Source: Candidatus Latescibacterota bacterium
Lineage (GTDB): Bacteria > Latescibacterota > UBA2968 > GCA-2709665
DNA: 64,000 bases
Direction of reading: 5' to 3'
Assembly: GCA_965219455.1 (NCBI GenBank)
Contig: OZ244744.1
Span: 2,080,001-2,144,000, forward strand
Below the pieces are notes generated by a model that was given only the letters and a program-made list of their open reading frames with translations, was not told where the DNA came from and searched no databases. Below, piece by piece: positions 1 to 64,000 of the stretch. Positions within the stretch are counted from its first letter, which is position 1; the number at the start of each line of letters is the position of its first letter. A program made the position numbers and the translations under genes.

Positions 1-103
1 GGCTCCGTTGCGGTACCGAGGCGACGTTTACAGCCGGAATCGGAGAAACTCCAATCGCATCCAGTTCTTTTGGATCAAATAGATCCACCTGGAGTTCGTT
101 CAT
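1..103 (-). CDS. 5' end of probable Dam-family (D12 class) DNA adenine methyltransferase, truncated by window edge
   Basis: Manual translation from ATG at 103 gives MNELQVDLFDPKELDAIGVSPIPAVNVASVPQRS. VNVASVPQRS(P) typically precedes the SPFRYPGGK motif of Dam-like MTases; the motif itself lies outside the window. Confidence 0.6.
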   Translation of the reverse strand, partial: MNELQVDLFDPKELDAIGVSPIPAVNVASVPQRS

Positions 104-451
104 TGTTCTTTCTGTACCTTGTTCAGTAAACTTACTCGTAGCGAATATCGGTCTCGGGAAAGAGAATAATTGGGGAACGGTAGAAAACCTAAAAGCGACT
201 TAACTAATGGATTTCGATTTGAGAAACGGTCAATCGCGCCTGTGTGGCACAGGCAGGCTAAGGGAAGTCACGTTACCGCCGCAGAAACCCTCGATGCATG
301 TAGACGATTCCAGTGGCCTGAGGATATAATTATATACTCATCAAACACGCCGATGACAAGGGTGTTTTGGCCGGGTTTCCGGGTATAAATGTGATGTCCA
401 ACGGATTGAGGAACTTCGGTGGTCTATCAACGCCGGGGCGAAGCGCTACTG

Positions 452-720
452 CTATCCTTTTTCCCTTGTCAAAAACAGTTGAATATCCCGCCAAATCGGC
501 AATTTGTGATCTCTACACCAATAGATCAGACCACCCCGAAAAAGGAAGTGGGAACGGCATTTCATTTTTCGCAAGATGGATGGAAAAAAGGTGCAAGAAC
601 CGTCATCATGCACTGTCAGTCGCCAGACTGGACGCTCATCCGGCAGGAGATTCATATACTGCAATTGTCCGCATCGGTATGGGCATAACAGTGTGGAAAG
701 GCGACCGGAAAGCAAATGTC
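452..720 (-). pseudogene. DUF6527-like Cys/His metal-binding domain remnant
   Basis: The C-terminal part of ORF 452..991 reads LLCPYRCGQLQYMNLLPDERPVWRLTVHDDGSCTFFPSILRKMKCRSHFLFRGGLIYWC. This resembles the family pattern CPCGCG..lnLlp...P.W.l.....G..sl.PSv.....CrSHf.i..G.i.W. The N-terminal part of the ORF is not protein-like and no clear start was found. Confidence 0.55.
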
Positions 721-859
721 GATCGCGTACTTTATGCCCACAATTAAAACTGTTCCTGCGGCTTCCATTTACCGATATTCTTTCACATGTCCTCAGCAGA
801 GTCAGAGGAGGAATAGTTGATGCTGATGACGGCTCTATCGACAGCGGTAAACCAGGCCG

Positions 860-1426
860 ATGCGGGTGATTATTCCGGCGATTTGGATGAAAGAGGGGCG
901 CAACAGTACCTCGCGCGAAGTGCAGACCGGGGGCGTCTGGCTGGCGATGGACCATAAACCGGGCTCGGCGGCAACGGATGTGCGGGATCATGGTGTGGGC
1001 CGGTCAACGATGCCGACCGATCACCGCATTGAACAGGACATTGATTTTCTTTCACAGATTGTCATAATGGCGAAACCACGATTAAGCAGGTCGTCACGAG
1101 TAACCTTTCATGTGTTGCAGGAATGGGAAGGCTACGTCACTGAGATTAAGGACACGGAATTCGCTGCGCGTCTGACCGATCTGACGTCCGGTGCGAAATA
1201 TGCGGGTGAAGAAGCCTGCATTCCCCTGGAAGAGATATCTGATGACGACGCTGACAAGATGCAAGTGGGGAGCATCTTCCGCTGGGTGATCGGTTACGAG
1301 TGCAAAGGGCGTGCAAAAAAGCGGGTTTCTCAAATCGTGTTGCGCGACCTTCCTATGATCACGAAGTCCGACATGCGAGATGGCCGGGAATGGGGCCATA
1401 GTATCGTAGCGGTTTTCCAGCAATGA
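860..1426 (+). CDS. Conserved hypothetical protein (start uncertain; possible N-terminal frameshift)
   Basis: Globular-looking C-terminal domain LQEWEGYVTEI..F.ARLTDLT..EEACIPLEEI..GSIFRWVIGY..RVSQIVLR. A strong RBS GAGGAGG (805-811) precedes ATG 820 in a different frame. Confidence 0.65.
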   Translation: MRVIIPAIWMKEGRNSTSREVQTGGVWLAMDHKPGSAATDVRDHGVGRSTMPTDHRIEQDIDFLSQIVIMAKPRLSRSSRVTFHVLQEWEGYVTEIKDTEFAARLTDLTSGAKYAGEEACIPLEEISDDDADKMQVGSIFRWVIGYECKGRAKKRVSQIVLRDLPMITKSDMRDGREWGHSIVAVFQQ

Positions 1427-1528
1427 CAATGCCGGCAACTCGTTAGACCAGCCAGGCAAATGTGAAATCTGGCGAGTCATTGCACCTGGAGTTTCTACTC
1501 ACATCGGCGAGCCCAGGGAGGTTCTTCC

Positions 1529-2809
1529 GTGAAACTAAAGTCTGTAGAAATCGAGAACTACCGCGCCATTGAGCAACTCAAGCTGCGGCTCGATCCGCAG
1601 CTGACCGTGTTTCACGGCGCCAATGGGGACGGCAAGACCAGTGTATTAAGCGCGATTGCGGTGGGTCTGGGGGCGATTCCCAAGTTATTGTCCGATGTGA
1701 CGGACCTTGACTTCTGTGAGGAGGATCAGCGCGAGGGTGCGGGGGCTCCGCGCGTCTCGACCACCGACATGGATGGAAACTCCTGGGAGCGGCAAGGGGG
1801 GAGGCAGGCGGATGACCGAACGGTGCAGCACAGGATGATTGCCTTGGCCAGTTTTCTGGAAGGGCAATTCAAGGGCACTCGGCCAGATCAGGCCGATCTG
1901 CCTATTGCTGCTTTCTATAGTACGGACCGTGTGGTCTCAGGATTAGCCAAGGCGCCAAACGATCCTAAGGTCCGGTATTCTCGTTTCGACGCACTTGAGG
2001 GGGCCCTCGACGCTCGCACAGACTTTGGAGGTCTCTTTACCTGGTTTTATTTCAAGGAGGACGAGGAACTGAGAATACAAAAGGAACGACGCGATTTCAA
2101 TTATCAGGTAAAGGATCTCTCCGCTGCTCGCGGGGCAATCTCGTCCATGCTTCCCGAAGTGTCCGATCCCCGAACCGAATTGAATCCGCCGCGTTTTGTG
2201 GTGTCCCGGAAATCGGGTCAGGGGCTAGTGGAGAAGCTCTCGCTGGACCAGCTAAGTGGGGGCTATCGCATCGTGCTTGCGCTGGCTGCCGACCTTGCGC
2301 GGAGGATGGCGCAGGGAAATCCGCACCTCAAGAAACCGTTAGAGTCCGAAGCAATTGTACTGATTGACGAGGTAGAACTGCACCTGCATCCGGCCTGGCA
2401 GCAGCGTATCCTCGGCGATCTGCTGAGGACATTCCCAAACGCGCAGTTCATCGTCTCCACGCACAGCCCGCAGGTGCTGACGACGGTCGAGCCGCAACGC
2501 ATTGTGGAACTGTATCGGGATGGCGACCGGATTGTTGCCGGTGCATTGGAGGGGGCGACGTATGGGGCCGAAGCGGGAGACGTTCTTACCGTCGTAATGG
2601 GCGTAAACGAACGTCCGCCCGAGAATAAATTCACAAAAGGCCTGGCTCAATACAGAAGTCTGATCAGGCAGGGACAGTGGGAGTCCGGAGAAGCCCTGGC
2701 TTTGCGAGAAAGTTTGGAGAAAATGTCTCCCTATGATCCGGCCCTCGATCGCGCCGACCTTGAAATCCGACGGCGGAAGATGTTTGAGCAGCGGACCGAG
2801 TCGCAATGA
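1529..2809 (+). CDS. ABC/AAA_21-type ATPase, PtuA-like (Septu / retron effector ATPase)
   Basis: N-terminal MKLKSVEIENYRAIEQL, Walker A GANGDGKTS, signature LSGGYR, Walker B VLIDEVELHLHP, H-loop STHSP; RBS GGAGG upstream; 4-bp overlap with the HNH gene. Confidence 0.9.
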   Translation: MKLKSVEIENYRAIEQLKLRLDPQLTVFHGANGDGKTSVLSAIAVGLGAIPKLLSDVTDLDFCEEDQREGAGAPRVSTTDMDGNSWERQGGRQADDRTVQHRMIALASFLEGQFKGTRPDQADLPIAAFYSTDRVVSGLAKAPNDPKVRYSRFDALEGALDARTDFGGLFTWFYFKEDEELRIQKERRDFNYQVKDLSAARGAISSMLPEVSDPRTELNPPRFVVSRKSGQGLVEKLSLDQLSGGYRIVLALAADLARRMAQGNPHLKKPLESEAIVLIDEVELHLHPAWQQRILGDLLRTFPNAQFIVSTHSPQVLTTVEPQRIVELYRDGDRIVAGALEGATYGAEAGDVLTVVMGVNERPPENKFTKGLAQYRSLIRQGQWESGEALALRESLEKMSPYDPALDRADLEIRRRKMFEQRTESQ

Positions 2810-3558
2810 AGGTCATCCGCAAATTGAAAACCCCGACTTCCGGCCTTGCCGAATATCTCAAAGCCGTGGGGGACGAAGCGAATTGGGACGAGTTTCGTTC
2901 TCACAATTCGGGGGCATCTTACCGCGAACTGAGGGAGGCCCTGACTCAAAACCAACGTGGAATTTGCGCGTACTGTGAGATGGTGATCGATGAGTGGCGT
3001 CGCCAGGTGGAGCACGTGATCCCGCAGAGCGACAGCGAAAATGGTAGACTGAAGACGACGGATATAGCCAACATGGTCGCCTGCTGTACGGGCGGCACGA
3101 CCCCGGATGGTGATGATAGTTACCGTAGACCAGTGCGATACAATATGAGTTGCGGTCAAGCGAAAGGAAATCAGATTGACGAAGATTTCATCGACCCTCG
3201 TACGCTACCTGCAATGCCATCGCTTGTAAGAGTGCTTGATGACGGACGGATTGAAGCCGACGAAACTGCCTGCCAAAGTGCCAAATTTCATTTTGACAGT
3301 GTGACCCGCACAATTGATATTCTGAACCTAAACGCGGAACGGCTACGGTTGAACCGCGAGAAGTGGTGGAATGGTCTTGAGGAAGAGACCGCGGAAGTTG
3401 AAGATACGGACAATCCTGATATGATCAAAACCTGGATACGCTCATTGCTGACGCCTGATGAGAACAACCGGCTGATACCCCTGTTCACCACAACCCGATC
3501 TTACTTCGCCCCGCTGGGCGAAGTCATCCTGGCTGAAGAACCCCAAGAATGGATCTGA
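2806..3558 (+). CDS. HNH endonuclease, PtuB-like / TIGR02646 retron-system putative HNH
   Basis: Q.GICAYCE, VEHVIPQS, NMVACC, CGQAKGN, TIDILNLN motifs; ATGA-coupled to the ATPase. Confidence 0.88.
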   Translation: MKVIRKLKTPTSGLAEYLKAVGDEANWDEFRSHNSGASYRELREALTQNQRGICAYCEMVIDEWRRQVEHVIPQSDSENGRLKTTDIANMVACCTGGTTPDGDDSYRRPVRYNMSCGQAKGNQIDEDFIDPRTLPAMPSLVRVLDDGRIEADETACQSAKFHFDSVTRTIDILNLNAERLRLNREKWWNGLEEETAEVEDTDNPDMIKTWIRSLLTPDENNRLIPLFTTTRSYFAPLGEVILAEEPQEWI

Positions 3559-3610
3559 ACCGATGCCCTACGCCAAGATCGATTTGAATAGAAGTTGTTT
3601 GCCTGAAAGC

Positions 3611-3650
3611 AAGAAGCAGCCGATCTCTTTGGATCGGCTGCTTCTTTTTT
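3611..3650 (+). terminator. Rho-independent terminator after the HNH gene
   Basis: AAGAAGCAGCCGATC-TCTTTG-GATCGGCTGCTTCTT is a perfect 15-bp stem followed by a T run. Confidence 0.9.
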
Positions 3651-3746
3651 GGTGCTTTACCACCGATGCCGGAACGTCGTATTACGGTGTATTATGATGT
3701 CATACGCCGAATTGTTGCGCCTGGGGCAGGGGATCTTCGCCTTCCC

Positions 3747-4080
3747 CTACATGCTCGCGTATGCCAGGCCCAGCACCGCGATGATGCCCGTCGAAACCAG
3801 GCAGAGTGCAAAGGGGCGAACCCCGCCGGTCTTGAGCGCGCGGAACTCGGTGATGAGGCCCACGGCTGCCATCGCTCCCGTAATCAGCCATTTGCCGGCG
3901 GACGCCAGCAGCAGTCCCAGATGGAATGTACGGTCTCCGCCGCCGAGCAGGAAGCGGTCCTCCACGGCGACGACGTCGTCTATGATGTCGCGGTTGAGAA
4001 TGGCAGGAACAAACCCAGCGCCGATCCCTTCGATGGCGAGGGGACCGGGAGATTTTCCGCTGAGTACCGCCGAGGCGGCG
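3747..4080 (-). pseudogene. Chimeric remnant: internal cysteine synthase (CysK) fragment fused in frame to the C-terminus of a YeiH-like putative sulfate exporter
   Basis: SAVLSGKSPGPLAIEGIGAGFVPAILNRDIIDDVVAVED (CysK motif, ~3957-4080) is followed directly by LLLASAGKWLITGAMAAVGLITEFRALKTGGVRPFAL (YeiH-like C-terminal helices). Confidence 0.7.
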
Positions 4081-4296
4081 GAAAGCGGTCGCGCGGCGTA
4101 GCACGCCCAATCCGGCGGAAAGACCGTGATTTCGCCAAATTGCTCGCGTTCCGCCGGGCGGCCGGCGTGAATCTCTTCGGTCCGAAACCGGCGCATAAAA
4201 CAAGTCGTTTTTCTTTTTCCTTTTTCGCGTATTCCTGTTTACTTTGCTGCAACCGGACACGATTCTCAATTCACTGGAAACGAAAGGAACTCAGGC

Positions 4297-7200
4297 ATGA
4301 AGACCGGACGAACTCTGCATACGGAGGACGCGGTCCGACGGATGCGTGACCACGTGGAGCGGTTCTCCGCGGCAAAAAAGATCGCAAATGAGATTGTCGA
4401 CCGTGCGCAGGTCTGGGCGAATCTGGATGACTCGTACGTTCGAGACCTGCCGCCCCCGGCGGCCATTTACCGGGGGTTTCTACCGTCGTTCGACGGGTGT
4501 CCGGTTCACGGCGAGGCGGTTTTCCAGGCGCCGGGGGGACCGTGGCAGGCCGATATCTTCAACCGTCCCTGGAAAATAAAGTGTTCCGTGGGCGGCGAGG
4601 AGTATCCTTCGAACGATTTTATGGCGTTTCACGGAACCGGAGACCGGTCCTTGCTTTCCGGCGATTACGCGGACGACGGGCTGGGGTGGGATCCTGGAGA
4701 CGGACGGCCCCGGTTCTGGTTCGCGGCGCACTACTGTTACCGTCTCTGGCACCGGTTGATTCCGGCGCTTCAGGATCTCGGGCGGGCGTATCTGATAACC
4801 GGAGACGCGCGGTACGGGCGCAAGGGCGCCATCCTGTTGGACAGGATGGCAACGTTGTTTCCCACCATGGACCACGCCGCGCAGTCCTGGTACGGCCTGA
4901 ACTATCAGGTAGGATATACGGGGCGTTTTCTGTATGCGGTTCAGGAGTCGTTCAACATCGGACTCTATGCCGAAGCATACGACAATCTGTACCCGGCATT
5001 GCGCTCCGACAGTGAAGTGCATGCGTTTCTGAAAAAGGAACCTGAAGCATTGATCCGGCACGTGGAAGACAAACTGGTGCGGCAGTCGGTGCGGGATATC
5101 TGGGAGGGGAAGATCCGGGGGAACTACGGGCTGCACCAGGCCTCGGCGGTGAAGGCGCTGGCGGTACTCGACGACGAGGCATTTACGGATTGGGCGATAA
5201 ATAAACTCGAGGCGTATACGGGATGCGGACCCAACACGGAGGTATGGGCATACGGCGTGGAGGGATGGGATCACGCGCTGGACAATTTCCTGTTTCGGGA
5301 CGGCGTCTCGTTCGAGGTAGCGATCGGTTACTCGGCGGGCTGCTGGACACGGTATATGCTGGATACGGACCTGGTACTGAAACGGCTGGGCAAACGCCGG
5401 CTGCCGAGCGAACACGTGCGTTCGCTGGGAAGCTGGTCCCGAAGACTGGCATGCTGGGGCGGAAAGTTGCCGGCAATCGCCGATACGGGTGCGGAGGTAA
5501 CCTATCCTCAGTTGGACCTCTCATCGCTGCAGCGGTTCTTCAGGGGTTACGGATGGCCGGAGTACGCCCGTGCGCTTCTGAACGAGGGCGTGACGGACGA
5601 AAGCGGGTTCAGGAGTTACGACGATCTGTTCGAAGTACCGCTGACGAAAAACGACCTGGAACGCGCCGCCGGAAAACTCCCGAAATGGCCCGTGGAGAGC
5701 GATAACCTGGGAGGGGTGGGATTCGTGATCTTGCGCAGCGGGCGGGCGGAGAACCAGTTGGCGGCTGTGCTTCAGTACGGGCACGCCAATGCCGGCCACG
5801 CGCATCGGGACCGGTTGAACCTGGAGGTCATCGCGGGCGACAAGCGGGTTGTGCCCGATACGGGCTATCCCACACACGCGGCCGAACATCCGGACCCGCC
5901 TGTATGGGAAAAGAATACCATCAGCCACGTTACGGTTGTCGTGAACGAGACCCGCCAGGACACGGCCGACGAAGGCCGCCTGGAACGGTTCGGAGCAACC
6001 CCTCGTGTGCAGCACGTGGAACTTTCGGCGCCACGGGCCTACCTGGATGCCGACGTGTATCGACGCGGGGTGACGCTGCTGGAGTTGTCGCCGGATCTGC
6101 AGATCCTTGTGGACCTCTTCCACGTAAAGGGCGGCTGGGCGCACGACTATTCTTTCCACGGATTCGATGGGACGTTTTCAACCGCGGGCGCTTCGTTTCA
6201 AACGCAGGAGGGCGGCACCCTGGCGGGACCGGACGTCCCGTTCCGGAAGCTGTACGACGATCCCGAACTGGAACGTCACGCCGCGATGCCGGGGCTGCCG
6301 GGGACAAACGGCAAGCGCAGTTACGGTTCATACCGGGGCAGCGGCTTTTCCTACCTGTACGACGTGCGCCGCGGGCAACCGCCGGGTGAATTCCGGGCCG
6401 ATTGGCGGGATGAGGAGATGGGATTGAGGATAGTCGTACCCGAGGGCGTCGCACAGGAGGTCATCACCGCCCATGGCAAAACGCCGAACAAACCAGGTGC
6501 GCCCGAGCATCTGGATTATGTCCTGTTGCGGAATCGGGGAGACCGCGAACGAGGCGGTCTGAACAGTCTGTTCGCCGTTGTGTGCGAGGCATATCGGAAA
6601 TCCCCGAAGTTGACGGGTGTGAGGCGCCTTGACCTGGTCGCAGGCGAGGACGCAATCGGTTTGGAAATTTCCTGGCAGGGTGGAAGATGTTATCTGTTCA
6701 GCGCGTTGGCGGACGAGGGCCGATCCGTCTTTGAGGGCGATCTCGAATTGGATGGCGGATTCGGGGTGTTGACCCAAGACGCGAAGGGCCGTCCGTCATG
6801 GGCGTGTTTATCGGGAAAGAGGCTGGGTGCCGGCGACGTCGACGTAGCGGGCGCGGGCACATGGCGAGGGCGAATTGCCGGAATGGACGCCGATAACTGC
6901 CGGGTGACGGTAACGTCGGAAACTGGCGGAGCGCCGGCGGCGGGCGAGACACTGATGGTGTCGAACCCTCCCCACGCATGCAATTTCCCGATTGAGTCGG
7001 TGGAGCCCGCAGGTGACAGTTGGCTGTGTTCGCTGGGTGCCAAGCGGCTGCACATCGGGCGGTTTGTTGTAGAGGCGGAGACAGACGACGGTTTGCTGAC
7101 CAGGACGTGGATTCACCGGGAATGGGAGGATACGGAAGATTCGGGATGTCATTATCTCAAGGGCGCCCGGCTGGCTTACAGGGAACGACTCCACACCATC

Positions 7201-7353
7201 GAGCGGGTGATACCGCGAGAGGAGGGCGGACACCGGTTCGTGCTGCGGGATGCGATTCCGTGGCCCAACGCGCCGGACGACATCCCGTTGATTTACGACC
7301 TGGGGCCGGGGGATTCGTGCGTTGTGCGGCCGATGGTGTTCGTGGAGCTTTGA
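4297..7353 (+). CDS. Large heparinase II/III-like (polysaccharide lyase-like) protein, 1018 aa, no signal peptide
   Basis: LGRAYLITGDARY (alpha/alpha barrel), GHAHRDRLNL..IAG..VPDTGY..WEKNTISHVTVVVNE (Hepar_II_III motifs), YRRGV; RBS AAGGA. Confidence 0.8.
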   Translation: MKTGRTLHTEDAVRRMRDHVERFSAAKKIANEIVDRAQVWANLDDSYVRDLPPPAAIYRGFLPSFDGCPVHGEAVFQAPGGPWQADIFNRPWKIKCSVGGEEYPSNDFMAFHGTGDRSLLSGDYADDGLGWDPGDGRPRFWFAAHYCYRLWHRLIPALQDLGRAYLITGDARYGRKGAILLDRMATLFPTMDHAAQSWYGLNYQVGYTGRFLYAVQESFNIGLYAEAYDNLYPALRSDSEVHAFLKKEPEALIRHVEDKLVRQSVRDIWEGKIRGNYGLHQASAVKALAVLDDEAFTDWAINKLEAYTGCGPNTEVWAYGVEGWDHALDNFLFRDGVSFEVAIGYSAGCWTRYMLDTDLVLKRLGKRRLPSEHVRSLGSWSRRLACWGGKLPAIADTGAEVTYPQLDLSSLQRFFRGYGWPEYARALLNEGVTDESGFRSYDDLFEVPLTKNDLERAAGKLPKWPVESDNLGGVGFVILRSGRAENQLAAVLQYGHANAGHAHRDRLNLEVIAGDKRVVPDTGYPTHAAEHPDPPVWEKNTISHVTVVVNETRQDTADEGRLERFGATPRVQHVELSAPRAYLDADVYRRGVTLLELSPDLQILVDLFHVKGGWAHDYSFHGFDGTFSTAGASFQTQEGGTLAGPDVPFRKLYDDPELERHAAMPGLPGTNGKRSYGSYRGSGFSYLYDVRRGQPPGEFRADWRDEEMGLRIVVPEGVAQEVITAHGKTPNKPGAPEHLDYVLLRNRGDRERGGLNSLFAVVCEAYRKSPKLTGVRRLDLVAGEDAIGLEISWQGGRCYLFSALADEGRSVFEGDLELDGGFGVLTQDAKGRPSWACLSGKRLGAGDVDVAGAGTWRGRIAGMDADNCRVTVTSETGGAPAAGETLMVSNPPHACNFPIESVEPAGDSWLCSLGAKRLHIGRFVVEAETDDGLLTRTWIHREWEDTEDSGCHYLKGARLAYRERLHTIERVIPREEGGHRFVLRDAIPWPNAPDDIPLIYDLGPGDSCVVRPMVFVEL

Positions 7354-7454
7354 TGGCAGCGAACCGGCCGAAACTCGGCGACCAATCACGATATTTCGCG
7401 CGGATTTTTTCATCAATCGAAACGATACGCATAAAAAGCTAAGGAGGGAAACAG

Positions 7455-8489
7455 ATGACGCAGCGCGTGGGTGTAATCGGCCTCGGCATTATGGGAAGTA
7501 GCGTGACGCAGGTCCTGCATCGGAATCCGCTGGTTGAGCTGGCGGCATTCTGTACGCTGGACGCAGTAAAGCTTCGCAAGGCGCAGGCCGAATTCTCGGT
7601 TTCCGGCGGGTACGTGAACTATCACGAGATGCTGGAGAAGGAGGCGCTGGACATGGTCTACATCGCCACGCCGGACTGGGCCCACCGCGATCCGGTCATT
7701 GCATGCCTGGAGGCGGGCTGTCACGTGCACGTTGAGAAACCGATGACAACGGACCTGGGCGAGGCCACTGAAATCGTGGAGAAAGTGAAAAGCACCGGAC
7801 TGAAACTACAGGTCTCGTATAACCACCGGTGGCTGGCGCCCTACAATGCCACGTGGAATATGATTCGCGACGGGGAAATCGGCAGGCCGCTGATGGGCTA
7901 TGCGCGCAAAAACAATCCCATATCCGTACCGACGGAGATGCTGCCCTGGTCGGCGGCGTCTTCGCCGGCCTGGTTCCTGTCGGCGCACGATATCGACCTG
8001 ATGTGCTGGTGGTTCGATCAGAGTCCCGTCGAAGTCCACGGCTACGGAATTAAAAAGGTGCTGGCGGCCAGGGGCATCGATACGTACGACATGCTGCAGG
8101 GGCTCGTGAAGTTCGACGGGGGATCCATCGCCACGTTCGAGTCGGCCTGGATCTACCCCAATACCCATCCGTCGATGCCGGATTCGTTTATGCAGGTGAT
8201 CGGCGAGAGGGGGCATGTGCATCTGGACCGCAAGGCCGAGGCGATTGAGATGAGTACCGAGGAAAAGTTCAAATGGCCGCGGTCACTGCTGAACTACAAG
8301 GTGTTCGACAAATGGGTGGGCGCGTTTCCGTCGTGCGTGAACAGCTTTGTGGATGCCGTCATTGAAGATCGGACGCCTTTCGTGACGGCGTTGGACGGAT
8401 GGCGCGCGACCGCGGTGCTGGACGCATGGCACCAGTCCGTGGACAACGGCGGTATCGTACCAGTGGCGGATGCACCCGCGTGGCCGTAA
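7455..8489 (+). CDS. Gfo/Idh/MocA family oxidoreductase
   Basis: GVIGLGIMG Rossmann motif, ATPDWAH, HVHVEKPM, HDID; RBS AAGGAGG. Confidence 0.92.
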   Translation: MTQRVGVIGLGIMGSSVTQVLHRNPLVELAAFCTLDAVKLRKAQAEFSVSGGYVNYHEMLEKEALDMVYIATPDWAHRDPVIACLEAGCHVHVEKPMTTDLGEATEIVEKVKSTGLKLQVSYNHRWLAPYNATWNMIRDGEIGRPLMGYARKNNPISVPTEMLPWSAASSPAWFLSAHDIDLMCWWFDQSPVEVHGYGIKKVLAARGIDTYDMLQGLVKFDGGSIATFESAWIYPNTHPSMPDSFMQVIGERGHVHLDRKAEAIEMSTEEKFKWPRSLLNYKVFDKWVGAFPSCVNSFVDAVIEDRTPFVTALDGWRATAVLDAWHQSVDNGGIVPVADAPAWP

Positions 8490-8504
8490 AAGGGGATCTG
8501 GGAG

Positions 8505-9353
8505 ATGTCAAAAAGAGAAAAACGGATCGGGTTCGTAGATTACAATCTCGAAAACTTCCATTCCAATGTCTACCTGAAGCTACTCCGCAATGATCTGAAG
8601 CATCGGGGATTCGTCGTTGCCGGTTGTACGGGCATGCGGCCCCGGGCCGGCAGGACGTGGGCCCGGTCGAACGACGTGCCCTATTTCTCCGATGCGGCCG
8701 GGTTGAACGAGGCGGTGGACTCCTTCATGGTGTTGGCGCCCTCAACCCCGGAGACGCACCTTGAACTGTGCGGGCAGGTTTTTCCCTTCGGTAAGCCCAC
8801 GTACGTGGACAAGACCTTTGCGCCGGACCTGCGAACGGCCGGGCGAATTTTCGCGTTGGCGGACCGGCATGGGGTGCCCATGCAGACGACATCCGCGTTG
8901 CGCTATACCGGGGTGCAGGACTACGTGGAAGCGGTCGGGCGCGGGCAGGTCCGGCACATGGTAACCTGGGGCGGCGGGCGGTCCTTTGCCGAATACGCGA
9001 TCCATCCCCTGGAATTGGCCATCAGCTGTATGGGGCCAGGCGTGCGCCGGATGATGCGCCGGGGCGCCGGAAAACAATCGCAACTGTTGCTGGATTTTTC
9101 GGGAGGACGTACCGCGGTCGTGAACGTATACACCGGGTCGAGTACACCCTATGCGGCTTCGGTGACCACCACCGGGGCGACACGGCACTTCCAGGTCGAC
9201 TCGGGTCGCATTTTTCTGAATACCGCGGATGCCGTGCTGGATCTGTTCGAATCCGGGGAACCCGGTATCGACAGGAAAGAGAGCCTGATCATTCGCAGGA
9301 TTCTGGACGCGGCCGGACAGAAGCGGGCACTGACGGGCTTTGTGAGTCTGTAG
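8505..9353 (+). CDS. Atypical Gfo/Idh/MocA-like NAD-binding protein
   Basis: GKPTYVDKTFA (EKP-equivalent), TTSALRY, YAIHPLE; lacks the canonical GxGxxG. Confidence 0.75.
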   Translation: MSKREKRIGFVDYNLENFHSNVYLKLLRNDLKHRGFVVAGCTGMRPRAGRTWARSNDVPYFSDAAGLNEAVDSFMVLAPSTPETHLELCGQVFPFGKPTYVDKTFAPDLRTAGRIFALADRHGVPMQTTSALRYTGVQDYVEAVGRGQVRHMVTWGGGRSFAEYAIHPLELAISCMGPGVRRMMRRGAGKQSQLLLDFSGGRTAVVNVYTGSSTPYAASVTTTGATRHFQVDSGRIFLNTADAVLDLFESGEPGIDRKESLIIRRILDAAGQKRALTGFVSL

Positions 9354-9384
9354 CTGACGCAGCGGGAAATGCGCGAAAAATGCG

Positions 9385-12099
9385 TCAGTCCTCCTTCACA
9401 AACTCGGCGGCCTTGAGGAGGGTGACGGCGTCGCATTCGGTGGCGGGGTAGTCGCGTACGGTAATGGATTTCTCCGTAGCGGCTTCGATTTCGTACCCGG
9501 TATCGCCACACAGCAGATAGGTCCCGGGAAGGGTATCGGGATCGGGCACGGCGTTCCGGACGTGGTAGGTGCGATCGGTGACGCCGGTGACCTCGAGGGA
9601 GATCTCGGCACTTTCGATGGTCAGCGCGTGTCCGTTGCAACGGATTTCGGTACCGCGCAGCAGATAGGCGCGGAGCAGGATGCCCCCGTCATCGACGGAC
9701 GCAAAGGCGAACCGGCCTGTAATGGACAATGGCCCAATGTCGTGTGCGCCGCCCTCCGGCGCAGAGAGGATGTAGTCCGTACATCCATGACGACGGACCG
9801 CGACCGCCATCGCGCCGGTGTCCGGATCGTCCACGAGCAGGCGGGACGATTGGACGGGTGAGTGATCCACGTACGGTGAAACCACCGCTGCATATTGGCT
9901 GGTCAGGTGCGTATCGTCGCCGCGCTCCGCCAGGATCTGCTGCACCGGAGGGGCATTGAGTTCCTCGCCCAGGTCCGAGCGCCAGCCCGGAGCGTCCGCG
10001 AGAAGCAGACGATGGATGGGGTTGAGCAGCGTGAGGTCCAGTCGCACGTCCTGGTTTTCCCATGTAGCGGTGAATGGGCCTTGCGGCCGGTCGGCGCGGA
10101 TGTTGTCCAGCCACTCGAACGGTTCGTCGACGGGTTTCGGGTCGGCCCCGAGAATGCCGGTAAGGCGGCCGTTGCTGTGGAAGCCGTACTGGTGAAGCGT
10201 GCCGCCGTTCACCTGGAAAAGGTCGACAGCATAGGTCTGATCGCCGGGGACCTGGACCAGGACACAGGTGCGCCGGTACAGACGGCATTGCTCGTAAGGC
10301 GCCGCGGATGCCTGTACGACCTCCACGCCCGCACCCGCGCCGAAGAGTTCCAGCGCGGCCGGTTCGTTGTTGCCGCTCTGGTTGTGACCGTCCACCGTGA
10401 CGATGTTATGGGCAAGCGTACTGCCGGTCCACGCGTTTCTGGGGTCGTCCCAGATATATCCCCTGTCCGCCGCCATCTCCCGTCCATGTGCGATATAGAT
10501 GATACCCAGGGTGTCGTTGTGGCGATGGCCGCCGTGCGCGTAGCCGTTCAGGTAGAACGCAGTATGGCCCTTCAGGTTTCCGCCGCGAAGAACGGCAACG
10601 TGCCATCCCGGAAACCATTCCGTACGTTGGGGCAGGTCGGTATCCTCGTCCACTTTCAAATCGGGGTCCCGGTGCCAGAGGGCGTATTCTTCCCCTTTCA
10701 GTGACAGTGCCGCCCCCTGAGATTTCTCCAGCAGGCCGGCGTAGCGGCTGCCGTAGTGGGCCGCCAGAATCTCGGCGTAGATGGGGTCGATGGTCCGACC
10801 CTCCCCGGAGTCTCCGATGACGGGCTCCTGAAGGTTCGGATCCAGCATGCGGACCATGCTCTCCAGGGCCAGACGATAGCGGTCGAAGTGTTGAAAGGGA
10901 TCCAGGTTCTTTATCGCTGCACCGGTTTCCGGTTCGTACCCGTCGGGATCGGCGTATCCGTCGAGAAGTTCCGGTATTTCGCGCAACAGGTTGAGATGCA
11001 TGGAGGAATAGCTCGGGGATTCCGTGCAGAAGCCATCAAAATGGAAGGCGTCTTCCATGAGCGCTTCAAACGCCTGAATCGCCCGGCGTACGCTCTCCGG
11101 TTTCTTGAAGAGAATGCCCACCGCGGCACTGAGTGCCCGCCCCGGACCGCATTTGTTGTTGATATCGTTCCAGTTTTCGGTGTCCGTACAACCGGCCAGG
11201 ATGAGGTCGTCGACAATGCGCCGCTCCATTTGGGAAGTGATAACGGGAGCGCCATCCGGATGCCGCGCCGTTCGGACCAGGTCGTAGGCCAGCGCGACCC
11301 GGAGAATGTATCCGCCATCGGATCCGCTGCACCCGAAGCGTCCGGCGCCCCAGAAGCCGTTGTTGAGTACCGCGTGGTTATCCACCCGGTGACGGCCTTC
11401 AAAGGCGGAGATGATGGTTTCGACGGGAAACCGGCCGGCGGGTGGGTATTTGCCCATGGATGCCGCGGCTTCGGCGGGTGGACAATCCGCAACGGTACCG
11501 TCGTAGGAATGGAACAGCCAATTGGGATACCGCCGCGCCATACAGTCCATAATCCACGCGCTCCACTGCGCGTACCGCACGTCGTCGGTGAGTGCGTACA
11601 ACTTGGCGAGAGGAAGCATCTGTTCGAAGCACCAGCGGCTTTTCTTTGAGCGGATGACGCCGGTCCAGCTTGTGTGGACGGGCCATCGGACCCATTTGAA
11701 CGCGTGTTCGCCCGATCTGTCTTCAGGGTGTGCGCGTTCCGCATCGGTGAGATAGAAGGTGAACGTCTGGTTCATTCCGGGTGCGGTGACGCTGCCGGTC
11801 TCGGGATAATCGGCGTTGGGGTACTCGGTTTTGCAGTATCTGCAGATAAGCCGGTCCGGATCGGTCGGGTCCCAGTCGTAGATACCGCATTCGCCCATGG
11901 AGGAGAGACGGTCCACACAGGCTGGGCAGTTCTGGCCGTACTCGGGCCATGGGGTGAGTTCCGGCATCATCGCCTCGACAAAATCCATGTCCCGGCCAGT
12001 GAGGTAGTCGACCTCTTTTTTCCAGTCTTCGACGATGGCCTGCGCCCAGGAATGGCGGCGCAGGTTCTCCCGCGCGATTTCTACGTTGAGAAGGGGCAT
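9385..12099 (-). CDS. Heparinase II/III-like protein with N-terminal CxxC..CxxC cluster
   Basis: GGHRHNDTLGI..GREMAADRGY..WTGSTLAHNIVTVDG, ESPSYS, LYRRT; CPAC...CRYC. Start refined to ATG 12099 behind RBS AAGGAG. Confidence 0.82.
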   Translation of the reverse strand: MPLLNVEIARENLRRHSWAQAIVEDWKKEVDYLTGRDMDFVEAMMPELTPWPEYGQNCPACVDRLSSMGECGIYDWDPTDPDRLICRYCKTEYPNADYPETGSVTAPGMNQTFTFYLTDAERAHPEDRSGEHAFKWVRWPVHTSWTGVIRSKKSRWCFEQMLPLAKLYALTDDVRYAQWSAWIMDCMARRYPNWLFHSYDGTVADCPPAEAAASMGKYPPAGRFPVETIISAFEGRHRVDNHAVLNNGFWGAGRFGCSGSDGGYILRVALAYDLVRTARHPDGAPVITSQMERRIVDDLILAGCTDTENWNDINNKCGPGRALSAAVGILFKKPESVRRAIQAFEALMEDAFHFDGFCTESPSYSSMHLNLLREIPELLDGYADPDGYEPETGAAIKNLDPFQHFDRYRLALESMVRMLDPNLQEPVIGDSGEGRTIDPIYAEILAAHYGSRYAGLLEKSQGAALSLKGEEYALWHRDPDLKVDEDTDLPQRTEWFPGWHVAVLRGGNLKGHTAFYLNGYAHGGHRHNDTLGIIYIAHGREMAADRGYIWDDPRNAWTGSTLAHNIVTVDGHNQSGNNEPAALELFGAGAGVEVVQASAAPYEQCRLYRRTCVLVQVPGDQTYAVDLFQVNGGTLHQYGFHSNGRLTGILGADPKPVDEPFEWLDNIRADRPQGPFTATWENQDVRLDLTLLNPIHRLLLADAPGWRSDLGEELNAPPVQQILAERGDDTHLTSQYAAVVSPYVDHSPVQSSRLLVDDPDTGAMAVAVRRHGCTDYILSAPEGGAHDIGPLSITGRFAFASVDDGGILLRAYLLRGTEIRCNGHALTIESAEISLEVTGVTDRTYHVRNAVPDPDTLPGTYLLCGDTGYEIEAATEKSITVRDYPATECDAVTLLKAAEFVKED

Positions 12100-12239
12100 G
12101 ACAACTCCTTTATTACACGTCAGGACCGAAACACACGGCACGGTGCTGATGGAACCTGGCCTGAAAAATTCATGCAATTGTCACGGTTAGCAGCGTAATT
12201 CGCGGATCAATCAACTCCACCGCCACAGAATGGCTTTTC

Positions 12240-12412
12240 GAGCCGTTGAGAAAGTGTTTGTGAAGGTGGGGCAGACATTCCTGTCTGCCGTGCTCATTGT
12301 GCTTCTGCCGGAATGCGAACGGGAGACAGGCTTGCGCCGCCTGCACTTAGCTTGTCGAAGAGATGCCATCCGGGCGACTCGTCGGCCGAATTTTGGTGAT
12401 CTATTTTCGGGA
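12240..12412. repeat. Composite intergenic repeat cluster (GGCAGACATTCCTGTCTGCC palindrome, AGCTTGTCGAAG unit, CCGGGCGACTCG..GGCCGAATT unit)
   Basis: 12370-12410 matches the reverse complement of 32208-32247; 12330-12360 matches the reverse complement of 32330-32358. Confidence 0.6.
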
Positions 12413-12435
12413 CAGAACGCACGCGCACGGAACGT

Positions 12436-13650
12436 CTACTTCTCCATGAACGGGCCGTGCTGTTCAAGGCGTTGCAGCGTCTCTTGAAACGCCTCCGTGC
12501 CGTCGTCCTCCCACACCTCGAGGCGGATACCCCGGGTATTGCCTTCAGGGAAGCCGGTAAGGCTGGCTACGTTGGGGAAACCTTTGGTGTAGAGTCTGTT
12601 CCCGCCCGGCAGGTGCAGGATGCCGATTGTGGGAGGGATAACCGTGGGTTTGTTGGCCGCGCATTCGGCCAGGGCGTCTTCGTCGACCTCCACGCCGAGA
12701 CCGGGGCCCTCCGGTACCGGAGACGAGCCGGCCGCCACCTCGATTCGCTGTTTGACAACGTCTTCGTCGTACTGATCGTCCAGGTTTGTGGAATGGGCCA
12801 CGTTCGGAATCACGGCGCCCATGTGCAGGGCCATCGCTTTGGTAAGGGTGCCGCCCGTGAGCTGGATGACCGATGAGACATTGGCCAGTGCCGCGGCAAA
12901 GCCGCGCACGATGGTGGGGCCGATTCCGCCTTCGCCGATCATATAGGCGTCGGCGCAACCCCGGATGATTTCCTGGCCGCCACCGAGCTGAGGGACGTGC
13001 ATCAACAGAGGAAAGCTGGTCTTCTGCCGCAGCAGGCGCCACCCTTCCACGTCGGACAGTACAAGGGGATCCTCTATCATTCCGACCACGGGGGAGCCTT
13101 CCAACTCCTTGAGAATTCGCAGGACGGCGGCGAGCGGCCGGTTGTGATTGAAGTCGTAGTGCATCCTGAATCCGTGCGGCGCCACCTCCTCCACGGCTCG
13201 GGTCTGTTCAAAGACGTCGTAATAGGCGCAGGTATGGATCTTGAAGATCATATATCCCTGGTCAACCGCACGCACCACCTCTTTGGCCAGATCTTCCGGC
13301 GACGCCGGGCGGGTCCATGCCGCCACGGGCACCCGGTCACGTATCTTCTGGCCCATGAGTTTGTACGCGGGAATCTCCAGATGCTTGCCCATGGCGTCGT
13401 ACAGCGCGCCCATCAGGCCGGAATTGAGATTGGCGTTAATAAAATCGAAGGGGTCACGGTCAACGAGGTGCGCCACGGTGGATCTCTCCGGCGCCTCGCA
13501 GCGCGCGTCGCCGTACCCGACGATGCCGTTGTCCGTTGTAATTTTGAATATGGTGCGATGGTTCAGGTTGATGAACCGCGCTTTCTGATCGGCGTTCCGG
13601 TCGGCGATTCTCGGATAGATGGGGATCATTTCGATGTCGGTGATTTTCAT
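12436..13650 (-). CDS. Mandelate racemase / muconate lactonizing (enolase superfamily) enzyme
   Basis: MKITDIEMIP, TDNGIVGYGD, ALYDAMGK.L.IPAYKLMG, FKIH, DFN, EDP, PEGPGLGVEVDE. Confidence 0.88.
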   Translation of the reverse strand: MKITDIEMIPIYPRIADRNADQKARFINLNHRTIFKITTDNGIVGYGDARCEAPERSTVAHLVDRDPFDFINANLNSGLMGALYDAMGKHLEIPAYKLMGQKIRDRVPVAAWTRPASPEDLAKEVVRAVDQGYMIFKIHTCAYYDVFEQTRAVEEVAPHGFRMHYDFNHNRPLAAVLRILKELEGSPVVGMIEDPLVLSDVEGWRLLRQKTSFPLLMHVPQLGGGQEIIRGCADAYMIGEGGIGPTIVRGFAAALANVSSVIQLTGGTLTKAMALHMGAVIPNVAHSTNLDDQYDEDVVKQRIEVAAGSSPVPEGPGLGVEVDEDALAECAANKPTVIPPTIGILHLPGGNRLYTKGFPNVASLTGFPEGNTRGIRLEVWEDDGTEAFQETLQRLEQHGPFMEK

Positions 13651-13739
13651 GATGAATTCCTTTAATAACGGGATAACGGGAAGATTACGGCCTGAAATCG
13701 CGGCAATGTCCGTATATCAGGGTTGTCGAACTCCGCTCG

Positions 13740-13795
13740 TCAGACCTTCACGGGCCACGTAATATCTACGCCGGGCAGTATCCTGCGCAAGAGGG
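13740..13795 (-). pseudogene. Diverged duplicate of the last ~18 codons of the DHDPS-like gene
   Basis: Encodes LLRRILPGVDITWPVKV* versus LLRRILPGVDITRSVEV* at 14629-14684; 46/56 nt identical by manual alignment. Confidence 0.85.
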
Positions 13796-13829
13796 ATCTT
13801 AACTGGTCCGATCGCGAGTCTCTGGTGAG

Positions 13830-13871
13830 GACCTCTCCCCTCGGCCCCCTCTCCTGCGAGGAGAGGGGGAG
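13830..13871. repeat. REP-like palindrome CCCCCTCTCCT-nnn-AGGAGAGGGGG
   Basis: A near-identical copy lies at 26129-26169 and a half copy at 25993-26014. Confidence 0.75.
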
Positions 13872-13917
13872 TTGAAGGAAGTGTTGCGAAAACATTGGAG
13901 AAAGGAATCCACATATT

Positions 13918-14583
13918 ATGGCTGTAAAGGTAGGACAGATGGCGCCCAACTTCGGGGTCTCGAGCTGGGTGCAGGGCGCCCCGACCAACTTCGACCGGGA
14001 GAGGGATCACATCGTGGTGCTGGAAGTCTTCCAGGTCAATTGTCCCGGATGCTTCATGTACGCCATTCCCGATGCGATACGCGTGTACAACAGGCACACG
14101 GACGACGGGGTGCGCGTCCTTGGACTGGCCACCGCCTTTGAGGACTTTGACAAAAACACGCTTGACAACCTCAGACTCCTGGCTGAAACCGGTCAGGTGA
14201 TAGGGGAGACCGGGAGGGCACTTGCCATGAGCGGGCAGTTGCAGGAGGGAGACAGGCTGCCCTACAAGATCCCGTTTCCGCTCGGTATGGACAACCTTAC
14301 GAGGACGTCCGGCGGACCCGGCCACGAAGCGATTATGGACGTGATATACGGCCAGATACCCGACTTCGACTCGCAGCCTGAGAATTACAGGGTGCAGATC
14401 ACACAAAGGGTGAAGGACTATCTGAGGGCAAAGGAATATTCGGCCGAGACGTTTGAGAAGTTTAACCTGCGCGGAACACCGTCCACCATACTTGTCGACC
14501 GCAAGGGAGTCCTCAGGGACGTCTCTTTTGGCCGGACGGACCACCTTGAGGAGATGATCCAGGGGATCCTCGGCGAGGACTGA
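13918..14583 (+). CDS. Thioredoxin-fold redoxin (TlpA/AhpC-TSA-like, CPGC), archaeal-type
   Basis: VGQMAPNF, EVFQVNCPGC, LRGTPSTILVDRKG; RBS AAAGGA; AGG/ATA-rich codon usage. Confidence 0.88.
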   Translation: MAVKVGQMAPNFGVSSWVQGAPTNFDRERDHIVVLEVFQVNCPGCFMYAIPDAIRVYNRHTDDGVRVLGLATAFEDFDKNTLDNLRLLAETGQVIGETGRALAMSGQLQEGDRLPYKIPFPLGMDNLTRTSGGPGHEAIMDVIYGQIPDFDSQPENYRVQITQRVKDYLRAKEYSAETFEKFNLRGTPSTILVDRKGVLRDVSFGRTDHLEEMIQGILGED

Positions 14584-14628
14584 GTCACCGAGAGCGGATC
14601 TCAATCGCGGCTGCCAGGATCCCGCCCT

Positions 14629-15549
14629 TCATACTTCGACGGACCTTGTAATATCCACGCCGGGCAGTATTCGGCGCAAGAGGGTTTTTACGTGGCCGGC
14701 GGTGGATGAATCGATGTTGGCGCCGGGGTGCCGCACATAGCTGCTCCTGATCAGCCCGCGCAGTTTGAATATCTCCTTTCGGATCGCCACGCCCGGCTGC
14801 TGTTCGAAGACGATGAGCGGCAGATAGCGGCGATAAATGTCGTGCACGGCGTCGAAGTCGCTGATCCGTGCGGCCCGCACCATGGCGATCAGCACTTCGG
14901 GAAAAGCGAAGCCGGTCATGAAACCGTGGGCGCCGCGGGCCAGATCGAAACCGGCGTAGAGGGCGCCCAGGCCGGTGAGAACGGTTACCGAACGGTCCCC
15001 GATGCCATTCAAAATGGCCGTAATTCTGGGCGGGGCGGGTGTGGCCTCTTCCTTGATACACGCGACAAGCGGAATCTCGCGGATCAGACGGTGGATGAGG
15101 GAGACGGACATGTGGACCTGGGAAGAGGCGGGGTGGTCCTGTACGACCATGGGAATGGAGATGCCTTCCGCAACCTGGCTGAAGAACTCGAAGATGCGGT
15201 CTTCGTTGGGAACCGGTTCCCGCATGGGGGTGACCATCACGCCTGCCGCGCCCATGGATTCGGCCATCCGGCTGAGTTCCAGAGTCGCCCGCGTTCCGCC
15301 GTGGCTTGTTCCAACGATCACGGGGATGCGGCCGTCAAGGGCGTCCACGGCGGTCCCGATCAGACTTTTCCGCTCGTCGTCCAGCATCCGATTGGATTCA
15401 CCCAGTACGCCGATCACCGTGATGCCGTCGACCCCGACGTCGGCCATGAAGCGTACCGTCCGGTCGAAGGATTCCAGGTCGAGATCGCCCCTGTCATCAA
15501 ATGGGGTGACGAGGATGGGAAAGACGCCTTTAAATGTCACGGTCGCCAT
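14629..15549 (-). CDS. Dihydrodipicolinate synthase (DapA/NAL) family protein, probably an aldolase/dehydratase
   Basis: GVFPILVTPF, GVLGE (non-canonical GxxGE), IPVIVGT, Schiff-base Lys in IKEE; start refined to ATG 15549. Confidence 0.88.
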   Translation of the reverse strand: MATVTFKGVFPILVTPFDDRGDLDLESFDRTVRFMADVGVDGITVIGVLGESNRMLDDERKSLIGTAVDALDGRIPVIVGTSHGGTRATLELSRMAESMGAAGVMVTPMREPVPNEDRIFEFFSQVAEGISIPMVVQDHPASSQVHMSVSLIHRLIREIPLVACIKEEATPAPPRITAILNGIGDRSVTVLTGLGALYAGFDLARGAHGFMTGFAFPEVLIAMVRAARISDFDAVHDIYRRYLPLIVFEQQPGVAIRKEIFKLRGLIRSSYVRHPGANIDSSTAGHVKTLLRRILPGVDITRSVEV

Positions 15550-15745
15550 AATGGGACATTCGCCCTTTTGTCCGTCATCGTGGTATCCATTCGCAAGAAA
15601 GGTGCGGGCCGCGGAGAAAACAGGGATTCCCACCGGGCTCCGGAACGCCGGTGCCGATCGTCCGGCGGGGCTGACCGGTCTGATTCCCGAATGGTATGTT
15701 CGTGATATACGACACCCGGGGCGAGGCGTTTTTTTTGACCCGTAT

Positions 15746-18700
15746 TCAAGCCTTCAATACGTGCAGGCCGCCGTCCTCCGAACAAACGGCGATTTCAGGA
15801 ATGCCGTCTCCATCGACGTCCGCGGGGACAATATCCAGGATGGGGCCGCCGGTTTGAAAGCGGCCGATCTGGCGACCATCCGCATTGGCGAGGAGGCGCA
15901 CGGTACCATCCTCGACGCCCGCCGCGACTTCGAGTCTTCCGTCGCCGTTGAAGTCGGCCGCGGCGATGCAGCGAACGACTTCGCCGAGGTCGGCGCGCCA
16001 GTGCAATGTCCTGCCGTCGCCCTTGACGACGTAGACGTTGAAACTCATGGACGATGCGACGATCTCATCCAGGCCGTCGCCATCCATGTCGGCCATCAGA
16101 ACCTGGGTGACTTCGTCGCCCGTGTTGAATTGCGAGATAAGAGTCCCGTCGGCGTTGAGAAGGTGGACGTGGGTGTCCGCGCCGGCGAAGACGACTTCCT
16201 TCAGACCGTCGCCGTCGACGTCGCCCGCCGCGGCGCTATTGGCGCGGGGGCCCGTGGCCGGATGATAGGACCAGCGGATTTCGCCGTTCCCGTCGATGCA
16301 GTGCCAGCGGTGGTAGTCCGTTCCGGCGATAACCTCGTCCCGGCCGTCGCCATCCAGGTCGGCGGCGCAACCGGTGGACGAGGGGCGCACGGTCATCTGG
16401 CGCCAGAGTTCTTCTCCCTCGTGTGTGAAGGCGTGATAGCGCCACGATTCCACGGCGGCGATGATCTCGAGGTTGCCGTCGCCGTTGATGTCGCCGGTGA
16501 AAACCGACCGGACGACGGGATCCTGGAAGTAGAAGGGGATCTTGACGTCCCACTTCAACTCCCCCCTCGCGTCGAGGACGTACACACGGGTGTCTTCCGA
16601 CCCGGCGATGATTTCCGGCAGGCCGTCGTTTTCCAGGTCTGCGGTCCACACGGAGCGCACGACGCCACCGGTGGGATAGCGCCAGAGAGAATGACCCTCT
16701 TTATATGCGTGGACGGACCGTGTGCGGCCGCCGGCGATGACCTCATCCTTACCGTCGCCGTCCAGATCCGCGGCCTGTACGGACAGCAAAGCGCTGTCTT
16801 CCCTGTGAGACCAGAGCGCGGGTAGATCCGGAATGCGGCGCCTCCTGCGCGAGGTCGGAAAGCGGGGCGTGATATGTGGTCTGGTCTTTTTGGCTGCGGC
16901 GCGGCGGAGTCCCGTGAGGGCCGGCGGGATCAGCGCGACGTCGTGCCTGCCGCCGGTCGCACGGAACGTGACGGCGCCGTTAGAGACGTCGGCGGCGATG
17001 GGCCTGCCGTCCAATTCGACCTCCGTCCTGCCTCCGGAGGACAGCGTGATCGTCGTCGGACCGGAGGTGACGAGAGTGCCCCGCGCCGCCGAGAGATCGT
17101 ATTCGAAGGACACGGGGCGATCGCTCTTGAATGTAACGCCTTCCCAGGAAACTTCCGTGCCGTCGACAACGGCAATGGTACGGGGAGAAATCTGAAACTG
17201 GGCGGCCGCGACACTGGGGCCCGACGGCAGCGCCGTCGCCCTGTGGGTCTCGCCGACGCCGGCAAAGGCGGTTTCCGGTCCGCCATCGATGCGTACGGCG
17301 GTCTCGGCAACCTGCGTCATTCTGAACTTCAGGGGACTGCAATAGAGAAGGTTGAAAAAACGATAGGCCTCCCCTTTTTTGAGATGCACGTCAACGATCT
17401 GCTGAAGTACGCGTACGATGGGTTCGGCGTGAGTATAGCGATCCCAGTTCTTTCCGGTTTCCGGGTCGTCCTCGAGTTTGATCCGGGGACCCGTCAGGCC
17501 ATGAATGAAGAATTGCTCGCCATTTTGTTCCACGGCCAGGCCGCCGTGGCGGGGTTGCACGTTGCCCAGCGTGTGCCAGACGGCGCGCAAGCTGTAGTCC
17601 GCTTCGTCCTGAGCTTCCATTTCATCGATAACGAGAAAATAGGCCCCACGACTCCACAGGATGTTCCGGCGCCAGTCCACGCCGCTGTACGATCGAAGCG
17701 TTGTCTGCGAGAATCCCGAATTCACGTTGGCGGAAAATTGTTCGAGTTCCGCAAAGGGCGGTATTTCGGCGGATTGCCCGTTTCTGAAAATGAGGACGCC
17801 GTTGTGAAATTTGGGCAGCGATTTGATGTAGTCGCAGTCAGCCAGCCAGATACGGTTGTTCTGGGTCAGGCGGCAGATCGAGTTGCCGTCGTAATGTTTG
17901 TGGCCGCCGTTCGAAAGGCCGTCGAGGAAGAGATATTGGTTCTGAGGGTCGAAACCATCCCGGAAGACGACCTTGTCGAAGGTCTTGTTCAAAGGCAGAT
18001 GGTCGCCGCCGCTGTTGGAAGCGTAATAGAGCGAATCCACCGGAAAGACCTGGGCGCCCTCCATGTCCGCAGGTTCGACCGCATCGACGTCCCGGCTGTG
18101 TTCATATGGATGCGCGTTGGCGGCCATGGCTTTTTTCTTGTCGAGCATCCACTGGTAGCGGCCGTCGCCCGTCACGCAGACCATGGCTCGCAGGTAGGGT
18201 ACTTCAGTCCACGTTCCGAACGGGGAGGCCGTGTCTCCGTTGGGCACGGCGCAGCCCAGGTTATCCGTGGTAAGGATGGCGTAATCGCCGGCGCGCTGCG
18301 CATTGCCGGTATCGAAGAACGTCATATCACCCGAACTGAGGGTGTAGCGCATTGCGTGGAAGTGCGTGCGCCACTGGTAGTGGCCGCAGTCCTCCAGGGG
18401 TTTGAACGCGTTGACCTGCACCCTGAAACATTTCTCAGCCAGTGCCAGCCATTTGTAAGCCTGCGCGGCTTTGTAGTACTTTTTGAAATAGACGCCGGCA
18501 TAGTGCAGGCCCAGGGCGGCGTACGTGGCGTGATTGTGACGGACGTGCTCATTGTCGACGTTGCCGACGCGCGATACGCAGTCTGTGATGAACTCGAACA
18601 GGATGCGGGTAATCCGCAGGCGGTCTTCAGCGGAGATGACGGGGCTCTCTTCCACGAGATCCCATCCCGGCATGACGTACTGCAGCGCGAAGTCCGCGTC

Positions 18701-19432
18701 GAAACCCCACACGCTGCCATAATTGTCGGGATCGGACTTGACATGGTCGTACATCCGGTAGACCAGTCGTTTGTAAATCTCCGCGTACACGTTGTTTCCG
18801 GTGAGCCCGTAGTGCAGGCCCCGCTGCCCGATGCGGCCCCACAACCCGGTATGGCAGCCTCGTTTGAGGTCTTCTTCGGCTTCCGCCATCTCGGCCTCGA
18901 GGTCCGGTTCTTCGGGGATGCCTGCGTCGTGACGGGCATCCGGACCCCACTTTACATCGAACATGGGACCGAGAGTGAGCGTCGATTCCCCCTTGAGGCG
19001 CTCAAGTAAGAGACCTGTGGCGGTTTCGACTCCTGATATATCGCTGCCGAAAAGGCCAACGGCGTTTTTGCCGTTGCCCCAGGGATCGTGGATGGTGTGC
19101 AGAAGATGTCCGCCGTTTCCGGGGTAGTGGTCGTCGGCGGGGGTGTAGCTGTAGCCGTAAAGCCGGAATATCGCCCGGCTGGTGTTCAGGTTGCCCAGAA
19201 GGATGAGGTGCCTCCGGGGTGTCCTGGCGACCGCGGCGTGGTCGAGGATGGGAAGGTCGGCGCCGGAAAGGTCGTGGATTTTTTTCTGGACAGACTCGGC
19301 AAGGGCGGCGTACCGGTCATCCGACGGACGCACAATGGCGGCCATGGGGCGCCCGTCTTCCACCAGGTTGGTGTCCGGGTACCGCGGTTTGGGCTTCGTC
19401 AGATTCTTGAGGGACATCCTTCGCGACGGCAT
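15746..19432 (-). CDS. Multidomain protein: GH20b-like N-domain + heparinase II/III-like core + C-terminal FG-GAP/VCBS-type beta-propeller
   Basis: LVEDGRPMAAIV..LSGADLPI..HLILLGN; HNH; GGHKHYDGNSI..FHNGVLI; eight DxDGDG-like Ca-binding repeats in the last ~350 aa. Start uncertain (19417-19450). Confidence 0.8.
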   Translation of the reverse strand: MPSRRMSLKNLTKPKPRYPDTNLVEDGRPMAAIVRPSDDRYAALAESVQKKIHDLSGADLPILDHAAVARTPRRHLILLGNLNTSRAIFRLYGYSYTPADDHYPGNGGHLLHTIHDPWGNGKNAVGLFGSDISGVETATGLLLERLKGESTLTLGPMFDVKWGPDARHDAGIPEEPDLEAEMAEAEEDLKRGCHTGLWGRIGQRGLHYGLTGNNVYAEIYKRLVYRMYDHVKSDPDNYGSVWGFDADFALQYVMPGWDLVEESPVISAEDRLRITRILFEFITDCVSRVGNVDNEHVRHNHATYAALGLHYAGVYFKKYYKAAQAYKWLALAEKCFRVQVNAFKPLEDCGHYQWRTHFHAMRYTLSSGDMTFFDTGNAQRAGDYAILTTDNLGCAVPNGDTASPFGTWTEVPYLRAMVCVTGDGRYQWMLDKKKAMAANAHPYEHSRDVDAVEPADMEGAQVFPVDSLYYASNSGGDHLPLNKTFDKVVFRDGFDPQNQYLFLDGLSNGGHKHYDGNSICRLTQNNRIWLADCDYIKSLPKFHNGVLIFRNGQSAEIPPFAELEQFSANVNSGFSQTTLRSYSGVDWRRNILWSRGAYFLVIDEMEAQDEADYSLRAVWHTLGNVQPRHGGLAVEQNGEQFFIHGLTGPRIKLEDDPETGKNWDRYTHAEPIVRVLQQIVDVHLKKGEAYRFFNLLYCSPLKFRMTQVAETAVRIDGGPETAFAGVGETHRATALPSGPSVAAAQFQISPRTIAVVDGTEVSWEGVTFKSDRPVSFEYDLSAARGTLVTSGPTTITLSSGGRTEVELDGRPIAADVSNGAVTFRATGGRHDVALIPPALTGLRRAAAKKTRPHITPRFPTSRRRRRIPDLPALWSHREDSALLSVQAADLDGDGKDEVIAGGRTRSVHAYKEGHSLWRYPTGGVVRSVWTADLENDGLPEIIAGSEDTRVYVLDARGELKWDVKIPFYFQDPVVRSVFTGDINGDGNLEIIAAVESWRYHAFTHEGEELWRQMTVRPSSTGCAADLDGDGRDEVIAGTDYHRWHCIDGNGEIRWSYHPATGPRANSAAAGDVDGDGLKEVVFAGADTHVHLLNADGTLISQFNTGDEVTQVLMADMDGDGLDEIVASSMSFNVYVVKGDGRTLHWRADLGEVVRCIAAADFNGDGRLEVAAGVEDGTVRLLANADGRQIGRFQTGGPILDIVPADVDGDGIPEIAVCSEDGGLHVLKA

Positions 19433-19474
19433 GGCGGGCTCCGGGGGCAAAAGTCGAACCGGGCAAGTTTCTCT

Positions 19475-20257
19475 CTACTGTTGCCCGATGAGTTGCTTCA
19501 GGAATGCGATTTCGTGTTCCGCGGTCTCGTAAGGCGGATGATGGCTGCCGTGTTCGATCGAAATATATCCGTCAAAGCCCTTGGATTGCAGGACACGGAT
19601 GAACGCCGGAAAATCCACGTCGCCGGAGTCGAGAAACGTGAGCTGCGGCCAGTTTCCCACCCAGTTGTGGGCGTGCAGATGGACAACGTGTTCCCCGAGT
19701 TGCTCGGCAGTATGGAAGACGGATTCGCCGATGAGAGGAGTCTGGAGATTTACAGTGAGGTTCTGCATACCCACGTCTTCAAGCAGTCTCAGAGTGCTCG
19801 GACTGGTGTCCGTGAGGTTGGGCCCATGGTGGATAACCTGGTGGGTTTCCAATGGGAAGACGATGTTGTGGACGGCGCCCATTTCGCAGATTTTCCGCAA
19901 GCCCCTGACACAGGCGTCCCATTGCCGGGCGGTCGCGTCCGCGCTCCCCACGTTGCCGGTGTAGGTTCGTACAAAGGGACAGTCGAGTTCGACCGCGTAA
20001 CCGATGAAGGTCTCGGCATCCCGGATGCTCTGATCCCAGGTTGCCTGGCTGGTGGTGAAGTCGAAGTAGGGGCAGATCTGCACGATCCGGAGGTCGTGTT
20101 CGGCCGTAACTGAACGGACCCATCCCAGATCCGCGTGGCAGAGGTACTGTTGCCAGAGTTCGATGCCGTCATAACCCAGTTCGGCGAGGTAGGGTATGGC
20201 CTTTTCCTGATCGGCCTGTGTATTGCCGAAAGCGTTTGTGCAGAATGAGGACTTCAT
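19475..20257 (-). CDS. Sugar phosphate isomerase/epimerase (xylose isomerase-like TIM barrel)
   Basis: LGYDGIELW, LETH, HLHAHN, GDVDF, GFDGYISIEH; start refined to ATG 20257. Confidence 0.85.
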   Translation of the reverse strand: MKSSFCTNAFGNTQADQEKAIPYLAELGYDGIELWQQYLCHADLGWVRSVTAEHDLRIVQICPYFDFTTSQATWDQSIRDAETFIGYAVELDCPFVRTYTGNVGSADATARQWDACVRGLRKICEMGAVHNIVFPLETHQVIHHGPNLTDTSPSTLRLLEDVGMQNLTVNLQTPLIGESVFHTAEQLGEHVVHLHAHNWVGNWPQLTFLDSGDVDFPAFIRVLQSKGFDGYISIEHGSHHPPYETAEHEIAFLKQLIGQQ

Positions 20258-20404
20258 GGCAATGAAAAGACCGAGAGTAAAACGCACCTGTCGTCGTATC
20301 GAGAAATATTCTGCCATCGGTTCAACAAATGCGTAAAATAGAAGCACTACAGGCAATGTCAAACGCAATTTGGATCGCGTTCATTCGAATTAAGGGAGGA
20401 ATCT

Positions 20405-21988
20405 ATGTCCGGACCCTTTGACTACGGGATCATCTACAACTGGGACGGGGCGCCGCACGGCTATACCGAGGTGCCGCAGTCGATGGAGGCGTTCCTGGAA
20501 AAAACTTACGCGCCCCTTGAGGAGACGCAGGTGGGGGCGCTGTTCTGGTGCATCGGCGAACACGCTGCTCGCTGGCCGGATTCCGCGCTGGAAATGTTGG
20601 GCGACGTTCATGAGAGAAGGTATGAGAACGTCTCGGCCTATACCCACACCGAAAACATCCGCCGGATGCTCGAGCGGGGGGAGGATCCGCAGGCCTCGCT
20701 GATCGAACGCGGCCGCGCCCTGGGCATGGACGTCTACGCATCCGTACGCATGAACGATAACCACTTCGACGGGGCGCAGGTGGAAGACCTGCCCGCGCTC
20801 CACCACACCGAGTTGACGCGGATGCGCCGGGAACATCCGGAGTGGGTACTCGGCGATCGGACGTCGGAGTGGTTCGCGCTTTCGTGGAATATGGCTGTGC
20901 CGGAAGTCCGAGAGCACCGGTATACCCATATCGAGGAGATCGTTACGAGGTACGACTGGGACGGCGTGGAACTGGACTGGCAGCGGCATGCGTTTCACCT
21001 TCCCGAGGACGAGGCCTACCGGCTGCGTTACGTGCTTACCGACCTCCAGCGACGGGTCCGGCAACTCACGGACGACCTGGCAAAGCGGCGCGGCCGGCCG
21101 TTCTATCTGGCGGCGCGCGTGGCGGGTTCACAGGAGATGTGCCGCCGCATCGGCTACGATATTCCGGTGTGGATCGAGGAGGGGCTGGTGGACATCCTGA
21201 TTCTGGGAGGCGGCGCGGTAACCGACGCGTCTCCGGAGGTGGCCGCGTTTGTGGAGATGTGCCGGGACAGGGGGATCGCCGTCTATCCCGGATTCGACAG
21301 CGGGTTGCCCGACCCGTTCGTGGGCCCGGAAGAACTTGACGCCAAGGACAGAATGCGCACCCGTGCGATTGCCTCCCGCCACCATCGCGCCGGCGCCGAC
21401 GGCATCTATGTGTTCAACTGGCACGCCAACCGGGACTCGAAGCGGGAGTTGCTCTCGCAGATCGGCTCGGTCCGGACGCTGCGCCGCACCGACAAGATCT
21501 ACGCCGCCACACACCGGTTCATCCAGAAAAGGGGACCATGGCGCGGCGCCTACCGGATCGACCGGATCCTGGGCGAGGTGCCGGTGGCCCTCAAGAAAAC
21601 CATGGCGGGCGAGATGCCGGTCATCACCCTGGACATTGCCGAGGACGTCGAGAAAGATAGTCCGTCGCACCTGGAACTCCGTGTCCGCCTCGACCAGTGG
21701 GTGGTTGGCGATCGGGTTCGGGTATGCTGGGACGGGCAAGAACTGAAGGACCCACAAATACGCTACTGCGTTATGGACAACACCAATCCTCCGGGCGGCG
21801 CCTTCCAGCCTCCACCGGGCATTCGCCGCATTTCCGACGTGAGCCGGGCGGCCTGGCTTTGCTTCCCGCTTCGCCCCTCGGAAATCGCCCGGGGGAAGCA
21901 TGCCGTTGGGGTGGGACTGATTGAACGCCACCCCCAGTTGGCATGCGACCTCATCCTTACGGACGTGGAAGTGGTCGTTCGGTACTGA
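20405..21988 (+). CDS. GHL10/DUF187-like glycoside hydrolase-like TIM-barrel protein (paralog 1)
   Basis: IIYNWDG, ASVRMNDNH, AVPEVR, YDWDGVELDWQRH, GLVDIL, GADGIYVFN; RBS AGGGAGG. Confidence 0.78.
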   Translation: MSGPFDYGIIYNWDGAPHGYTEVPQSMEAFLEKTYAPLEETQVGALFWCIGEHAARWPDSALEMLGDVHERRYENVSAYTHTENIRRMLERGEDPQASLIERGRALGMDVYASVRMNDNHFDGAQVEDLPALHHTELTRMRREHPEWVLGDRTSEWFALSWNMAVPEVREHRYTHIEEIVTRYDWDGVELDWQRHAFHLPEDEAYRLRYVLTDLQRRVRQLTDDLAKRRGRPFYLAARVAGSQEMCRRIGYDIPVWIEEGLVDILILGGGAVTDASPEVAAFVEMCRDRGIAVYPGFDSGLPDPFVGPEELDAKDRMRTRAIASRHHRAGADGIYVFNWHANRDSKRELLSQIGSVRTLRRTDKIYAATHRFIQKRGPWRGAYRIDRILGEVPVALKKTMAGEMPVITLDIAEDVEKDSPSHLELRVRLDQWVVGDRVRVCWDGQELKDPQIRYCVMDNTNPPGGAFQPPPGIRRISDVSRAAWLCFPLRPSEIARGKHAVGVGLIERHPQLACDLILTDVEVVVRY

Positions 21989-22043
21989 CGCGAGATAATA
22001 ACGTCGAACATGGGCACGATAGTCCAAACTGATAGGAGATGCC

Positions 22044-22628
22044 ATGGCCACTATCGATCAATTGCAAGAGCGAGTTCGCGCTGAACTGCCGGAAGCCGGG
22101 GAAATCGCCGATGCTGCGCTGCGGGAGAAGGTCATCGAGGCGTGGGCGACCGCGCTGGCGGACAGCAGCTTCGAGTCGATTGCGGAGATCCGGCCATCCG
22201 GAAATCCCGATACGCCGCCACTGAAGAAGGGGACGCAGACCGACCACATCCGCGGGGTGACCCGCCTGGCGATACGGATGGCCGACGAACTCGCGGCGAT
22301 GTTTCCTGATCTGAAAGTAAACCGGGATATCCTCATCGCGGGCGCCATTTGCCACGACGTGGGCAAACCCTGGGAATTCGACCCGGAAAACCAGGCGCGC
22401 TGGAAACGTGCGCCGGGTGCGGCAGGGTGGCCTTCCATCAGGCATCCGGCCTACGGGGTACACGTGTGTCTGAGCGTGGGATTGCCCGAAGAAGTGGCGC
22501 ATATTGCAGGCGGACATTCGGGGGAAGGAGAACTGGTGGTTCGCAGCCTCGAAAACACCATCGTGAACGCCGCAGATTACGCCTTCTGGCGGGTGCTGCG
22601 GGCCGGGGGGCTGCTGGCGGAGGACTGA
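22044..22628 (+). CDS. HD-domain metal-dependent phosphohydrolase
   Basis: DHIRGV, AICHDVGK, RHPAYG, HIAGGHS, AADY; RBS AGGAG. Confidence 0.88.
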   Translation: MATIDQLQERVRAELPEAGEIADAALREKVIEAWATALADSSFESIAEIRPSGNPDTPPLKKGTQTDHIRGVTRLAIRMADELAAMFPDLKVNRDILIAGAICHDVGKPWEFDPENQARWKRAPGAAGWPSIRHPAYGVHVCLSVGLPEEVAHIAGGHSGEGELVVRSLENTIVNAADYAFWRVLRAGGLLAED

Positions 22629-22700
22629 CAGCCCGTCGAAAAAGTCCATCCGGGCTGCGGCCGGCTCGTGTCGCCGAATTACTGCGTTGCGCTCTCTCTT
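22629..22700 (+). mobile_element. Truncated copy of the CAGCCCGTYGAAAAAGT MITE
   Basis: CAGCCCGTCGAAAAAGTCCATCC..GCCGAATTACTGCGTTGCGCTC matches 48828-48896 and starts at the base after the HD gene stop codon. Confidence 0.75.
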
Positions 22701-22723
22701 TCAAGTCTTCGCAGGGAATCGGA

Positions 22724-24190
22724 TCAGTCCCCGGGGGATGTTGGATACGTGCCGTAACCGACAAGGATTTCCACGTCTTCGACCACGATCCCACCTTCGA
22801 AGCCGGGAGGCCTTTTTTGCAGGGATATTTCAAGCACATTGCGACCCTTCCGCGGGCGTACTCGTTCCATTTCGAATTCCAGCAGTTGCCCCGCGTACGG
22901 ATCCCGGGATCGGATCGGAGCGCGGCGACAGGACCCGGTGTCCAGCCGGGTGCAGTTCAGGCGGACCTCGAGCCTGTCGGCCGAAACCAGATTGGTCACG
23001 CCGATCCGGAGGCGGATGCTGCGAATGCGCTCATTATCAGGGTCGTCGGCGATGGAGAAAGGGATCTGACGAAATTTTTCCGGGTCCGGTGAGGGGATCT
23101 CGAGGGGCAGCGAGGCGCCGTAGTCGTATTCCGATGCTTCGTCACAGCGGCGGCGCAGGAAGTAATGTTTGTCGGCTTCCCGCACCTGGTTGGAATCGCC
23201 AAGCTGCGTGAGGAGACTGCGCCCGGATTCATCCAGCGGCCAGGGAAGAAACCAGGTGTAGAGGCCGTCGACGCCGAGTTCCCAATAATTCGCGGCGGCC
23301 GCCCGCATCATGGCGGGGGTCGCGTTGTCGGCAGTTCGAAACCGCCGGCTTTCGTCGCTCCCATAGGGTTGAAGCATACCGTAAACCGAGACATCGTGGT
23401 CGTGGGCGGCCTGGACGATCCAGTCGATGGGCATGTTGGCGTCCAGGACGAAGTCAATGTAGAGCATGGGAACGACGAAGTCGACCAGCCCCTCCCGGAG
23501 CCAGGTTTGCACGTCCAGTCCGGTCTTGAGGTTCAGTTCTTCGGTGGGGTAGACGCGGGCGCCGATCTGGGCGCGGCCGCCCGGGCGGCCGCGGACCACT
23601 TCACTCGTTCTGCGAACGAAGTCGGTCATCACCGGCGTGCATTCGGACACGTCCTCCGTCTTCAACCAGAAGGGACTTCCGCCGGGGGCCGCGGAGAAGT
23701 CCAGTTCCACCCCTTCGACGGCGTATTCTGTGGCGAGTTCTTTCAGCACGGCGAATTGGTGGTCGCGCACTTCCGGGTGGGAAAAACCCCGCCCTCCGGT
23801 GTCGAGCGCGTGCTCCCGGGCCATGCCCCCATAGCCGCCCATGCGCAGGCTCGCGATGAAGTCCATGCCCTTTTCGTGGGCGCGGTCGACCAGGACGGCG
23901 AGAGGGTCGAGGCCGCGGGCGATGAGACCTTGCATATTCTCCCAGGCGCGCCACTCATGGACATGTTGGAATGGACGCCGATCGTCACCGAACATCAGGC
24001 CGATCCTGGAGGGATAAAAGAGACCGTCCGCACGGGAGACGCCGTAGACGAATGTGTCCACGGCCGTGCCGGCGACTTCGTCGATAGGCACATGTGCGTC
24101 TTCCAGACGCATCGGCGGTTCAAAGACGAAGAGGTAGTAGTGGCGGGCGTCGTTGAAGTAGATGGTGCGGCGCTTTCTCATCACTGGCAC
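22724..24190 (-). CDS. GHL10-like protein (paralog 2)
   Basis: IYFNDARH, ASLRM, HPEVR, YAVEGVELDF, GLVDFV, GVDGLYTW. Confidence 0.78.
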   Translation of the reverse strand: MPVMRKRRTIYFNDARHYYLFVFEPPMRLEDAHVPIDEVAGTAVDTFVYGVSRADGLFYPSRIGLMFGDDRRPFQHVHEWRAWENMQGLIARGLDPLAVLVDRAHEKGMDFIASLRMGGYGGMAREHALDTGGRGFSHPEVRDHQFAVLKELATEYAVEGVELDFSAAPGGSPFWLKTEDVSECTPVMTDFVRRTSEVVRGRPGGRAQIGARVYPTEELNLKTGLDVQTWLREGLVDFVVPMLYIDFVLDANMPIDWIVQAAHDHDVSVYGMLQPYGSDESRRFRTADNATPAMMRAAAANYWELGVDGLYTWFLPWPLDESGRSLLTQLGDSNQVREADKHYFLRRRCDEASEYDYGASLPLEIPSPDPEKFRQIPFSIADDPDNERIRSIRLRIGVTNLVSADRLEVRLNCTRLDTGSCRRAPIRSRDPYAGQLLEFEMERVRPRKGRNVLEISLQKRPPGFEGGIVVEDVEILVGYGTYPTSPGD

Positions 24191-24246
24191 TTCCTGTAAG
24201 ACCCGGTGGTGTCTATCCGGGTGGGAAAGGGTGTAATCCGGTCCGG

Positions 24247-25830
24247 TTACTCCCCCGAAGGTTCGGACGGGCCCAGATCCGGATCATCGATCCGGTGGAA
24301 GCTCCTGCCCATGAGGTACTTGATCTCGAGTTCCACGTCGCGGATATAGATTTGCGCCGTAACGTCAGGGTCCCGTTCGAGCAGGCTGACTTCAAGGGCA
24401 TTGAGACCTTCCCTGGGCCAGAGGGCACGGTCCGGCCGGAAGACGAACCAGTAGCCGGAGCCGGTCCGGTAGCGCGGGGCGCTCATCCGGTACATCTCGT
24501 TGATCCTGCGCAGTTGTCCGTCCGGAAGGTCTTTGCCGTTGAGACTGAAGCGGAACCGGTCGCGTTCCGTGGTGTTCATGATCCTTACGCGCAGAACCAC
24601 GTCGTACACCCGTCCGTTCTCGTGCCAGCGGGGGAGGTCGTCGCTGATCCTGAATGCCACGCGTGTCGGTTCGCCCACGGTCAGCGCAGCGGGCAGGCGC
24701 ATGGCAACGCCGGATTCGGTAACGGGTCTGGGGTACCGGTCGGTCTCGGTAGGAACATAGTAGTGCTTGTCCCTCGGGGCCATAACGTCCGGGTGCGGAA
24801 GTTCCCGCAGCTTCTCGTAGAAGGATGCCTGGTAGGGCCAGTTGCCGAACCAGTGGGCCAGGTAGAGGCCGTCGACTCCATGGGTCCAGTAGTTGCACGC
24901 TGCCGCCCGGATCATTTCGATGGTGGCTTCGGCCAGTCGGTCGGAATCCACGTGGCTGTGCAGAGCGGCGTGGACCCTGCAGCCGGTGCCTCTGGCCGCT
25001 TCGACGAGTGGGCGGAAGTCGACGGTCGAGTCGAGAAGCTCCGGGGTGGAGAATGTCTGTCCGATGAGTACGTCCACGATTCCCCGCCGGAGCCATTCCC
25101 GCACGTCCATGCCCACCTCCAGACAACCCTCGATGCTGGCCGGAATGCGTACGGCAAGTTCGCGTTCGCGGCCGCTGTTCTTCACGGCACGGTGGACCCG
25201 GCCGATCCATTCGGTCAGGATCTCGCAGCCTTCTTCGACCGCATCCGGGTGGAAATAATACGGCGTGTAGTTGAGTTGCAGTTCGAAGCCGTCGACGGGG
25301 TAGACGCTCAGGGCTTCCTCGATAACGGCGAACCGTTCGTCTCGTACCTCCCGGTGACTGAAGTCAAGGCAGGTGAGGCCGGGAAAATCAGCCTCGAGGT
25401 CTCCACGGGCGCCGATTTCGAGGTGTGCGTTTTCAAACCGGAAATCGGAGCACCGGACATCCTCGTCGGGGTCCCCGCGCCCCTGCTGAACCAGAAGGGT
25501 GGGGTAGACGAGCAAGCCCTTGTCGCGAGCCCGGTCGCAGATAAGGCGCAGAGGATCGTGGCCTTCCCGGATGAGACGCATCGCGTTGCGGCTGGCTCTG
25601 TCGAAAATGAGGTGGGACCATTTTTTCACGTTGTGGCCCCAGATTTCGCCGACTTTCGTGTCGTGGAGGAAAGTGCGGCCGTCACCCAGACAGAACATGA
25701 TTGCCTCCACGGGAGTGCCCGCCAGTTCGTCCACGCCGGCTTCGAATTCCTCCTTCTGAATGGGGGGCTCGTACATATAAATCAGGGGATGACGGCCATC
25801 GTGGTAAAACATCATGCGTGGTTTTGGCAT
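24247..25830 (-). CDS. GHL10-like protein (paralog 3)
   Basis: FYHDGRH, HREVR, YPVDGFELQL, GIVDVL, GVDGLYL; RBS GAGGA. Confidence 0.78.
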   Translation of the reverse strand: MPKPRMMFYHDGRHPLIYMYEPPIQKEEFEAGVDELAGTPVEAIMFCLGDGRTFLHDTKVGEIWGHNVKKWSHLIFDRASRNAMRLIREGHDPLRLICDRARDKGLLVYPTLLVQQGRGDPDEDVRCSDFRFENAHLEIGARGDLEADFPGLTCLDFSHREVRDERFAVIEEALSVYPVDGFELQLNYTPYYFHPDAVEEGCEILTEWIGRVHRAVKNSGRERELAVRIPASIEGCLEVGMDVREWLRRGIVDVLIGQTFSTPELLDSTVDFRPLVEAARGTGCRVHAALHSHVDSDRLAEATIEMIRAAACNYWTHGVDGLYLAHWFGNWPYQASFYEKLRELPHPDVMAPRDKHYYVPTETDRYPRPVTESGVAMRLPAALTVGEPTRVAFRISDDLPRWHENGRVYDVVLRVRIMNTTERDRFRFSLNGKDLPDGQLRRINEMYRMSAPRYRTGSGYWFVFRPDRALWPREGLNALEVSLLERDPDVTAQIYIRDVELEIKYLMGRSFHRIDDPDLGPSEPSGE

Positions 25831-25901
25831 CTGGCGTTCCTCAAATGTGTTCTGTCCCGGAGTTGGTTTGCCGAGTTTCGGCCGACCGGGAGCAGCGAAA
25901 A

Positions 25902-26054
25902 CAGCTCTCAGCTATCAGAAAAAGCAGCTGTAAGCTATCAGCCATTAGCCGTCAGCTTGAATCAAAACCCAATCATCTCACGTCGGCGCGGTGACCTCTA
26001 CCCCCGGCCCCCTCAGGCGGAGCCATCAGCTATAAGCCGTAAGCTGTCAGCTAA
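25902..26054. repeat. Degenerate heptamer tandem repeats (nAGCYRT)
   Basis: CAGCTCT CAGCTAT; CAGCTGT AAGCTAT CAGCCAT TAGCCGT CAGC; GAGCCAT CAGCTAT AAGCCGT AAGCTGT CAGCTAA. Confidence 0.7.
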
Positions 26055-26128
26055 AACCGGTTAGCGATAGGGCCAGGCGATATCAATTCGCCGATGCCAA
26101 CGCCATCACGTGGGCAACGACGTCGCGG

Positions 26129-26169
26129 GACCTCTCCCCCCGGCCCCCTCTCCTAAAGGAAAGGGGGAG
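26129..26169. repeat. REP-like palindrome, same family as 13830-13871
   Basis: GACCTCTCCCCCCGGCCCCCTCTCCTAAAGGAAAGGGGGAG. Confidence 0.72.
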
Positions 26170-26280
26170 GGTGTCGCGCCTCCTCGCGCATTTGGCCGTT
26201 GACGCGTCCGGTTGTGGTGTGGGGGGTTTTTCCGTGTCATTCCGTCCATCGCCGTGAGCTCGACAGTCTTGGCAGGCTAG

Positions 26281-28164
26281 TCCTTAAACAAGCGTGACCA
26301 GTGAAATTTTTCTGGTCCAAGAGACCGGAAAGGCCTACCGTTGTTGGAGATAGATGGATTGTGCTAGAAATCATCACGCCAACGCAGGAGACCTTTCCGG
26401 TGAAAAGAATATCGGTTGATGACAGCCGCAGGAACCGTGCTCGTCGCAAACGCAAAGTGGCCGCCCGCCACGGTCGAGCGGGGCATTGGCAGGCCCAGCG
26501 CCGGCCCATGTTCAGTCCTGGCAAAGTGCACTACGAGGTAGGCGCCTACACCGACGCGATGAGTTACGGAGGCATCGGCGCCGTGCATCGCCTGGTCACC
26601 AAGCTGGGTCTGCCCAAGCGCATCGACGCGTCACTGTCCTTGTTGAAGGTGCATCTGCCCTATCATGAGTCGGACCACGTACTAAACATCACATACAACG
26701 TGTTATGCGGCGGCACGCGCTTGGAGGATATCGAGCGTTTGCGAAGTGACGGGGCCTACATGAATGCCCTGGGCGCCAAGTTGATTCCCGATCCGACCAC
26801 GGCGGGTGACTTTTGCCGACGCTTCTCGGAACGGGACATCGTCGAACTGATGGCGTGCATCAACGCGGTGCGATCCTCCTTGTGGGCATCGCGTGGCCGC
26901 AAATTGCTTGGTGACATCACCTATATCGATGTGGACGGCACAAACGTGCCCACGTATGGCAAGCGCAAGAGGGGTATGGACATCTCTTACCAGGGCATCT
27001 GGGGCTACCATCCGCTGGTGATCTCACTTTCCAACACGAAGGAAGTGCTCTTCCTGGTCAACCGACCGGGGAATGTGCCCAGCCACACCGGTGCGGCACA
27101 GTGGATCGACGCGGCCATCGACCTGGTGCAGCCCCACGCCAAGCGCATCTGTGTGCGTGGCGACACCGACTTTTTCTTGACTCGACATCTTGATCGCTGG
27201 GCCAAAAGCGTCGACTTCATCTTCGGGATGGACGCCAACGCGGCGATGCGTTCCCGTGCCGAGGCCCTCGACGAGGCACAATGGCAGCCCCTGCAACGCA
27301 AACCCCGTTATCACACCGTGACCGACCAGAAGCGGAAGCGCAATCAGCCCCACGAGAAACAGCGCATCGTCCACAAGCGGGCCTACGCCAACCTGGTGCT
27401 GAACCACGAACACGTGGCCGAGTTCAACTACCAACCCACGCGCTGTAAACGTGGGTATCGCGTCGTGGTCCTGCGCAAGAACATCAGCAAAATGAAGGGC
27501 GACCTTGTCCTGTTCGACGAATGCCGTTATTTCTTCTATATCACGACACGCACGGACGTGACCCCCCAAGAGATCGTCGCCTGCGCCAACCAACGCTGCG
27601 ATCAGGAGAACGTCATCGAGCAACTCAAAAACGGCGTCAACGCCTTGCGCGTGCCCCTGTATGACCTGGTCAGCAACTGGGCCTATATGGTCATCGCCGC
27701 CCTGGCCTGGAACCTCAAATCCTGGTTTGCCATGATGATGCACAGACACCGTGATCGACAGCAGTACGTCTGCATGGAATTCCGGCGCTTCATCCACAGC
27801 ATTATCTTGATTCCCTGCCACGTCATCCAACGCGCGCGCACCACCACGTTACGGCTCATCGGCTATCAACCCACCCTCGATCGCCTCTTCAGCACCTGGC
27901 GTATCATTGAACGCACCGGATTTGGATAACACCAATGCAGCACCACCGATGACACACAAACGCGGCGCCATCCCCACACCCCTCAACGGACCGGTGTGTC
28001 CACCACGCGTCTCAACGCCACTTCGGATACTCAATTTACCATAGCGACCACGACAAACACGGCCCTAAAAACCATCCAAAACGCCAATTCCATATAAATC
28101 GACACCAACGCCTCAACACAAACACAAATCACTGTGGCGCACACGATACTCGCTTATTTTAGGA
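26281..28164 (+). mobile_element. Complete IS1380-family insertion sequence (1884 bp) with 4-bp CTAG target duplication
   Basis: IRL TCCTTAAACAAGCG (26281-26294) and IRR reverse complement TCCTAAAATAAGCG (28151-28164), 12/14 match; CTAG at 26277-26280 and 28165-28168. Confidence 0.88.
26400..27929 (+). CDS. IS1380-family DDE transposase
   Basis: IPDPTTAGDFCRRF, IDVDGT, GYHPL, NRPGN, VRGDTDF, R..QENVIEQLKN; GTG 26400 follows RBS CAGGAG. Confidence 0.92.
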   Translation: MKRISVDDSRRNRARRKRKVAARHGRAGHWQAQRRPMFSPGKVHYEVGAYTDAMSYGGIGAVHRLVTKLGLPKRIDASLSLLKVHLPYHESDHVLNITYNVLCGGTRLEDIERLRSDGAYMNALGAKLIPDPTTAGDFCRRFSERDIVELMACINAVRSSLWASRGRKLLGDITYIDVDGTNVPTYGKRKRGMDISYQGIWGYHPLVISLSNTKEVLFLVNRPGNVPSHTGAAQWIDAAIDLVQPHAKRICVRGDTDFFLTRHLDRWAKSVDFIFGMDANAAMRSRAEALDEAQWQPLQRKPRYHTVTDQKRKRNQPHEKQRIVHKRAYANLVLNHEHVAEFNYQPTRCKRGYRVVVLRKNISKMKGDLVLFDECRYFFYITTRTDVTPQEIVACANQRCDQENVIEQLKNGVNALRVPLYDLVSNWAYMVIAALAWNLKSWFAMMMHRHRDRQQYVCMEFRRFIHSIILIPCHVIQRARTTTLRLIGYQPTLDRLFSTWRIIERTGFG

Positions 28165-28830
28165 CTAGGCCAGTCCCGCCAGTCCCGCCCGTCTCAACGC
28201 AGCCACATTTTCAACCACCTTACCATCCCGAAACGCGGACGATCCCGCCACCAACACTTCCGCCCCCGCGGCGACTGCCTGCCCCGCGTTTTCCAACCCG
28301 ATTCCCCCGTCGATTTCTATCTCCGTATGCACGCCCTGACGCACGACCTCGGCCCTCAATCTGCGAACCTTTTCCAGAGACTCCGGCATGAATGCCTGGC
28401 CGCCGAATCCAGGCTCCACTGACATCACAAGCGCAAGATCCAGCGACGACAGCAGGGGAAACAACGCCTCCACCGGTGTTGCCGGCTTCACCGTGGCGCC
28501 CGCCCGCATTCCCATTGTCCCGATTTCACGAAGCAGTGCGGGCAGATCCGCGTTAACCTCGACATGTACCGTACAGATGTCGGCCCCGCTATCCGCGAAA
28601 TCCCTCAGGTACCTGCCCGGATCGTTAATCATAAGATGCACATCCAGTATCAACGCCGTCGTTTTACGAATGGCTTTCACAACCATCGGACCGAACGTAA
28701 TATTCGGCACGAAATGACCGTCCATCACATCCAGATGAATATACTCCGCGCCGGCTGCTTCCACCGCCCGAATCTCGCGTTCCAGCGCGACAAAATCCGC
28801 TGCCAGGAAAGACGGAGCGATTTTAATCAT
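28165..28830 (-). CDS. rpe: Ribulose-phosphate 3-epimerase
   Basis: IAPSFLAADF, HLDVMDGHFVPNITFG, DVHLMI, MSVEPGFGGQ, IDGG. Confidence 0.96.
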   Translation of the reverse strand: MIKIAPSFLAADFVALEREIRAVEAAGAEYIHLDVMDGHFVPNITFGPMVVKAIRKTTALILDVHLMINDPGRYLRDFADSGADICTVHVEVNADLPALLREIGTMGMRAGATVKPATPVEALFPLLSSLDLALVMSVEPGFGGQAFMPESLEKVRRLRAEVVRQGVHTEIEIDGGIGLENAGQAVAAGAEVLVAGSSAFRDGKVVENVAALRRAGLAGLA

Positions 28831-28917
28831 AAAAAAACCTCCAATTTTCAGCTTCGGGAACTCGGGAGGAGGGCGGGGGGTTGAACGCGGATACCAATGT
28901 GCGACGATGACCAACCG

Positions 28918-29652
28918 TTACAATTTGCTCACCACCAGCCGCACACGCGTCCCCTGCTTCACCTCTTCCCCGGATCCGGGCACATGCCGGATCACAACGT
29001 TCAATAGATGCTGGGTGCTGAATTCGTAGCGGATATCCCGCACCTGAAGCCCGGCCTCCTCCAACTCCGCCCGGGCTGTCTCAAGCGTCTTGCCGATCAG
29101 ATTCGGCACCGGGACCATCTCTCCCGGAGGCCCGTTACTTATCGTTACCGATATGGGTGTTCCAACCTGTACCCGTTGTCCCGGCAGGGGATCCTGGCAG
29201 ATTATCAATCCTTCCTTGACGATTGGAGACGCATCCTCCAGAGTATCTCCCATGGCCAGGCCGGACTGTGCAATCCACAACTGCGCCTGGCGAAGGGACT
29301 TCTCCCGAAGGTCCGGCACCTCGTACAGGCGTGTCCCTCGACTTGGCACCGCATACACCGTCCGGTTAATTTTCACATGCGAATAGGCGGGCGGGTTCTG
29401 TTGTACCAGCCTGCCTTCGGCAATCGAAGCCTCCCACCGGGGCTGCTGAAGCTTCAACCTGAGGCCCCTTTGAGACAGCGCCCGGCTGGCATCTTCGGGT
29501 GTGAGATCGACGATATCGGGTACTTCAACCCGTTGGCCTGCCCTTACCAGACGAGGCATGATGAATCGATCGAGCAGGATCAGCGCCACGGTGCCGGTGA
29601 GCACCGCGCAGCCCGCGAATAGCGCCGCTTCTCGCAGAATCCTTTTGGCCAT
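28918..29652 (-). CDS. Membrane-anchored PASTA-domain protein (3 PASTA repeats)
   Basis: N-terminal TM helix; VPDIVDLT, VPDLREKS, VPNLIGKT repeats with Q.P..G motifs. Confidence 0.9.
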   Translation of the reverse strand: MAKRILREAALFAGCAVLTGTVALILLDRFIMPRLVRAGQRVEVPDIVDLTPEDASRALSQRGLRLKLQQPRWEASIAEGRLVQQNPPAYSHVKINRTVYAVPSRGTRLYEVPDLREKSLRQAQLWIAQSGLAMGDTLEDASPIVKEGLIICQDPLPGQRVQVGTPISVTISNGPPGEMVPVPNLIGKTLETARAELEEAGLQVRDIRYEFSTQHLLNVVIRHVPGSGEEVKQGTRVRLVVSKL

Positions 29653-29777
29653 CCTTCCGGTATCCCATCTTTTTCAGAGTGAACAGCCGCACCCGTCGCG
29701 TGGGGATTGAACCCTCCGGCCAGTGTCCGAATGAAAAATAGGACAACATCCCCCCGGTGTCAAGATCACACCCTCCT

Positions 29778-30737
29778 TCAACGTCCCAGCGTCAAGGAAA
29801 CCCGGTGTGACAACCCCAACACCGTGTGGTACAGGGTCGCGTAGTCGATCTGGAAGCCTCTGTGGATCACACCGGCCCCCATCGACAATCGCTCGGCCCG
29901 ACCCCCGGCTCCCAGCCGCAGCATGACCCGGCGGGCGAGGCTGTATTCCATACCCGCGCTCACCCCGGTTGGCCGGCCGCCCTCCTTGCGAACATCCAGG
30001 AGCAATGCCAGATTCGGCACGACCTCAAACCCCACGCCCGCCATACCACCCTGTCCCAGCACGTCCACCGACTGCCCGCCGGCATTCCAGGCCGCAAGCC
30101 CCAGTGTTACCTTTCGCCTGAGTACTATCCTCGCGCCCAGGTCGAATGCCGTCCACGCACGTTTCGCGCCACCCGCGATTGACAAACGCATGTGTCGAAT
30201 CCTCAGCCCGAGACCCAGCCGGGATGCGACCCGAAGGCCCAATGTAACCCCGGCTGTCCGCTCCCGATACAAGCTGAACCCGTACTCCTGGTAACCCACG
30301 CCAATCGCAGCCCTGCCCGTAGACGCGACCGTCCCGATCGCATGGGCATCCAACACGGCCATGCCGAACGGGCGCTCATATCCGCCCGTAAAGCTGATCC
30401 CCTCGCCCCACGCTACCGCTCCCGCGTTCCAGAAGACGCCGTCAACGCCTGCCGCCCAACCCACGAATGTGTCGCCCAACCCGCCGGACCGGGCGCCAAC
30501 CGCCTGAAACTCGAACGCCGCGTCAGCTTGAACAGGGTCCACGGAAACACACACAAGCCCACTACACGCCGCGAACCCCATCCGCACCCCGAGGAGGCCG
30601 CACCACGCCAAATAGCGAAGCCAGGGACTCAGCCGGCACCCGTGTCTTTCTGCAACGCGTGAGTGTCGCTCTTCGGGGCTATCATCGTTCCACCGCGCCG
30701 CGCATTCTTGCGATAATTTCACCTTATCGTCCCTCAT
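29778..30737 (-). CDS. Outer-membrane beta-barrel-like protein (PorV/FadL-like); start uncertain
   Basis: GARSGGLGDTFVG...VFWNAG plug motif, alternating amphipathic strands, C-terminal IDYA...LGLSHRVSL. Confidence 0.65.
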   Translation of the reverse strand: MRDDKVKLSQECAARWNDDSPEERHSRVAERHGCRLSPWLRYLAWCGLLGVRMGFAACSGLVCVSVDPVQADAAFEFQAVGARSGGLGDTFVGWAAGVDGVFWNAGAVAWGEGISFTGGYERPFGMAVLDAHAIGTVASTGRAAIGVGYQEYGFSLYRERTAGVTLGLRVASRLGLGLRIRHMRLSIAGGAKRAWTAFDLGARIVLRRKVTLGLAAWNAGGQSVDVLGQGGMAGVGFEVVPNLALLLDVRKEGGRPTGVSAGMEYSLARRVMLRLGAGGRAERLSMGAGVIHRGFQIDYATLYHTVLGLSHRVSLTLGR

Positions 30738-31259
30738 CTGCTGGATATTCGGTAGGATACGAGACCCAATCCGCGCCTGCCAGATGGAAAACGCCGTGGA
30801 AGCGCTTCATTCGAGCGGCTGGAACCGCCAGCATGTCGCGCGACGGTGCTTAAGCCCTTCATTTTCTCCGGAAACGGGCCCGTTGCCGCTCCTTCACTGT
30901 CGCTTCTTGTCCGGGTTCTTGACGCAACCCCCGTACCCTGGTTTTCCCGTATTCACTCGTAGTTTACGATCTTATTTATTATCATAATCTTATTACGATA
31001 TCTTCCCGGGCCGTCTCAAACTCCAGATCGAGAAAACGCCATGCCGTATGGTACAGTTCACCTTCGAGTTGACGCCCGGAACAGGACAAAAAAAAGCCCG
31101 TCGGCAAAAAACCCACGGGCAAGATTGGAATAGACCGAACCGCACTGTGACGTTATATTTCTCACATAACCGGAACGACGACGGCGCCTGCTCCACACAC
31201 ACGGTAAATGGGCGTCCGGTTACAGGATTGGAAGTTCCTCAGTTCGCACAGGAGGCTGC

Positions 31260-32267
31260 GTGTCTCTTCCAGCTCCGATACGGAAACTCACGTCAGTTAA
31301 TCACGGTTGGACCTATCACAACCATATCCAGCCTGAAGCGGAAGGGGAAACCGTTCTTCATTTCTATCTCCGGCGCTATCCCCATTCCTCCCGGGAAGCG
31401 TGGCGGGAACGGATCCTGGCCGGCGAAGTTCGGTTGAATGGCAACCCAACCACGCCCGAAACCCTGCTTGCCTCGGGACAGCGGCTCCAATACCACCGAA
31501 GACCATGGCGGGAACCGGACGCTCCCATTTCGTTCGCGCTACTCTACGAGGACGCCCACCTTATTGCCGTAGCCAAACCCGCCGGCCTCCCCGTGTTGCC
31601 CGGCGGCCAACATCTCCGGAACACCCTGCTCGCCCGAATCCGCGAACACTACCCGGAAACCCCGGGCCCCGCGCCCCTGCATCGCCTGGGGCGGGGAACC
31701 TCGGGCATCGTTCTGTTCGCCCGTTCCGAATCGGCAAAACGAACCCTCTCGGAGGATTTCCGAAACCGACGGATACGCAAGATCTACCGCGCACTCGTCG
31801 CCGGCACGGACATGCCCGATCGGTTTGCGGTGGATGTACCCATCGGTCGGATTCCCTATTCCCCGACCAGGTACCTGTACGCGGCAACGAGCGCGGGAAA
31901 ACCGGCCAGGACGGAATGCCGGGTACTCAACCGCGATCCCGATAACAATCGGAGTCTGATCCGTGTCAATCTCGTCACCGGCCGCGCCCATCAGATCCGG
32001 ATTCACCTTGCTGCCGCCGGACATCCCCTGATTGACGATCCCCTGTATCGTGCCGGTGGCCTGCCCGTCGTTACACCCGCTGGAGATCGTGCTCCGCTCC
32101 CCGGTGACGCAGGATACCACCTTCACGCGCATCAACTCCACTTTACCCACCCGGCCACACGTCGCAATGTAGACCTCACGTGCCCGCCGCCTCCAATCCT
32201 CCGCACACCGGAAGAGATTGCCGAAATTCGGCCAGCGAGTCGCCCGGCTCGCAAGGCGCCTGAGTGA
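31260..32267 (+). CDS. RluA/RluD-family pseudouridine synthase homolog with catalytic Asp replaced by Gly
   Basis: S4-like N-terminus, LYEDAHLIAVAKPAGLPV, HRLGRGTSG, KIYRALV, TGRAHQIRIH, LHA. Confidence 0.88.
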   Translation: MSLPAPIRKLTSVNHGWTYHNHIQPEAEGETVLHFYLRRYPHSSREAWRERILAGEVRLNGNPTTPETLLASGQRLQYHRRPWREPDAPISFALLYEDAHLIAVAKPAGLPVLPGGQHLRNTLLARIREHYPETPGPAPLHRLGRGTSGIVLFARSESAKRTLSEDFRNRRIRKIYRALVAGTDMPDRFAVDVPIGRIPYSPTRYLYAATSAGKPARTECRVLNRDPDNNRSLIRVNLVTGRAHQIRIHLAAAGHPLIDDPLYRAGGLPVVTPAGDRAPLPGDAGYHLHAHQLHFTHPATRRNVDLTCPPPPILRTPEEIAEIRPASRPARKAPE

Positions 32268-32407
32268 GTCGACCTGCGGAAGGTCGGAGAGCGAGAAGGC
32301 ACTTCGACAAGCAGGCTTCGACAGGCGCGCTTTGACAAGCTCAGTGCGAGCAACGCGGCGGGACGGGATGAATCGGCGGAAGTATGGTGACATATTTCCG
32401 GGAAAGG
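32208..32407. repeat. Composite repeat with TTCGACAAGCTCAG-type REP units
   Basis: Three tandem CTTCGACA/TTTGACAAGC units; GCTCAGTGCG..GGCGGAAGTATGGTGACA..CCGGGAAAGG is shared with 59436-59518. Confidence 0.7.
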
Positions 32408-32410
32408 TCG

Positions 32411-33193
32411 CTAGTCCCTGATTCTGGTCGTCTTATCCGTAAGCGCCTGCTCGATGTGTCTTCCGGTGAAACCCACGGCTTTTCGCAGATCGGCGCCGCG
32501 CAGGTCTGTATTCTGAAAGTTGGCCTTATAGAGGTCGGTGTTTTCCATTCGGGCCTTGATGAGGCTCGCGCACCGGAGGTCGGCCTGTACCAGGTCGGCA
32601 TTCTGCAGCCTGGCGCTCTGCAGATCGGCCTTCCTGAAGTCAACCCCCAGAAGGTTGGCACCCTGGAGGTTGGCGCCTCTCAAATTGGCGCCGCGGAGGT
32701 CGGCGTTGAGAAGATTGGCGTCCTGAAGGCGCGCCTTTCGCAGATCGGCTCCGTAAAGCGTGGCATCGCGAAGGTTGGCTCCCCGCAGTGTGGCATCCCG
32801 CAGCCGGGCACCGGAAAGATCGGCATTCGTTAGATCGGCGAGTTCCAGGTCTGAGGGCGCAAGATCGACGTTTTTGAGATTTGCGCCCCGGAATAACGCT
32901 CGCTGGAGGCGGGCGCCGGAGAAATTGGCGTCTTGAAGGTTTGCATCCCGAAAGTTGGCTTCGTAGAGCCTGGCGCGCTGCAGATTGGCGCCATGCAGGT
33001 CCGCGTTCTGGAAGCGCACGCCGCTGAGGGTGGCTTCGCTCAGGTCGGCGTATTCGAGTCTGGCATCCTGGAGTTCAGCCCGATTCAGGTTCACGCCGGA
33101 CAATTCAGCCCGTTCTCCGGTTGTTCCTCCGGAATCGATCCACGCGCGGTGTCGGTCGATGACAAGCCGCAGTTCAGAGGGCGACATTGACAT
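32411..33193 (-). CDS. Pentapeptide repeat protein
   Basis: About 40 A(D/N)Lxx repeats after an H..W...G..G.RA.L N-terminal cap. Confidence 0.93.
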   Translation of the reverse strand: MSMSPSELRLVIDRHRAWIDSGGTTGERAELSGVNLNRAELQDARLEYADLSEATLSGVRFQNADLHGANLQRARLYEANFRDANLQDANFSGARLQRALFRGANLKNVDLAPSDLELADLTNADLSGARLRDATLRGANLRDATLYGADLRKARLQDANLLNADLRGANLRGANLQGANLLGVDFRKADLQSARLQNADLVQADLRCASLIKARMENTDLYKANFQNTDLRGADLRKAVGFTGRHIEQALTDKTTRIRD

Positions 33194-33242
33194 TTGGAAT
33201 ACCCGTCTGGTCTGAAAACAAGCCGTCAGCCGTCACACCGAG

Positions 33243-33403
33243 GTAAGAAGTGAGACGGAAGACGTTAGACGTGAGAAATAGCAAAGCGCGAAACACTATC
33301 GGGTGTGGGGTGGCCTGCTTCCCTATCACCTCTACCTTCACACTTCTGGCGTCTCGCTCTTGTCCGGGTGCGGTCCTCCAACTTCTTACGTCTACAGTCT
33401 CAC
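33243..33403. repeat. Inverted arrays of degenerate heptamers (GTRAGAM)
   Basis: GTAAGAA GTGAGAC GGAAGAC GTTAGAC GTGAGAA at 33243-33277; complementary units CTTCTTA CGTCTAC AGTCTCAC at 33382-33403. Confidence 0.6.
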
Positions 33404-33425
33404 CGTTTCCTGGAATTCACACCTG

Positions 33426-33986
33426 TTACGCGGTGTGAATTCCAGATTCCGTAATAATCAGGTCCATTGGGATATCGCGAGGGCCTGTCGGCAGACGATC
33501 GAAGAGTTGGAAGTCGTATGCCAGGCCGACTTTGGTAGCGGGGGTCAGCGAAAGGAAACGGTCGTAGTAGCCGGCGCCGAAGCCGATGCGGTTTCCAGTG
33601 CGGTCAAAGGCCAGACCGGGAACGAGAACGATGTCGAAGGTGTCCGGTGGAACCTCGACCCCCGCCTCGCCGGACGGCTCCAGCAGGCCGAAGCCCGACG
33701 GCTTCAATTCAGCCAGGCCGCGAATTTCCCGGTGGACCAGCACGTGGCTCGGCTTTGCTACAGGCACCGCAACCCGCTTGCCGCTATCCAGGGCAAAATC
33801 GATGAGGGTATGCGTATCGACTTCGTTCCTGACAGAGACGTAGCTCGCCAGGCATCCGGCGCGGCGGTAGACGTCCTGGCCGGTGAGGCGCGCGACGATG
33901 TGTTCGCTCCTGGTGCGGACTTCCCCCGGTAACAGTTCCGACCGTCGGTTCTTCATGGTATTTCGAATTTGATTTTTGGAAGGCAT
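33426..33986 (-). CDS. fau: 5-formyltetrahydrofolate cyclo-ligase
   Basis: KNQIR, NEVDT, GKRVAVP, LVPGLAFD..GNRIGFGAGYYDRFL, DIPMDLIITE. Confidence 0.94.
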   Translation of the reverse strand: MPSKNQIRNTMKNRRSELLPGEVRTRSEHIVARLTGQDVYRRAGCLASYVSVRNEVDTHTLIDFALDSGKRVAVPVAKPSHVLVHREIRGLAELKPSGFGLLEPSGEAGVEVPPDTFDIVLVPGLAFDRTGNRIGFGAGYYDRFLSLTPATKVGLAYDFQLFDRLPTGPRDIPMDLIITESGIHTA

Positions 33987-34032
33987 CAGTGTCGTTCCGC
34001 CTCAACGCCTGTCTGCGCCGTCGGGATTCATA

Positions 34033-34061
34033 ACTATACCTCGAGTGTGGCGGGTTGTCAA
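34033..34061 (-). promoter_or_regulatory. Sigma70 promoter of fau
   Basis: TTGACA-N17-TATAGT on the minus strand, about 45 nt upstream of the fau start. Confidence 0.75.
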
Positions 34062-34127
34062 GACAGGAGCGCGCCAGCGGACCGGTATTGCCGGTCGGGA
34101 CCGGCGTGGCCGGACGGAAAAGTTCGC

Positions 34128-34156
34128 TTGACTTTGACTGTGTGGACTTTTAAATT
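34128..34156 (+). promoter_or_regulatory. Sigma70 promoter of the uppS-cdsA-dxr-rseP operon
   Basis: TTGACT-N17-TAAATT, divergent from the fau promoter. Confidence 0.55.
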
Positions 34157-34205
34157 TACAAATGCCGATTTTTAAGGTAATAACGGCAAATCCTGAGAGG
34201 GAATC

Positions 34206-35021
34206 TTGGATCGCCACGATGTGGAAATTCAGAATGAACTGAAGGCAGACGGCAACCTCCCGGGGCATGTTGCCATAATAATGGACGGGAATGGCCGCTG
34301 GGCGCAAAAGCATGGGCTGGGCAGAACCCAGGGACACCGTTCAGGGCGAAATGTCGTGCGCGACGTCGTGCGGGCTTGTGGCGAACTGGGAATCGATATT
34401 CTCACTCTGTTTACGTTCGGGACGGATAATTGGCGGCGCCCCTGGCGGGAAATTCTTGCTTTAATGCAATTGTTGCGCGACGCTTCGGTTGAAGAACTGG
34501 AGGAACTCCAGGAAAACAAGGTGCGCCTTATCGCTACCGGCGATACGAACCGTCTGGCCAGGCAAACGCGGCGGGCGTTGAGGTCTGCCATGCGCAGGAC
34601 GGCTGGAAATTCCGGGTTGACGTTGAATCTGGCGTTGAGTTACGATGGCCGTAACGACATTCTTCACGCCGTCAGAGGGATTGCCGCCGAGGTGCAGCAG
34701 GGAAAGATCAGCAGCGATGGAATCGACGAGAAGCTGTTTTCGAAGATGCTATACACTGTTGACCTTCCGGACCCCGATCTACTGATCCGCACCAGTGGTG
34801 AGTTTCGTCTGAGTAATTTTATGCTGTGGCAATGTGCTTACACGGAGTTCTGGTTCACGCCGGTCTTGTGGCCCGATTTCAGGCGCGAGCATCTATACGA
34901 AGCCATTCGGGCGTATCAGTCCAGAGAGCGGCGTTTCGGAAAGACCAGCGCGCAGGTCCGTTCTACGGCGGTTGGCGCCGGGAACGGGGTTGCGAAGCGG
35001 ATGGGCGCGGCGACGGGATAG
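34206..35021 (+). CDS. uppS: Undecaprenyl diphosphate synthase
   Basis: HVAIIMDGNGRWA, NWRRP, PDLLIRTSGEFRLSNFMLWQ, RERRFG. Confidence 0.96.
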   Translation: MDRHDVEIQNELKADGNLPGHVAIIMDGNGRWAQKHGLGRTQGHRSGRNVVRDVVRACGELGIDILTLFTFGTDNWRRPWREILALMQLLRDASVEELEELQENKVRLIATGDTNRLARQTRRALRSAMRRTAGNSGLTLNLALSYDGRNDILHAVRGIAAEVQQGKISSDGIDEKLFSKMLYTVDLPDPDLLIRTSGEFRLSNFMLWQCAYTEFWFTPVLWPDFRREHLYEAIRAYQSRERRFGKTSAQVRSTAVGAGNGVAKRMGAATG

Positions 35022-35076
35022 AAACTCACGCATCGGGTTTCACTCGAATTCTCGCTTCCGTCATGCAGGGGTGGTT

Positions 35077-35901
35077 TTGGCGGTACAATCGAATCTGTTT
35101 CACCGGATCTTAGCGGCGGCGGTCTTTGGGCCGCTTTTTCTGGTTCTGTTTTGGTTTGGTGGAATTCCGCTCCTCATTGGCGTGTGCCTGGTGGCTGCGG
35201 GTGGGACGTGGGAGTACTGCCAGATGCAGAAAAAGCGAGGGCTGCATCCCTGGACGGGAGTCGGGGTTGCGGCCTCTTCGGTTTGGTGCCTGTGGTTGAA
35301 CGGGTTCGGAGAGCGATTCTGGCTGATTCCAGCCACAGTGATTCTGCTTGTTCTGCTAACCCTGGCGCTGGGACAACGGGAGGGTCGATTCCGGCTGGCT
35401 GACGCCGAGGCGACCTTTGTCGGTACGTGTTATATCGGGTTGCTGTCCGCTTTTGCGCTGCTGGTACGGAACTATTCCGGATTTGAGACGGCTGAAGCCG
35501 GCGCCGCGTGGTTTGCCATTGTGGTACTCCTGGGAATCTGGGGCACGGATATCCTCGCCTATTTTGCGGGGCGTCTTTGGGGTAAACGACATCCTTTCCC
35601 GCTGATCAGTCCGGGTAAGACGGGCGCGGGTTTCGCGGGCGGAATCGTCGGGGCGATGGCGGTAATGTCCACCGGGGGCCACATCTTGAAGTTATACACG
35701 CTTCCAGCGGGTATCGCGCTGGGGATCGTGGTGGGCGTTAGCGCTCTATGGGGAGACCTGGTCGAATCGATGATCAAACGGAACGCGGGGGTCAAAGATG
35801 CTTCCGCCCTGATTCCCGGGCACGGCGGCGTGCTGGACCGATTCGACAGTTTTCTATTTGTGTACCCTGTGGTTTATCTTTACCTACGCGTGTTTCATTA
35901 G
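35077..35901 (+). CDS. cdsA: Phosphatidate cytidylyltransferase
   Basis: DILAYFAG, ISPGKT, GDLVESMIKRNAGVKD..IPGHGGVLDRFDS; start refined to TTG 35077. Confidence 0.94.
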   Translation: MAVQSNLFHRILAAAVFGPLFLVLFWFGGIPLLIGVCLVAAGGTWEYCQMQKKRGLHPWTGVGVAASSVWCLWLNGFGERFWLIPATVILLVLLTLALGQREGRFRLADAEATFVGTCYIGLLSAFALLVRNYSGFETAEAGAAWFAIVVLLGIWGTDILAYFAGRLWGKRHPFPLISPGKTGAGFAGGIVGAMAVMSTGGHILKLYTLPAGIALGIVVGVSALWGDLVESMIKRNAGVKDASALIPGHGGVLDRFDSFLFVYPVVYLYLRVFH

Positions 35902-35963
35902 ACGTTCGGGCATACCGGAAACCTGCATTTACATTCACCCGTTGACTTGAACTGGATCTGTGT

Positions 35964-37121
35964 ATGAAGCGAGTTGCGCTGCTTGGGTCCACGGGATCTA
36001 TCGGCACCAGTACGCTGGACGTACTGGCCGGTCTGCCTGAACGATTCGAAGTGGAATGCCTCAGCGCCGGACGCAATATCGACCTGCTCTGCGAGCAGGT
36101 GACGCGTTTCCGGCCGAAACGGGTCTGCGTGGGCGAAGAGAACGCGAAAGACGCAGGCGAAAGGCGTGAGTTGCAGGGTGTTGAGGTGTTACACGGTTCT
36201 GACGGACTCCTCGCGTTGGCGACGGATTCGGAAGTGGATCTGGTAATCAACGGGCTGGTGGCGGGGGTAGGACTGCGGCCAACCCTGGCGGCGGTCGAGG
36301 CAGGCAAGGACGTCGCCATCGCAAATAAGGAAACACTGGTCGTAGCGGGGCATCTGGTAACAGATCTCGCGGCGCGGAACGGCGTGCGGTTGATTCCGCT
36401 GGATAGCGAACTGACACCTTTGTGGCAGAGCCTGCAGGAAGTCCCGCAGCAGCAGGTGACGCGCATCGTGCTTTCCGCCTCCGGAGGTCCGTTTTTCAAG
36501 ATGTCATTGGACGAGATGGCCCGTGCGACACCCGACGAGGCCCTCCGTCATCCGACGTGGCGGATGGGACCGAAGATCACCATCGATTCCGCTACCTTGA
36601 TGAACAAGGGTTTCGAGGTGATCGAGTCCCACTGGTTTCTAGGGCTCGACATCGAACAGATCGATGTCGTGATTCACCGGCAGTCGATCGTGCATTGTCT
36701 TGTGGAGTTCCTGGATGGAAGCCTGACCGCGCATTTGAGCCGGCCCGATATGCGACTGCCTATTCAGCAGGCGTTGACCCATCCGGACCGGCTGCCGACA
36801 GCCGTTCCTTCGCTGGACCTGGTGGCTACGGGTTCGTTGAGTTTCGATGCGCCGGACCTGGAGCGATTTCCGTGCCTTGCGCTGGCATATGAAGTGGGCC
36901 GTGCGGGTGGTACGGCGGCGGCGGTACTGAATGCAGCCAACGAGATTGGTGTCTATTCCTTTCTGGAAGGGCGCATCGGGTTTCTGGATGTACCGGACGT
37001 CGTACGCCGGACCCTCGATGCGCATATCAACGCATCAGGCTCGAATCTCGATGCGGTGTTTGAAGCGGACCGCTGGGGGCGAGAGAAGGCAAGGGAGTTT
37101 GCCGCACGCCTGGAAACCTAG
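35964..37121 (+). CDS. dxr: 1-deoxy-D-xylulose 5-phosphate reductoisomerase
   Basis: LLGSTGSIG, ANKE, DSE, HPTWRMGPKITIDSATLMNKGFE, PDMRLPI, NAANE. Confidence 0.96.
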   Translation: MKRVALLGSTGSIGTSTLDVLAGLPERFEVECLSAGRNIDLLCEQVTRFRPKRVCVGEENAKDAGERRELQGVEVLHGSDGLLALATDSEVDLVINGLVAGVGLRPTLAAVEAGKDVAIANKETLVVAGHLVTDLAARNGVRLIPLDSELTPLWQSLQEVPQQQVTRIVLSASGGPFFKMSLDEMARATPDEALRHPTWRMGPKITIDSATLMNKGFEVIESHWFLGLDIEQIDVVIHRQSIVHCLVEFLDGSLTAHLSRPDMRLPIQQALTHPDRLPTAVPSLDLVATGSLSFDAPDLERFPCLALAYEVGRAGGTAAAVLNAANEIGVYSFLEGRIGFLDVPDVVRRTLDAHINASGSNLDAVFEADRWGREKAREFAARLET

Positions 37122-37277
37122 TGTCCCGTCCCGGAACACAAGTTCGAAACAATCCCGAAACCTCCGCGCCAGGACCGGAAAGCCGAATGGATATACCTCG
37201 CGTGCCTTTTCGTACGCGGGAATCCCTCCGACTCGTCCGGCCCGAATTGCGGGGATTCCCTACAGGAGCTGAGCGCT

Positions 37278-38585
37278 TTGGAATTTCTGGAAACCATCTT
37301 TTATTTCATTCTCGTATTGGGTGTACTGGTTTTCGTACACGAATTCGGTCATTTCGCTGTGGCCAAAAAGTCGGGTATTCGCGTGGAGCAGTTCTCTCTG
37401 GGATTTCCGCCCAAGGCGTTCGGGATAACGGTTGGCGAGACCGAGTATTGCATTTCCTGGCTGCCCATCGGAGGATACGTGAAGGTGGCGGGAATGTCGG
37501 ACTTTGGCAGTGCGGAAGTCAAGCGACAGCCGTGGGAATTTCAGTCGAAGCCCAGGGGAATTCAGATGGCGGTAATGGTCGCAGGGCCCATTATGAATTT
37601 CCTGCTTGGTTTCATGCTCATTCTGGGGCTGCGTCTCGCGCTGGGTGACTATGTTCTGCAGACGACTAAGGTAGGCCGGATCGAGGCTACGTCTCCGTTT
37701 TACGGGGCGGGTTTGCGCACGGATGACCGCATCCTCTCGGTTAACGGGACCCCGGTGGAAAACTGGGGCGGGCTGATCGAAACATACAACGCGGGTGGCG
37801 CCGGGGACGTTGCCTTGGAAGTGGCTCGCGGCGAGGACATGGTGTCCCTTGTGGCGACACGCGATCCCGGACAGAAGTTGGGTTTCGATCCTTTCCTGCC
37901 TCCGACTGCCGGGTCGGTGATGCCCGGGTACCCGGCTGCCAAAGGGGGGATGGAGCCCGGAGACCGTGTGCTATCGATCGCCGGTGAATCCGTGAGTGGA
38001 TGGGACGAGATGAGAACGAAGATTTCCGCGAGGCCGGGGCAGGAGACCGAGGTCCGGTGGTTGCGCGGCGAAGAGGAGATGTCGGCGCGACTCGTGCCTC
38101 GGCCCCAGCGAGGTGAGGGGCGAACCATCGGTGTGATTGGCATCGGCCCGTCCTATGAGCCCAGCGCTCGGGTGCCGGTGACGCTTATCACCGCCATCGA
38201 GCACAGTGGGCGGGACCTTGTGGGTTATACCACGCTCATTTTCGTGCTCATCAAGCGCCTGGTCCTTGGCGAGATATCGGGAGGCATGATCGCGGGCCCG
38301 GTAGGAATCGCTCAGATGGCGGGGAGCAAGGCGCGGGAAGGATTGGAAGCGTTACTCGATTTTATGGCCATGCTGAGTATAAACCTCGCCGTCCTGAACC
38401 TGTTACCTATCCCAGCGCTGGACGGGGGCCATCTGATGATCCTGAGCGTAGAAGCCATTTCACGACGTTCGCTTTCCGCGCGGCAGAAAGAGCGGCTCCA
38501 ACAAGTCGGGTTTGTATTCCTGCTGGGTCTTATGGTGTATGTGACCTTTGGTGACATTGGCCGGATCTGGGGGTTGTTTTACTGA
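37278..38585 (+). CDS. rseP: RIP metalloprotease RseP with two PDZ domains
   Basis: HEFGH, LPIGGYV, AGPIMN, NLLPIPALDGGH. Confidence 0.95.
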   Translation: MEFLETIFYFILVLGVLVFVHEFGHFAVAKKSGIRVEQFSLGFPPKAFGITVGETEYCISWLPIGGYVKVAGMSDFGSAEVKRQPWEFQSKPRGIQMAVMVAGPIMNFLLGFMLILGLRLALGDYVLQTTKVGRIEATSPFYGAGLRTDDRILSVNGTPVENWGGLIETYNAGGAGDVALEVARGEDMVSLVATRDPGQKLGFDPFLPPTAGSVMPGYPAAKGGMEPGDRVLSIAGESVSGWDEMRTKISARPGQETEVRWLRGEEEMSARLVPRPQRGEGRTIGVIGIGPSYEPSARVPVTLITAIEHSGRDLVGYTTLIFVLIKRLVLGEISGGMIAGPVGIAQMAGSKAREGLEALLDFMAMLSINLAVLNLLPIPALDGGHLMILSVEAISRRSLSARQKERLQQVGFVFLLGLMVYVTFGDIGRIWGLFY

Positions 38586-38613
38586 TCCCGACGAAGCTGT
38601 TTCAGCATGGCCG

Positions 38614-38656
38614 AAAAAATGAAGGCGGGTTCGAAAACCCGCCTTCATTTTTTTTT
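38614..38656. terminator. Bidirectional Rho-independent terminator
   Basis: AAAAAATGAAGGCGGGTT-CGAA-AACCCGCCTTCATTTTTT between convergent genes. Confidence 0.88.
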
Positions 38657-39007
38657 GTTAACGTGACGTTTGCCAATGATGTTCCTCTTCGTGGTGTTCT
38701 TCCAACGTACGAAAACGCTATCGGCTTCGAGGGTTTCCATAATTCTCCCTGTCAGAACCTCCAACGCTTCGGGGTTCGCCTTCCAGGTTGCGATTAGGCG
38801 TTCGAGGTCTTTCTCGGTGAACTGAAGTCCTCGCAGCACGGCTTTTCGCTTGATGGCCAGACTGTCGGGATGTTCCGCGTAGCGATGATGCAGGCGAATA
38901 ACTTCGAGAACAACCTGTGCCAGTTGTGGTTCGGTGAGTTCGGATCCATTCCGGGCCGTGCAGGCCAGCAGGCCGGAAAACAGGAGAGCGAAGAGTATCG
39001 GTTTCAT
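38645..39007 (-). CDS. Small putative lipoprotein (DUF4296-like helical)
   Basis: MKPILFALLFSGLLA-C lipobox followed by amphipathic helices. Confidence 0.7.
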   Translation of the reverse strand: MKPILFALLFSGLLACTARNGSELTEPQLAQVVLEVIRLHHRYAEHPDSLAIKRKAVLRGLQFTEKDLERLIATWKANPEALEVLTGRIMETLEADSVFVRWKNTTKRNIIGKRHVNKKK

Positions 39008-39294
39008 TGTCGAAAAGATATCCGGTCACGACGAAAGGGTCAAGGCAAAACAGCCCGAGACGAAATTCCGGGAGGGCAAACGGGATAACCAGAGCCCAAT
39101 CCGTCTCGTTCGCCGTGCCGTAAGAAACGGCCCGAGACAAAGGGCGCCCCTGCACAATATCTGGTATTTTTTTCGCAAGTTCGCCTCGATACCCACCACA
39201 TTTCCCCTTGGGAACTCGTTGCGTCATGTATGTGCACACATGGTCACGGGGTTGTTTTTTTTAAAGATACAGCGAAAAATCGGTTAGAAATTCC

Positions 39295-39360
39295 TTGACT
39301 TTTGTATGGCCAAGTCCTAATATGGTGGTGGAAAGTGGTGGAAAGTGGTGAATCGGGGAG
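39295..39360 (+). promoter_or_regulatory. dcw promoter with MraZ operator boxes
   Basis: TTGACT-N17-TAATAT (39295-39323) followed by GTGGTG at 39325, 39335 and 39345 and GGGGAG at 39355 (10-bp period). Confidence 0.82.
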
Positions 39361-39522
39361 GGTCTGACAGATTGCGAAGATATCGCTCGGTAGGACGAGC
39401 CCCGACCAGTTAGTCGGGGCTTTTCTCCCGATCCGTGTCTTGGCGGGAGCGCATTAGAAACTCCTGTGCCGCCGGTGCGGATCCTGGCGCCGCAGAACAT
39501 CCGTATACTCCGGGTCACACAC

Positions 39523-39978
39523 ATGCCAGACGAAACGCCACTGTTCATCGGGGAATATGAGGATATTCCCGTCGATAACAAGGGTCGGCTGATTGTCCCC
39601 GCCGCTATTCGCCGGGTATTGCCAACACATGTCACTTCGCTTGTAATTGCCAGGTGGTTCGACGGCTGCCTGGCTGGATTTGATCCGATTGGTTGGCAGC
39701 AAGTCTTGCAGCAGATAAGAGAGGGGAACCATAAAGGAAAGGTGAAGCGGCAAATCGCCCGCTGGGTAATGGGTGGAGCGGCGGAGACGCGAATCGACCG
39801 GCAGGGTCGTCTATTGGTTCCTCGAAAGCTGCTTGATATGTCGGAAATTACGGATCGGGCGACGCTCAGCGGCGTGGGCAACAGGATCGAAATCTGGAAT
39901 CCGGCGCGATACAGCGCCGATATGAGCGATGTCGGCCAGAATTTGGAAGAATTCGCGGAAGATCTGGATATTCTCTAA
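39523..39978 (+). CDS. mraZ: Transcriptional regulator MraZ
   Basis: FIGEY..VDNKGRLIVPA and IDRQGRLLVP, GVGNRIEIW; start refined to ATG 39523. Confidence 0.95.
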   Translation: MPDETPLFIGEYEDIPVDNKGRLIVPAAIRRVLPTHVTSLVIARWFDGCLAGFDPIGWQQVLQQIREGNHKGKVKRQIARWVMGGAAETRIDRQGRLLVPRKLLDMSEITDRATLSGVGNRIEIWNPARYSADMSDVGQNLEEFAEDLDIL

Positions 39979-40084
39979 GTACCGGCGTCGGGTCGGTCAC
40001 ATTTATCTATCTGTACGCGATTGTGTGGAGGTGCGGGGGGTTTGTGCGACGTGAATAACGGGAAATTTTCTCAAGAATGCAAAT

Positions 40085-41020
40085 ATGCCCGGGGCCGTGG
40101 AATTTCATACGCCGGTTATGGGGCGGGAAACGGCCCACAGGGTGGTAAACGACCCGAACGGCGTGTACATCGATGGCACGGTGGGTGGTGGCGGCCATGC
40201 TGAATATATGATGGAGCGGATGGGCCGGCACGGACGACTGATCGGGATCGATCGAGATCCGGAGGCGGTTGAGGCTGCCTCCAGCCGCCTGCGCAGATTC
40301 TCGCGTCGGGTGGAAATAGTCGAGACGCCTTTCTGGGAATTGCCGCGGATTTTGGACAATCTCGGTGTAGGACGGATATCGGGGGCGATATTCGACCTCG
40401 GGGTATCTTCGCATCAAATCGAAGACGCCTCCCGTGGTTTCAGCTATCTCCGAAACGGACCCCTCGATATGCGTATGGGGCCCGATGCCCTCAGGTCCGC
40501 GCGGGATGTCGTGAACTCCTACTCCCTGGATAGGCTGACGCGAATTTTCAGGGTATTCGGAGAAGAACGTGCGGCCGGCCGGATTGCCCGGGCCATTTGC
40601 CGTCGGCGGGTCCGGAAACCGTTGGGAGATACATCGGAATTGGCCGAACTGATTGCGGAAACCACGCGGGGACCTCAATCCAAAAAGACCATGGCCAGGA
40701 TCTTTCAGTCGATCCGGATCGAAGTCAACAGTGAGTTGGAGCAGCTTCAGGAGACCCTCGAGTGTACGATCGGGAGGTTGACGCGGGGCGGACGAATTGG
40801 AATTCTGTCCTATCACTCGCTTGAAGATCGCACGGTGAAGAGGGTTTTCCGGTCGGCATTCCTGGGTTGCGTTTGCCCGCCGAAACTTCCCATTTGCGGA
40901 TGTGGTCGAGTCCCGCAGGTGCGTGTCCTGACCCCCGGAGGTATTCGCCCGGAACCGGAAGAGCGACAGCGAAACCCACGGTCCAGGAGCGCGACGTTGC
41001 GGGTCGCAGAGAGATTGTGA
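40085..41020 (+). CDS. rsmH: 16S rRNA m4C1402 methyltransferase
   Basis: HTPVM, DGTVGGGGH, DLGVSS, PLDMRM, SYHSLEDR, NPRSRSATLR. Confidence 0.96.
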   Translation: MPGAVEFHTPVMGRETAHRVVNDPNGVYIDGTVGGGGHAEYMMERMGRHGRLIGIDRDPEAVEAASSRLRRFSRRVEIVETPFWELPRILDNLGVGRISGAIFDLGVSSHQIEDASRGFSYLRNGPLDMRMGPDALRSARDVVNSYSLDRLTRIFRVFGEERAAGRIARAICRRRVRKPLGDTSELAELIAETTRGPQSKKTMARIFQSIRIEVNSELEQLQETLECTIGRLTRGGRIGILSYHSLEDRTVKRVFRSAFLGCVCPPKLPICGCGRVPQVRVLTPGGIRPEPEERQRNPRSRSATLRVAERL

Positions 41021-41051
41021 ATTCGATTGTTCGGAGTGAAAAGGAACGAGT

Positions 41052-41384
41052 ATGAACGCCAGTTCCGAAGTGAAAACGTCCGGTGGGTATCGATACGTAC
41101 TTTTAACCGTAGCGATGGTAGTTCTGGGTCTTTTGGGTTACCTGTGGGCGCAAGCGCAGACCGTGCGGCAGGGTGACGAGATCGCACGGCTTCGAACCGA
41201 GCACCAGCAACTGCTCCGCCAGCAGGAGCATTTCCGGGCGGAGGTCTCGGGGCTCCGAAGAAGCAGTCGTATCCGAGAGATCGCTTCAAATAGACTTGGG
41301 ATGGTGTTTCCGCAGGGTCCGCCTCAAAATCTGTACCTGGATGGGCAACCCGGCCGCCACGCTCTTTCAGATCACAAAAACTGA
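41052..41384 (+). CDS. ftsL: Cell division protein FtsL
   Basis: TM helix + coiled coil + RIREIA..LGM..P; lies between rsmH and ftsI. Confidence 0.85.
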   Translation: MNASSEVKTSGGYRYVLLTVAMVVLGLLGYLWAQAQTVRQGDEIARLRTEHQQLLRQQEHFRAEVSGLRRSSRIREIASNRLGMVFPQGPPQNLYLDGQPGRHALSDHKN

Positions 41385-41387
41385 ACC

Positions 41388-43484
41388 ATGCGGATTGAAG
41401 TGCGCCATATTCGCCGGCAAAGAGCCATCTGTCTGCTGGGCGGTATCTTCGTTCTGGTCTTGATCTACCGATTGGCTGCGCTTCAGGTCTGGACGGGTGA
41501 CCTCTACAGCGCCCGTGCCAAGAGGCAGCACGAAAAGCGGACAGTCTTGCGGGCGAACCGCGGTCGTATTCTGGACCGTCAGGGCCGGGTGCTTGCAACG
41601 AACCTGGAAGCCCAATCGTTCTTTGTCAACAATGTAGCCGAGTTGGACAGCCTCGGATCCATCGCGGTACGGTTTTCCGGGCGCGATGGCGAGGAAAACG
41701 CCGCGCTCCTGCGGCGGCTTCAAAAGAAGCAATTTGTCTGGCTGGCTCGAAAGGTATTCAACGACCCGCGACAGGATCCGTTGCCAAAGGGTGTGGGCCG
41801 GATTGTCGAGATGAGGCGAAGCTATCCGATGGGCGGGCTTGCCGGACAGATGCTGGGGTATACCGACATCGACAATTTGGGAATCGAGGGCGTGGAACTG
41901 GCCTGCAATTCGCGGTTGCAGGGCAAACCCGGAGATATGACGTCCCGGCGGGATGCACGTGGCGAGGTTCTGGGCGCTCTGGGGGTTATACGGCAGATGC
42001 CCGAGGACGGCGAGGATGTGATGTTGACCGTGGATGTCGATTACCAGTCGATCGTGGAAGAGGAGTTGGCTGTGGCCGTGGCGAAATTCCAGGCGGTGAA
42101 CGGGATGGCGATCGTCACGTCGCCCCGGTCAGGTGAAATTCTGGCGATGGCCAACGTGCCGCTGTACGATCCGAATCATTTCGGCAAATACGATGCGGGG
42201 GTTAGACGCAATCGTGCGGTAACCGATCTCTTTGAGCCCGGGTCCACGTTTAAGGTAGTAGCCGTGTCCGGCGGTCTGGAAGACGGGCTCTGGCGCCGGG
42301 AAGAACGAATCTACTGTGAGAACGGCCAGATGTACATTTCCGGCGGTATGATACGAGACACACATCCGTTGGGATGGCTGACGGTGCAGCAGGTCGTGGA
42401 AGAATCCAGCAACATTGGAACCGTGAAAATCGCTCGGAAACTGGAACAGGCAGGTCTGTTCAAATATGTCCGGTGGTTCGGATTTGGAAACAAGACAGCC
42501 GTGGAATTGCCGGGTGAAGTGCCCGGAATCGTGAAAAAACCGACACGATGGTCCGGAAGAACCCTGGCATCGATGGCGATTGGGCAGGAAGTGGGCGTAA
42601 CGGCATTACAGATGGTGATGGCTTACGGCGCGATCGCAAACGGCGGCCTTTTGATGGCCCCGCGCATCTATCGCCGGCGTTCTCAGGACGGCACCTGGGT
42701 GTCCGAACGACCCCATGTCTTGCGACGGGTGGTTTCCGAGGAGACGGCAAAGAACATGGCGGAAATCCTCGACGGGGTGGTGCAGCGAGGCACGGGTGCA
42801 AACGCACGGGTACCAGGCTACCGCGTAGCCGGAAAAACGGGCACCGCGCAGCGGGCAAAAGAAGGGGGGAGGGGCTATGATCCGAACCGGTATGTTTCCT
42901 CATTCATCGGTTTCTTGCCGGTAGAGCGCGCCGAATTTGTATGTATTGTGGTCGTGGACAGCCCTAAGGGTATTCATTGGGGCAGCCAGGTGGCGGCACC
43001 GGTCTTCAGCCGCATTATGAAACGCATTTTGAACCTGCGAGACACGGAAATGCGACATCGAGCAGTCGTTAAGGCCGGTGGGAAGGAAGGCGTGGAAGCG
43101 TCCACGCCGATATTGGCGGGATTGTCCCGGAATGTGGCGAAACGGGTAATGGATCGGCACGGATTCAATCCCATGAAGGTAAACGCGGGTGCCCGATTGT
43201 CAGTAAAGACGCAGGCCCTATCTACTGAGATCAGGGAATCGCAGAACGAGACTGTCTCAGTAGATTCCTCGAAGACCATCGATTCCATCACGACGCCCAA
43301 TGTTCTGGGGGTTCCATTGCGCCAGGCTGTGGTTCAGTTGACGTCGTCGGGATTAGCGGTGAGCGCCTCCGGCAGCGGGCGAGTCGTTTCGCAAACCCCC
43401 GGTGCCGGGATGGTGGTTGCCCGGGGCACGGTCTGCAATGTGGTGTGTAGCCCGCGGGACGTGCCATTTCCGAACGATATGTGA
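41388..43484 (+). CDS. ftsI: Class B penicillin-binding protein (FtsI) with C-terminal PASTA domains
   Basis: RGRILDR, EPGSTFK, SSN, GKTGTAQ. Confidence 0.94.
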   Translation: MRIEVRHIRRQRAICLLGGIFVLVLIYRLAALQVWTGDLYSARAKRQHEKRTVLRANRGRILDRQGRVLATNLEAQSFFVNNVAELDSLGSIAVRFSGRDGEENAALLRRLQKKQFVWLARKVFNDPRQDPLPKGVGRIVEMRRSYPMGGLAGQMLGYTDIDNLGIEGVELACNSRLQGKPGDMTSRRDARGEVLGALGVIRQMPEDGEDVMLTVDVDYQSIVEEELAVAVAKFQAVNGMAIVTSPRSGEILAMANVPLYDPNHFGKYDAGVRRNRAVTDLFEPGSTFKVVAVSGGLEDGLWRREERIYCENGQMYISGGMIRDTHPLGWLTVQQVVEESSNIGTVKIARKLEQAGLFKYVRWFGFGNKTAVELPGEVPGIVKKPTRWSGRTLASMAIGQEVGVTALQMVMAYGAIANGGLLMAPRIYRRRSQDGTWVSERPHVLRRVVSEETAKNMAEILDGVVQRGTGANARVPGYRVAGKTGTAQRAKEGGRGYDPNRYVSSFIGFLPVERAEFVCIVVVDSPKGIHWGSQVAAPVFSRIMKRILNLRDTEMRHRAVVKAGGKEGVEASTPILAGLSRNVAKRVMDRHGFNPMKVNAGARLSVKTQALSTEIRESQNETVSVDSSKTIDSITTPNVLGVPLRQAVVQLTSSGLAVSASGSGRVVSQTPGAGMVVARGTVCNVVCSPRDVPFPNDM

Positions 43485-43497
43485 CAGAAACCGTGTT

Positions 43498-44955
43498 ATG
43501 CGGCTGGACGACATCATATCCCGGATTCAAGGGGCACAATGGCTTCATATGGGCGATCCATGGGTTAGGGGTTTGGCCACGGATTCGCGAAAGGTTCGAC
43601 CGGGTGATCTGTTCGTTGCCATCCGTGGCGGACAGCTTGAGGACCGGCATGCGTTTGTGCCGCAGGCCGTGGCGGCGGGGGCCGTGGCGGTGGTGGTTGA
43701 AGAGCCGGTTGAGGCGGACGTTGCGGTCATCCGGGTGCCGTCCACGCGAAAGGCGCTGGGCGTATTCGCGGAACAATTCTACGGGTCGCCCTCGCGTAAT
43801 CTGCGGATGGTGGGGGTAACCGGGACCAACGGAAAGACCACGACGGCAATGCTGATACAGGCGTCGCTGGAGGCAGCCGGTGGGCTCTGCGGATTACTCG
43901 GGACGGTTGAATATCGGCTGGGCGGTCGTCGAATGCCGTCGTTCATTGGAACGCCTGAAGCACACGATCTGCAGCGATTGTTGAAGGAGATGTTGGAAAG
44001 CGGCTGCACTGCGGCCGTGATGGAAGTCACGTCGCACGGATTGGCGTTGGACCGGGTACACCGCATCGAATTCGACACGGCGGTTTTTACGAATTTTTCG
44101 CGGGACCATTTGGATTTTCACGAATCGTTAGAATCCTATCTGGCCGCCAAAAAGCTGCTCTTTGACAACTTAAATCCGGATGCGCATGCGGTGGTCAATG
44201 CGGACGATGCGGCGACCGATCGCCTTTTAAGCAACTGCAGCGCCAGGGTGGTGTCCTTCGGCCGTTCGCCAGCGGCCGATGTGCGAATTGCGACCGCGAT
44301 TACCGACGGCCGCGGGACACGGATGGAACTGGAAACGCGCTGGGGAAGCCTTCAACTTGCGCTCGCGCTGCGCGGCCGCTTCCACCAGATGAACGCCGCG
44401 GCGGCAATTGCCGCGGGGCTGGCGATGGATGTAGACGCGGAATCAATTGCCGTGGCCATCCGGGACGTGCAGGTGCCGGGGCGTTTTGAGAGCATTCAGG
44501 AAGGACAGGATTTCAGCGTGATAGTGGATTACGCACACACTCCCGATGCGCTTGGAAATGTCTTGCGGGCAGCCCGCGAATTTACGGAAGGTCGTTTGAT
44601 CTGCGTGTTTGGATGTGGGGGCGATCGAGACCGCGGCAAGCGTCCGCAGATGGGACGAATTTCTGCACAGATGTCCGATCTGACCGTTGTGACGTCCGAC
44701 AATCCCAGAACCGAAGACCCGGAGTCGATTCTCAAAGACATATTGGGGGGCATTGGCCGTGCGGACCACCGGGTCGAAGTTGACCGGCGGAAGGCGATTT
44801 CACTGGCCATTGAATATGCTTCGGGCGGCGATCTTGTCGTTATAGCGGGCAAGGGACACGAAGATTACCAGGATATCGGCGGACAGAAGATCCACTTTGA
44901 CGATCGGCAGGTGACGCGGGACATTCTGACGGGTCGGGGTTCCAGATGCCGATGA
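43498..44955 (+). CDS. murE: UDP-MurNAc-Ala-Glu:DAP ligase
   Basis: GVTGTNGKTT, MEVTSH, DHLDFH, DYAHTPD, GGDRD, SDNPR (meso-DAP specificity), AGKGHE. Confidence 0.96.
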   Translation: MRLDDIISRIQGAQWLHMGDPWVRGLATDSRKVRPGDLFVAIRGGQLEDRHAFVPQAVAAGAVAVVVEEPVEADVAVIRVPSTRKALGVFAEQFYGSPSRNLRMVGVTGTNGKTTTAMLIQASLEAAGGLCGLLGTVEYRLGGRRMPSFIGTPEAHDLQRLLKEMLESGCTAAVMEVTSHGLALDRVHRIEFDTAVFTNFSRDHLDFHESLESYLAAKKLLFDNLNPDAHAVVNADDAATDRLLSNCSARVVSFGRSPAADVRIATAITDGRGTRMELETRWGSLQLALALRGRFHQMNAAAAIAAGLAMDVDAESIAVAIRDVQVPGRFESIQEGQDFSVIVDYAHTPDALGNVLRAAREFTEGRLICVFGCGGDRDRGKRPQMGRISAQMSDLTVVTSDNPRTEDPESILKDILGGIGRADHRVEVDRRKAISLAIEYASGGDLVVIAGKGHEDYQDIGGQKIHFDDRQVTRDILTGRGSRCR

Positions 44956-44992
44956 GTTTGAGACATGAAAACCGTCACCCGGAACGCGCAAT

Positions 44993-46402
44993 ATGGAAGG
45001 AATGACACTGGCGGAAGTGGCGGATGCAATGGACGGAGAGTTGGTTGGTGCCGTCGATTCCGCAATCTGTCCAATCGGTGGGTGCATCGATTCGCGGGTG
45101 TTGAAGGTAGGGGAGTTGTTCTTCGCGCTCGAGGGAGAGAGCGCCAACGGAAATCGGGATGGGCATCGTTTTGTGGGCGATGCCCTGAAACGGGGCGCAT
45201 CGGCGGCTGTCGTTTCGCGCCAGTGGGCTGAAGATCGAATTTCCCGAAGACCACCCGGGGCGCTGATCGTTGTCGATACCCCGGGCCTGGCGCTGGGCGC
45301 TCTCGGCAGGGCTTACCGCCGGCGATTTCGGATTCCGGTCGTGGGCGTTACGGGAAGCAGCGGGAAGACAACAACCAAGGATATGGCGGCAGCGGTGCTG
45401 CGCACGCGGTACAGCGTGCTGGCTTCGGAAGGCAATTTAAACAACTGGCTTGGCGTTCCACTGACTCTGCTGCGGCTTTCAAACGCCCACGAAGCCGCGG
45501 TGATTGAAATGGGCATCAGCGAACATGGCGGTTTGAAATATCTGTGTGAAATTGCCGATCCGACGATCGGTGTAATTACCAATATCGGACCTGCACATCT
45601 GGAGTTTTTAGGCTCTGTAGAGGGGGTGGCCAAAGCCAAAGGGGAACTCCTGGATCATCTTGAAGAGTCTTCAATGGCTATCTTGAATCTCGATAACCTG
45701 TATGTGTCGAAGGAGCGAGCAAGACTAAAAGGGAGACTCCTCGGCTTTGGTATCGAAAAGATATGTCAGTTTCGTGGGGAGGGACTTGTCATAGACCAGG
45801 AGGGCTGCGGTCATTTCTCTCTGCAGGGCCGTTTTTTTCATCTGGTTGTACCAGGCCGACATCAAGTTTATAACGCACTGGCCGCAGCGGCGGTCGGCGC
45901 GGCCCTGGATGTGCCGGTTGAACAGGCCGCGAAAGCGCTGGGGGCGTTTCGGCCTTCGAAGTTACGGGGCCAGGTGGTTGAACAGAACGGAATCCGGCTT
46001 TTGAACGATTCGTATAACGCCAATCCCGCTTCGATGCGGGCGGCTCTGGAAACGCTGGCGCAGATGTCCATAACCGAGGGCGCCCGCCGGGTGGCGATCC
46101 TGGGCGACATGCTGGAAATGGGCACATCGGCCATTCAGAGCCACCGTCGCCTGGGTATGCTTGCCGCCAGACTGGGAATGGATGCCATCTTTGCGCTCGG
46201 TGATTTGTCGGAGCATGTTTCCGAAGGTGGTGTATCGGGCGGTCTGTCCCCGAAAAGATCGCGGGCATTCAAAGACCGTGCAACCCTGGTGACGAAACTC
46301 AAGACATTTCTCAAACCGGGCGATCTGGTACTGATGAAGGGATCTCGCGGCTTGGCGATGGAGACAACCGCGGAAGCACTGGGGTTTGAAATTAAACCAT
46401 GA
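44993..46402 (+). CDS. murF: UDP-MurNAc-tripeptide:D-Ala-D-Ala ligase
   Basis: GVTGSSGKTTTK, GNLNN.LGVPLTL, NDSYNANP, LGDMLEMG, KGSRG. Confidence 0.96.
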   Translation: MEGMTLAEVADAMDGELVGAVDSAICPIGGCIDSRVLKVGELFFALEGESANGNRDGHRFVGDALKRGASAAVVSRQWAEDRISRRPPGALIVVDTPGLALGALGRAYRRRFRIPVVGVTGSSGKTTTKDMAAAVLRTRYSVLASEGNLNNWLGVPLTLLRLSNAHEAAVIEMGISEHGGLKYLCEIADPTIGVITNIGPAHLEFLGSVEGVAKAKGELLDHLEESSMAILNLDNLYVSKERARLKGRLLGFGIEKICQFRGEGLVIDQEGCGHFSLQGRFFHLVVPGRHQVYNALAAAAVGAALDVPVEQAAKALGAFRPSKLRGQVVEQNGIRLLNDSYNANPASMRAALETLAQMSITEGARRVAILGDMLEMGTSAIQSHRRLGMLAARLGMDAIFALGDLSEHVSEGGVSGGLSPKRSRAFKDRATLVTKLKTFLKPGDLVLMKGSRGLAMETTAEALGFEIKP

Positions 46403-46545
46403 AATGTGACCGGCTGACGACGTTTCGGTCTTCTGAATCGACCCTCATCAGCGTTTGACAGTTCGTTCTTCATCCACAATTCCGATCCTTGACACCCTTT
46501 CTCGAGATCCCGTTTCGGGATCCTTTTCCCCTTAAGCTGCGATAT

Positions 46546-47721
46546 ATGTCGACCGGAGGAACAGAACGACAGACCTATCTGCTGATGTTGCTGGTGATCG
46601 GGCTGGTGGGATTTGGCCTTGTTATGGTGTATAGCGCCAGCACGGCGTTGGGTCAGGTGCGGTTTGAGAGCGGCCACTTTTTCTTGAAGCGGTGGGCGTT
46701 GCGTACGGTGGTCGGTCTCCTGGCAATGCTCTTGATTGTGCGGGTGGACTATCGGTTCTGGGCACGTTTTGCCCGGGTCTTTCTGGCCATCGGCTTCCTG
46801 GGATTGGCTGTTGTCCTGGTTTTCAAACTCGCGGGCGTCGGCAAGGTGCGCGGCGCGTATCGATGGATTCCATTACCGGGTGGCACCCTTCAACCTTCGG
46901 ATCTGATGCGTCTCGCGCTGGTCGTTTATCTGGCGGAATCCTTGAGCAGGCGCCAGGGACTGGTGAAGGATCTCGTTCAGGGTTACCTCCCACATATTGC
47001 CATAATCGGCGTTGCGATGGGAATGGTAATGCTCCAGCCCGACCTCGGAACGGCTCTGGCGATCGGATTGACATGCACGCTGATGCTATATCTGGCCGGT
47101 GTGCGGGTAAAACACCTCGCTGGCACGGGGATGGTATTGCTGCCGTTGTTGTATATCGTCGTATTTGTTCTGGGATATCGGAAAGAACGGATGATGACGT
47201 TTTTCAGTCCGACCGACGACGTCCAGGGCGCCGGATATCATGTCATGCAGTCTCTGCTGGCGCTCGGCAGCGGCGGGTGGACCGGGTTGGGTCTGGGGCA
47301 GAGTCTGCAGAAGTATTTCTTTTTGCCTGAACCACATACCGACTTTGTGTTCAGCATCGTCGGTGAAGAATTGGGATTGGTCGGCACGGCCGGCCTGGTG
47401 GTCTGCTTCCTGATTTTTGGCCGGTGCGGGTTTCAAATTGCCCGCCGCGCGCCGGACCTGCACGGATTCTTCCTGGCCTCGGGAATAACATTCATGATTC
47501 TGGTCTACGCGTTTGTGAACATGGGCGTCTGTACCGGATTGTTACCCGCCACCGGGCTTCCCCTCCCCTTTATCAGTTACGGTGGATCTTCATTGCTGTT
47601 CACGTTGCTTGCCGTTGGTATTCTGATCAACATCGGGCGGCGGGGTGCCGCCGACCCGGGAACGCTTCCCCATCGTACCGGTGCCGTCAGGATGTACCGG
47701 ACAGGAGATCGCAGGTTCTGA
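46546..47721 (+). CDS. ftsW: SEDS peptidoglycan glycosyltransferase FtsW
   Basis: GLVMVYSAS, GAYRWI, QPSD, QPDLG, LPEPHTDFVFS..GEELG, TGLPLPFISYGGSS. Confidence 0.95.
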   Translation: MSTGGTERQTYLLMLLVIGLVGFGLVMVYSASTALGQVRFESGHFFLKRWALRTVVGLLAMLLIVRVDYRFWARFARVFLAIGFLGLAVVLVFKLAGVGKVRGAYRWIPLPGGTLQPSDLMRLALVVYLAESLSRRQGLVKDLVQGYLPHIAIIGVAMGMVMLQPDLGTALAIGLTCTLMLYLAGVRVKHLAGTGMVLLPLLYIVVFVLGYRKERMMTFFSPTDDVQGAGYHVMQSLLALGSGGWTGLGLGQSLQKYFFLPEPHTDFVFSIVGEELGLVGTAGLVVCFLIFGRCGFQIARRAPDLHGFFLASGITFMILVYAFVNMGVCTGLLPATGLPLPFISYGGSSLLFTLLAVGILINIGRRGAADPGTLPHRTGAVRMYRTGDRRF

Positions 47722-48827
47722 TGCCTTTACGCCTGTTGTTTGCCGTTACCCTTACCGGCGGCCATACTGTACCTGCGCTGGGCGTGGCGGCCGCGGTTCG
47801 TCGGCGGTACCCGAATACGGTAATCCGATTCGTCGGCGTTGCGCGAGGCGTTGAGGCCAGGCTGATTCCGCGCGCCGGATATGTCCTGGAGACTTTGCCG
47901 GTTATAGGCCTCAAGCGCCGCCCGCATCTCGATCTGCTGCAATTTCCATGGATGCTTCTGAAGGGCATCTATTCCGCCTTCCGCATCCTCTTTACGTATC
48001 ATCCCCATACCGTGATCTGTACCGGAGGGCATGTCAGCGGCCCGGTGGGCGTCGCCGCGCGGTTGCTTGGTATTCCGCTGGTTCTGCACGAGTCGAATAA
48101 TTTCCCCGGGCTCACCGTTCGCTTGTTGTCCCGCGCGGCCAACCAGGTCTATCTGGCATTCGAGGGGGCAAGGCGACGCGTGGGCGGGCGTGAGAAACAT
48201 GTCGTTGGCAACCCGATTCGGGAGGGATGGAGGCGCGTGGACCGGATGGCGGCTCGCCGGCGGTTCGGGCTGGCCGCAGACCGGGTCACCCTGTTCGTCA
48301 CGGGAGCCAGCCAGGGATCACTGGGAATCAATCGCGTTGTGGCGGCGGCACTACCGGTATTGACGGAACGTGGCTATCAAATTTTGTGGCAGACCGGTAA
48401 GGTGGGCTACGATGCAGCGGCTTCCGCCGCACGCTCCTGCGGAGACAGCGTAGTCGTCAGGGACTTTATCGACGATATGGCGGTGGCTTACAGCGCGGCC
48501 GACCTAGCGTTGACCAGGGCGGGTGCCATAACGGTGACGGAAGTGACACAACTGGGTGTTCCTGCGTTGATGGTGCCATTGCCACTCGCGGCCGAGAACC
48601 ATCAGGAATTCAATGCAAGGGCGGTGGTTCGGGCCGGGGCCGCGCGGATGGTGCCTGAATCGGAACTGAGCGCGGAAAGGCTGGTTCAGGAAGTGTCCGT
48701 GCTGTTCGATTCGAACGGCCTTCTTTCGGATATGGCCCGTCGCAGCCGCGCGCTGGCCGTACCGGACGCGGCTGTGCGGATGGTGGAGGGAATGGCGCAA
48801 AGTGGACTCCTGCGGGGTGAGGGTTAG
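47721..48827 (+). CDS. murG: MurG GlcNAc transferase with divergent glycine loops
   Basis: TGGH.P, HESN..PG, GNPIR, GASQG, FIDDM, RAGA.T, HQEFNA; position after ftsW. Confidence 0.9.
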   Translation: MPLRLLFAVTLTGGHTVPALGVAAAVRRRYPNTVIRFVGVARGVEARLIPRAGYVLETLPVIGLKRRPHLDLLQFPWMLLKGIYSAFRILFTYHPHTVICTGGHVSGPVGVAARLLGIPLVLHESNNFPGLTVRLLSRAANQVYLAFEGARRRVGGREKHVVGNPIREGWRRVDRMAARRRFGLAADRVTLFVTGASQGSLGINRVVAAALPVLTERGYQILWQTGKVGYDAAASAARSCGDSVVVRDFIDDMAVAYSAADLALTRAGAITVTEVTQLGVPALMVPLPLAAENHQEFNARAVVRAGAARMVPESELSAERLVQEVSVLFDSNGLLSDMARRSRALAVPDAAVRMVEGMAQSGLLRGEG

Positions 48828-48954
48828 CAGCCCGTTGAAAAAGTCCATCCCGTCTGCGGCCAGCTCTTGTGGCCGAATTACTGCGTTGCGCTCCCTCTCC
48901 GAATCCCCGGATTCGGCTCGGCCTCGCCTGCAGAGCAACTTTTTCAACGGACTG
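48828..48954. mobile_element. 127-bp MITE with 17-bp terminal inverted repeats and TTAG target duplication
   Basis: TTAG|CAGCCCGTTGAAAAAGT...ACTTTTTCAACGGACTG|TTAG; the IRs match at 16/17; partial copies at 22629 and 55791. Confidence 0.88.
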
Positions 48955-48972
48955 TTAGAGGATGGATGCCGC

Positions 48973-50361
48973 ATGGTGAAATTGAAACCGGGTTGCCGGG
49001 TTCATTTTGTGGGCATCGGGGGAGTGGGCATGAGCGCGGTCGCGGAACTGCTGTTTCAGCAGGAATACGTTGTTACCGGATCGGACCGCGAGACCTCCGC
49101 GCTGACGGATCGGTTGGGGATGCTTGGAATTCCCGTTCAAATTGGACACACGATGGAGGCTGTAAAGAACGTAGACCTGGTTGTGTACACACCAGCTGCG
49201 GGACCGGACAATTCGGAGTTGACAGAAGCCCGGTCCAAAGGAATTCCAACGATCAAGCGAGCCGCCCTTCTGGGGCAGTTGACGGCAGGGCACCGGGTTG
49301 TAGGGGTGACCGGTACACATGGGAAGACGACAACGACAGCCATGGTCGGCGGGGTTCTCGAGGCGGCGGGTCTGGATCCCACCGTGCTGGTGGGCGGGAT
49401 CGTCCGTGGACCAGAGACAAACTTGCGGCCGGGCTCCCGAACATTGTGGGCGGTCGAGGCCGATGAGTTCGACCGTTCCTTTCTGACATTGCGTCCGGAG
49501 GTGGCGGTGGTGACGTCGCTCGAGGCGGACCATCTGGACTGTTACGGAGACATGAAGGGTCTCTTTCGAGCCTTTCAGCAGTTTCTGGAACTGACAAGCC
49601 GATGTGCGGTGATGGCTTACGATGGACCCTTGGTGCAGAAATTGAATGCGGGCCATCTTGAGATATTCTCCTATGGTCTGGAGGAGGAAACCGGGATTTC
49701 TGCGCAATCTCTTCTACACGATGGGCTCGGAAGTCGGTTCAAGGTGGTCGACCGCGGAAAACCACTCGGCGATGTTGTCCTCCGGGTTCCAGGCCGGCAC
49801 AATGTAAGCAATGCGCTGGCGGCTGTAGGTGTAGGCCTGGCGCTGGAGTTGCCCTGGAAGGCAATACGATCCGGTCTGGAGAACTTCCGGGGTGTGCGAC
49901 GCCGGCTGGAGGTGCTCGGTGATCCCGGCGGGGTGCGGGTGGTGAACGACTACGCCCATCATCCGACCGAGGTTCGCGCCGCCGTGGAAACCATCAGGGC
50001 CGGATGGACGGGTCGTTTGGTCGCTGTTTTCCAGCCCCATCTATACTCGAGAACCAGGGATTTCGCGGTTGAATTTGGAAGGGAGTTGAGCGAAGCCGAC
50101 CAGGTCTGGGTAGCCGACGTCTATGCCGCTCGAGAGGATGCAGTTCCCGGTGTGTCCGGAGAGACGGTTGCCCGTCACGTACGGAACGCTGGCTGTACCC
50201 AAGTATTCTATGTCGCTCGTCTGGATGATCTCGAGAATCGTCTGTCGCAAACGCTTGTGCCGGGCGACCTCGTGTTGGTGATGGGTGCCGGCGACGTAGA
50301 GCAGGTTGCATATAGGCTGATTGACCGGCTGTCCGAGGGAGCACTGCGGGCTGATGCATAG
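48973..50361 (+). CDS. murC: UDP-MurNAc:L-alanine ligase
   Basis: HFVGIGGVGMS, GTHGKTTT, EADEFD, DHLD, DYAHHPTE, FQPHLYSRT. Confidence 0.96.
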   Translation: MVKLKPGCRVHFVGIGGVGMSAVAELLFQQEYVVTGSDRETSALTDRLGMLGIPVQIGHTMEAVKNVDLVVYTPAAGPDNSELTEARSKGIPTIKRAALLGQLTAGHRVVGVTGTHGKTTTTAMVGGVLEAAGLDPTVLVGGIVRGPETNLRPGSRTLWAVEADEFDRSFLTLRPEVAVVTSLEADHLDCYGDMKGLFRAFQQFLELTSRCAVMAYDGPLVQKLNAGHLEIFSYGLEEETGISAQSLLHDGLGSRFKVVDRGKPLGDVVLRVPGRHNVSNALAAVGVGLALELPWKAIRSGLENFRGVRRRLEVLGDPGGVRVVNDYAHHPTEVRAAVETIRAGWTGRLVAVFQPHLYSRTRDFAVEFGRELSEADQVWVADVYAAREDAVPGVSGETVARHVRNAGCTQVFYVARLDDLENRLSQTLVPGDLVLVMGAGDVEQVAYRLIDRLSEGALRADA

Positions 50362-51292
50362 CGTTTCAATGCGGGATTTGCTCGCCCGTGAGATTCGGGC
50401 ACGCTGCAGGGGCGAACTCCTGGTTGACGAACCCCTGAAGAAGCATACCCACTTTGGTTTGGGTGGGGTCGCGGATCTGTTTTTCCGGCCTGCGGACATG
50501 GCTGATCTGATTACCGCGGTGCCGCTCGTTCTGGATTCCCAACTGCAGGTGTTACCTCTGGGCGGCGGAACCAACATGCTGGTGGGTGAGGCCGGTTTCA
50601 GGGGGCTCGTAATCTGTTTGACCCGAGGACTTGCCGGAATGGTAGTTGAATCGGATCAGGGCGTCGCACAGGCGGGCGCGAGCCTTCAGGTATTTTCCAG
50701 ACGCTGCCAGCGTGCCGGGCGAACCGGAATGGAGTTCGGCTGCGGAATTCCCGGCACCGTGGGCGGCGCAATATGGGGAAACGCCGGCGCGTGGGGGGGT
50801 CAGATCATGGAACGGACGGCGTGGCTGAGAGGAGTAGACCTCCGATCGGGTCAAGCGCTGGAATTGCAAAAAAAATCGATACCGTTCTCGTACCGGCAAA
50901 CGGATCTACCGGCGGGATTTCTGATCGTGGAGGCAGGTTTTTTTCTGGAAGAGGACGATCCGGCAATGGTGAAGAGACGCATGGACGAAATGCTTGCCCA
51001 GCGAAGAAGCTCACAGCCGCTGTGGGCGCGCAACGCCGGATGCATTTTCAAGAATCCGCCGGGCACGTCGGCGGGGTTGCTCATCGACAAAGCCGGATGC
51101 AAAGGGCTATCCGTAGGCGATGTCGAAGTGTCGGATGTTCATGCTAATTTTATCGTGAATCGGGGTCGTGGCACCGCGCCTGATGTGCTCGCACTGGTCC
51201 GGAAGGTTCAAGAGAGAGTACAGCAGGCCTTTGGCATCGAAATGAAGATGGAAGTTCGTGTTGTCGGCGAGCGGGGAATCGAGAATCCGTGA
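50354..51292 (+). CDS. murB: UDP-N-acetylenolpyruvoylglucosamine reductase
   Basis: GGGTN, GIPGTVGGA..NAGA, FSYR, QP..AGCIFKNP, HANFIVN, EV. Confidence 0.95.
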   Translation: MHSVSMRDLLAREIRARCRGELLVDEPLKKHTHFGLGGVADLFFRPADMADLITAVPLVLDSQLQVLPLGGGTNMLVGEAGFRGLVICLTRGLAGMVVESDQGVAQAGASLQVFSRRCQRAGRTGMEFGCGIPGTVGGAIWGNAGAWGGQIMERTAWLRGVDLRSGQALELQKKSIPFSYRQTDLPAGFLIVEAGFFLEEDDPAMVKRRMDEMLAQRRSSQPLWARNAGCIFKNPPGTSAGLLIDKAGCKGLSVGDVEVSDVHANFIVNRGRGTAPDVLALVRKVQERVQQAFGIEMKMEVRVVGERGIENP

Positions 51293-51393
51293 CGCAGGGT
51301 ACCGCAACTGGTCCTGGTGTTCTGCCCTGGAAATAGATTGATGAAATCCGGCAGACGAGTCGCCCGGCCGACACTTAAAACGACGGAGGTCAT

Positions 51394-52188
51394 ATGTCCA
51401 GTCTTAGACCGATCTATTCCCGGACGCAGGAAAGGGAGCGGATACCCAACGAGGAGCCCGAACCCCGATCTCCGGTTCGCATATTACGGTGGATTGTCGT
51501 TCTGGCGCTTGTTGGACTGCTGTTATTCGGCATTCAGAACGCGTATTCGGCACTCACCGACTCCGACCTGTTTCGATTGGACCACATTACCGTGGTGGGC
51601 AACCGGCTGTTGAAGGAAAGCGAGGTAGCGATTCTTTCGGGCCTGGAGATTGGCGTCAACCTGTTTGCGGCCGATCTTAAAGCGGCGACACAGCGGTTAG
51701 TGGCCGAACCGGCGATTAAGGATGCGTTATTGCTAAGGCAACCTCCGGGAGGGCTGCTCATCGAACTGCAGGAGAGACGTCCGCTTGCGCTGGCCGCAAC
51801 ACCGCAAGGGCTGTACGGGCTGGACGGGGATGGCGTGCTCTTTCCGCTGCCGCAAACGCCGTTTAATCTGCCGATCGTGACAGGTATTGAAACGGCCGTG
51901 GACTCACCGGGGGTTTACCGGTTTTCTCACCTTGTAGCGTTCCTGGAACAGCTTCGTTCAAAAGCGCCCGCGTTTCTGGAACAGGTCTCCGAGGTACACC
52001 TTGTGTCTGTCACGGAGGCCAGGGTCTATCTGGTGGGAGATGGGCTGACACTTCGGATGCGACTTGAAGATGCGGTCGACCAGGTCCAGCGTTTTGATGC
52101 GTTTGTAAAGTCGCGGGCACACGGAATTCAGGCACCCGTCTACGTCGATCTCCGGTTTTCGAATCAGGTCGTTGTGGGTACAGGTTAA
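51394..52188 (+). CDS. ftsQ: Cell division protein FtsQ/DivIB
   Basis: TM helix, POTRA domain (ITVVGN), ERRPLA, YVDLRFSNQVVV. Confidence 0.9.
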   Translation: MSSLRPIYSRTQERERIPNEEPEPRSPVRILRWIVVLALVGLLLFGIQNAYSALTDSDLFRLDHITVVGNRLLKESEVAILSGLEIGVNLFAADLKAATQRLVAEPAIKDALLLRQPPGGLLIELQERRPLALAATPQGLYGLDGDGVLFPLPQTPFNLPIVTGIETAVDSPGVYRFSHLVAFLEQLRSKAPAFLEQVSEVHLVSVTEARVYLVGDGLTLRMRLEDAVDQVQRFDAFVKSRAHGIQAPVYVDLRFSNQVVVGTG

Positions 52189-52245
52189 GGCTTTCGCAAA
52201 CCCGTACCCAGCACCTGTCCGGTAGTTGTCGGAAAGGAAGTGAGG

Positions 52246-53481
52246 ATGGCCAAAGAGGACCAGATAATTGGAATGGATATTGGTACGACCAAGATTTGTG
52301 TGGTCGTGGCCGAGGTGGGAGAAGACGATCAGCTCAAGATTACGGGTATTGGGACAAGCCCGTCCAACGGGCTGAAACGTGGGGTTGTGGTGAACGTGGC
52401 CCAAACCGTCCAATCCATCCAACGCGCTGTCGAAGAAGCGGAACAGGCCTCGGACGTACGTATCGGTGCGGTTTACGCCGGCATCGCAGGTGATCACATT
52501 CGCAGTCTGAATTGCCGAGGTGTGATCGCCGTTTCCGGGACCGACAACGAAATTACCGCTCAGGATGAGGCGCGTGTGATCGAAACCGCCAAGGCGGTTT
52601 CGATTCCTATGGACCGGGAAATTATCCACGTGTTACCCCAATCGTTTGTGGTGGACGACCAGCCGGGAGTCAAAAATCCGATCGGAATGTCGGGAGTACG
52701 CCTGGAGGCCGATGTGCATATGGTGACAGGCGCCGTGACGCCGGCCCAAAATATATGCAAGAGCATCCGAAGGGCGGGCGTAGAGGTTGTGGATCTCGTG
52801 CTGGAGCCGTTGGCATCCAGCTACGCCGTATTGTCGCCCGAGGAAGAGGAAATGGGTGTGACGCTGGTCGATATTGGCGGTGGCACCACTGACATCGCGG
52901 TATTCTACGACGGGAGCATTCGGCATACAGCCGTCCTGGGGCTGGGCGGTGAGAACGTAACCAACGACATTTCAATTGGATTGAGAACGCCCCTGGGCCA
53001 GGCGGAAAATATCAAGCGTTCGTGCGGCTGCTCGTCGCGCTCTTTGGTCGAAAGGGACGAGAACATACAGGTGCCCGGAATTGCCGGGCGACCCTCCTAC
53101 GAGGTGCCCCGCGAGGAACTGTCGGGGATTATCGAAGCGCGCATGGAGGAAATTTTCTCCCTGGTCCATAGGGAAATCCGCAGGACCGACTATGCCGATC
53201 TGCTGGCGGCGGGCGTCGTTATTACCGGCGGCGGATCGATGCTGGAAGGCACGGCTGAGCTGGCGGAGGAGGTATTTGGAATGCCTGTCACTGTGGGCAA
53301 TCCGAACGGCGTGACCGGCCTTTCGGACGATGTCATCTCGCCCATTTACGCTACCGGCGTCGGCCTGGTGAAATTCGGTCTGCAGCAACAGGAATTCGGC
53401 GGCGCGTTGAGGGTTGGCGGCAGTGATTCTTTCGGATCAGTTCTGGGCAGGATGAAGGCGTGGGTGAAGGACTTCTTTTAA
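52246..53481 (+). CDS. ftsA: Cell division protein FtsA
   Basis: MDIGTTKI, GMSGVRLE, DIGGGTTD, VITGGGS, YATGVGL. Confidence 0.97.
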   Translation: MAKEDQIIGMDIGTTKICVVVAEVGEDDQLKITGIGTSPSNGLKRGVVVNVAQTVQSIQRAVEEAEQASDVRIGAVYAGIAGDHIRSLNCRGVIAVSGTDNEITAQDEARVIETAKAVSIPMDREIIHVLPQSFVVDDQPGVKNPIGMSGVRLEADVHMVTGAVTPAQNICKSIRRAGVEVVDLVLEPLASSYAVLSPEEEEMGVTLVDIGGGTTDIAVFYDGSIRHTAVLGLGGENVTNDISIGLRTPLGQAENIKRSCGCSSRSLVERDENIQVPGIAGRPSYEVPREELSGIIEARMEEIFSLVHREIRRTDYADLLAAGVVITGGGSMLEGTAELAEEVFGMPVTVGNPNGVTGLSDDVISPIYATGVGLVKFGLQQQEFGGALRVGGSDSFGSVLGRMKAWVKDFF

Positions 53482-53578
53482 TGTGAACACGGTCGGTTCC
53501 GGCCGGATTCACAACAGACACGAATATCAACCGATGGGGTTTGCCCGCTCCACAACGCGAATTGATAGGAGAAGCTAA

Positions 53579-54742
53579 ATGGTGACATTTTCAATTGTTG
53601 ACAATGACAACCAGGCGAAGATGCGGGTTGTGGGGGTCGGCGGCGCCGGAGGCAACGCGGTGAACCGGATGATCGCATCGGACCTCAAGGGTGTGGAGTT
53701 CATCGCGGTTAATTCGGATCTGCAGGATCTGGATAAATCCGAAGCATCAAAGCGTGTACAAATTGGCCAGGCGATTACAAAAGGGCTGGGTGCGGGCGCC
53801 AATCCGGAAATCGGGCGGCAGGCCATGGAGGAAGACCGGGACCACGTCTCGGAACTGCTGGCCGGTTCGGATATGGTGTTCGTAACCGCCGGTATGGGTG
53901 GCGGTACCGGTACGGGCGCTGCCCCGGTGGTGGCAGAGATCGCACGAGAGGTTGGCGCGCTGACGGTGGGCATCGTGACCAAGCCGTTCAAAATGGAGGG
54001 CGTGCCCCGTTTACGCAACGCCGAGATGGGCATCGCTCAGTTGAAGGAATCCGTGGATACGCTCATTGTGATTCCAAACCAGCGTCTCCTGGACATCTGT
54101 TCAGAGGAGACGACGCTGCGCGAAGCGTTTAGAGTGGCAGACGACGTTCTGCTACAGGCCACGCGCGGGATTTCGGATCTGATTGCGATACCGGGCGAAG
54201 TCAATCTGGACTTCAACGACGTGCGCACGGTAATGCAACAGGGCGGAGACGCTTTGATGGGAACGGGCACGGCCAAGGGGGAAGACCGCGCGATTCACGC
54301 AGCCGAGGCAGCCATCAAGAGCCCCTTGCTGGAAGAACTGTCCATTGATGGCGCAAGGTGCGTGTTGGTTAATATCGCAGCCGGGAGTGAATTGAAGCTG
54401 TTCGAAGTGGACGAATCGGTATCTACCGTTACCAAGGCAGTTGGCGATGAGGCGAATATAATCTGGGGTACCGTGCTGGATGATGCACTCAGCGATGAAC
54501 TGCGGGTAACGGTAATTGCCACCGGTTTCGCCAAGGAAGAGGATCTCGTTGGAACAAAAGCAAGGCGTGTTCCGTCGGACAACCCTCTCGGTCTCGACGT
54601 TCCGGCGTATATGCGCAAAGCCGACACTGCCGAGGCGACGGAGCCGCAGGTCGCGCAGGAGGAAAACGCAGAGGGGGACATCTCACTGGACGACCTGGAA
54701 ATTCCGTCGTTCCTGAGGCGGCGTATGAAGGATACGGCCTGA
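53579..54742 (+). CDS. ftsZ: Cell division GTPase FtsZ
   Basis: [35 protein letters not shown]-terminal LEIPSFLRR. Confidence 0.98.
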
Positions 54743-54800
54743 CGCACGACGACGCTCCTCCCCGAGGTGTGCTTTTTGGGGATGACGGAGGAACAAGGAT

Positions 54801-55790
54801 ATGGAGAGGGTGCGATGGGGTATTGTGGGATGTGGCGACGTGACGGAGGTGAAGAGCGGACCTGGATTTCGGAATGCGAACGCGTCGAAGTTGGTGGCGG
54901 TGATGCGTCGGGATGTGGGCAAGGCGGCGGATTACGCGAGCAGACACGGCGTGCCACGATTTTACGGGCAAGCGGAGGCATTGATTGACGATGCCGAGGT
55001 TGACGCCGTGTATGTGGCGACCCCACCTTCTTCGCATCTTGAACTGGCGCTGAATGTGGCCCGGGCTGGAAAGCCGTGTCTGGTGGAAAAACCCATGGCG
55101 AGGAATCACAGTGAGTGCCAGCAGATGGTGGCGGCCTTCCGGAAGAGTGGACGGCCGCTTTTTGTGGCGTATTACAGGCGGGCGCTGCCTCGATTCCTGC
55201 GCGTTCGGAAGTTGCTGAAGGAAGGAGCAGTCGGAGAGTTGAGTTCGGTACACATCACGCATTACGATCCGCTTGCCCGGGGTGACGCAGCGATTGGCTG
55301 GCGATACAGGCCGGAAATCTCGGGTGGGGGGCTGTTTATGGATTTGGGATCTCACGGTCTGGATTTGCTGGATTTTCTCGTGAGTCCGATCAAACGGGTT
55401 TGGGGATGTGCAACGAACACGGGCGGCGCCTACGAGGCCGAGGACGTGGTTGCGGCCAGCTTTGAATTTGAATCCGGGATCGTGGGAACGGGCATTTGGA
55501 ATTTCAACGCGGATTTTTCCGAAGATCGAATGACGTTCACAGGCTCCGACGGGGAATTGCATTGTCCGGTTTTTTCGGATACCGATATTCTGGTTACGAG
55601 AGGTGGCGAAACGACGGCTCTGGAATACAGGAATCCTCCCCATGTACATCAGCCGCTGATACAGACGGCGGTGGATGAACTCCTGGGAAGGGGAACGTGC
55701 GAGTCAACCGGCGAGAGTGCGGCACGGACCGGATGGGTGATGGATCGATGTCTGAAATCATACTACGAAGAACGCAGTCCGACGCCTTAG
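54801..55790 (+). CDS. Gfo/Idh/MocA family oxidoreductase
   Basis: WGIVGCGDV, YVATPP, VEKPMA, AYYRR, SGGG..DLGSH. Confidence 0.92.
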   Translation: MERVRWGIVGCGDVTEVKSGPGFRNANASKLVAVMRRDVGKAADYASRHGVPRFYGQAEALIDDAEVDAVYVATPPSSHLELALNVARAGKPCLVEKPMARNHSECQQMVAAFRKSGRPLFVAYYRRALPRFLRVRKLLKEGAVGELSSVHITHYDPLARGDAAIGWRYRPEISGGGLFMDLGSHGLDLLDFLVSPIKRVWGCATNTGGAYEAEDVVAASFEFESGIVGTGIWNFNADFSEDRMTFTGSDGELHCPVFSDTDILVTRGGETTALEYRNPPHVHQPLIQTAVDELLGRGTCESTGESAARTGWVMDRCLKSYYEERSPTP

Positions 55791-55815
55791 CAGCCCGTCG
55801 AAAAAGTCCATCCGG
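55791..55815 (+). mobile_element. Left-end fragment of the MITE
   Basis: TTAG|CAGCCCGTCGAAAAAGTCCATCC directly after the stop codon of the upstream gene. Confidence 0.7.
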
Positions 55816-55827
55816 CCTGCCGAGAGG

Positions 55828-56925
55828 TCAGGCGGTTTTCCCCGTTTGAAGGTATGCCTTCAGCGCGGACGGATCCATCCCTGCAATGCCGAGTTCAAAA
55901 ACGTCTCTACCGGAAGTCCAGCCGTCCATTCCGATGACGATCGATCCGATGTCGACCATCGCGCGTATGGTGGGAGCAGGTACATCGTACTGGGCACCGA
56001 CTGAGTGCCAGGCGGCCAGACCATACGGAATGTCTTCGGTGAGCCAACGGCTTTCCAGAGAGCCGGGAGCTTTGAGACGGGTGAGCATGTAGCTGCCGTT
56101 GATGGTGGCCCAAAGGTCGCCTTCCGGTCCGAAGCCGGCGCGATGAAAGGCGACATTCGCCGGGCATAGATCGTAACCGAGTCGCCTGGCAACTGCGCGG
56201 CGCTCGTCGTCCACCTGCGTGATCACTCTGGCCACGGCGGGGGTGACGCCCTCTTCGTAAAAGTAGAATTCACCACGGGAATATTCCACCCTGCCCGCGT
56301 TAAGGAGGACACCGGCGGGATGAACCACAGGGTTCATTGCGGCCAGGCCGCAGGCCATCACGTCCGGATAACCCGTAATGCCGGGAAAGAGGGAATCCAA
56401 CCGGCCCCGGACAAGTTCGAACTCGTTGGCTGGCAGTACGCCCAGACCCATGGCGGTGACGATGCCCCAAATGGTGGCGGTGTCCGGTGCCGTCTTCCGG
56501 CAAACGAACGGTGCAGTGTCCACTTCGGCGAGAACGACGCCCTCGGTGCCGACCTCGTGGAGGATTCGCGCCCATTCGAGGGTCCCGAGGGTGCCGGGCA
56601 TGATGACGACGGTCTGACCCGGTCGCAGGTACGGTGCGCAGACTTCGGCAAAGGGTTTGTGAGCATACGCAGGTACGATGAGCAGGATGACATCCGGTGA
56701 TTCAAGGGCTTCTTCGATATCGGTGGTAATGCGGTGGATCCTGGCCGGACCCTGTCCACCTGCGCCGAGCAGATGGATGATGCCGTCGTCTGCAACAGGA
56801 TCCAGAGATTCCCTGAATTCGGGAATCTCGTAGAGCGTGATCTCAAAGCCCTTCAGGCTGAGGTTGGCAGCCACGGCGAAGGCCGTGTTTCCGCCGCCGA
56901 GAACGGTTACGGTTTTTATGGTCAT
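55828..56925 (-). CDS. NAD/NADP opine (octopine/nopaline) dehydrogenase family protein
   Basis: VLGGGNTA, NPVVHP, FYFYEEG, VDDER, RWLTEDIPYGL. Confidence 0.9.
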   Translation of the reverse strand: MTIKTVTVLGGGNTAFAVAANLSLKGFEITLYEIPEFRESLDPVADDGIIHLLGAGGQGPARIHRITTDIEEALESPDVILLIVPAYAHKPFAEVCAPYLRPGQTVVIMPGTLGTLEWARILHEVGTEGVVLAEVDTAPFVCRKTAPDTATIWGIVTAMGLGVLPANEFELVRGRLDSLFPGITGYPDVMACGLAAMNPVVHPAGVLLNAGRVEYSRGEFYFYEEGVTPAVARVITQVDDERRAVARRLGYDLCPANVAFHRAGFGPEGDLWATINGSYMLTRLKAPGSLESRWLTEDIPYGLAAWHSVGAQYDVPAPTIRAMVDIGSIVIGMDGWTSGRDVFELGIAGMDPSALKAYLQTGKTA

Positions 56926-57211
56926 GATGTACGCCTCTCAAGTAGACAAGTGTGATACGTAAAAGGATTTGTCGTTGATTTGCATCCGGACTCGCGAGCC
57001 AACCTCCTGTTCATGTCAGGCATAAATATAAACTCGCTGCCGCAAGTGGACAAGGCCCGATTCGTTAAGATCCGCTGTTGATCCCAACGTAAGAGTCAAC
57101 CGTTTCATCCGCGCATCCAGGCTGAGATTCAGGAGTGGAATTCCTTGAGGGCCGCCCTAACCGCCAGGATGGTGGACTCCCTTTCGCCAGTTCAACACGA
57201 GGAGGAACGCG

Positions 57212-57721
57212 ATGCCCTACGAGGACCACAAAAAGCAGGCACAGGGCGCCGTTAACTGCGCCGTTCTCACCATCAGCGACACGCGGACGGAAGCCGACGA
57301 CAAGAGTGGCAGGATTGTCAGAGATCTGCTGGAAACCGGCGGTCACACGACGGGTTTTTACCAGGTCGTCCCCGACGACCCCGCCCGCATCCGGGATCTG
57401 ATCATCCAGATTGCTGACAGAGCAGATTGCCAGGCCATTCTGACCAGCGGGGGCACGGGAATCGCGGCCCGGGATACGACCTACGAAGCCGTGGTCGGCC
57501 TGCTTGAAAAACGGTTGGACGGCTTCGGTGAACTCTTCCGCTTCCTGAGCTGGGATGACATCGGCTCTGGCGCTATGCTCTCTCGCGCCGTCGCTGGCGT
57601 TTACCGCGACACGATGATATTCTGCATGCCCGGTTCCTCCGGCGCTGTACGCCTCGCTATGGAGAAACTGGTGGTTCCCGAACTCGCACACCTGGTCTGG
57701 GAAATCTGGCGCCAGAAATAA
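57212..57721 (+). CDS. moaB: Molybdenum cofactor biosynthesis protein MoaB/MogA
   Basis: TISDTR, DKSG, TSGGTGIAARD.TYEA, LSRA, MPGS; RBS GAGGAGG. Confidence 0.92.
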   Translation: MPYEDHKKQAQGAVNCAVLTISDTRTEADDKSGRIVRDLLETGGHTTGFYQVVPDDPARIRDLIIQIADRADCQAILTSGGTGIAARDTTYEAVVGLLEKRLDGFGELFRFLSWDDIGSGAMLSRAVAGVYRDTMIFCMPGSSGAVRLAMEKLVVPELAHLVWEIWRQK

Positions 57722-57915
57722 CGCTCCATCACACGGACCTGCAGGAGCCCACACACCCTGCCGGCGTTTTCCTCCACGCTTTCGAATTCTTGTATCAATT
57801 GTGCGACTTCGCGCAAACATGCCCGATTCCAGGCAAACCCCGCAGCCACATTGATCCGCAATACGGCGTCTGGATGTGTTCGTTTTAAGCCATTCGCCTT
57901 TAATTACAGGATGCC

Positions 57916-59259
57916 ATGCCCACACGCGCGATCCATCTACTTGTGCTACTTGCCTTCGTCGCATGCGCGCGGTTCGCCCGCACCCACGAAGCCGGAATTC
58001 CCAGTCTATTCAACGCATCTTACGACACGGCCGCCCACGATGCCCTTCCCTCTCCCGTGCCGGATCGCATTGTACTCACGTGGGCCGGCGATCCGGCGAC
58101 TTCTCAGGCGGTCACCTGGCGAACCGACGCAACCGACTCCGTAGCCGTCGTCGAAATTGCCCCCGCCACGGCATCTCCCCGGTTCATGCTCAATGCTCGA
58201 AAGATCCCGGCGCGCACTAAGTCCGTCACTACGGAAAACGGCTCCGCACACTATCATTCCGCAGTCATTGACGACCTCCAGCCTGGCACCCTCTACGCGT
58301 ACCGCGTAGGCAACGACGACATGTGGAGCGAATGGTTTCAATTCCGGACGGCCACGGATGAACCCGCACCCTTTTCCTTCATTTACCTCGGCGACGCCCA
58401 GAACAATATCCTGTCGCTCTGGTCCCGAACCATCCGTGCCGCCTATGCGAACGCGCCCCACGCAAGCTTCATTCTACACGCGGGCGACCTGGTCAACCGC
58501 GCCAACAGCGACGGCGAGTGGGGTGAATGGTTCCGGGCCGGCGCCTTTCTCCATGCAACCATCAACGCCGTTCCCACTCCGGGTAACCACGAATACACCA
58601 AAGACCAGCACGGCGTCCGTCGCCTTTCCCGCCTCTGGCGCCCCCATTTCACACTGCCTCAAAACGGCCCCGAGGGCCTGGAAGAGACCGTTTATTATAT
58701 AGACTACCAGGGTGCCCGCATCATCTCCCTCAATTCCAACGAAGAACGCGGCGACCAGGTACTCTGGCTGGAAACCGTCCTCCGGGAAAATCCGAACCGA
58801 TGGACACTTGTCACGTTCCATCATCCAGTCTACGCCACGGGAGAAGGCAGGGACAACAAAACGTTGCGTGACCTGTGGAAACCATTGTTCGACAGATACC
58901 GGGTAGACCTCGTACTACAGGGACACGACCACACCTACGGCCGCGGTTCCAATCTCCCAACGGGCGCCATTGCCCGTAACGACGGAGACGGCACCGTCTA
59001 CGTCGTCTCCGTGAGCGGACCTAAACAGTACAAACTCACGTCAAAACGGTGGTGGCGACGCGCCGCCGAAAACACCCAGCTCTACCAGACCATCGAGGTG
59101 GACGGGGACACCCTGCGGTACGAAGCCCGAACGGCCACGTCCGAACTCTACGACGCATTCGACCTTATCAAACAAAGGGACGCTCCCAACATGCTCGTGG
59201 ACCGCATACCAGACACCCCGCCACGCACTCACCGAAACACCATCGGTGGTCGAGACTAG
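57916..59259 (+). CDS. Secreted purple acid phosphatase-family metallophosphoesterase with FN3-like N-domain
   Basis: Signal-like N-terminus; YLGDAQ, HAGDLV, PGNHEY, FHHP, QGHDH.Y.R. Confidence 0.9.
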   Translation: MPTRAIHLLVLLAFVACARFARTHEAGIPSLFNASYDTAAHDALPSPVPDRIVLTWAGDPATSQAVTWRTDATDSVAVVEIAPATASPRFMLNARKIPARTKSVTTENGSAHYHSAVIDDLQPGTLYAYRVGNDDMWSEWFQFRTATDEPAPFSFIYLGDAQNNILSLWSRTIRAAYANAPHASFILHAGDLVNRANSDGEWGEWFRAGAFLHATINAVPTPGNHEYTKDQHGVRRLSRLWRPHFTLPQNGPEGLEETVYYIDYQGARIISLNSNEERGDQVLWLETVLRENPNRWTLVTFHHPVYATGEGRDNKTLRDLWKPLFDRYRVDLVLQGHDHTYGRGSNLPTGAIARNDGDGTVYVVSVSGPKQYKLTSKRWWRRAAENTQLYQTIEVDGDTLRYEARTATSELYDAFDLIKQRDAPNMLVDRIPDTPPRTHRNTIGGRD

Positions 59260-59279
59260 ACTGGCCGAACATGGACCAC

Positions 59280-59518
59280 GCTTCCTCAAGCGCCCTTCGA
59301 CAGCCTCAGGAACCGGCGCCTGCGACCTGAGCCGCTCCCTGAGCTTGTCGATGGGTCGGCGAAGGGCGTAGAAGGATTCCAAACAGGTGACGAAACACGG
59401 GCATTTCGACAAGCTCAATGACCACGTTCCGAATTGCTCAGTGCGTGCAACGCCGCGAGACCTGCCTGCTGAAGCATGCGAGGCAGGCGGAAGTATGGTG
59501 ACAGAATACCGGGAAAGG
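59280..59518. repeat. REP-like cluster (CTTCGACA.CTCAG / CTGAGCTTGTCGA) plus a unit shared with 32339-32407
   Basis: CTTCGACAGCCTCAGG, CCTGAGCTTGTCGA, TTCGACAAGCTCA, GGCGGAAGTATGGTGACA. Confidence 0.7.
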
Positions 59519-59541
59519 ACACCAGCCAACCGGGAGGGATT

Positions 59542-60495
59542 ATGCCGAGGGTGGGGCTGATCGCGCATCCTGATTTTTCGCAGCATGAAACCGGTTCCGG
59601 GCACCCGGAACGACCTGAGAGGCTCCACGCAATCCAAAGACGATTGGATGAAACCGGTCTCCAAGGCCGGCTCTTTGACATCGCGCCGAGAATGCTTGAA
59701 GCCGGCTGGCTGGAGAAAGTCCACACTTCCCGGCATATCGCCGATGTACAACGCCGGTGCGAACAGAACATGCGCCTCATGGACGCAGCCGACACCTTTA
59801 TATGCCCTGCATCCTTCAACGTTGGCCGTCTCGCGGCAGGTGCAGCCTGCGAGGCGGTTGACGCCGTCATGAATAGCCGTGCCGACGCCGTATTCTGCGC
59901 CACGCGTCCACCGGGCCATCATGCGGAACGCGACACGGCGATGGGCTTCTGCCTGTTCAACAACGTGGCCGTCGCCGCGCGATACATCCAGTCTGCCCAC
60001 CGTCTGGAACGCATCCTGATCGTTGACTGGGACGTGCATCACGGAAACGGTACGCAGCACATCTTCGAAGAAGACCCCACCGTTTTCTACTTCAGTACCC
60101 ATCAGTACCCCCACTATCCGTGGTTTAGCGGCAGCAGCGGCGAAATGGGAATCGGCGCAGGTAAAGGAGCGAACCTGAACGCGCCCCTGCCCGCCGGGGC
60201 GGGCGACGAACAATACCTTCGCGCGTTCGACGAACTACTGGCCCCGGCAATGGAACGTTTCCGCCCGGAATTCGTCATCGTCTCCGCGGGATTCGACGCG
60301 CACGTCGACGACCCCCTGTCCGCCACACAGGTCACCGAAGAAGGATTCGCCGAAATGACGCGCCGGGCACAGAAAATCGCAAGGATCTACGCCAACGATC
60401 ATCTGATTTCGGTTCTGGAAGGCGGCTACGACCTCAACGGCCTCGCCCGTAGCGTCGAATACCACTTAAGCGCCCTTTTGGAAAACGGTGAGTAG
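59542..60495 (+). CDS. Histone deacetylase family (Zn-dependent deacylase)
   Basis: HPERPERL, RPPGHHA, GFCLFNN, DWDVHHGNGT, SAGFDAH, LEGGY. Confidence 0.95.
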   Translation: MPRVGLIAHPDFSQHETGSGHPERPERLHAIQRRLDETGLQGRLFDIAPRMLEAGWLEKVHTSRHIADVQRRCEQNMRLMDAADTFICPASFNVGRLAAGAACEAVDAVMNSRADAVFCATRPPGHHAERDTAMGFCLFNNVAVAARYIQSAHRLERILIVDWDVHHGNGTQHIFEEDPTVFYFSTHQYPHYPWFSGSSGEMGIGAGKGANLNAPLPAGAGDEQYLRAFDELLAPAMERFRPEFVIVSAGFDAHVDDPLSATQVTEEGFAEMTRRAQKIARIYANDHLISVLEGGYDLNGLARSVEYHLSALLENGE

Positions 60496-60623
60496 ACTGC
60501 AGCTATTCTGAATCCGATCACGTGCCGACGGAACCTTTAACTCGATTCAGTCGTCTACTACTTCGACTGCCCGCACTTCGGCCGTCATCGGTCGTTTGCG
60601 TCGAACCCGTCCATGGAGGTTCA

Positions 60624-61493
60624 GTGAGCACAAACGATCCCGTTGTTGCATTCCAGGGAGAAATGGGCGCCTTCAGCGAAATGGCCGCCCGCAGTTACTT
60701 TTACGAGAACGTCCATGTGGCCCCACAGCCCGATTTCGAAGGCCTATTCAACGCGGTCTCCGGCGGCGTATGCACGCACGGCATGGTACCCATAGAGAAT
60801 TCCCTCATGGGAAGCATCCACGAAAACTACGATCTGCTCCTCCGGCAGGATCTCTACATCGTGGGCGAAATCAAGCTGCGCATCATGCACAACCTCATTG
60901 TCAATCCCGGCGTCAGGATGGAAGACGTCAGACAGATCTACTCACAGGCGCCTGCCCTGGCGCAGTGTACCGAGTTCATTCGATCCAAGAAAGGTGTCGA
61001 AACTGTCGTTGCCCACGACACGGCCGGCGCCGTCAAACAGATCAAGGAAGAGAACGCAAGAGATGCCGCTGCCATCGCCAGCGCACAGGCGGCCATCGAC
61101 TACGACCTGGAAATCCTTCGGGAGGGTCTTGAAAACGACCATCGGAATTACACCCGGTTTCTGGTCGTTGCCTCCGAACCTGCTGAACCCGTCGGACCCG
61201 CAAAAACCACCGTCGTCTATGCACTGGATCACATCCCCGGTGCCCTTTTCAAGAGTCTGGGCGTATTTGCGATGCGGGATATCAACCTGCTCAAAATCGA
61301 ATCGCGCCCGTTAAGCGGCCGGCCCTGGGAGTATGTCTTCTACCTGGATTTTGAAGGCCATCTGTCAAGTGAAAAAAACCGACAGGCGGTTGAGCACCTC
61401 GAACAAATGGCCAGCTTCCTCAAAATCCTCGGCTCCTACACGCATGGCAAGACTGTCGAAGGCAGTTTGCGGGAAAAGAGGGTAGCCCCATGA
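60624..61493 (+). CDS. pheA: Prephenate dehydratase with ACT domain
   Basis: AFQGEMGAFSE, PIENS, ALAQC, NYTRF, GALFK.L, KIESRP; GTG 60624 after RBS GGAGG. Confidence 0.94.
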   Translation: MSTNDPVVAFQGEMGAFSEMAARSYFYENVHVAPQPDFEGLFNAVSGGVCTHGMVPIENSLMGSIHENYDLLLRQDLYIVGEIKLRIMHNLIVNPGVRMEDVRQIYSQAPALAQCTEFIRSKKGVETVVAHDTAGAVKQIKEENARDAAAIASAQAAIDYDLEILREGLENDHRNYTRFLVVASEPAEPVGPAKTTVVYALDHIPGALFKSLGVFAMRDINLLKIESRPLSGRPWEYVFYLDFEGHLSSEKNRQAVEHLEQMASFLKILGSYTHGKTVEGSLREKRVAP

Positions 61494-62659
61494 ACCTGGC
61501 GGGCAGGATGGCGCAGCTTGGCACCGAATCTGCGTTCGAAGTCCTGGTCAAAGCGCGAAACCTCGAAGCCCAGGGCAGAGATGTGGTCCACCTTGAAATC
61601 GGCGAACCCGATTTCGATACACCGCCCCATATTGTCGATGCCGCCCAACAGGCGCTTCATTCGGGTTATACGCACTACGGTCCTCCGATGGGCCTGCCGG
61701 AACTCCGCGAAGCCATCGCGAAGGATGTTTCCCGGTTCCGGGGAATTTCAGTCAATCCGGATCAGGTTGTGGTCACCCCGGGCGCCAAACCGATTATGTT
61801 CTACGCCATTCTGGCCCTTGCCCAGCCAGGAGACGAGGTTATCTATCCCGACCCCGGGTTTCCAATCTACGAGTCCGTAATCAGATTTGCGGGCGCCCAA
61901 CCGGTACCGATTGCCCTCAAAGAGGAACGCGCCTTCAGTCTCGACATGAACGAACTTGCTGATCTGATCACGGAGCGCACCCGGCTTCTCATCATCAATT
62001 CCCCTCAAAACCCCACCAGTGGCATCATTCCACCGGGAGACCTGGAGGCGATCGCGGAAATCGTCGTCGACAAGGGCATCCCGGTCCTTGCCGACGAGAT
62101 CTATTCCCGTATCCTGTACGAAGGCGAATTCCACAGCATATCCGTTTACGAGGGCATGCAGGACCAGACCATCATCCTGGACGGCTTCTCCAAGACCTAC
62201 GCCATGACGGGATGGCGCATCGGTTACGGGGTGATGCCGCGAAGCCTTGCGGATAAGTTCGGCCTCCTGATGGTCAACAGCAATTCCTGCACTGCGTCGT
62301 TCACCCAACGCGCCGCCCTGGCCGCACTCCAGGGTCCGCAGGATGACGTCCACGCGATGGTGGCTGAATTCAGACGGCGGCGGGATATCTTTGTCTCAGG
62401 ACTCCGCGAAATTCCGGGCATTCGCTGCCCACGCCCCGGCGGTGCATTCTACCTCTTTCCTAATGTCTCAGACCTGGGTCTCTCTTCACAGAAATTCGCC
62501 GACCACCTCCTGTACGAAGGAAATGTCGCGGCTCTATCCGGACATGACTTCGGCGCCCGTGGCGAAGGCCACCTCCGCTTCTCCTACGCCAATTCGATCG
62601 AAAATATCCAAAAGGCTCTGAACCGCATCGGAGATTGCGTGCGGAAAATCCGGGGATAA
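61490..62659 (+). CDS. Class I/II PLP-dependent (aspartate-type) aminotransferase
   Basis: GEPDFDTP, NSPQNPTS, ADEIY, GFSKTYAMTGWRIG, LRFSYA. Confidence 0.94.
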   Translation: MNLAGRMAQLGTESAFEVLVKARNLEAQGRDVVHLEIGEPDFDTPPHIVDAAQQALHSGYTHYGPPMGLPELREAIAKDVSRFRGISVNPDQVVVTPGAKPIMFYAILALAQPGDEVIYPDPGFPIYESVIRFAGAQPVPIALKEERAFSLDMNELADLITERTRLLIINSPQNPTSGIIPPGDLEAIAEIVVDKGIPVLADEIYSRILYEGEFHSISVYEGMQDQTIILDGFSKTYAMTGWRIGYGVMPRSLADKFGLLMVNSNSCTASFTQRAALAALQGPQDDVHAMVAEFRRRRDIFVSGLREIPGIRCPRPGGAFYLFPNVSDLGLSSQKFADHLLYEGNVAALSGHDFGARGEGHLRFSYANSIENIQKALNRIGDCVRKIRG

Positions 62660-62762
62660 CACGTCGTTTCAATCATGAAGCTCCGGTTGAAGGGTTCCGG
62701 GAGCTTATCGACAAAATGAGGCGAGCCCGACGTTTCAACGGGAAACCCGGCTCGCGGGCCGC

Positions 62763-62808
62763 ACACAAACAGCCCCGACAACGAAAAGTTTTCGGGGCTT
62801 TGTGTTTT
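62763..62808. terminator. Probable terminator hairpin between convergent genes
   Basis: ACACAAA.AGCCCCGA...TCGGGGCTTTGTGT followed by TTT. Confidence 0.55.
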
Positions 62809-62882
62809 GGGGGCGGGCGGGGATCCGTTTCACCCGTTCGAAGGTGAATGAAAAACCCGCGGGATCCTGTTCTCCAGGCGAT

Positions 62883-64000
62883 TTACCACATCACGCGAAA
62901 AGATGTCGCCGTGCTCACCTCCTGCCGGCTGTTCAAATCCAGAACATTCACGCGGAATTCCCTGGGCCCGGGGAACGTCTCCAGGTTCAACACCTGGTAA
63001 ATCGGCTCCCACGCCTGCGATCCCTTGTGGGTGTAGGAAACCGCCGTGGTCCATTCCGGCTCCTCCGCCGCCTCGTCTTCCTTTACGTTTCGGATCTGGT
63101 AGGTCACCTGATAGTTGGTGGCGCCGAACCGATCTTTCTTCAGATTGTAAATTTCATAGTAGAAATACGCCTGCGCGCCCTGCTGATACTGTTTGAGCGG
63201 ATTGGGCAGAATGAGGTAACGCTCCCGACCGTAAGTCGCTTGCTCCCTTTCAACAATTCGACGCGCAAGCAGCATATCGCTCACACTCAACGAATCGAAT
63301 CCGAATGTCCCAACCCGCAACACGCTCCGAAACGTACCTATCGATTTTGTCTTCCGGTCCTCAGCCTCTGCCGCGATGAAATATTTCCCCGGCGCCAGCA
63401 TCAGCTTCTCGCTGGCAAACAGATATCCTTCCCGGGTCGCCGCATATTGTACCCACGGCATCACGTCCACCCTTCCGACGTCCTTCCTCAACGTATCCCA
63501 ATTGGCGTCGAACAGGAACAGACCCTGGCGTATTTCCACGGCCTGCGCCCCGGTTTGCGCTTCTATGTGTTGAACTTCCTCTCCCGGAAGCGCGTAATAT
63601 ACCTCCACTCTGGCCTTGTCACCGTCCCCTCGAAATCGGGCCATCTGGTAAGGCGCATCGTACCGCACCCATTTATATGGATCTTTATAGTACTCCGGTA
63701 CCTTTGTCGTCATCACGTCGAAATCCACCAGCCGATTCCCCAACCAGCCCACCCGATAGCGCCAGGTATCCCGCCCATCCGTATTTGCAAACAGCAGACG
63801 AAATCCGCCGTAGTCCCACAACTCCAGACGGGGACGATGTTTATACGGCGTGGATCCCTGCTGATTCAGCCAATACAGATGATCCTGGTACCACACCGGC
63901 TCATCCAGGCCGGTATCGATCTCGGGCGGACGGACACTCCTCGCCTCCGGACGTCCATACCGGATATACGCCTGTCCCTTGTCCGTCGTCCAGCCCGCAA
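62883..64000 (-). CDS. GWxTD domain-containing protein (5' part beyond the window)
   Basis: The frame stays open to the window edge and reads AGWTTDKGQAYIRYGRPE; C-terminal region with SVSDMLLA..PNP and YFYYEIYNL. Confidence 0.88.
   Translation of the reverse strand, partial: AGWTTDKGQAYIRYGRPEARSVRPPEIDTGLDEPVWYQDHLYWLNQQGSTPYKHRPRLELWDYGGFRLLFANTDGRDTWRYRVGWLGNRLVDFDVMTTKVPEYYKDPYKWVRYDAPYQMARFRGDGDKARVEVYYALPGEEVQHIEAQTGAQAVEIRQGLFLFDANWDTLRKDVGRVDVMPWVQYAATREGYLFASEKLMLAPGKYFIAAEAEDRKTKSIGTFRSVLRVGTFGFDSLSVSDMLLARRIVEREQATYGRERYLILPNPLKQYQQGAQAYFYYEIYNLKKDRFGATNYQVTYQIRNVKEDEAAEEPEWTTAVSYTHKGSQAWEPIYQVLNLETFPGPREFRVNVLDLNSRQEVSTATSFRVMW

Follow-up and report, generated by a model that had tools for sequence, protein, structure and literature searches.

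The closest described relatives of the redoxin analysed here are proteins of the Nitrosopumilaceae, 221 residues long and named 'TlpA family protein disulfide reductase' or 'alkyl hydroperoxide reductase-thiol specific antioxidant' in NCBI and UniRef; no tested function was found for the archaeal protein. More distant are two structural-genomics proteins of about 160 residues, PDB 3lor (a 'thiol-disulfide isomerase' of Corynebacterium glutamicum) and 3eyt (SPOA0173), as well as TlpA, ResA and the C-terminal domain of DipZ, which are extracytoplasmic thiol-disulfide reductases involved in cytochrome and copper-site maturation. TlpA, ResA and DsbE owe their extracytoplasmic location to a signal peptide or a membrane anchor.

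Gene flow from archaea to bacteria is on record in far fewer cases than flow in the opposite direction. In PMC4122925 and PMC3564930, for example, transfers between Thaumarchaeota and bacteria or eukaryotes concern single genes that were recognised by nested phylogeny and imported into the archaea. Compared with the cases set out there, an archaeon would here be the donor and sponge-associated bacteria the recipients, and an insertion scar and secondary spread accompany the transfer. A full-text literature search, supplements aside, found no account of this transfer.

A Nitrosopumilaceae-type redoxin gene in a bacterial sugar-catabolism locus

The gene lies in a 64,000-nt stretch of a Candidatus Latescibacterota chromosome (contig OZ244744.1, positions 2,080,001 to 2,144,000), referred to as the window; all positions below are those of the window. 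The surroundings of the gene encode polysaccharide and sugar-acid catabolism, with heparinase II/III-like, enolase-superfamily, DHDPS-family and FG-GAP/carrageenase-like β-propeller proteins (Table 1). This is the setting that an initial annotation, made from the sequence alone, had described, and the redoxin gene is indeed opposed in orientation to both of its neighbours, the enolase-superfamily and DHDPS-family genes. The enolase-superfamily gene also has a galactonate dehydratase-like NCBIfam match, which falls under the cutoff. A promoter and terminator scan of 13500-14800, a method that is uninformative for this phylum, returned no promoter-like and no terminator-like sites.

The encoded protein has the same length as the Nitrosopumilaceae protein and is collinear with it throughout at 70–75% identity, sharing the CPGC motif, the GTPS loop and a long insert. 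The likeness to Nitrosopumilaceae pointed out initially is real: the N. maritimus protein (P0084) is 72% identical over its full length. The window copy differs from the archaeal gene in GC content (0.58 versus 0.32–0.35) and in having a Shine-Dalgarno leader in place of a TATA-like box. At the protein level it contains 7 Lys and 16 Arg versus about 18 and 5, with many Lys-to-Arg replacements, and its genomic context is bacterial.

Table 1. Features of the redoxin locus in window coordinates.
Feature	Position	Strand	Remarks
Enolase-superfamily (sugar-acid dehydratase-like) gene	12436-13650	-	Native flank; Pfam MR_MLE_C 1.7e-20
Native intergenic DNA	13651-13732		5' of enolase gene; matches insert-free genomes up to 13680
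Left repeat arm	13733-13806	-	Relic of DHDPS-family 3' end, last ~20 codons and stop
Host interspersed repeat, REP/MITE-like	13825-13895		Palindrome 13833-13871; between relic and redoxin
22-nt leader	13896-13917	+	AAGGA-type ribosome-binding site; 5' limit of the unit common to all bacterial copies
Redoxin gene	13918-14583	+	221 aa; thioredoxin fold; well-supported thaumarchaeal origin
Right repeat arm	14622-14695	-	Functional 3' end of DHDPS-family gene
DHDPS-family (aldolase/dehydratase) gene	14629-15633	-	Native, convergent with redoxin; Pfam DHDPS 1.1e-35
FG-GAP / heparinase-like / carrageenase-like β-propeller gene	15746-19450	-	Native flank; right edge of the site in insert-free genomes

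A predicted cytoplasmic thiol-disulfide oxidoreductase

The AF2 model of the protein (mean pLDDT 93.2) adopts a thioredoxin fold, and a Foldseek search with it gave at least 500 PDB matches at E ≤ 0.001, led by 3eyt and 3lor, with the DipZ C-terminal domain and ResA next in rank. 3lor and 3eyt have the FQ..CPGC active-site signature and the C-terminal GTPS…DRKG in common with the redoxin (E about 1e-12; TM 0.84–0.86 on the target). They differ from it in an identity of about 25% and in missing ~66 residues, query residues 90–172 being represented by 17 residues in 3lor. TlpA, ResA and the DipZ domain share the fold, the CxxC motif and the cis-Pro loop (E 3e-9 to 1e-6), and NCBI assigns homologs of the redoxin to the 'TlpA family'. 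In the model, the active site C42-P-G-C45 is positioned at the start of helix 43–63, and the cis-Pro loop is formed by G186-T-P188. An alignment of 36 sequences shows no variation at Q39, N41, C42 and G186-T187-P188, and at least 90% of the sequences have C45; CPGC is invariant across the 45 bacterial and archaeal copies compared. The N-terminus, read by eye, runs directly into the conserved core without a hydrophobic stretch, so that the protein differs from TlpA, ResA and DipZ in having no visible signal peptide or anchor, as well as in its large extra insert. The product is accordingly modelled as a cytoplasmic CPGC thiol-disulfide oxidoreductase of the TlpA/ResA type without an export signal.

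None of the curated Pfam or NCBIfam cutoffs was reached: AhpC-TSA scored 24.2 bits (cutoff 26) and Redoxin 20.3 bits (cutoff 26.6), with only residues 5–74 matching, and NCBIfam ResA scored 20.7 bits (cutoff 170). Many homologs carry precomputed PF00578/PF08534 hits. Peroxiredoxins place their peroxidatic Cys in a P…T/S-x-x-C motif and possess a conserved Arg. Assignment to this family (AhpC/TSA, Prx) was rejected, as Q39-V-N41 precede C42 and no Thr or Ser occupies position -3; Prx structures also rank lower in the Foldseek search (E about 1e-6; TM 0.45–0.48 on the model and 0.60–0.62 on the target).

In the proposed reaction, the Cys42 thiolate would attack a disulfide or sulfenate of the substrate, Cys45 would resolve the intermediate, and the resulting disulfide would be re-reduced by the thioredoxin system of the cell. 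The ~66-residue insert caps the fold and probably sets the choice of substrate. The role in redox or oxidative-stress defence put forward earlier is plausible in view of the modelled fold and the CxxC motif.

The bacterial copies form a single clade within the archaeal tree

Archaeal labels are attached to 70 of the 80 best species-level genome matches (69–75% identity). Identity is 70–75% to more than 500 Nitrosopumilaceae species records, versus 81–91% in eight Latescibacterota-labelled chromosomes. The redoxin is a core gene of the ammonia-oxidising archaea (Nitrososphaeria), found in 229 of the 301 sampled genomes of that class (226 of 298 when G400, G451 and G301, flagged as unpublished, are set aside) at identities grading smoothly from 74% to about 55%. 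Its distribution in the host phylum is patchy by comparison, with 16 of 168 Latescibacterota genomes and 2 of 14 families. Next to one archaeal copy (L015) are genes for Rad50-like, Kazal/plastocyanin-like and HEAT-repeat proteins, a 191-aa protein of unknown kind and ribosomal protein L15e; the HEAT-repeat gene is upstream of the redoxin and the L15e gene downstream, and no obvious redox partner gene lies beside that copy.

A maximum-likelihood tree was calculated from 61 rows under LG+C20, with the root imposed on the most distant class members and not inferred. The copies of 15 Latescibacterota and of genome G169 form a single clade (100/100; stem 0.25), which is nested in a 95/89 clade otherwise holding only Nitrosopumilus and Nitrosarchaeum; neither the tree nor an AU test singles out its exact sister lineage. 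Since the bacterial copies constitute one clade inside the archaeal tree, the protein search and phylogeny, which had been proposed as a check, lend good support to the suspected archaeon-to-bacterium transfer of a Nitrosopumilaceae-type redoxin. Nested recipients thus coincide with a patchy recipient and a wide donor distribution, and with an empty site, a scar and deletion remnants at the locus (see below).

Codon usage and the identity of the donor

The unusual codons that had drawn attention to the gene were counted exactly: Arg is encoded by 9 AGG, 1 AGA, 4 CGC and 2 CGG (AGR 10/16) and Ile by 5 ATA, 5 ATC and 2 ATT (ATA 5/12). Against 3,543 ORF-based gene models from the same 5.84-Mb genome, in which AGR makes up 19% of Arg and ATA 11% of Ile codons, this bias stands out (binomial p = 1.6e-4 for AGR and 6.5e-3 for ATA). 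The AGR fraction of the redoxin is reached by 10 of 3,509 genes, its ATA fraction by 23 of 3,480, and both by 2 of 3,449. The anomaly is limited to Arg and Ile, because GC3 is host-like (0.76 versus a genome median of 0.70) and synonymous usage overall shows an ordinary fit to the host, at the 75th percentile among genes of similar length.

A GC-rich thaumarchaeal codon table was compiled from six 20-kb stretches in which ORFs were chosen heuristically, and the log-likelihood ratio of the host table over this one is -13.7 for the redoxin. For 574 native genes of comparable length, the ratio has a median of +15.7 and 1.9% lie below 0; ranked by it, the redoxin is fourth of the 3,543 genes. The other top-ranking genes have extreme GC3 (0.88–0.93) and would fit any GC-rich table. 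Eighteen of 3,449 genes, the redoxin included, combine AGR of at least 0.4 with ATA of at least 0.3; the remaining 17 have GC3 of 0.46–0.67 and are therefore simply AT-rich. No second candidate gene with GC-rich archaeal codon usage emerged from the screen of the host genome.

Copies in the other bacterial family use Ile ATA, ATC and ATT at.46,.44 and.09 and Arg AGG at.53, and the GC-rich thaumarchaeal orthologs are similar (.44,.48 and.08; AGG.46). The corresponding Ile frequencies are.19,.20 and.61 in the low-GC archaeal copies, and the host genomes have ATA at.11–.13 and ATT at.22–.30. The Ile and Arg usage matches that of GC-rich thaumarchaea and not that of low-GC Nitrosopumilus or of the hosts, which favours a GC-rich donor as judged from sequence composition. 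Sponge-derived Thaumarchaeota, Nitrosopumilus species among them, are reported to be GC-rich, with 53.8% versus 33.4% in free-living marine ones (PMC6697440); GC-rich sponge-associated Nitrosopumilaceae named in that paper have 48–66% GC. A run labelled as a sponge metagenome contains an identical 329-nt piece.

The initial proposal of a GC-rich sponge thaumarchaeon as donor thus has support short of proof: codon usage and the sponge run speak for it, while no archaeal sequence exceeds 75% identity and no sister lineage is singled out by the tree. The former statement applies to the best 80 of 554 matching stretches in species-representative genomes. A scan of JGI metagenomes seeded with P0032 gave 80 loci, all at most 76% identical and of 29–36% GC, values that mark them as ordinary planktonic Nitrosopumilus, and a cluster look-up of ten proteins at 73–89% identity gave no archaeal names. 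As neither genomes nor metagenome loci held a closer archaeal match, the proposed donor lineage is as yet unobserved. In a FastTree phylogeny of 173 rows, the intermediate-looking protein P0032, which comes from a 2.4-kb contig, branches as the sister of the bacterial clade; its identity is 80%.

The donor might instead have been an ordinary AT-rich marine Nitrosopumilus, the AGG and ATA codons having arisen in the bacteria as the gene was driven to high GC (Lys AAA/AAG to AGG, AGA to AGG) and ATA was stranded because it has no possible synonymous transition. The closest named archaeal sequences (73–75% identity) do have a gene GC of 0.32–0.35. The bacterial clade also sits inside the low-GC crown group, and the sampled GC-rich lineages fall outside it in the maximum-likelihood tree; joining the bacteria to the GC-rich L140–L142 was not rejected by the AU test (p = 0.27). 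Of the 10 AGR codons, eight occupy sites that in crown archaea encode Lys by AAA or AAG (6 sites) or Arg by AGA (2 sites). GC pressure in a bacterial host could also produce such AGG changes, which leaves the Ile pattern as the one feature that tells the donors apart. Copies within the genus, with ATA at.26 and CGN at.54, are drifting towards host usage.

The Ile codons are difficult to reconcile with such an origin. From crown archaea to bacterial copies ATA would have had to rise, and ATT to fall, to the frequencies given above, yet the hosts prefer ATT over ATA. The bacterial copies share ATA at no fewer than five Ile sites that are mostly ATT or ATC in crown archaea (alignment columns 50, 54, 140, 148 and 163), each such change being a transversion away from host preference; at columns 144 and 192, ATA leads in the crown archaea themselves with 4/8. 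GC-rich members of the archaeal class show this pattern across their whole genomes (ATA.36, ATT.11, AGG.25). An AT-rich donor is therefore considered unlikely. One copy probably crossed from a member of the Nitrosopumilaceae, most likely of a GC-rich, sponge-associated lineage.

Insertion at the 3' end of a DHDPS-family gene

The redoxin is bracketed by a 74-nt direct repeat whose arms are 78% identical, and the limits of the insert noted initially, 13740 and 14684, coincide with this repeat. The left arm, a relic, occurs at no other place in the genome and is also present in the redoxin-only genomes and in G056. The left edge of the insertion site is the start codon of the enolase-superfamily gene, which has orthologs in all 15 genomes of the genus (82–98% nucleotide identity). 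The DHDPS-family gene is undergoing loss within the genus, being intact in 3 of the 15 genomes and reduced to remnants in G051. In two other genera of the family, the enolase ortholog adjoins the DHDPS gene without a redoxin in between.

Eight genomes of the genus, representing eight species, carry the redoxin at this site. In five redoxin-free genomes, 13300-13680 is joined within 63–114 nt to 15750 and beyond, and an empty spacer of 63–64 nt is found in five genomes of the genus. Two genomes have deletion remnants: G056 retains the relic together with the last 51 nt of the redoxin, and G050 only the spacer downstream of it. These arrangements suggest that the redoxin landed where the DHDPS-family gene ends (3') in an ancestral DHDPS-enolase sugar-acid operon, that the 74-nt duplication at insertion left this gene intact, and that inheritance within the genus would since have been mostly vertical. 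Purifying selection has maintained the redoxin in eight species, and at least two have lost it by deletion.

For the REP/MITE-like repeat between the relic and the redoxin, blastn gave 51 hits in the genome, of which 14 reach 35 nt or more, and the summed contig depth reaches 1318 over it versus about 25 alongside. In related strains, 122 different letters replace 13811-13895, and among versions of the locus the repeat is peculiar to that of this genome. Nothing marks the redoxin as an integron cassette or as cargo of another mobile element, for which an attC-like inverted repeat behind the gene, terminal inverted repeats or a neighbouring integrase or transposase would be expected: no inverted repeat brackets the redoxin, the neighbours within ±5 kb here and at L003 are metabolic genes, and homology between copies ends shortly past the stop codon (see below).

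The host genome is one closed contig of 5.84 Mb. Contigs from DNA runs span 13400-13838 and 14504-15000 with 0 differences, the right junction is spanned by error-free contigs of independent DNA runs, and in a related strain both junctions are spanned by a 2,567-nt RNA-library contig. The junction check asked for at the outset thereby excludes a chimeric contig, given also the eight same-site genomes. RNA-library contigs may represent contaminating DNA. Two of them, X15 and X16, overlap the locus in part; being unstranded or of unknown strandedness, they are no evidence that the redoxin is transcribed.

Secondary spread, age and direction of the transfer

DNA homology between the window copy and those of the other family is confined to 13896-14592, starting at 13896-13901 and ending 1–9 nt past the stop codon, and the flanks differ between genera. 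The bacterial copies occur in two families and at least six genomic contexts. Of 16 bacterial copies, 15 retain the leader; in archaeal copies its place is taken by an A/T-rich TATA-like box. All bacterial copies would descend from one entry event, after which the gene may have passed between co-occurring Latescibacterota and reached one or more genomes that do not belong to the sample of that phylum. The spreading unit would have been ~0.7 kb and gene-only, comprising the 22-nt leader with its bacterial ribosome-binding site, the coding sequence and a few bases.

Within the genus, dS of the redoxin is 0.93–2.6 times that of the enolase-superfamily gene in 26 of 28 genome pairs. The redoxin is under purifying selection, with dN/dS of 0.13–0.30 in 12 of 13 bacterial pairs. 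Two values do not fit simple vertical descent: redoxin dS is 0.08 for the pair G000–G058 versus 0.31 for the enolase gene, and between the redoxin and a copy from another family it is no more than 0.25. The transfer is not recent. The earlier description of it as recent and little ameliorated has to be given up in view of the host-like GC3, the two families and six or more contexts, synonymous divergence that mostly equals or exceeds that of the native neighbour, and the host repeats settled beside the gene.

That a bacterial 221-aa redoxin was instead passed to archaea, or that both domains inherited it vertically from ancient times, is very improbable. Shorter bacterial relatives do exist (the 160-aa 3lor and 3eyt, E 4.5e-18 and 1.4e-14), and the root of the tree was imposed. 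Against this stand the wide occurrence with graded divergence in the archaeal class versus the scattered one in the host phylum, the nesting of one tight bacterial clade among Nitrosopumilaceae, the unrelated bacterial contexts with homology limited to the gene, and the empty site and scar within the genus. That assembly or binning wrongly joined an archaeal fragment to a bacterial contig is a practically negligible possibility: archaea and these bacteria probably share samples, and in two DNA runs the summed contig depth over the gene exceeds that of the flanks by a factor of 2–6, an excess explained by copies in other contexts in co-occurring bacteria, yet the chromosome-size contig is closed, GC and GC3 are bacterial and unlike those of the closest archaeal copies, eight separately assembled genomes share the site with deletion remnants in others, and contigs from other studies bridge the junctions.

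Discussion

Taken together, the observations are best explained by a single entry from Nitrosopumilaceae into bacteria, the donor most likely being GC-rich and sponge-associated, followed by spread as a gene-only unit, insertion at the DHDPS end and retention as a thiol-disulfide oxidoreductase; this account is probably correct. Archaeon-to-bacterium transfers have seldom been traced in such detail, with a donor clade, a single entry, a scar, deletion remnants, secondary spread and surviving donor codon usage. Should the donor be a GC-rich sponge thaumarchaeote, the locus would provide direct genomic evidence of gene exchange across domains within one animal microbiome. The bacterial copies also offer a natural time series of amelioration, one family having archaeal-style Ile and Arg codons and the present genus being half converted.

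The protein is a near-universal, little-studied redox enzyme of ammonia-oxidising archaea, for which the bacteria offer a second set of hosts for study. That unrelated heterotrophs keep it under purifying selection points to a function independent of ammonia oxidation. A further-reaching scenario is that, within sponge tissue, bacterial symbionts took over a core stress-defence enzyme of their archaeal co-symbionts, that the 0.7-kb unit was passed across families and phyla like a cassette without a recognisable mobile element, and that the enzyme protects against reactive nitrogen or oxygen species made by the archaea, an adaptation to the neighbourhood of the donor. We regard this scenario as quite doubtful.

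The label 'Gemmatimonadaceae bacterium' is attached to a protein identical to the copy in G159, a genome that is placed in the class of the host.

Phylogeny and distribution of the redoxin

The initial annotation proposed that the redoxin gene had passed from an archaeon to a bacterium, and both the phylogeny and the distribution of the gene support this well. A protein search returned 7,479 hits, the top ones (81–97% identity) lying on multi-megabase contigs; the N. maritimus protein aligns along the full length at 72% identity. On contigs from one genome per species, a relative is encoded at 554 of 599 pattern matches. The best 80 of these 554 comprise eight chromosomes labelled Latescibacterota or Latescibacteria (81–91% identity), two records labelled just 'bacterium', and 70 (69–75%) labelled Nitrosopumilus, Nitrosarchaeum, Nitrosopumilaceae, Thaumarchaeota or archaeon. 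With 35 matches at E ≤ 1e-30 and 652 at E ≤ 1e-3 among 1.84 billion cluster representatives, the 221-residue form is, by these searches, a narrow family. One source labels the genome of protein P0122 'Gemmatimonadaceae bacterium', whereas the identical copy at locus L095 (G159) is placed by the genome collection in the window genome's class; labelling of these MAGs by their sources is thus inconsistent.

The host phylum has a match in 16 of 168 genomes, versus 229 of 301 sampled genomes in the archaeal class Nitrososphaeria (226 of 298 without three genomes flagged unpublished), where identity grades from 74% to about 55%. The bacterial matches fall in 8 of 15 genomes of g1, the genus of the window genome (family f1), and 8 of 76 genomes of a second family, f4; none was found in six genomes of four other f1 genera or in 70 genomes of the other 12 families. 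A further redoxin-bearing genome, G169, outside this phylum sample, was found through a genome-collection locus.

A maximum-likelihood tree (LG+C20+F+G4) was built from 61 distinct proteins: 15 from Latescibacterota, that of G169, 29 from the crown archaea Nitrosopumilus and Nitrosarchaeum (thinned at 90% identity), and 16 from more distant class members; a truncated copy from G102 was excluded, and rooting was imposed at the most distant sequences, not inferred. The bacterial copies form a single clade (100/100, stem 0.25) within a clade of 45 rows (95/89), the other members of which are exclusively Nitrosopumilus and Nitrosarchaeum sequences, and are thus nested in archaeal diversity. GC-rich and more distant class members lie outside the 95/89 clade. 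The place of the bacterial clade inside the crown group is a polytomy, and the eight g1 copies group together (99/96) amid f4 copies whose branching is unresolved. Joining the bacteria to lineage L140–L142, which has some GC-rich members, was not rejected by the AU test (p = 0.27). In a FastTree analysis of 173 rows, the sister of the bacterial clade is P0032, a metagenomic protein 80% identical to the redoxin.

Full-text literature searches turned up no description of the transfer, and the word 'horizontal' is absent from a paper devoted to Latescibacterota of sponges. Abby et al. (2020; PMC7554672) state that AOA lineages repeatedly gained thiol oxidoreductases of the Trx and Dsb families, and that these enzymes may target reactive nitrogen species. 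The locus is a well-documented new instance of an already known kind of event.

The insertion site and its continuity

The window is bases 2,080,001–2,144,000 of one closed 5.84-Mb contig (GC 58%). The block around the redoxin gene and its two neighbours contains heparinase II/III-like, GFO/IDH/MocA and FG-GAP/carrageenase-like genes; this annotation and the strands bear out the earlier description of an ORF set against its neighbours in a sugar-catabolism locus. The limits first drawn for the finding are explained by a 74-nt direct repeat that brackets the gene. Its right arm is the genuine 3' end of the DHDPS-family gene, and the left arm is a relic copy of that end, 20 codons plus the stop. 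A host repeat (family 1) lies between relic and redoxin in the window genome only. Neither inverted repeats, an attC-like element nor a recombinase gene was found with the redoxin unit, within ±5 kb, at the window locus and L003. Both short repeat families are native to g1, occurring at 82–95% identity in five sister genomes.

Features of the redoxin locus (window coordinates)
Feature	Position	Strand	Remarks
Interspersed repeat family 2	12360–12420		between heparinase-like and enolase genes; 57 hits in genome
Enolase-superfamily gene	12436–13650	−	redoxin neighbour
74-nt direct repeat	13733–13806 and 14622–14695		arms 78% identical, bracketing redoxin gene
Interspersed repeat family 1	13825–13895		GC-rich palindrome 13833–13871; 51 blastn hits in genome
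Unit shared with f4 and G169	13896–14592		CDS, 17–22 nt leader, ≤9 nt past stop codon
Leader	13896–13917		AAGGA-type ribosome-binding site
Redoxin gene	13918–14583	+	221 aa
DHDPS-family gene	14629–15633	−	redoxin neighbour

Parts of the stretch are contained in 20 public runs from 12 studies. At the junctions, two DNA runs from different studies yielded contigs with 0 differences over 13400–13838 and 14504–15000; the high-copy repeat is a breakpoint of short-read contigs. A 2,567-nt RNA-library contig from a related strain spans enolase, redoxin and DHDPS, and an RNA run labelled sponge metagenome gave a 329-nt contig identical to 14562–14889. The contigs from public runs show presence and continuity, not transcription.

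Codon usage and probable composition of the donor

The codon counts of the initial annotation proved exact: 9 AGG, 1 AGA and 6 CGN among 16 Arg codons, and ATA at 5 of 12 Ile codons. Across 3,543 gene models of the window genome, built from ORFs by iterative codon scoring, AGG and AGA (AGR) make up 19% of Arg and ATA 11% of Ile. The AGR fraction of the redoxin is attained by 10 of 3,509 genes, its ATA fraction by 23 of 3,480, and both by 2 of 3,449. Its GC3 is 0.76 versus a genome median of 0.70, and the mean fit of its synonymous codons to host usage is unremarkable. Scored under the host table against a GC-rich archaeal table, it has a log-likelihood ratio (host over archaeal) of −13.7, versus a median of +15.7 for 574 native genes of 180–260 aa (1.9% below 0); per codon, the redoxin ranks 4th of the 3,543 genes, and it alone combines AGR ≥.4, ATA ≥.3 and GC3 ≥.7.

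Seventeen other genes of this genome (e.g., 5497559–5498011 and 1785984–1786499) are AGR/ATA-rich at GC3 0.46–0.67, a pattern unlike that of the redoxin, and probably represent mobile genes or recent acquisitions rich in AT. Very large ORFs clustered outside the window (G000:C1:1420761–1453918; 1,324–2,394 aa, GC3 0.82–0.93) likewise depart far from the genome norm in codon usage and may form a separately acquired island.

Ile and Arg codon fractions in redoxin copies and genomic backgrounds
Set	Ile ATA/ATC/ATT	Arg AGG
f4 and G169 copies	.46/.44/.09	.53
g1 copies	.26/.53/.21	.42
Orthologs, six GC-rich class members	.44/.48/.08	.46
Low-GC crown archaeal copies	.19/.20/.61	.16 (AGA.73)
Window genome, all gene models	.11/.59/.30	.12
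Four 20-kb f4 stretches	.13/.65/.22	.10
Six 20-kb stretches, GC-rich class genomes	.36/.54/.11	.25

The closest archaeal copies are AT-rich (gene GC 0.32–0.35). Six of the ten AGR codons of the redoxin stand at crown-archaeal Lys AAA/AAG sites and two at AGA sites, and three of the six CGN codons stand at Gln CAA sites; such changes fit any shift to high GC. That the bacterial copies share ATA gains at sites with ATT or ATC in the crown archaea is inconsistent with evolution under host preferences. One study (PMC6697440) reports GC-rich sponge-derived Thaumarchaeota, including Nitrosopumilus species of 48–53% GC. Because of these reports and the Ile/Arg codon pattern, we consider it moderately probable, given the transfer, that the donor was GC-rich. 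No GC-rich donor sequence was found among the best 80 of the 554 species-genome matches or in 80 metagenome loci, and a GC-rich sponge donor is favoured by the codon evidence but unproven.

History within the genus and spread among bacteria

In all eight g1 genomes that have it, the redoxin stands immediately upstream of the enolase gene. In two other f1 genera the enolase ortholog directly adjoins the DHDPS ortholog (both 71–72% nucleotide identity) with no redoxin, which indicates that DHDPS–enolase is the ancestral order. The redoxin entered at the DHDPS 3' end, the 74-nt duplication keeping DHDPS whole. Comparison of the window DHDPS gene with loci L006, L007, L010, L093 and L094 showed that DHDPS is kept in 3 of 15 g1 genomes (G000, the window genome, G057 and G058), fragmented in G051 and gone elsewhere; breakdown of the sugar-acid operon is in progress and is independent of the redoxin.

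G056 retains the relic together with the final 51 nt of the redoxin; the sole remnant in G050 is the spacer seen after the gene in redoxin-only genomes, and five g1 genomes have a bare spacer of 63–64 nt. In the enolase-gene tree, redoxin-bearing genomes are scattered over the unresolved base of g1, and at least one loss is certain because G050 and G056 nest with redoxin-bearing G053. The ratio of redoxin dS to enolase dS is 0.93–2.6 in 26 of 28 g1 genome pairs, which makes the redoxin as old as the sampled g1 radiation. The exceptions are G000–G058 (0.27) and G058–G057 (0.65); with the low dS of 0.25 that separates G000 from G141 of f4, they are a hint that alleles were exchanged later. The transfer had been called recent and little ameliorated; this fails on age, by dS, and on GC, by GC3, and holds in that the Arg/Ile codon usage has survived.

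DNA homology to the f4 and G169 copies is confined to the shared unit. Four g25 genomes have one context in common, and g21, g23, g31 and G169 each have another, giving six bacterial contexts with that of g1. In G102 (L096), a ~380-bp deletion relative to the congener G103 (L089) has removed the 5' part of the redoxin, which is there a pseudogene in the making.

The redoxin protein and its leader

An AF2 model from a 36-sequence alignment (mean pLDDT 93.2) has a thioredoxin-fold core with C42-P-G-C45 at the start of helix 43–63. The G186-T-P188 loop, Q39, N41, T72, F74, N80, D125 and D194 are invariant in the alignment. The closest solved structures, 3lor and 3eyt, are uncharacterised 160-aa bacterial proteins that share the active-site signature but lack ~66 residues matching query positions 90–172. 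They are followed by the C-terminal domain of DipZ, by ResA and its relatives and, lower in the ranking, by peroxiredoxins. Sequence inspection shows no hydrophobic segment at the N-terminus and no Thr/Ser three residues before the first Cys, and the protein scores below the Pfam and NCBIfam cutoffs. The redoxin is therefore placed outside the curated TlpA/ResA families and outside peroxiredoxins, and is best described, from the model, as working like a cytoplasmic TlpA/ResA-type disulfide reductase. With dN/dS at 0.13–0.30 in 12 of 13 bacterial pairs (0.53 in the closest pair), the gene is, by this measure, functional in bacteria.

In archaeal copies an A/T-rich TATA-like box lies about 25–35 nt upstream; bacterial copies have their ribosome-binding site in a leader that is conserved across contexts. 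Mean identity between bacterial and archaeal leaders (upstream regions L012–L157) is 0.40, versus a shuffle mean of 0.37 and maximum of 0.39 (200 shuffles), a weak hint that the leader travelled with the gene and was then remodelled. The bacterial leader aligns, with the same spacing, with an A-rich stretch just downstream of the TATA-like box, and A-to-G changes in the archaeal leader may have given rise to the ribosome-binding site.
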